7,745 bases of DNA, taken from contig NZ_JANQOY010000213.1 of the NCBI RefSeq assembly GCF_028285565.1, positions 1-7,745 on the forward strand, in the 5' to 3' direction. A program made the position numbers and the translations under genes. This document shows, piece by piece, positions 1 through 7,745 of the stretch (the first letter of the stretch is position 1; each line of letters starts with the position of its first letter). This DNA comes from Acaryochloris sp. IP29b_bin.148 (GTDB lineage Bacteria; Cyanobacteriota; Cyanobacteriia; Thermosynechococcales; Thermosynechococcaceae). The notes below the pieces were generated by a model. The model had not been told where the DNA came from. It made no database searches and saw only the letters and a program-made list of their open reading frames with translations.

Positions 1-341
1 GAGCACATCTGGCCGATCATGATTTGGACCAAGAGACAACAGACATTAATTTTGCCAAACTCTGTGAAAGTAGCCGTACCGTTCTAGCACTCTTCCCTAT
101 GATGGCCGAGGTGAGGATTGTCAGAACATGGGCAGGGTTGGAAGCCTTTATGCCCGATCACATTCCTGTGATTGGTCCAAGTTCTAAATTCCCCAATGTT
201 TATCATGCGTTTGGGTTCTCTGCACATGGCTTTCAGCTTTCACCTGTGGTGGGGCGCATTATGTCAGAGCTGATTTTGGAACAGAAGAGTTCCCTCAGGA
301 TAGAACCATTTGCTATTCAGCGCTTCTCATCTATTTCTTAA
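1..341 (+). CDS. FAD-dependent oxidoreductase (DAO / glycine-sarcosine-D-amino-acid oxidase family), C-terminal fragment. The gene starts upstream of the window.
   Basis: The frame (codon phase from nt 3) is open from the window edge, so the TTG at 24 in the ORF track is not the real start. The C-terminal block 'VRTWAGLEAFMPDHIPVIGP...VYHAFGFSAHGFQLSPVVGRIMSELIL' matches the conserved C-terminal FAD-binding end of DAO-family flavoenzymes. Stop TAA at 339-341. Confidence 0.7.
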   Translation, partial: AHLADHDLDQETTDINFAKLCESSRTVLALFPMMAEVRIVRTWAGLEAFMPDHIPVIGPSSKFPNVYHAFGFSAHGFQLSPVVGRIMSELILEQKSSLRIEPFAIQRFSSIS

Positions 342-387
342 TAGGGTTAATTGAAAATATCAGAGTTGGTCATCAAAGTAACCTCCA

Positions 388-1038
388 TCATCCTACCCAG
401 ATCTCTTGGTCATAAAACCCTCCTCGCTGTTCCATCCGAAAGCCCCCCAGAAGCACCCCGATCAATACAGCAACAGGCACTAAGCCAAGCCCTTGCACCA
501 GCTCCACAAACGACACGGCACCCTTAGTTCCTTCTAAATATTCACGAATTGCACTAACCCAGGACGAAACATCCTCCACATGGCTAACCTTCAGGGCAAT
601 CGCTTCCCCAGACTCCAGCTCATCCACAAACTCCAAAACCGAATCCTTGCTGACTTCCCTTACAACGGACTCAATAGGATTCCCCGTGAACCCCTGACGT
701 CGCTTCCGTGACTTCGGCTGACGACACAGATCCGAGACATCCAAAAACATGGTCTGCTGAACCATCCCGGCCAAGAAATCCTCATCTAACACTGGGCCTT
801 GGGTGTTATGCCGATCCTCCCAATCCTGGATCAGCAGCTCTGCCCGCTGACAAAATACCTCAGTAATCCCAAGGGCCATCTCGCCAGCGACTTGGAGCCG
901 TTCGTGCTGAGATAGGGCTTGCAACTCTGGCAACATCCCATCCCAGAGCTGAAGGACATCTGCCTGCTCCGGTTCATCCAAAGCGGTGGCCAATGTACTG
1001 GCAAAATCTAGTTCAAGCTGAGTGTACATGGAGTTCAT
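388..1038 (-). CDS. Hypothetical protein (216 aa), acidic. The C-terminal about 45 aa resemble a kleisin/ScpA-type winged-helix tail.
   Basis: Long ORF whose start overlaps the upstream minus-strand ORF by 26 nt, suggesting translational coupling. An alternative ATG at 1029 would give a 17-nt overlap. The C-terminus 'VSFVELVQGLGLVPVAVLIGVLLGGFRMEQRGGFYDQEIWV' follows the pattern F-x-eL ... hydrophobic helix ... Q...F..eI.v seen at ScpA/kleisin C-termini. I recognise no other family. Confidence 0.55.
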   Translation of the reverse strand: MNSMYTQLELDFASTLATALDEPEQADVLQLWDGMLPELQALSQHERLQVAGEMALGITEVFCQRAELLIQDWEDRHNTQGPVLDEDFLAGMVQQTMFLDVSDLCRQPKSRKRRQGFTGNPIESVVREVSKDSVLEFVDELESGEAIALKVSHVEDVSSWVSAIREYLEGTKGAVSFVELVQGLGLVPVAVLIGVLLGGFRMEQRGGFYDQEIWVG

Positions 1039-1540
1039 CCTTCAACGGACAGTCCGCGATTTCGCACTCGGTCGGCTCCATGCGGATCGGGGGTTCAAAT
1101 TCCGTGATGCCAAACCGCTCTCGCAGTACTTTCAGCACCTCTATTAGGTACCGATTCACTTGGGTATTCGTCATCCCCATGCAGTGAACCGCCTCAATTT
1201 CCGCTAACTTCTCACTCCCCTGCCAGATGCTGATGGATAGGGCATGAAGGTGGGCATCCTTGGGCTTCTCCTTGTAGAGGTAAAGCAAAGCCACGGGTGG
1301 AGCTTGGACAGGAATCGAGAAGGTCTCTGTGGTTTTGGCTGGGGTTGTTTTTGCTTTCTGGTCAGCGTATTCTCCCCGGCGCTTGGCATTGCTTTCCTTG
1401 CGGTGGCGGTAGTGAGAGCGTTTGCGATCGCAGGTATTATCTTTCCAACAACCATCGCCTTGGGGACCATGCACCCGCTTGGCTTCCCTTCGGGAATAGT
1501 CGATGCATTTGAGACAGATTGGGTTAGGGGGAAGTGGCAT
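1013..1540 (-). CDS. Hypothetical protein (175 aa) with an N-terminal Cys cluster (possible zinc ribbon), a strongly basic linker and a C-terminal helical region.
   Basis: N-terminus 'ICLKCIDYSRREAKRVHGPQGDGCWKDNTCDRKR' has CxxC...Cx6C. A Lys/Arg-rich segment follows. The ORF is coupled by overlap to the downstream 388-1038 ORF. Three alternative-frame ORFs cover the same DNA, so the frame choice rests mainly on the coupling and on composition. Confidence 0.5.
   Translation of the reverse strand: MPLPPNPICLKCIDYSRREAKRVHGPQGDGCWKDNTCDRKRSHYRHRKESNAKRRGEYADQKAKTTPAKTTETFSIPVQAPPVALLYLYKEKPKDAHLHALSISIWQGSEKLAEIEAVHCMGMTNTQVNRYLIEVLKVLRERFGITEFEPPIRMEPTECEIADCPLKDELHVHSA
1424..1431. repeat. 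HIP1 octamer GCGATCGC (highly iterated palindrome of cyanobacteria), single exact copy.
   Basis: Exact GCGATCGC read at 1424-1431. It serves only as a taxonomic hint. Confidence 0.6.
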
Positions 1541-1852
1541 GGTTCGTTCTTTTGGATCAATACCCGTGATAGATCATCAAAATCGAGGGGCTGACAGGAC
1601 TCAATCAAATTTGTTAGCCATTAAAAAGCCCTTAAAAAGGCAATTATTTCCATCTCCAACAACGCCCTAGATTACAGAAATATCCTTAATAATTGCGTAA
1701 AGCATATCAAAAGTGCCGATAATTTTAGATGCGATTAAATTAAATTTCAAAATAGCGCTCCGTCACCATTAGCAATCTATTGCAGGCTGCCAGTTCTAAA
1801 CGCTCAACCAAATGGAAAAAAGACAACAAAATATCGCTTAGATTAACGCCGA

Positions 1853-2968
1853 ATGACGAGTCCGAACCCACCAGAACAGCAAACCATTCTCTTCCTCGCT
1901 GCGAATCCCAAAGATACTCAGCCTCTCCGACTAGATCAGGAGTTAAGGGATATTGGTGAGGGGTTACAGCGGGCTCAACGTCGAGATGAATTTCAGCTTG
2001 AACAGCGCCTGGCAGTTCGCCCCCGTGATATTCAGCGAGCCATGCTAGATCTGAATCCCCAGATCGTTCATTTCTCAGGGCATGGGGAAGGGGATGAGGG
2101 CTTGGTCTTTGAGGATGTCAGTGGCAACACCCAGTTGGTCAGTGGTGAAGCGATTGCAGACTTGTTTAGCCTGTTTGCCGATCAACTGCGCTGTGTGGTC
2201 CTCAATGGCTGCTATACCGAGGTGCAAGCAAATGCCATCTCAGAACATATCCCCTATGTGATCGGTATGAAACGTGCGATCCAGGATAAAGCGGCGATCT
2301 CCTTTGCTGTGGGATTCTATGATGCCCTAGGTTCAGGACGAGATGTGGAGTTTGCCTTCAAGTTGGGTTGCGCCGCTATCCGCATGGAAGGTATTGAAGA
2401 ACATCTCACCCCCGTTCTGATCAAAAAACCCATTACAGAAAGAACTAAGGATCAGGATAAGAGCAATGCTCAAGCTCGTCCAACACCCACGCCTTCTCCC
2501 ATGACTCAAAACGCCAACGACCCCTTAGAGGTTTTTATTTCCTATTCCCATCAGGATAATGAATTGCGAAAAAAGTTAGACACTCATCTTTCAGGTCTTA
2601 AACGCGAGGGTAATATTGTCGCTTGGCATGATCGGGCGATTGAAGCAGGGGAGGAATGGGACACCCAAATTAAAGGCCATCTTGAGTCTGCTCAAATTAT
2701 TCTGCTGCTGGTTAGCCCGGACTTCATCGCCTCCGACTATTGCTATGACATTGAGATGCAAAGAGCGATGGACCGACACAACGAAGGCACAGCTCGAGTC
2801 ATCCCCATTATTCTGCGTCCCTGTGATTGGAAGCGATCCCCTTTTAGTAAGCTGCAAAGCCTACCTAAAGAAGGACTACCCATCACACGATGGGACGATC
2901 AGGATGAGGCATTTTTGGATGTCGTCAATGGAATACGGAGGGCGGTAGAAACCCCACCAAAAAAGTAG
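1853..2968 (+). CDS. Fusion of a caspase-like (minimal CHAT) protease domain and a TIR domain, 371 aa as an isolated ORF. It is probably the N-terminal part of a larger CHAT-TIR-NB-ARC-TPR protein.
   Basis: aa 11-185: the hydrophobic strand 'ILFLAANP' is followed by 'IVHFSGHG' (His77, nt 2081-2083) and 'VVLNGCYT' (Cys120, nt 2210-2212). This is a caspase/CHAT-style strand-His-Gly ... strand-Cys dyad. aa 195-222: Pro/Thr-rich linker. aa 225-365: 'EVFISYSHQD', 'IILLLVSPDFIASDYCYDIE' and 'VIPIIL' form a TIR_2-like domain with a putative catalytic Glu301 (nt 2753-2755). The ORF ends CCA AAA AAG TAG. Confidence 0.85.
   Translation: MTSPNPPEQQTILFLAANPKDTQPLRLDQELRDIGEGLQRAQRRDEFQLEQRLAVRPRDIQRAMLDLNPQIVHFSGHGEGDEGLVFEDVSGNTQLVSGEAIADLFSLFADQLRCVVLNGCYTEVQANAISEHIPYVIGMKRAIQDKAAISFAVGFYDALGSGRDVEFAFKLGCAAIRMEGIEEHLTPVLIKKPITERTKDQDKSNAQARPTPTPSPMTQNANDPLEVFISYSHQDNELRKKLDTHLSGLKREGNIVAWHDRAIEAGEEWDTQIKGHLESAQIILLLVSPDFIASDYCYDIEMQRAMDRHNEGTARVIPIILRPCDWKRSPFSKLQSLPKEGLPITRWDDQDEAFLDVVNGIRRAVETPPKK
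2959..2965 (+). promoter_or_regulatory. Candidate -1 recoding site: slippery heptamer A_AAA_AAG immediately 5' of the TAG stop. It is also an A6 homopolymer prone to indels.
   Basis: Zero-frame codons are CCA AAA AAG TAG, so the X_XXY_YYZ heptamer is A AAA AAG, the same heptamer used at the E. coli dnaX -1 frameshift site. A -1 slip, or one extra A, continues as GTA GAC AAC ... in the NB-ARC frame. That frame is open from 2908 to 5409. Confidence 0.45.
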
Positions 2969-3117
2969 ACAACTCTTCGTCTGGGCACAGTCCACAAACG
3001 GAGAGTTATCAGCGTCAAGGACCAGAAGCCTCGTCATCCTCCCAGATAAGTCCTCCTCATAACCTCCCTCGCAGTGGTGTCGTTGAATTTGTCGGTCGTG
3101 ACCAAACACTGCTCGAA

Positions 3118-5409
3118 TTGCACCAGCTCCTCCAAGAGAACAATCCGGTAGCCCTCACCGCATTAGCAGGAATGGGTGGGATCGGTAAGACAGAACTCGC
3201 CCTGCAATATGCCATCTCCCAGCTCGATCAGGGTCATTATCCTGGTGGACTCTGCTGGCTGCGAGTAAAAGGCCAGGAGCTAGCCGCCCAAATTATCGAA
3301 TTTGCCCAGACCAAGTTAGCACTGCCCCTCCCGGATGAACTCGATGAAGACCAACAAGTGAGTTATGTCTGGGGGCACTGGCCTGCTGGAATGGTGCTGA
3401 TTATTTTTGATGATGTGATGGACCTTGAGACTGTCCAACCGTACTTACCGCCATCAGATCCACGTTATAAAGTTCTGATAACAACCCGTCAGGATTTAGG
3501 TCTATCCGTTCATTCCCTCTCTATCACCGAACTTAGCGATACTAGTGCCTTAACCTTGCTGAGAACGCTACTTGGAGCCGAACGCATTGATGCTCAGCTT
3601 GACGATGCCCAAGCCTTATGTAGATGGGTGGGGAACCTGCCCTTAGGACTAGAGTTAGTGGGGCGGTATCTAGCCAGAAAGCCAGACTGGTCTCTTCGAA
3701 AACTGATCGAAAGACTTGACTCCAAGCGATTAGAAGCCAAAGCCCTGACGACCCCAGAATCAGGAATGACCGCACAGCTTGGGGTCGCTGCTGCGTTGGA
3801 ATTAAGCTGGGTTGAGCTGAATAAGGTAGAACAAGAACTGGCCTGCTTTCTAGGAATGTTTGCGGTTGCACCTATTCCTTGGATTTTGGTTGAAAGCTGC
3901 CTATCTGCACAGGATTTAGATGACTTAGAAGACACCAGAGATGATGGTTTGATCGCTAGAAACTTACTCAAACGAGTAGACCAGGGTACTTACCAACTCC
4001 ATCAAATTATGCAGGAGTTCTTTCGGATTAAGTTGAATAAGCGCTCTGACAATGGAGAATTTCTCAAAGCAGCTTATTGCAGGGAAATGGTTGGTGTTGC
4101 TCTGGGTATTAATGACAGCCCAACGTTTGATGTGATTACAGGTATGAGTACCAGCATTCCCCATCTAGAAGAACTCGTCAAACAGTGGATAGACCATCTT
4201 AGCGAAAATGAATTGATTTGGCCCTATGTCGGCATCGGTCGATTTTATGAAGGGCAAGGGAACTATGGTTTAGCTTTACCCTGGAGACAAAAATGCCTGG
4301 AACAGGCTCGAAAGAAATTGGGTACCGAACACCCCGATGTTGCTCAATGCCTCAATGACCTGGCAGTACTCTACAACAATCAAGGACGGTACAACGAAGC
4401 CGAACCCCTCTATGTGCAAGCCTTGCAGATGAATCAGAAGCTCTTGGGTGCCGAACACCCCGATGTTGCAACGAGCCTCAATAACCTGGCAGTACTCTAC
4501 GACAATCAAGGACGGTACAACGAAGCCGAACCTCTCTATGTGCAAGCTTTGCTGATGAGACGGAAGCTCTTGGGTACCGAACACCCCTATGTCGCAACGA
4601 GCCTCAATAGCCTGGCGGAACTCTACAGAGCCCAAGGACGGTACAACGAAGCTGAACCCCTCTATGTGCAAGCCTTGCAGATGAGACAGAAGCTCTTGGG
4701 CTCCGAACACCTCGATATTGCTGAAAGCCTCAATGACCTGGCATTACTCTACTCCGACCAAGGACGGTACAACGAAGCCGAACCCCTCTATGTGCAAGCC
4801 TTGCAGATGAACCAGAAGCTCTTGGGCACTGAACACCTCGATGTCGCAACGAGCCTCAATAACCTGGCATTACTCTACGAAAAACAAGGACGATACAACG
4901 AAGCCGAACCCCTCTATGTGCAAGCCTTGCAGATGAGACAGAAGCTCTTGGGCTCCGAACACCCCTATGTCGCTCAAAGCCTCAATAACCTGGCATTCTA
5001 CTACTCCGACCAAGGACGGTACAACGAAGCCGAACCCCTCTATGTGCAAGCCTTGCAGATGAGACAGAAGTTCTTGGGCATCGAACACCCCTCTGTCGCT
5101 CGTAGTCTCAATAACCTGGCAATACTCTACGACAACCAAGGACGGTACAGCGAGGCCGAACCCCTCTATGTGCAAGCCTTGCAAATGTACAAGAAGCTCT
5201 TGGGCACCGAACACCCCTCTGTCGCTCGTAGCCTCAATAACCTGGCAAAGCTTTACTATAACCTAGGACGGTTCTCAGAAGCTGAAACCCTCTATGAGCA
5301 AAGTTTAGATATATTCCAGAAGCTCTTGGGCACCGAACACCCAAATACAGTTAAAGTTCAAAGTAATTTTGACGATTGTCGTCAAAAAATAAAGGAGTCG
5401 AATACTTAG
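3118..5409 (+). CDS. NB-ARC (STAND P-loop ATPase) protein with a C-terminal array of nine 42-aa TPRs (kinesin-light-chain-type, TPR_10/TPR_12-like). The true N-terminus almost certainly lies upstream of 3118.
   Basis: P-loop GMGGIGKT (3169-3192), Walker B LIIFDDV (3397-3417), RNBS-B-like VLITTR (3472-3489) and GLPL-like GNLPLGLELVG (3631-3663). A helical/winged-helix region follows, then TPRs from about 4240 to about 5350. The same frame is open back to 2908 and encodes 'HNLPRSGVVEFVGRDQTLLEL' at 3058-3120. This is the usual leader preceding the P-loop in cyanobacterial NB-ARC proteins. The only start-like codon before the P-loop is TTG at 3118. Confidence 0.9.
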   Translation: MHQLLQENNPVALTALAGMGGIGKTELALQYAISQLDQGHYPGGLCWLRVKGQELAAQIIEFAQTKLALPLPDELDEDQQVSYVWGHWPAGMVLIIFDDVMDLETVQPYLPPSDPRYKVLITTRQDLGLSVHSLSITELSDTSALTLLRTLLGAERIDAQLDDAQALCRWVGNLPLGLELVGRYLARKPDWSLRKLIERLDSKRLEAKALTTPESGMTAQLGVAAALELSWVELNKVEQELACFLGMFAVAPIPWILVESCLSAQDLDDLEDTRDDGLIARNLLKRVDQGTYQLHQIMQEFFRIKLNKRSDNGEFLKAAYCREMVGVALGINDSPTFDVITGMSTSIPHLEELVKQWIDHLSENELIWPYVGIGRFYEGQGNYGLALPWRQKCLEQARKKLGTEHPDVAQCLNDLAVLYNNQGRYNEAEPLYVQALQMNQKLLGAEHPDVATSLNNLAVLYDNQGRYNEAEPLYVQALLMRRKLLGTEHPYVATSLNSLAELYRAQGRYNEAEPLYVQALQMRQKLLGSEHLDIAESLNDLALLYSDQGRYNEAEPLYVQALQMNQKLLGTEHLDVATSLNNLALLYEKQGRYNEAEPLYVQALQMRQKLLGSEHPYVAQSLNNLAFYYSDQGRYNEAEPLYVQALQMRQKFLGIEHPSVARSLNNLAILYDNQGRYSEAEPLYVQALQMYKKLLGTEHPSVARSLNNLAKLYYNLGRFSEAETLYEQSLDIFQKLLGTEHPNTVKVQSNFDDCRQKIKESNT
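4255..5388 (+). repeat. Tandem array of nine 126-bp units (intragenic) encoding the TPRs.
   Basis: The landmark 'caaggacgg' (or a variant) recurs at 4255, 4381, 4507, 4633, 4759, 4885, 5011, 5137 and 5263, an exact 126-nt period. The 49-nt core 'ggacggtacaacgaagccgaacccctctatgtgcaagccttgcagatga' is exact at 4384, 4762 and 5014. It has 1 mismatch at 4636 and 4888, and about 3-4 at 4510 and 5140. The first and last units are diverged. Confidence 0.95.
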
Positions 5410-5559
5410 CTATCTGTTGATTAATAACATTAAGTGCGTAGTAATTTTATATAACTGAAATTTTTTATTTTATTCTATTGCCAAAAATTGAACCTCAGTA
5501 AATTCGTCAACCGAAGTATTAATTTTGTACATCTATGCTGTCCATTATTTCTTTACATA

Positions 5560-5733
5560 GGTCTTGGCCCTTTTTGAAACTGGTGGCGAAACATTGCTTA
5601 ACACGCTTAAAACACTTATATTGCATCATCAGCTATGAAAGAAAATTATAGTTTTGTAATGACATCAATGGCGGAATAAGTTTCCTAGACATTAACAAAT
5701 ATTTCGCCACCAGTTTCAAAAGAGGACAAGACC
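5560..5733. mobile_element. MITE-like hairpin element A (about 174 bp): 32-bp terminal inverted repeats around an AT-rich non-coding core of about 110 bp.
   Basis: Left arm 5560-5591 is 'ggtcttggccctttttgaaactggtggcgaaa'. The reverse complement of the right arm 5702-5733 is 'ggtcttgtcctcttttgaaactggtggcgaaa', giving 29/32 matches. I saw no transposase ORF and no clear target-site duplication. Confidence 0.5.
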
Positions 5734-5743
5734 CAACTTATGG

Positions 5744-6055
5744 TTAAAACCACAGTGTTTACGACACTACTGTCGTTGTCACCATAACCTTGCCGTTTTT
5801 TGAAAGCATAACCTTGCCGCTGCTAAGCCTGAAAGCCCTATTTTTTCGTTAAATCCATACTTACGATTGTAAACAGCCTGAAATCATAAAGTTGCCGAAA
5901 GTCGGATTTGTAAGCATAAGCTTACCGAAAGTTTTACTGAGAAATTGCTGAAAGCATTAATATCTCGTAGAAAGTCTTCAACGTATCCGGTAAATGACAC
6001 TCAAGCGGCAAGCTTATGCTTTCAAACGGCAAGGTTATGGTGACTGTGGTTTTAA
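5744..6055. mobile_element. MITE-like element B (about 312 bp): composite terminal inverted repeats of about 50 bp beginning TTAAAACCACAGT.
   Basis: The right arm (6005-6055), reverse-complemented, is 'ttaaaaccacagt caccataaccttgccgttt gaaagcataagcttgccgc'. The left arm (5744-5820) carries the same three blocks with one mismatch. It also has a 21-22-nt insertion that forms a small hairpin (acgac-actact-gtcgt) and three extra T. Both ends abut the palindromic TTAA. Confidence 0.5.
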
Positions 6056-6384
6056 GTAAAAGCTGACCGATCAATTAAACCAAAAGCTGTCCGCTTAAAG
6101 GCTGAAAACACTGATTTCTCGTTGACAGCTTCTTTGGAGTGGAATCGATCTTGCACTTAGAACTACTAATTCATTGGAATTTAACCATAAGATGTCCGAA
6201 AACCCAATCCTAGAATTGTAAAACGCTAAAAGCTATTTCCCATAATGATTTCACGTCCTAAAACCTATACATAATCTAACGAGAATACGTTGTTTTAGCG
6301 TATTACTCCATCTCCAAGAGGGTATTTTAGGCGGTTTATCACTTAGCTTTAAACCAATTACTGTCCTAGACGGTCAACTTTCCT

Positions 6385-6412
6385 TTAAAACCACAGTGAC
6401 AGCGACAACTAC
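6385..6412. repeat. Solo third copy of the element-B terminus (TTAAAACCACAGTG plus a related subterminal sequence).
   Basis: 'ttaaaaccacagtg' at 6385-6398 is identical to 5744-5757, in direct orientation. The next about 14 nt are partly similar ('gcgacaactac' against 'acgacactac'). I found no matching inverted partner downstream. Confidence 0.5.
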
Positions 6413-6435
6413 AGAAGTCAGTCGGGGAAACACGG

Positions 6436-6459
6436 TTTTTCGTGTAATTTTTCGTGTAA
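6436..6459. repeat. Perfect tandem duplication of the 12-mer TTTTTCGTGTAA.
   Basis: Read directly: 6436-6447 is identical to 6448-6459. Confidence 0.8.
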
Positions 6460-6487
6460 TACAGATAAGAAGAATTATTTGGAGTAG

Positions 6488-6526
6488 GAAAAATGGCAAA
6501 AATACCCCTTCAGGTAGGGGAAGGGG
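6488..6526 (-). terminator. Candidate rho-independent terminator of the toxin-antitoxin operon (minus strand).
   Basis: 7-bp GC-rich stem CCCCTTC (6505-6511) / GAAGGGG (6520-6526) with an 8-nt loop. On the minus strand it is followed by 'tatttttgccattttt' (complement of 6488-6504). It lies about 87 nt downstream of the toxin stop codon. Confidence 0.55.
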
Positions 6527-6612
6527 CTTGAAACGTGATTTTGGGATTTTCGGGGAGTAATGGCTTTGCTGAAATCTAGACTTTTGCCTATGGTTTGAGT
6601 GTCCGTTGCTCT

Positions 6613-7116
6613 CTATACGACACGTTTAGGGAGTGGATCGATTAAGGTAAGGGGAACATCAGGCAACTCTAAGAAACCACACTTATCGCGGTAAAAGGCA
6701 AAGGCGTTTTCATCCTTAGCTCTGACAATCAGAACTCGAACTCCGATCACATCGGCAGCAAGGAGAGTCTGAGCAACGGCATGATTGACTAGACCTCGTT
6801 CTAAACCTAAACCTTCATACCTCTGATCGACTGCTAATCGACCTAAAACGACGGCTGGAACTGGATCAGGTGCATTCCGCACTACCCGATTCGGTAGCCA
6901 TTGGCGTTGTACACTACCCGCAGACAAGCAATAATAGGCAACTACCTGATTTGACTTTTTTAGAGTAACTACAAAGACTCTGGAATATCCATAGCCATGA
7001 TTGTGCTTGGCCTTCTTTTGCAGCCAGGTATTGAGGATCGTGCTACTACTTTCAAAGGCTGACAGATCATGCTGCTCACCCAAAACCGTTGGCGGGTTAA
7101 AGGTTAACTTTCCCAC
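6613..7116 (-). CDS. GNAT-family N-acetyltransferase toxin of a type II TA system (TacT/KacT-like, partner of a DUF1778 antitoxin).
   Basis: 167 aa. It shows the typical layout of DUF1778-associated GNAT toxins: 'HDLSAFES...LNTWLQKKA', 'VVAYYCLSAGSV', 'PAVVLGRLAVDQRYEGLGLERGL' (acetyl-CoA binding region) and 'AFAFYRDKCGF'. Its start overlaps the antitoxin stop by 13 nt. Confidence 0.85.
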   Translation of the reverse strand: MGKLTFNPPTVLGEQHDLSAFESSSTILNTWLQKKAKHNHGYGYSRVFVVTLKKSNQVVAYYCLSAGSVQRQWLPNRVVRNAPDPVPAVVLGRLAVDQRYEGLGLERGLVNHAVAQTLLAADVIGVRVLIVRAKDENAFAFYRDKCGFLELPDVPLTLIDPLPKRVV

Positions 7117-7385
7117 GGTGCTTTATGTTCTTGTAAGGCTTTCCGGGCTGAGGAAGGTGGAGGAGGATTGTCTAAAATCTCCATAAAGGTATCCCACCCG
7201 CCATTCGACAGATAAAAAGTCGTCTGACCTAACAATAGTTCTTGGGCTTCTCGATAAGATGCATCTACCATGAACTCAGTTCTGGTCTTGCCTGCAACAG
7301 CCGCAGCTCTGTCGATGACATCTCCACGATGCGGATCAACTTTGAGATTGATCTTCTTCTTAGTGCTTTGAGTTGAAGCGGGCAT
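7104..7385 (-). CDS. DUF1778 (ribbon-helix-helix, TacA-like) antitoxin.
   Basis: 93 aa. 'INLKVDPHRGDVIDRAAAVAGKTRTEFMVDASYREAQELL' matches the DUF1778 RHH pattern. It sits upstream of, and overlaps, the GNAT toxin gene, which is the classic antitoxin-first operon order. An AGGAA Shine-Dalgarno-like sequence lies a few nt before the ATG. Confidence 0.85.
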   Translation of the reverse strand: MPASTQSTKKKINLKVDPHRGDVIDRAAAVAGKTRTEFMVDASYREAQELLLGQTTFYLSNGGWDTFMEILDNPPPPSSARKALQEHKAPWES

Positions 7386-7409
7386 GCTCTATTCCTGGTC
7401 CAGGTTTGT

Positions 7410-7424
7410 AGGTACATTGTACCT
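7410..7424. promoter_or_regulatory. Perfect palindrome AGGTACA-T-TGTACCT, candidate operator for autorepression by the RHH antitoxin.
   Basis: Two 7-bp arms are exactly complementary around one central nucleotide. The site lies 25-39 nt upstream of the antitoxin start codon, in the divergent intergenic region. Confidence 0.45.
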
Positions 7425-7562
7425 CTATGTTTAGTTTATTGCTAATTTGAATCTGAGTCTTAACATCTTATGCAGCAAGGGCACGTCGCACAGTTGTTTG
7501 GACTAGAATCTCCATGTATGGCATTCCAACCCATCACAGCGTCCTGATCCTAGGCTTTTCCA

Positions 7563-7745
7563 ATGACCGTCCCCGAAGTAAAACTCATTGTATTGGCGGA
7601 CCAGGCCGCTACCCCCATTGATGCTGCCCGGTCCCGAACCCAACCCCTAAAAACTACCCCAGCGGATCTGCGATGGATGAGAGTGGAAGAGTTTATGAGG
7701 TCTCGTGAGATTAGCTCCAACACTCGCAAAGCCTATGAACGGGAC
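7563..7745 (+). CDS. Tyrosine recombinase / phage-type integrase (XerC/XerD-like), N-terminal 61 aa. It continues beyond the window.
   Basis: The ATG at 7563 is preceded by an in-frame TAG at 7551, and the frame is open to the window end. 'RVEEFMRSREISSNTRKAYERD' matches the core-binding (SAM-like) N-terminal motif F..R.LS.NT..AY.RDL of tyrosine recombinases. This ORF is not in the supplied track because it is truncated. Confidence 0.6.
   Translation, partial: MTVPEVKLIVLADQAATPIDAARSRTQPLKTTPADLRWMRVEEFMRSREISSNTRKAYERD

What the first reader, a model, noticed from the sequence alone, without database searches (positions are those of the whole stretch)
1853..5409. CHAT(caspase-like)-TIR-NB-ARC-TPR module: a plant-TNL-like, dual-effector STAND conflict system
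Four modules lie in one transcriptional direction with no gap. They are a minimal caspase-like domain with an intact His/Cys dyad, a TIR domain with the conserved Glu, a full NB-ARC ATPase (P-loop, Walker B, TTR, GLPL) and nine TPRs. STAND NTPases with TPR sensors and N-terminal effectors are an established class of prokaryotic antiviral pattern-recognition proteins (Avs-type). TIR domains are NAD+-consuming or signal-generating effectors in Thoeris and in plant TNL receptors. Here TIR-NB-ARC mirrors the plant TNL order, with TPR in place of LRR. A second, proteolytic effector is stacked N-terminal to the TIR. The neighbourhood (TA module, MITE-like repeats, integrase) fits a defence or mobile island. 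I do not recognise this exact combination as a characterised defence system.
Basis: partly seen in the sequence, partly recalled or inferred. Interest (0 to 1): 0.85.

Follow-up and report, generated by a model that had tools for sequence, protein, structure and literature searches.

The report
Immune gene joined by ribosomal frameshift
An Acaryochloris (cyanobacterial) gene for a protease-plus-TIR "effector" ends in the classic slippery sequence A_AAA_AAG followed by a stop codon, and a ribosome that slips back one base there would read on into an NLR-like ATPase-TPR sensor that has no start codon of its own, so one mRNA probably makes both a free effector and a full receptor; I found this layout in several cyanobacterial lineages and no paper describing it.

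Summary
The four domains are real: CHAT/caspase-like (H77/C120), TIR (E301), NB-ARC and nine TPRs. They are not one uninterrupted module. ORF1 (1853-2968, CHAT-TIR, 371 aa) and the NB-ARC-TPR reading frame (open 2908-5409) lie in different frames. The second frame has no usable start codon before its P-loop.

ORF1 ends CCA AAA AAG TAG. That is the dnaX-type -1 slippery heptamer in the correct phase, followed by a stop and then a stable hairpin 2-5 nt after the heptamer. A -1 slip gives a 1185-aa CHAT-TIR-NB-ARC-TPR protein.

Seven Acaryochloris loci keep this layout, with purifying selection on both halves and on the linker. The coding frame switches at the heptamer. In other cyanobacteria the same CHAT-TIR 3' end carries the same heptamer in front of -1 ORFs that encode different modules: NB-ARC-WD40, an AAA_16 NTPase, or TPR. 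Twelve of 14 lineages ending xKK* use NNA_AAA_AAG, against about 5% expected. Single-ORF homologues also exist.

Best reading: a bacterial NLR-like, plasmid-borne conflict gene expressed as two isoforms by programmed -1 frameshifting. Neither the defence role nor the frameshifting has been tested experimentally. The domain architecture is of a known kind. The conserved recoding appears to be new.

The parts
1853..2968 (+). ORF1: CHAT(caspase-like)-TIR effector protein, 371 aa, 41.8 kDa. This is the zero-frame (termination) product.
   Evidence: Pfam CHAT 1.2e-9 (residues 11-165) and TIR_2 6.6e-18 (residues 227-336). PADLOC chat 2e-27 and ThsB1 1.3e-62. AF2 plus Foldseek match 8tl0 at E 1e-12 and caspases at 1e-5. 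pN/pS 0.21 across 7 Acaryochloris copies.
2081..2083 (+). Codon for His77, the caspase/CHAT catalytic His in motif HFSGHG
   Evidence: Invariant in 23 homologues. Coordinates.
2210..2212 (+). Codon for Cys120, the caspase/CHAT catalytic Cys in motif LNGCY
   Evidence: Invariant in 23 homologues. Coordinates.
2753..2755 (+). Codon for Glu301, the conserved TIR glutamate in motif DIEMQ
   Evidence: Invariant in 23 homologues. Coordinates.
2934..2950 (+). 17-nt block ATACGGAGGGCGGTAGA, invariant in all 7 Acaryochloris copies. It contains the Shine-Dalgarno-like GGAGGG (2937-2942), 16-17 nt 5' of the heptamer. A role as a stimulator is possible but unproven.
   Evidence: Column conservation; sequences. 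The block is absent or differently spaced in other lineages, so its role is inconclusive.
2959..2965 (+). Slippery heptamer A_AAA_AAG in X_XXY_YYZ phase of ORF1 (codons CCA AAA AAG); proposed -1 frameshift site
   Evidence: Phase shown. Identical in 7 Acaryochloris loci. Also present in L017, L025, L022, L023, L063, L099, L105, L106, L018, L101 and L087. Twelve of 14 xKK* lineages against 5% expected.
2966..2968 (+). Zero-frame stop codon TAG immediately 3' of the heptamer
   Evidence: TAG or TAA occupies this position in every heptamer locus.
2968..3010 (+). Predicted RNA hairpin. The two outermost pairs begin at 2968, 2 nt after the heptamer. The continuous 10-bp stem plus 5-bp apical stem begins at 2971, 5 nt after it. 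Candidate 3' frameshift stimulator.
   Evidence: dG -19.7 kcal/mol, z -3.6, 0 of 200 shuffles as stable. Top 0.6% of 500 same-locus 50-nt windows. An unrelated sequence forms a hairpin at the same spacing in L025 (z -3.2). Fisher test over 12 lineages gives p 0.003.
2965..3105 (+). Linker read in the -1 frame (VDNSSSGH...NLPRSGVVEFVGRDQ). It has no start codon and is coding only if entered from ORF1.
   Evidence: The frame is open from 2908. pN/pS is 0.44 with 0 stops in this frame, against 0.74 and 1.45 with stops in the other two frames. NLPRSGVVEFVGR aligns with in-frame residues of single-ORF homologues P0002 and P0005. The KKVD junction is read in frame in P0034/L089.
3061..4215 (+). NB-ARC (STAND) NTPase module with its helical region: P-loop 3169-3192, Walker B 3397-3414, TTR 3475-3489, GLPL 3631-3651, LHQ (MHD-like) 3991-4008
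   Evidence: Pfam NB-ARC 1.1e-12. Motif coordinates. pN/pS 0.24-0.26.
4216..5409 (+). Nine TPR_12/TPR_10 repeats (the presumed sensor), including eight 126-nt units 84-89% identical to each other. The stop is at 5407-5409.
   Evidence: Pfam TPR_12 1.4e-156 in 9 stretches. Repeat family D1. Copy number varies among paralogues.
1853..5409 (+). Predicted -1 frameshift product CHAT-TIR-NB-ARC-TPR, 1185 aa, 133.5 kDa (1853-2965 joined to 2965-5406)
   Evidence: Conceptual translation has no internal stop. It is 49% identical over 100% of the tested 824 aa to the single-ORF protein P0002.

Best explanation
The locus is one transcription unit from an Acaryochloris replicon. All six similar copies retrieved lie on large plasmids, five of them typed conjugative and one mobilizable. 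It encodes a bacterial NLR-like (STAND) conflict protein in two overlapping reading frames.

Ribosomes translate the CHAT(caspase-like)-TIR effector ORF. Most of them terminate at TAG 2966 and release a 42-kDa effector-only protein. A fraction slip -1 on A_AAA_AAG (2959-2965), helped by the adjacent stop codon and the 3' hairpin (2968-3010). These continue through a Ser/Pro-rich linker into NB-ARC and nine TPRs, giving a 133-kDa CHAT-TIR-NB-ARC-TPR receptor.

By analogy with characterised STAND/NLR systems, the TPR array would bind an invader-derived ligand and the NB-ARC module would oligomerise. The clustered N-terminal TIR (NAD+ cleavage or signal synthesis) and caspase-like protease would then be activated and cause abortive infection or cell death. 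The free short isoform may be recruited into that assembly through homotypic CHAT or TIR contacts.

Shown here: the domains, the catalytic residues, the frame organisation, conservation of the slippery site and its phase, the coding signature switching frame at the site, purifying selection on both halves, and the hairpin predictions.

Inferred: that frameshifting actually occurs and at what efficiency, the ligand, the enzymatic outputs, the role of the short isoform, and the defence function.
For: Domains and residues.

Frame organisation and lack of a start codon. The first start in the NB-ARC frame is TTG 3118 (CTG, TTG or the internal P-loop ATG in paralogues), and it removes the conserved NLPRSGVVEFVGR N-terminus. 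A related paralogue with a normal ATG (L098) does translate that motif.

Slippery site: the heptamer, its phase and the adjacent stop are identical in seven Acaryochloris loci that are 84-87% identical in DNA, while flanking codons vary.

Selection: both ORFs are under purifying selection (pN/pS 0.21 and 0.24-0.26), as is the linker (0.44). The coding frame switches at the heptamer.

Other lineages: the same heptamer and stop end the CHAT-TIR ORF in Stenomitos (L017), Acaryochloridaceae SU_2_1 (L025), Elainellaceae (L022, L023), Prochloraceae (L063) and metagenomic cyanobacteria (L099, L105). Each is followed by a long -1 ORF encoding a different module: NB-ARC-TPR, AAA_16 NTPase, TPR, or NB-ARC-WD40.

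Enrichment: 12 of 14 xKK* lineages use NNA_AAA_AAG, where x is P, T, S, L or A, against 5% expected. Two loci whose downstream gene has its own ATG use the non-slippery AAG AAG (L088, L102).

Hairpins: stable hairpins beginning 2-7 nt 3' of the heptamer occur in unrelated sequences. The window has z -3.6 and L025 z -3.2; the combined p is 0.003. Non-frameshift controls L087, L089, L088 and L102 show none.

Homology across the junction: single-ORF homologues P0002, P0004, P0005, P0056 and P0034 show that the fused protein is a natural architecture and that KK-VD can be read contiguously.

Background: A_AAA_AAG is the dnaX shift site and among the most shift-prone heptamers in E. coli (PMC5009743).
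Against: There is no experimental or proteomic evidence of a trans-frame product.

The heptamer also occurs at CHAT-TIR 3' ends where the -1 frame is short (L087 32 codons, L101 15, L018 35, L106 82). The string is therefore partly ancestral or vestigial, and its presence alone does not prove use.

Two of the seven Acaryochloris copies (L003, L005) have a truncated NB-ARC-TPR frame, and L025 has extra breaks, so some copies are decaying.

Hairpin z-scores are modest in several lineages, and no significant hairpin is predicted in L017. No covariation test was possible.

The SD-like element is 16-17 nt upstream rather than about 10 nt, and it is not conserved outside the clade.

The tRNA-Lys complement of Acaryochloris, which sets the shiftiness of AAG, was not checked.

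The enrichment statistic ignores shared ancestry.

The defence function rests only on homology. PADLOC has no STAND/Avs model that matches the NTPase half.
Confidence: 0.68

Rival explanations
1. Two separate proteins with no recoding. CHAT-TIR terminates at TAG. NB-ARC-TPR is initiated independently, either at a non-canonical or weak start (TTG 3118, CTG 3109) or by termination-reinitiation, and the two proteins cooperate in trans like the EAD-coupled effector/NTPase pairs.
For: Many relatives are true two-gene systems with their own starts: L088 is CHAT-EAD1-TIR followed by an EAD1 gene, L102 is followed by an FGE-sulfatase gene, and L087 by an iSTAND gene. Annotators call TTG, CTG or GTG starts for the downstream ORFs. 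In L105 a GTG lies upstream of the NB-ARC domain.
Against: No start codon is conserved in the NB-ARC frame between the stop and the P-loop. The available starts delete the conserved NLPRSGVVEFVGR / FFGRRR N-terminal motif. The 47 codons upstream of those starts show a coding signature in that frame, with no stops across 7 copies. No SD-like sequence precedes TTG 3118 (sequence). This model does not explain the conserved NNA_AAA_AAG phase.
Confidence: 0.13
2. Transcriptional rather than ribosomal slippage. RNA polymerase adds one A in the A6 run, producing a subpopulation of mRNAs in which the two frames are fused.
For: The site is a homopolymeric A run, and insertion of one A would produce exactly the required frame change. 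Transcriptional realignment is used by bacterial IS elements and by Thermus dnaX (PMC1088944, listed, not read here; the Thermus dnaX case is from my own knowledge).
Against: From my own knowledge rather than from papers read here, A6 is shorter than the roughly 8-9-base or longer runs that give efficient realignment. The strict X_XXY_YYZ phase, the conserved G after the run, the adjacent zero-frame stop and a 3' hairpin at frameshift-stimulator spacing are features of ribosomal -1 shifting and are not needed for polymerase slippage.
Confidence: 0.08
3. Decaying pseudogene. An ancestral single-ORF CHAT-TIR-NB-ARC-TPR gene suffered a frameshift mutation, and the downstream part is non-functional and merely not yet degraded. 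A related version of this idea is an assembly error in the A run.
For: Single-ORF homologues exist. Some copies (L003, L005, L025, L106) have additional truncations. Homopolymer runs are indel-prone.
Against: The same state is found in independent complete genomes and MAGs (strains MBIC11017, S15 and Moss Beach, plus several MAGs). The A-run length is the same (A6) in the in-frame relative L089, so the frame difference is not a run-length indel. The downstream 2.4 kb stays open and under purifying selection (pN/pS 0.24-0.26) at pS 0.2-0.3 in 5 of 7 copies. The arrangement recurs with unrelated downstream modules.
Confidence: 0.08

Closest known systems
Effector-STAND(NB-ARC/AP-ATPase)-TPR/WD40 conflict systems of multicellular bacteria (Kaur, Burroughs, Iyer & Aravind 2020, 2021; PMC7159879, PMC8195603)
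   Same: Both have N-terminal enzymatic effectors (TIR, caspase), a central STAND NTPase and a C-terminal repeat sensor. Both are abundant in cyanobacteria. In both, effector and NTPase can be either fused or encoded as neighbouring genes.
   Different: In those systems, separate effector and NTPase genes are coupled by homotypic adaptor domains (EADs, death-like domains). Here there is no EAD; coupling is through a conserved -1 slippery site. 'frameshift' has 0 occurrences in the main text of the 2021 paper. The 2020 paper was not checked for it.
Avs / antiviral STAND pattern-recognition receptors (Avs families; PMC13581612)
   Same: Both share the tripartite logic of N-terminal effector, STAND NTPase and C-terminal sensor, which in Avs recognises conserved phage proteins and oligomerises on binding.
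   Different: No PADLOC Avs/AVAST model matches the NTPase half at E<=0.01. The NTPase here is NB-ARC (Apaf-1/plant R-protein type). There are two stacked effectors. No ligand or phenotype is known.
Plant TNL receptors (TIR-NB-ARC-LRR)
   Same: Both have the TIR-NB-ARC domain order and a conserved catalytic Glu in the TIR. The TIR shows sequence similarity to the RPS4 and AtTIR TIR domains.
   Different: The sensor here is TPR, not LRR. There is an extra N-terminal caspase-like domain. The protein is prokaryotic and encoded in two frames. The similarity is at domain level and does not indicate orthology.
Type IV Thoeris (TIR protein plus caspase-like protease; Rousset et al., bioRxiv 10.1101/2024.10.24.620036 / Science 2025)
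   Same: Both combine a TIR domain and a caspase-family protease in one immune system. The TIR here scores strongly on the ThsB HMM (1.3e-62).
   Different: In Thoeris IV the two are separate proteins linked by a diffusible signal (N7-cADPR), and there is no STAND NTPase. Here both domains sit on one polypeptide upstream of NB-ARC-TPR. No signal-binding domain is detected on the CHAT part.
dnaX-type programmed -1 ribosomal frameshifting (A_AAA_AAG plus 3' stem-loop plus 5' SD-like; also IS3-family orfAB) (PMC5009743)
   Same: Both have the identical heptamer in the same phase, a 3' hairpin after a short spacer, and two products from one mRNA.
   Different: In dnaX the shift produces the shorter product (gamma). 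Here, as in IS3 transposases and phage G/GT, the shift produces the longer fusion. The SD-like element is at 16-17 nt and is not general. No experimental efficiency is available.
SAVED-CHAT protease of type III CRISPR (PDB 8tl0)
   Same: It is the closest solved structure and sequence for the N-terminal domain: phmmer 2.4e-15, Foldseek 1.4e-12, with the His/Cys dyad conserved. In 8tl0 activation occurs in a filament.
   Different: There is no SAVED sensor here. The CHAT domain is shorter (about 190 aa) and is fused to TIR.

Membership tests
STAND NTPase, NB-ARC (AP-ATPase) clade | P-loop GxxxxGK[TS], Walker B hhhhDD, sensor-1 TTR, GLPL motif and a conserved His in the winged-helix (MHD-like) region; match to the Pfam NB-ARC profile | tested here: met
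   Pfam PF00931 1.1e-12, 48.3 bits against a cutoff of 23.5. GMGGIGKT, LIIFDD, LITTR, GNLPLGL and YQLHQI were located.
STAND NTPase, NB-ARC (AP-ATPase) clade | C-terminal superstructure-forming repeat sensor (TPR, WD40 or LRR) | tested here: met
   Nine TPR_12/TPR_10 units, 1.4e-156.
Caspase/CHAT (peptidase clan CD) protease | Caspase-hemoglobinase fold with a catalytic His...Cys dyad | tested here: met
   Pfam CHAT 1.2e-9. Foldseek matches 8tl0 at 1e-12 and caspase-4/-9/CED-3 at 1e-5 to 1e-4. H77 and C120 are invariant. Catalytic activity was not tested.
TIR domain NADase / signal synthase | TIR fold with the conserved catalytic glutamate | tested here: met
   TIR_2 6.6e-18. PADLOC ThsB1 1.3e-62. 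E301 is invariant. Enzymatic activity cannot be tested with these tools.
Avs (AVAST) antiviral STAND families as modelled in PADLOC-DB v2 | Significant match of the NTPase/sensor protein to an Avs/AVAST profile | tested here: not met
   The 833-aa NB-ARC-TPR translation matched only a generic TPR model (1.9e-24) and PDC-M71B (5e-4). No Avs model matched at E<=0.01.
Thoeris (types I-IV) | A ThsB TIR protein together with a separate ThsA effector that binds the TIR-made signal (SIR2-SLOG, Macro-TM, or caspase-like with a sensor domain) | tested here: not met
   The TIR matches the ThsB1 profile, but no ThsA-type gene is present in the window. The other ORFs have no PADLOC hits.
Programmed -1 ribosomal frameshift site (dnaX/IS3 type) | X_XXY_YYZ slippery heptamer in the zero-frame phase at the point where coding potential changes frame | tested here: met
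   A_AAA_AAG at 2959-2965 is in phase. The coding signature switches frame there. The site is conserved in 12 of 14 lineages.
Programmed -1 ribosomal frameshift site (dnaX/IS3 type) | 3' stimulatory RNA structure 5-9 nt downstream | tested here: inconclusive
   The hairpin is strong and significant in the window (z -3.6; top 0.6% of local windows) and in L025. It is modest elsewhere and absent in L017. The combined p is 0.003, and no covariation test was possible.
Programmed -1 ribosomal frameshift site (dnaX/IS3 type) | Demonstrated trans-frame protein product | not testable with these tools
   This needs western blotting or mass spectrometry of the ...PPKK-VDNSSSG... junction, or reporter assays.
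EAD-coupled effector/NTPase pairs (Kaur et al. 2021) | Matching effector-associated (death-like) adaptor domains on both the effector and the NTPase | tested here: not met
   Neither half of the window locus has an EAD Pfam hit. Close relatives P0051, P0059 and L088 do carry EAD1 (PF19955) on both genes.

The most novel reading that the evidence does not exclude
The A_AAA_AAG-stop at the 3' end of this CHAT-TIR effector cassette may be a conserved 'recoding adaptor'. It would let one effector gene be plugged in front of any NTPase or sensor module and would fix the ratio of free effector to effector-tethered receptor.

On activation, the rare full-length isoform would nucleate a filament or oligomer into which the abundant short CHAT-TIR isoform is recruited, amplifying the signal. 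This would be a covalent alternative to death-domain/EAD adaptors.

Shifting at AAA_AAG depends on tRNA-Lys, so the ratio could itself respond to infection-induced translational stress or to an attack on tRNA-Lys. In that case frameshifting would be part of the sensing.
Probability: 0.2. Interest if true: 0.9.

Novelty: new variant of a known kind. Interest (0 to 1): 0.78.

Why it matters
Bacterial NLR-like/STAND receptors are treated as single polypeptides, or as gene pairs coupled by adaptor domains. A conserved programmed frameshift that makes an effector-only isoform and an effector-receptor isoform from one mRNA would be a third way of coupling. It would add bacterial immune receptors to the short list of cellular (non-mobile-element) genes that use -1 recoding.

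It gives a directly testable handle on effector:sensor stoichiometry in NLR-type assemblies: mutate the heptamer, or fuse the frames.

It has a practical consequence for annotation. In every public annotation examined here, the NTPase halves are called with truncated, probably wrong N-termini (TTG, CTG or internal ATG), and they are named only 'tetratricopeptide repeat protein' or 'NB-ARC domain-containing protein'. Genome-mining tools therefore miss or misclassify them.

It also shows that TIR plus caspase-like effector stacking on an NB-ARC scaffold is widespread in cyanobacteria, which bears on the evolutionary links between bacterial, plant (TNL) and animal (Apaf-1/caspase) immunity.

Tried and rejected
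1. An exact-protein look-up of ORF1 and of P0006 and P0011 found nothing.

2. A metagenome DNA pattern scan (AAAAAAGTRR N65-95 AAYCTNCCNCNNAGYGG) returned only 7 chance matches. None lay in a CHAT-TIR context.

3. Rfam gathering scan of the window: no family matched.

4. Sequencing error or A-run phase variation: rejected. All loci carry A6, including the in-frame relative L089, and the state is shared by independent complete genomes.

5. SD-like GGAGG as a general 5' stimulator: not supported outside the Acaryochloris/L017/L089 group, and its spacing is 16-17 nt.

6. Covariation analysis of the hairpin: not attempted. Within-clade variation is minimal (one U.G to C-G change in L004), and the sequences cannot be aligned between clades.

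7. A possible H-type pseudoknot in L017 (loop UUGGCAC pairing with downstream GUGCCAA) was noticed post hoc and not tested.

8. Integrase in the window: none found.

9. I asked whether truncated N-termini of other Acaryochloris NB-ARC-TPR paralogues also reflect frameshifts. L098 (P0018) has a normal ATG and an N-terminal domain of about 115-120 aa. The frameshift is therefore specific to the CHAT-TIR-linked genes.

10. Literature searches for frameshifting in STAND, TIR, CHAT or NB-ARC genes, or in Acaryochloris, found no relevant paper. The library is incomplete, so this does not prove novelty.

Full report
**What is in the window**

The ORF list shows two large same-strand ORFs. One runs 1853-2968 (371 aa). 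The other is listed as 3118-5409 (763 aa, TTG start).

Pfam gives CHAT (1.2e-9, residues 11-165) and TIR_2 (6.6e-18, residues 227-336) for the first. For the second it gives NB-ARC (1.1e-12) plus nine TPR_12/TPR_10 units (1e-156). PADLOC profiles agree for the effector half: 'chat' 2e-27, ThsB1 1.3e-62 and SAVED_CHAT 3e-7. For the second half they match only a generic TPR model and no Avs/AVAST model.

An AlphaFold2 model of ORF1 (mean pLDDT 76) matches the activated SAVED-CHAT filament 8tl0 (Foldseek E 1.4e-12) and then caspase-4/-11/-9 and CED-3 (1e-5 to 1e-4). A sequence search of the PDB gives 8tl0 (2.4e-15) and TLR, Cat1 and RPS4 TIR domains.

In an alignment of 23 homologues, H77, C120 and E301 are invariant. 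The NB-ARC motifs GMGGIGKT, LIIFDD, LITTR and GNLPLGL are present. The domain observation is therefore correct.

The two halves are not contiguous in one frame. ORF1 is in frame 2 and the NB-ARC-TPR ORF is in frame 1. The NB-ARC frame is already open from 2908, overlapping the end of ORF1, but it has no ATG, GTG or TTG until TTG 3118.

That TTG lies downstream of NLPRSGVVEFVGRDQ. Single-ORF relatives (P0002, P0005) and a normally initiated paralogue (L098) all translate this motif as the beginning of the NTPase module.

ORF1 ends ...CCA AAA AAG TAG (2957-2968). In ORF1's phase this is A_AAA_AAG, the dnaX/IS3-type -1 slippery heptamer, followed directly by a stop. A -1 slip reads AAA AAA GTA GAC... 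and gives an uninterrupted 1185-aa, 133.5-kDa CHAT-TIR-NB-ARC-TPR protein.

The RNA after the heptamer folds into a hairpin whose main stem begins 5 nt downstream. Its dG is -19.7 kcal/mol and its z-score is -3.6, and none of 200 shuffles is as stable. It falls in the top 0.6% of 500 same-locus 50-nt windows.

**Source and close relatives**

The NB-ARC-TPR product is identical to an nr entry from Acaryochloris sp. IP29b_bin.148.

Six loci on large MOBF plasmids match the junction region at 84-87% DNA identity over its whole length. Five of the plasmids are typed conjugative and one mobilizable. The hosts are A. marina MBIC11017 (pREB7, pREB8), A. marina S15 and Acaryochloris sp. 'Moss Beach'. 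Where both halves are annotated they appear as two genes, 'TIR domain-containing protein' and 'tetratricopeptide repeat protein'. In L003 the second half is split in two, and in L005 it is not annotated.

In all seven loci the string A AAA AAG TAG is identical and in the same phase, while the preceding codons differ (CCA, ACA, CTA). The NB-ARC frame is open across the site, and no start codon is conserved before the P-loop.

Pairwise Nei-Gojobori counts give pN/pS 0.21 for CHAT-TIR, 0.44 for the 47 linker codons read in the -1 frame, and 0.24-0.26 for NB-ARC.

A three-frame control shows the coding signature switching at the heptamer:
- Upstream, only the ORF1 frame looks coding (0.23). The other two frames give 0.94 or higher, with 20-29 stops.
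- Downstream, only the -1 frame has no stops and a low ratio (0.44). The other two give 0.74 and 1.45, with stops.

Five of the seven copies keep a full-length downstream frame of 722-890 codons. Two (L003, L005) are truncated.

**More distant relatives**

A genome scan found the same TIR-to-NB-ARC frame offset in a Stenomitos MAG (L017) and an Acaryochloridaceae MAG (L025). Their NB-ARC identity to the window is only 51-60% and their linkers cannot be aligned, yet both end ...TCA/ACA AAA AAG TAG. L025 forms an unrelated 11-bp hairpin 6 nt after the heptamer (z -3.2).

A search with ORF1 alone found 5,429 homologues at E<=1e-30. Of the 83 top hits that are 350-380 aa long, 60 end in KK.

Where DNA could be fetched, the outcomes were as follows:
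- L022 and L023 (Elainellaceae) and L099 end in the heptamer and a stop. They continue in the -1 frame into a roughly 300-aa AAA_16 P-loop NTPase (Pfam 3e-8). Its called GTG start cuts the FFGRRR motif.
- L105 continues into an 1158-codon NB-ARC-APAF1_C-WD40 protein (NB-ARC 2e-30).
- L063 (Prochloraceae) continues into a 235-aa TPR protein.
- L106-109 continue into a truncated AAA_16 remnant.

In-frame versions of these fusions also exist: P0056 (CHAT-TIR-AAA_16), P0034/L089 (CHAT-TRADD_N-TIR-FGE-sulfatase, reading ATT AAA AAA GTA GAT as KKVD), and P0002/4/5.

In two loci whose downstream gene has its own ATG (L088, L102), the terminal lysines are encoded by the non-slippery AAG AAG.

Overall, 12 of 14 lineages ending xKK* use NNA_AAA_AAG, with x being P, T, S, L or A. 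Codon usage in the same genes predicts 5%, which gives a binomial p of 2e-14, uncorrected for phylogeny. Only 1 of 14 internal KK dipeptides has this form.

Hairpin stability downstream of the heptamer, ranked against local windows, gives a Fisher p of 0.003 over 12 lineages. Controls without a -1 ORF or without a heptamer (L087, L089, L088, L102, L019) have z between -0.2 and +1.3.

**Caveats**

- The heptamer is also present where the -1 frame is short (L087, L101, L018). The string is therefore partly inherited with the TIR 3' end and is sometimes vestigial.
- Some copies are decaying.
- Hairpin support is uneven across lineages.
- The upstream GGAGG sits 16-17 nt from the site and is not general.
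- There is no protein-level evidence.
- I could not check the tRNA-Lys genes of the hosts.

**Interpretation**

The most economical reading is programmed -1 ribosomal frameshifting. It would yield a short CHAT-TIR isoform by termination and a long CHAT-TIR-NB-ARC-TPR isoform by slippage.

The rivals are independent initiation of the NTPase, transcriptional slippage, and pseudogene or assembly error. Each is addressed in its own section and is less consistent with four observations: the missing start, the frame-specific selection, the strict heptamer phase, and recurrence with unrelated downstream modules.

The functional model is inferred from characterised STAND/NLR, TIR and CHAT systems and was not tested here. 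In it, the TPR array senses a ligand, NB-ARC oligomerises, and proximity activates the TIR NADase or signal synthase and the caspase-like protease. The CHAT filament 8tl0 and the Cat1 TIR filament in the PDB hits, and my own knowledge of TIR assemblies, make recruitment of free short isoform into a nucleated assembly plausible.

**Comparison with what is known**

TIR or caspase effectors fused to STAND NTPases with TPR or WD40 sensors are described for multicellular bacteria. So is trans coupling through EAD or death-like adaptors (PMC8195603; PMC7159879). Cyanobacterial Apaf-1 homologues with N-terminal caspase-like proteases are noted in PMC13581612. A TIR plus caspase-like pairing is known as type IV Thoeris. 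A_AAA_AAG shifting is textbook (PMC5009743).

None of the papers I could search mentions recoding in these genes.

On architecture alone I would therefore rate the finding as a new, uncharacterised member of a known kind. The conserved frameshift raises it to a new variant.

**Neighbourhood**

The TacA-like antitoxin and GNAT toxin pair at 6613-7385(-) is real.

The AT-rich 5409-6613 spacer holds nested inverted-repeat elements. Two of them each have one copy on other Acaryochloris plasmids. There is no integrase in the window.

On the plasmid copies, a CHAT-NB-ARC-WD40 gene sits immediately upstream of CHAT-TIR. A gene of the same NB-ARC-WD40 type also sits there in L102 and L106-109. The window lacks it. 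Its 958-2428 region matches the upstream flank and the CHAT 5' end of that gene, and 1880-5160 matches the CHAT-TIR/NB-ARC-TPR unit. This suggests a deletion by recombination between the two CHAT-coding 5' regions.

Noticed in passing
window 958-2428, compared with L002 97-1559 and 4381-7661 (likewise L001, L004): The window looks like a deletion derivative of the plasmid arrangement. On the plasmids a roughly 1290-aa CHAT-NB-ARC-WD40 (Apaf-1-like) gene lies between the 175-aa divergent ORF and CHAT-TIR. In the window the upstream flank of that gene runs directly into the CHAT-TIR ORF, as if the two homologous CHAT 5' regions had recombined. A gene of the same NB-ARC-WD40 type also precedes CHAT-TIR in L102 and L106-109, so the short CHAT-TIR isoform might also work with that neighbour.
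   Followed up: partly
window 4192-5373: The TPR array consists of eight tandem 126-nt (42-aa) units that are 84-89% identical to each other at the DNA level. The length of the downstream frame differs among paralogues (722-890 codons). This pattern points to recent unequal recombination or homogenisation of the sensor repeats, as in the highly repetitive NLR sensors of fungi.
   Followed up: partly
window 6613-7116(-) and 7104-7385(-): An overlapping toxin-antitoxin pair: a GNAT acetyltransferase (Acetyltransf_1, 1.2e-5) and a TacA-type antitoxin (PF08681, 1.5e-19).
   Followed up: partly
window 5560-5733, 5778-6044, 6040-6400: Nested small elements flanked by inverted repeats (arms of 42 nt at 86%, 21 nt at 100% and 30 nt at 83%) lie in the AT-rich spacer after the TPR gene. 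Segments 5572-5718 and 5774-6044 each have a single 86-90% match on another Acaryochloris plasmid (pREB1; an MBIC10699 plasmid). They are MITE-like but low in copy number in the plasmid collection.
   Followed up: partly
window 388-1038(-) and 1013-1540(-): Two overlapping hypothetical ORFs (216 and 175 aa, with no Pfam or PADLOC hit) are transcribed divergently from the NLR gene. The 175-aa ORF has an equal-sized (528-nt) hypothetical counterpart annotated at the same position on five of the six plasmid copies, and window 958-2428 aligns there at about 78% in L002. A second, overlapping hypothetical gene is annotated beyond it in L002. The function is unknown, and they may belong to the same cassette.
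   Followed up: no
window 24-341(+): The left end of the window encodes only the C-terminal part of a FAD-dependent oxidoreductase (Pfam DAO positions 280-353, 4.4e-16). The gene is presumably cut by the window edge or is a fragment.
   Followed up: no
L001 6001; L002 5607; L004/L006 5619; L099 5706; L098 4090: Public annotations start the NTPase genes at CTG, TTG or GTG codons, or at the ATG inside the P-loop, which truncates the NTPase domain. In L098 the annotated start ignores an upstream ATG that overlaps the previous gene's stop (TAAATG) and would add about 146 residues, including an N-terminal domain of about 115-120 aa.
   Followed up: partly
L017 1490-1549: No significant simple hairpin is predicted. 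However, a 4+5-bp stem (GUCC.CAUCA / UGAUG.GGAU) begins about 6 nt after the heptamer, and its loop (UUGGCAC) is complementary to GUGCCAA just downstream. This could be an H-type pseudoknot. It was seen post hoc and not evaluated statistically.
   Followed up: no
L026, L027, L028 (Nostoc MAGs), just 3' of the CHAT-TIR stop: These Nostoc copies end ...NSL-TAA. A vestigial GTCAAAAAAGTAGA string lies a few codons further downstream, as if a nonsense mutation had cut off the ancestral ...SKK* end and its slippery site. No -1 ORF follows.
   Followed up: no
window 2934-2950 and the equivalent positions in L001-L006, L089: The 17-nt block ATACGGAGGGCGGTAGA, which encodes IRRAVE, shows no synonymous variation in seven Acaryochloris copies. 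It is also identical in the in-frame relative L089. The constraint therefore acts at the nucleotide level and is not explained by the frameshift model alone.
   Followed up: partly

Follow-up and report, generated by a model that had tools for sequence, protein, structure and literature searches.

The closest described counterparts of the arrangement reported here are the orfA-orfB genes of IS3/IS911 elements and retroviral gag-pol. There an A_AAA_AAG heptamer is placed shortly before the upstream ORF terminates, and a stem-loop follows at 5-6 nt; the shift carries translation into a long -1 ORF without a start of its own, and two products share an N-terminus. A_AA.A_AA.G is the predominant frameshift heptamer of IS3/IS1, and C_CC.U is among six tetramers active in E. 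coli (PMC4066793). The identical A_AAA_AAG is found in E. coli dnaX (tau/gamma), with a hairpin at ~6 nt and two products made from one gene at a fixed ratio, and copA and csoS2 are non-mobile chromosomal or plasmid genes in which -1 PRF gives two functional isoforms (Atkins review, PMC5009743). In domain architecture, the nearest relatives are the bacterial NLR-like anti-phage proteins Avs and bNACHT and the conflict systems of CHAT/TIR-STAND type (Kaur, Burroughs, Iyer, Aravind), which combine an N-terminal effector, a central STAND NTPase, and C-terminal repeats. Known NLR-like/STAND systems are single polypeptides, or effector-NTPase pairs linked via adaptor domains (EAD, Death-like). The literature that we examined on bacterial NLR-like/STAND and CHAT/TIR-STAND systems does not mention frameshifting, and our literature search found no prior report of it in such immune-type genes.

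We analyzed a 7,745-nt stretch of DNA (the window) from a metagenome bin (MAG), Acaryochloris sp. IP29b_bin.148, and propose, from its sequence and that of related loci, that it very probably contains a programmed -1 ribosomal frameshift site of the gag-pol / IS3 orfAB / phage G/GT type in a cyanobacterial NLR-like (STAND) immune-type gene. Standard decoding of ORF1 (1853-2968, + strand, zero frame) yields a 371-aa effector module with a caspase-like CHAT domain (aa 11-165; Pfam, E = 1.2e-9) and a TIR domain (TIR_2, 2531-2860, + strand, aa 227-336; Pfam, E = 6.6e-18). ORF1 matches ThsB-like TIR (PADLOC, E = 1.3e-62), and its TIR domain contains the motif SDYCYDIEM, which we take to be the catalytic Glu position of NADase TIRs. 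ORF1 ends in GAA ACC CCA CCA AAA AAG TAG, and the -1 frame, to which the 3118-5409 ORF belongs, stays open from 2908 to 5409 and encodes NB-ARC and TPR. Past the heptamer this frame reads VDNSSSGHSPQTESYQRQGPEASSSSQISPPHNLPRSGVVEFVGRDQTLLELHQLLQENN...GMGGIGKT, comprising a Ser/Pro-rich linker and then the conserved NB-ARC leader SPPHNLPRSGVVEFVGR (2965-3117, + strand, without a start codon of its own), and continues through the NB-ARC NTPase domain (3103-3741, + strand; Pfam, E = 3.3e-13; P-loop GMGGIGKT at 3169-3192) and a TPR_12 sensor array of about nine 42-aa repeats (4216-5409, + strand; Pfam, E = 8e-153) to a TAG stop (5407-5409, + strand). The end of ORF1, the A6 run, the heptamer, the stop, and the -1 frame are all located where the initial annotation had placed them, and its product sizes of 371 aa and about 1185 aa agree with the predicted fusion length (371 + 814 = 1185 aa). 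The family has the tripartite composition of the CHAT/TIR-STAND systems (caspase-like CHAT plus TIR; NB-ARC; TPR or WD40) and, like them, is located on plasmids beside other STAND genes. Unlike in known STAND systems, effector and sensor are here joined by predicted recoding, and the role in defence is putative.

The slippery heptamer A_AAA_AAG (2959-2965, + strand; A6 run at 2959-2964) lies in the X_XXY_YYZ phase of ORF1 and is directly abutted by the zero-frame stop TAG (2966-2968, + strand), where the -1 frame reads GTA. In contrast to IS3/IS911 and gag-pol, a stop (TAG or TAA) adjoins the heptamer in every frameshifted lineage examined. After a spacer of 5-6 nt follows a predicted stimulatory hairpin (2968-3010, + strand) with a 10-bp main stem (2971-2980 paired with 2998-3007) and a 5-bp inner stem (2982-2986 paired with 2990-2994), for which two folds gave energies of -18.1 and -19.4 kcal/mol (z = -5.7 and -5.0; 0/200 shuffles). 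The hairpin is kept in all seven Acaryochloris loci, and a homologous hairpin occurs at a second group of sites (class B), which carry C_CCU plus a stop at the homologous column, without a homopolymer. Across Acaryochloris and class B, 90% of cells pair, compared to 42-51% in slid controls, and three compensatory pairs show A-U to C-G changes. In other lineages, stems of 8 bp or more, differing in sequence, begin 3-7 nt past the site; in several of these lineages the hairpin is no better than shuffled sequence (z = -0.15 in L019; about -1.1 to -1.5 in L023, L024, L033, and L081). A search of Rfam gave no frameshift-element match for the site. Upstream, the invariant block ATACGGAGGGCGGTAGA includes a Shine-Dalgarno-like GGAGGG (2937-2942, + strand) at 17 nt from the heptamer, a possible frameshift stimulator, as in dnaX, where such an element lies 10 nt upstream. 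Its distance is longer than the optimal SD-to-slippery-site spacing of ~10-14 nt in E. coli, and the element is not universal across the other lineages. The label 'dnaX-type' in the initial annotation holds for the heptamer sequence and not for the outcome, which is gag-pol / IS3-like because the shift would yield the long product: in dnaX an early -1 stop makes the shifted product the shorter one, as it also is in copA and csoS2, whereas here it would be the longer. A true dnaX-like configuration would be that of the fused relatives L016, L025, and L032, in which the heptamer is in frame and a -1 stop follows after 3-9 codons.

We compared the window with six plasmid-borne loci from the finished genomes of three cultured strains (A. 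marina S15, A. marina MBIC11017, and Acaryochloris sp. 'Moss Beach'). AAAAAAGTAGAC is invariant in all six, and A_AAA_AAG in 7/7 Acaryochloris loci, while the two codons before the heptamer differ (CCA CCA, CTG ACA, CCA CTA, or CTA ACA); no indels occur among these loci over 350 nt. That the window derives from a MAG would fit a homopolymer sequencing or assembly error, as the initial annotation had considered, but we exclude this explanation, the chance of which is negligible, as the identical A6-G-TAG junction recurs in all six loci from the three finished genomes as well as in many unrelated, independent assemblies. Third-position variability among the Acaryochloris loci falls to a minimum of 0.13-0.27 at 2942-2990 (mean 0.45; flanks 0.6-0.87), and amino acids vary at the codons with suppressed synonymous variability. 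The dN/dS of the Acaryochloris NB-ARC domain is 0.16-0.24. The linker-leader has its lowest value, 0.48, in the -1 frame; the two remaining frames, both containing stops, give 0.75 and 1.45.

An alternative is that the locus consists of two genes by design, with NB-ARC-TPR starting at TTG 3118 or at a non-canonical ATT 2911, ATA 3046, or CTG 3109, perhaps by termination-reinitiation, and acting with CHAT-TIR in trans, so that the linker and leader are untranslated or vestigial. In line with this, the database annotation gives a 763-aa 'tetratricopeptide repeat protein' (P0001) from TTG 3118-3120 (+ strand), homologues include two-gene effector/NTPase arrangements joined by adaptor domains (EAD1, PF19955), and class B leaders hold several GTG/TTG codons. 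We nevertheless consider it unlikely. As the initial annotation had noted for ATG and GTG, the -1 frame lacks a start between 2908 and 3117; TTG is also absent there, and the three codons named above are the only near-cognates. None of the candidates is conserved: TTG 3118, the first start-like codon, is replaced by TTA in L003, and ATA 3046 is elsewhere GCA, GAA, GTG, or GTA. Annotated orthologue N-termini disagree (MHQLLQ, MQDLHQ, MGGIGKT), some of them lying within the P-loop, and in none of the orthologues compared did we find a canonical start and RBS ahead of the NLPRSG motif. In the window, no SD precedes TTG 3118, and no + strand terminator was found between the two ORFs. Starting at TTG 3118 would cut the leader, as first proposed, although the Pfam NB-ARC model (from nt 3103) loses merely ~5 residues; a stronger argument against this start is that the leader NLPRSGVVEFVGR upstream of it is conserved with synonymous changes and is integral to fused homologues (P0002-4, P0010, and P0028). 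Moreover, the next ORF lies in the -1 frame across the stop in 13/13 heptamer lineages, and in L047 and L081 this frame opens merely 2-4 codons ahead of the site. The one true two-gene case, L167, looks different: it ends in the non-slippery AAG AAG TAA, has no hairpin (-3.1 kcal/mol), and has an AT-rich spacer and a next gene with its own ATG in frame 0. TTG 3118 is thus probably not the real N-terminus of the NB-ARC-TPR protein.

The heptamer with its adjoining stop recurs in at least 12 further cyanobacterial lineages (L019, L030, L020, L023, L024, L033, L081, L169, L171, L172, L175, and L179), and a long open -1 frame spans the junction in all of these but L020 and L172. Overall, 11 out of 13 heptamer lineages have a long -1 ORF versus 4 out of 24 controls (Fisher p = 9e-5). 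The sensors encoded behind the heptamer differ (NB-ARC-TPR, NB-ARC-WD40, NACHT-like-TPR, and AAA_16), so that, unlike in IS3/IS911 and gag-pol, the cassette is paired with at least four different downstream modules, and its host is a cellular immune-type gene instead of a transposase or virus; copA and csoS2 are likewise neither immune genes nor modular across downstream domains. NNA AAA AAG is invariant although synonymous sites have diverged close to saturation between lineages (third-position identity 0.26-0.56). Because its three synonymous positions are identical in 13 lineages, with a chance of ~0.05 per lineage for such codon choice, the heptamer is conserved more than expected by chance. 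Where the heptamer is broken or non-slippery (AAG AAG, AGG AAG, or CAA AAG), the -1 ORF is missing, with remnants of 23 aa in L177 (AGG AAG) and 11 aa in L018 (CAA AAG).

These data also bear on the possibility that an inherited or recurrent homopolymer frameshift mutation split the gene or made it a pseudogene, perhaps a phase-variable one, in which CHAT-TIR alone is still in use. Homopolymers are indel hot spots, the plasmids carrying the loci are rich in IS elements, and some copies have further lesions (L003, L005, L030, and L172). This option of the initial annotation is nonetheless very unlikely, as neither A5 nor A7 occurs among more than 25 loci, synonymous variation is suppressed across heptamer, stop, and hairpin, and the heptamer decays only in copies that lost the downstream ORF. 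A random indel would lead to a stop at variable distance, and the observed stop is always adjacent. The downstream -1 ORFs are intact over 300-1158 aa with dN/dS of 0.09-0.24 (0.12 for L023/L024; 0.09 for class B) and pS up to 0.66, from which we conclude that the -1-frame sensors are under purifying selection.

The homopolymeric A run at the junction, where one added A restores a single ORF, could instead promote transcriptional slippage, in which RNA polymerase adds a base on A6 and some A7 mRNA encodes the fusion. Runs that give efficient bacterial transcriptional slippage are ~8-9 or more long, which A6 falls short of. A conserved hairpin at ribosomal spacing would be of no help to RNA polymerase, the zero-frame stop comes right after the heptamer in every case, and class B sites share the hairpin without any homopolymer. 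The heptamer never departs from its phase in ORF1; since phase matters solely for tRNA re-pairing, this argues against polymerase slippage. Such slippage is well documented as another route in Thermus dnaX and in certain IS elements (Atkins review, PMC5009743); at this locus we consider it quite unlikely.

The hairpin, stop, phase, recurrence, purifying selection, fused relatives, and lack of a conserved start thus favor programmed -1 frameshifting, the first option of the initial annotation, which fits every comparative test proposed there; aligned orthologues conserve A_AAA_AAG plus stop and lack A7, and some relatives are single ORFs. Ribosomes on the CHAT-TIR ORF would meet A_AAA_AAG with UAG next and a hairpin of ~-19 kcal/mol 5-6 nt downstream. 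The majority would terminate and release the free 371-aa CHAT-TIR effector, and a fraction would move one base backwards as the two tRNA-Lys, paired with AAA-AAG, re-pair with AAA-AAA. Shifted ribosomes would decode GUA as Val and proceed across the Ser/Pro linker and NLPRSGVVEFVGR leader into the NB-ARC domain and the TPR array, producing a CHAT-TIR-NB-ARC-TPR protein of 1185 aa that carries ...ETPPKK-VDNSSSGH... at its junction. From sequence comparison we infer that this slippage is ribosomal and actually happens, as well as its efficiency, which at A_AAA_AAG is influenced by a host's set of tRNA-Lys. If so, one mRNA would give rise to a free "killer" module and to the same module fused to a sensor. 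We propose that the purpose may be to keep free and sensor-tethered effector at a fixed ratio; free CHAT-TIR might, for example, be recruited by, or buffer, an activated sensor oligomer.

In-frame fused relatives (P0002-4, 1125-1132 aa; L016, L025, L032, L034, and L036) show that the full-length CHAT-TIR-sensor architecture is real. They carry the KK dipeptide, a conserved protein feature of this TIR C-terminus, and three keep A_AAA_AAG in frame, so that shared descent or selection on the protein could account for some of the heptamer's conservation. Downstream ORFs are damaged at the heptamer loci L003 (second frameshift), L005 (truncation), L020, and L172, so the arrangement also decays in places.

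The CHAT-TIR effector ORF (ORF1, 1853-2968, + strand, 371 aa) closes with GAA ACC CCA CCA AAA AAG TAG. Here the A6 run (2959-2964, +) lies within the slippery heptamer A_AAA_AAG (2959-2965, +), which stands in the X_XXY_YYZ phase of ORF1 and has the TAG directly 3' of it. The -1 frame of the window is open from 2908 to a stop at 5407-5409, with 814 codons after the heptamer, and contains no ATG, GTG or TTG from 2908 up to the TTG at 3118. The initial annotation had described this junction accurately in every particular (end of ORF1, phase of the heptamer, -1 frame from 2908) and had rightly noted the missing start codon. Its estimate of about 1185 aa for a linked product also agrees with our reading of the frames, by which a slip at the heptamer would give a protein of 1185 aa with the junction ...ETPPKK-VDNSSSGH... 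and, after cleavage at Lys, the predicted trans-frame peptide VDNSSSGHSPQTESYQR. ORF1 (+) matches the Pfam families TIR_2 (65.8 bits, cut-off 28) and CHAT (38.5 bits, cut-off 24), and inspection of its translation revealed an SDYCYDIE Glu motif and a GHG...NGC His/Cys dyad with a putative catalytic role. In the -1 ORF (+), the Pfam match to NB-ARC starts at nt 3103, upstream of the TTG at 3118 (E 3.3e-13, 49.9 bits, cut-off 23.5), with the P-loop (Walker A) GMGGIGKT at 3169-3192, and is followed by a TPR_12 array (E 8e-153). This order of NB-ARC with P-loop and then repeats fits an NB-ARC-type STAND NTPase with a TPR sensor, similar to bacterial NLRs. PADLOC matched single domains in the window (ThsB-like TIR, 'chat' and TPR) and no system-level model. 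The TPR sensor (4216-5406) is built from about nine 42-aa TPR_12 units of nearly identical sequence (consensus ...LNNLA.LY..QGRY.EAEPLYVQAL.M..KLLG.EHP.VA.S...); the array appears to expand and contract among Acaryochloris paralogues, as suggested by their differing repeat numbers (-1 ORFs of 722-890 aa).

In a protein search, the 763-aa TTG-initiated ORF of the window, which derives from a metagenome bin, was found annotated as 'tetratricopeptide repeat protein'. Its close Acaryochloris homologues are all annotated with truncated and inconsistent N-termini (MHQLLQ..., MQDLHQ..., MAITAISGMGGIGKT, MGGIGKT), none of which includes the leader NLPRSG..FVGR; exact-sequence look-ups with the proteins P0006, P0017 and P0165 gave no match. 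A blastn comparison with plasmids yielded six full-length loci, two from each of three finished genomes: A. marina S15, MBIC11017 (on pREB7 and pREB8) and 'Moss Beach' (on pMB04 and pMB06). Together with the window these form a gap-free alignment of seven sequences over 350 nt, all with AAAAAAGTAGAC. The initial annotation had considered a homopolymer sequencing error and had proposed aligning orthologous loci for A_AAA_AAG plus stop. In the alignment the heptamer and its abutting stop are conserved, and the recurrence of exactly this junction at six loci on finished plasmids rules out an error, to which we assign a negligible probability. The two codons 5' of the Lys codons vary among the seven loci (CCA CCA, CTG ACA, CCA CTA, CTA ACA), and the base 5' of AAAAAG is nevertheless A in 7/7 despite these codon differences. 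The -1 frame is open for 722-890 codons in five of the seven; the others carry a second frameshift in NB-ARC (L003, about 3798-3822) or a truncation in the TPR array (L005, about 5079).

Independent initiation of the NB-ARC-TPR protein, for example at the TTG at 3118 or at near-cognate codons, was rejected as none of these codons is conserved, and the orthologue comparison found no start codon common to the orthologues of the -1 ORF. It is also contradicted by the conservation of the leader, and we consider it unlikely. Within the Acaryochloris loci, changes in PPHNLPRSGVV(E/K)FVGR are almost solely synonymous, and the NLPRSG..FVGR motif is internal to homologues in which effector and sensor share one reading frame (P0002-4, P0010 and P0028). 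Pooled Nei-Gojobori dN/dS for these loci is 0.19 at the end of TIR and 0.16 for NB-ARC after the TTG (about 0.16-0.24 for Acaryochloris NB-ARC across estimates). For the 51-codon linker/leader it is 0.48 in the -1 frame, 0.75 in the zero frame and 1.45 in the +1 frame, and the latter two frames also contain stops. Around the slip site (about 2942-2990), the share of codons whose third position varies falls to 0.13-0.27, against a mean of 0.45 and flanks of 0.6-0.87, with the minimum of 0.13 centred on the slip site itself. Several codons in this stretch have altered their amino acid and retained their third base, a pattern typical of RNA-level signals lying over coding sequence. Synonymous variability at the window site is thus reduced beyond protein constraint, as is expected of programmed ribosomal frameshifting.

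A candidate for this signal is a predicted hairpin (RNA 2966-3010, +) with a 10-bp stem (2971-2980 with 2998-3007) capped by an inner 5-bp stem, beginning at the canonical spacing of 5-6 nt 3' of the heptamer. Its predicted energy is -18.1 to -19.4 kcal/mol (z -5.7 and -5.0; 0/200 dinucleotide shuffles were as stable); these z values rely on dinucleotide shuffles of trimmed hairpins, mononucleotide shuffles on 60-nt segments giving weaker values. The hairpin is predicted in 7/7 Acaryochloris loci, with one change from U-G to C-G. Rfam gave no match at gathering score in the window, and its single match in 2850-3150 was a chance snoRNA (E 1.4). We rejected a reading of the hairpin as an intrinsic terminator: it has no U-tract, no terminator was called on the + strand, and the ORF runs through it. 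A candidate upstream stimulator, the Shine-Dalgarno-like GGAGGG (2937-2942), does not vary among the Acaryochloris loci and lies at a distance of 17 nt from the heptamer; in other lineages a GGAG is found 8-11 nt 5' of the heptamer or is absent.

To look beyond Acaryochloris, we collected about 170 further loci by a species-representative genome scan, a metagenome scan and exact-protein look-ups. As class A sites we took TIR ORFs whose last codons are NNA AAA AAG, whose stop is TAG or TAA, and whose junction is spanned by a long open -1 ORF. In Stenomitos (L019) and Acaryochloridaceae SU_2_1 (L030), the -1 frame encodes NB-ARC, as labelled from tblastn matches and a GMGGIGKT P-loop; the contig of the former ends after 194 aa, and a second shift (about 2051) interrupts the -1 ORF of the latter after 167 aa, which may be an error because assembly coverage is 2.3x. 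An ATPase of ~300 aa follows in two Elainellaceae MAGs (L023, L024) and two metagenome contigs (L169, L175), all with the P-loop GQRRSGKTSL, Pfam assigning AAA_16 for L175 only. By Pfam, Cyanobacteria bacterium J06638_22 (L033) has a NACHT/NB-ARC-like domain with TPR, and a Prochloraceae MAG (L081) has TPR only. Two further metagenome contigs (L171, L179) encode NB-ARC and WD40, from Pfam for the first and from the same leader and P-loop for the second. The linkers of class A sites are wholly different in sequence and length, and the heptamer and abutting stop are constant. Third-position identity between these lineages is near saturation (0.26-0.56), and the heptamer is nonetheless invariant, the chance of NNA AAA AAG being about 0.05 per lineage. 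The phase of the heptamer relative to the upstream ORF is maintained in 13/13 heptamer lineages, and 11 of these 13 have a long -1 ORF vs 4 of 24 motif-less short-tailed TIR ORFs (Fisher p = 9e-5). Among the best 120 clusters of the 5,429 CHAT-TIR homologues, about 85 are 357-373 aa long, and about 60 of the 94 examined end in ...SL.KK, as does ORF1.

The same scan provided a natural control, a metagenome locus (L167) that ends in GCA AAG AAG TAA and so retains KK in a non-slippery form. An AT-rich spacer follows, with no hairpin after the stop (-3.1 kcal/mol), and the gene downstream starts from an ATG of its own in frame 0. The heptamer is likewise broken in L177 (GCA AGG AAG TAG) and L018 (TCC CAA AAG TAG), where -1 remnants of 23 and 11 aa are left; in L172 and L020 it is intact and the -1 ORFs are short (82 and 35 aa), the P-loop of L172 being mutated to RSDKT (4608-4855). 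These cases bear on the proposal in the initial annotation that an indel had made a pseudogene or a phase-variable gene. The family does appear to decay in places because there are extra downstream lesions in L003, L005, L030 and L172. However, the heptamer decays where the downstream ORF is lost, the run length is invariant, the stop position is fixed, and the downstream ORFs are under purifying selection, all of which contradict this proposal and make it very improbable. Judging from dN/dS (0.12 for L023/L024, with pS 0.51; 0.09 for class B sites; 0.24 for Acaryochloris NB-ARC), the downstream -1 ORFs are functional. Further loci, non-cyanobacterial or unassigned, have a long -1 ORF (167-340 aa) across the TIR stop (L098, 1340-1413; L085, 3430-3500; L053/L055, about 3436; L132, about 2942), with no recognisable slip motif found in any of them and, in L098 and L085, a perfect 10-11-bp hairpin directly after the stop. 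They may represent overlapping genes or yet other variants of recoding, and counting them as controls in the -1 ORF statistics was conservative. One locus (L015) was discarded as a different arrangement, its TIR and NB-ARC lying >1 kb apart in the same frame.

In addition, we observed a second type of site, class B, in which the TIR ORF ends in (A/G)AC CCT TA(G/A) or ACC CCT TA(G/A), that is, in a C_CCU tetramer and a stop. It occurs in L038 (1340-1398), L040 (3448-3506), L043 (3430-3488), the Leptothoe kymatousa isolate L047 (3430-3488), L078 (2059-2117) and L119 (731-789). The -1 frame reads N/T/D-P-L and continues into a long NB-ARC ORF (dN/dS 0.09, pS 0.66), to which L043 adds WD40 repeats by Pfam, L119 having NB-ARC only. 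When class B and Acaryochloris loci are aligned without gaps, their stop codons occupy the same column, and both groups share the hairpin arms CUCU(U)CG / CG(G)AGAG. Pairing is retained in 90% of cells across the two groups vs 42-51% with the partner slid, three pairs show compensatory changes (one with 6 A-U vs 5 C-G), and the covariation score is 0.185 vs 0.088 in shuffles (0/500). In E. coli, C_CC.U is one of six tetramers that support -1 shifting with a 3' stimulator, and A_AA.A_AA.G is the predominant IS3/IS1 motif (PMC4066793). Transcriptional slippage, by which the frame would change in the transcript rather than on the ribosome, fits poorly with class B sites, whose junctions have no homopolymer, and also with the A6 run length and the downstream hairpin; we regard it as about as unlikely as independent initiation.

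Together, an in-phase slippery heptamer, a long startless coding -1 ORF and a predicted 3' structure at the window site, with the comparative pattern across loci, point to programmed -1 ribosomal frameshifting of the gag-pol / IS3 type, which we consider very likely. The phased A_AAA_AAG, the adjacent slow-to-decode stop and the hairpin at 5-6 nt would promote a slip into the long startless -1 ORF. We infer both efficiency and purpose in suggesting that the shift would set the ratio of free to sensor-tethered CHAT-TIR. The initial annotation had called the site dnaX-type, which holds for the heptamer, identical to those of dnaX and IS911, but not for the outcome: in dnaX the shifted product terminates early and is shorter, whereas in the window it is longer, as in gag-pol. 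In a dnaX-type signal, a Shine-Dalgarno-like sequence about 10 nt 5' of the heptamer acts with the hairpin; GGAGGG, the candidate counterpart in the window, lies at 17 nt.

The long protein is supported as a real architecture by relatives in which effector and sensor are fused in frame, since three sensor subfamilies each have in-frame as well as frameshifted versions: NB-ARC-TPR (P0002-4), NACHT-like-TPR (L016, L025, L032, L035) and AAA_16 (L034, L036). Three of these fused relatives, L016 (3432-3500), L025 (3432-3500) and L032 (1314-1380), retain GCA AAA AAG CC(T/C) in frame, with a -1 stop after 8, 9 and 3 codons, respectively, and a hairpin is predicted 4-6 nt downstream of the heptamer in L016 and L032. 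This is possibly the dnaX configuration, in which both products would arise by the reverse route.

We put forward tentatively, as a reading slightly less likely than not, that a whole cyanobacterial NLR-like immune gene family shares one recoding cassette between effector and sensor. This portable cassette would comprise the TIR C-terminus, A_AAA_AAG or C_CCU, the adjacent stop and the hairpin. It would be joined to interchangeable sensors (NB-ARC-TPR, NB-ARC-WD40, NACHT-like-TPR, AAA_16, TPR-only) and would deliver a fixed ratio of free to sensor-tethered effector. Fused relatives with heptamer and hairpin would make both products by the dnaX-like reverse route, and the selected trait would be the two-product stoichiometry and not either ORF layout. 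An activated sensor oligomer might then seed, or be buffered by, the free pool of TIR/caspase-like effector. Among bacterial genes that belong to neither mobile elements nor phages, few are known to use -1 frameshifting, dnaX, copA and csoS2 being examples. Bacterial NLR-like STAND proteins have the same order of effector, NB-ARC and repeats as the predicted long protein, but their effectors are otherwise fused directly or joined via adaptor domains, whereas the window would use recoding. Full-text searches gave no report of frameshifting in STAND/NLR-like or TIR immune genes, and the GeneTack survey, the Atkins review, the bNACHT paper and the Death/TRADD-N paper make no mention of it in such genes. 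What would be new here is a known recoding mechanism in a new gene class, a portable cassette and two site types. If real, dozens to hundreds of cyanobacterial annotations ('TIR domain-containing protein' and N-terminally truncated 'tetratricopeptide repeat protein') would be halves of one recoded gene. An immune effector would be deliberately produced both free and sensor-tethered, which bears on the oligomerisation-driven activation of TIR/caspase-like effectors and on their prior safekeeping. The A_AAA_AAG-stop, C_CCU-stop, in-frame and decayed heptamers would further offer a natural variant series for the evolution of recoding signals and their change of polarity.

With regard to the neighbourhood, a large NB-ARC-WD40 (APAF1_C) gene precedes the CHAT-TIR ORF by about 70-140 nt on the same strand in Acaryochloris plasmids and two metagenome loci (L001, 1-2626; L002-L006, 1-2086; L167 and L172, 1-3433). 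The window is without this gene and has ORFs at 388-1540 on the minus strand with no Pfam match. Downstream, 5410-6612 (1.2 kb) contains no ORF of at least 60 aa and is a mosaic of short segments that recur between genes on many Acaryochloris plasmids; one of these, about 145 nt long (6432-6576), is also found just 3' of the TPR homologues carried by pREB7 and pREB8. Beyond it, a GNAT acetyltransferase (6613-7116, - strand) overlaps by 13 nt a TacA-like antitoxin (7104-7385, - strand; Pfam TacA1, E 1.5e-19), and 6613-7385 looks like a TacAT-type toxin-antitoxin pair adjoining the immune gene. At the other end, an ORF at 24-341 (+) encodes the C-terminal portion of a DAO-family FAD-dependent oxidoreductase (positions 280-353 of the Pfam model); it is listed as starting from a TTG inside the gene, whose true start probably lies 5' of the window.
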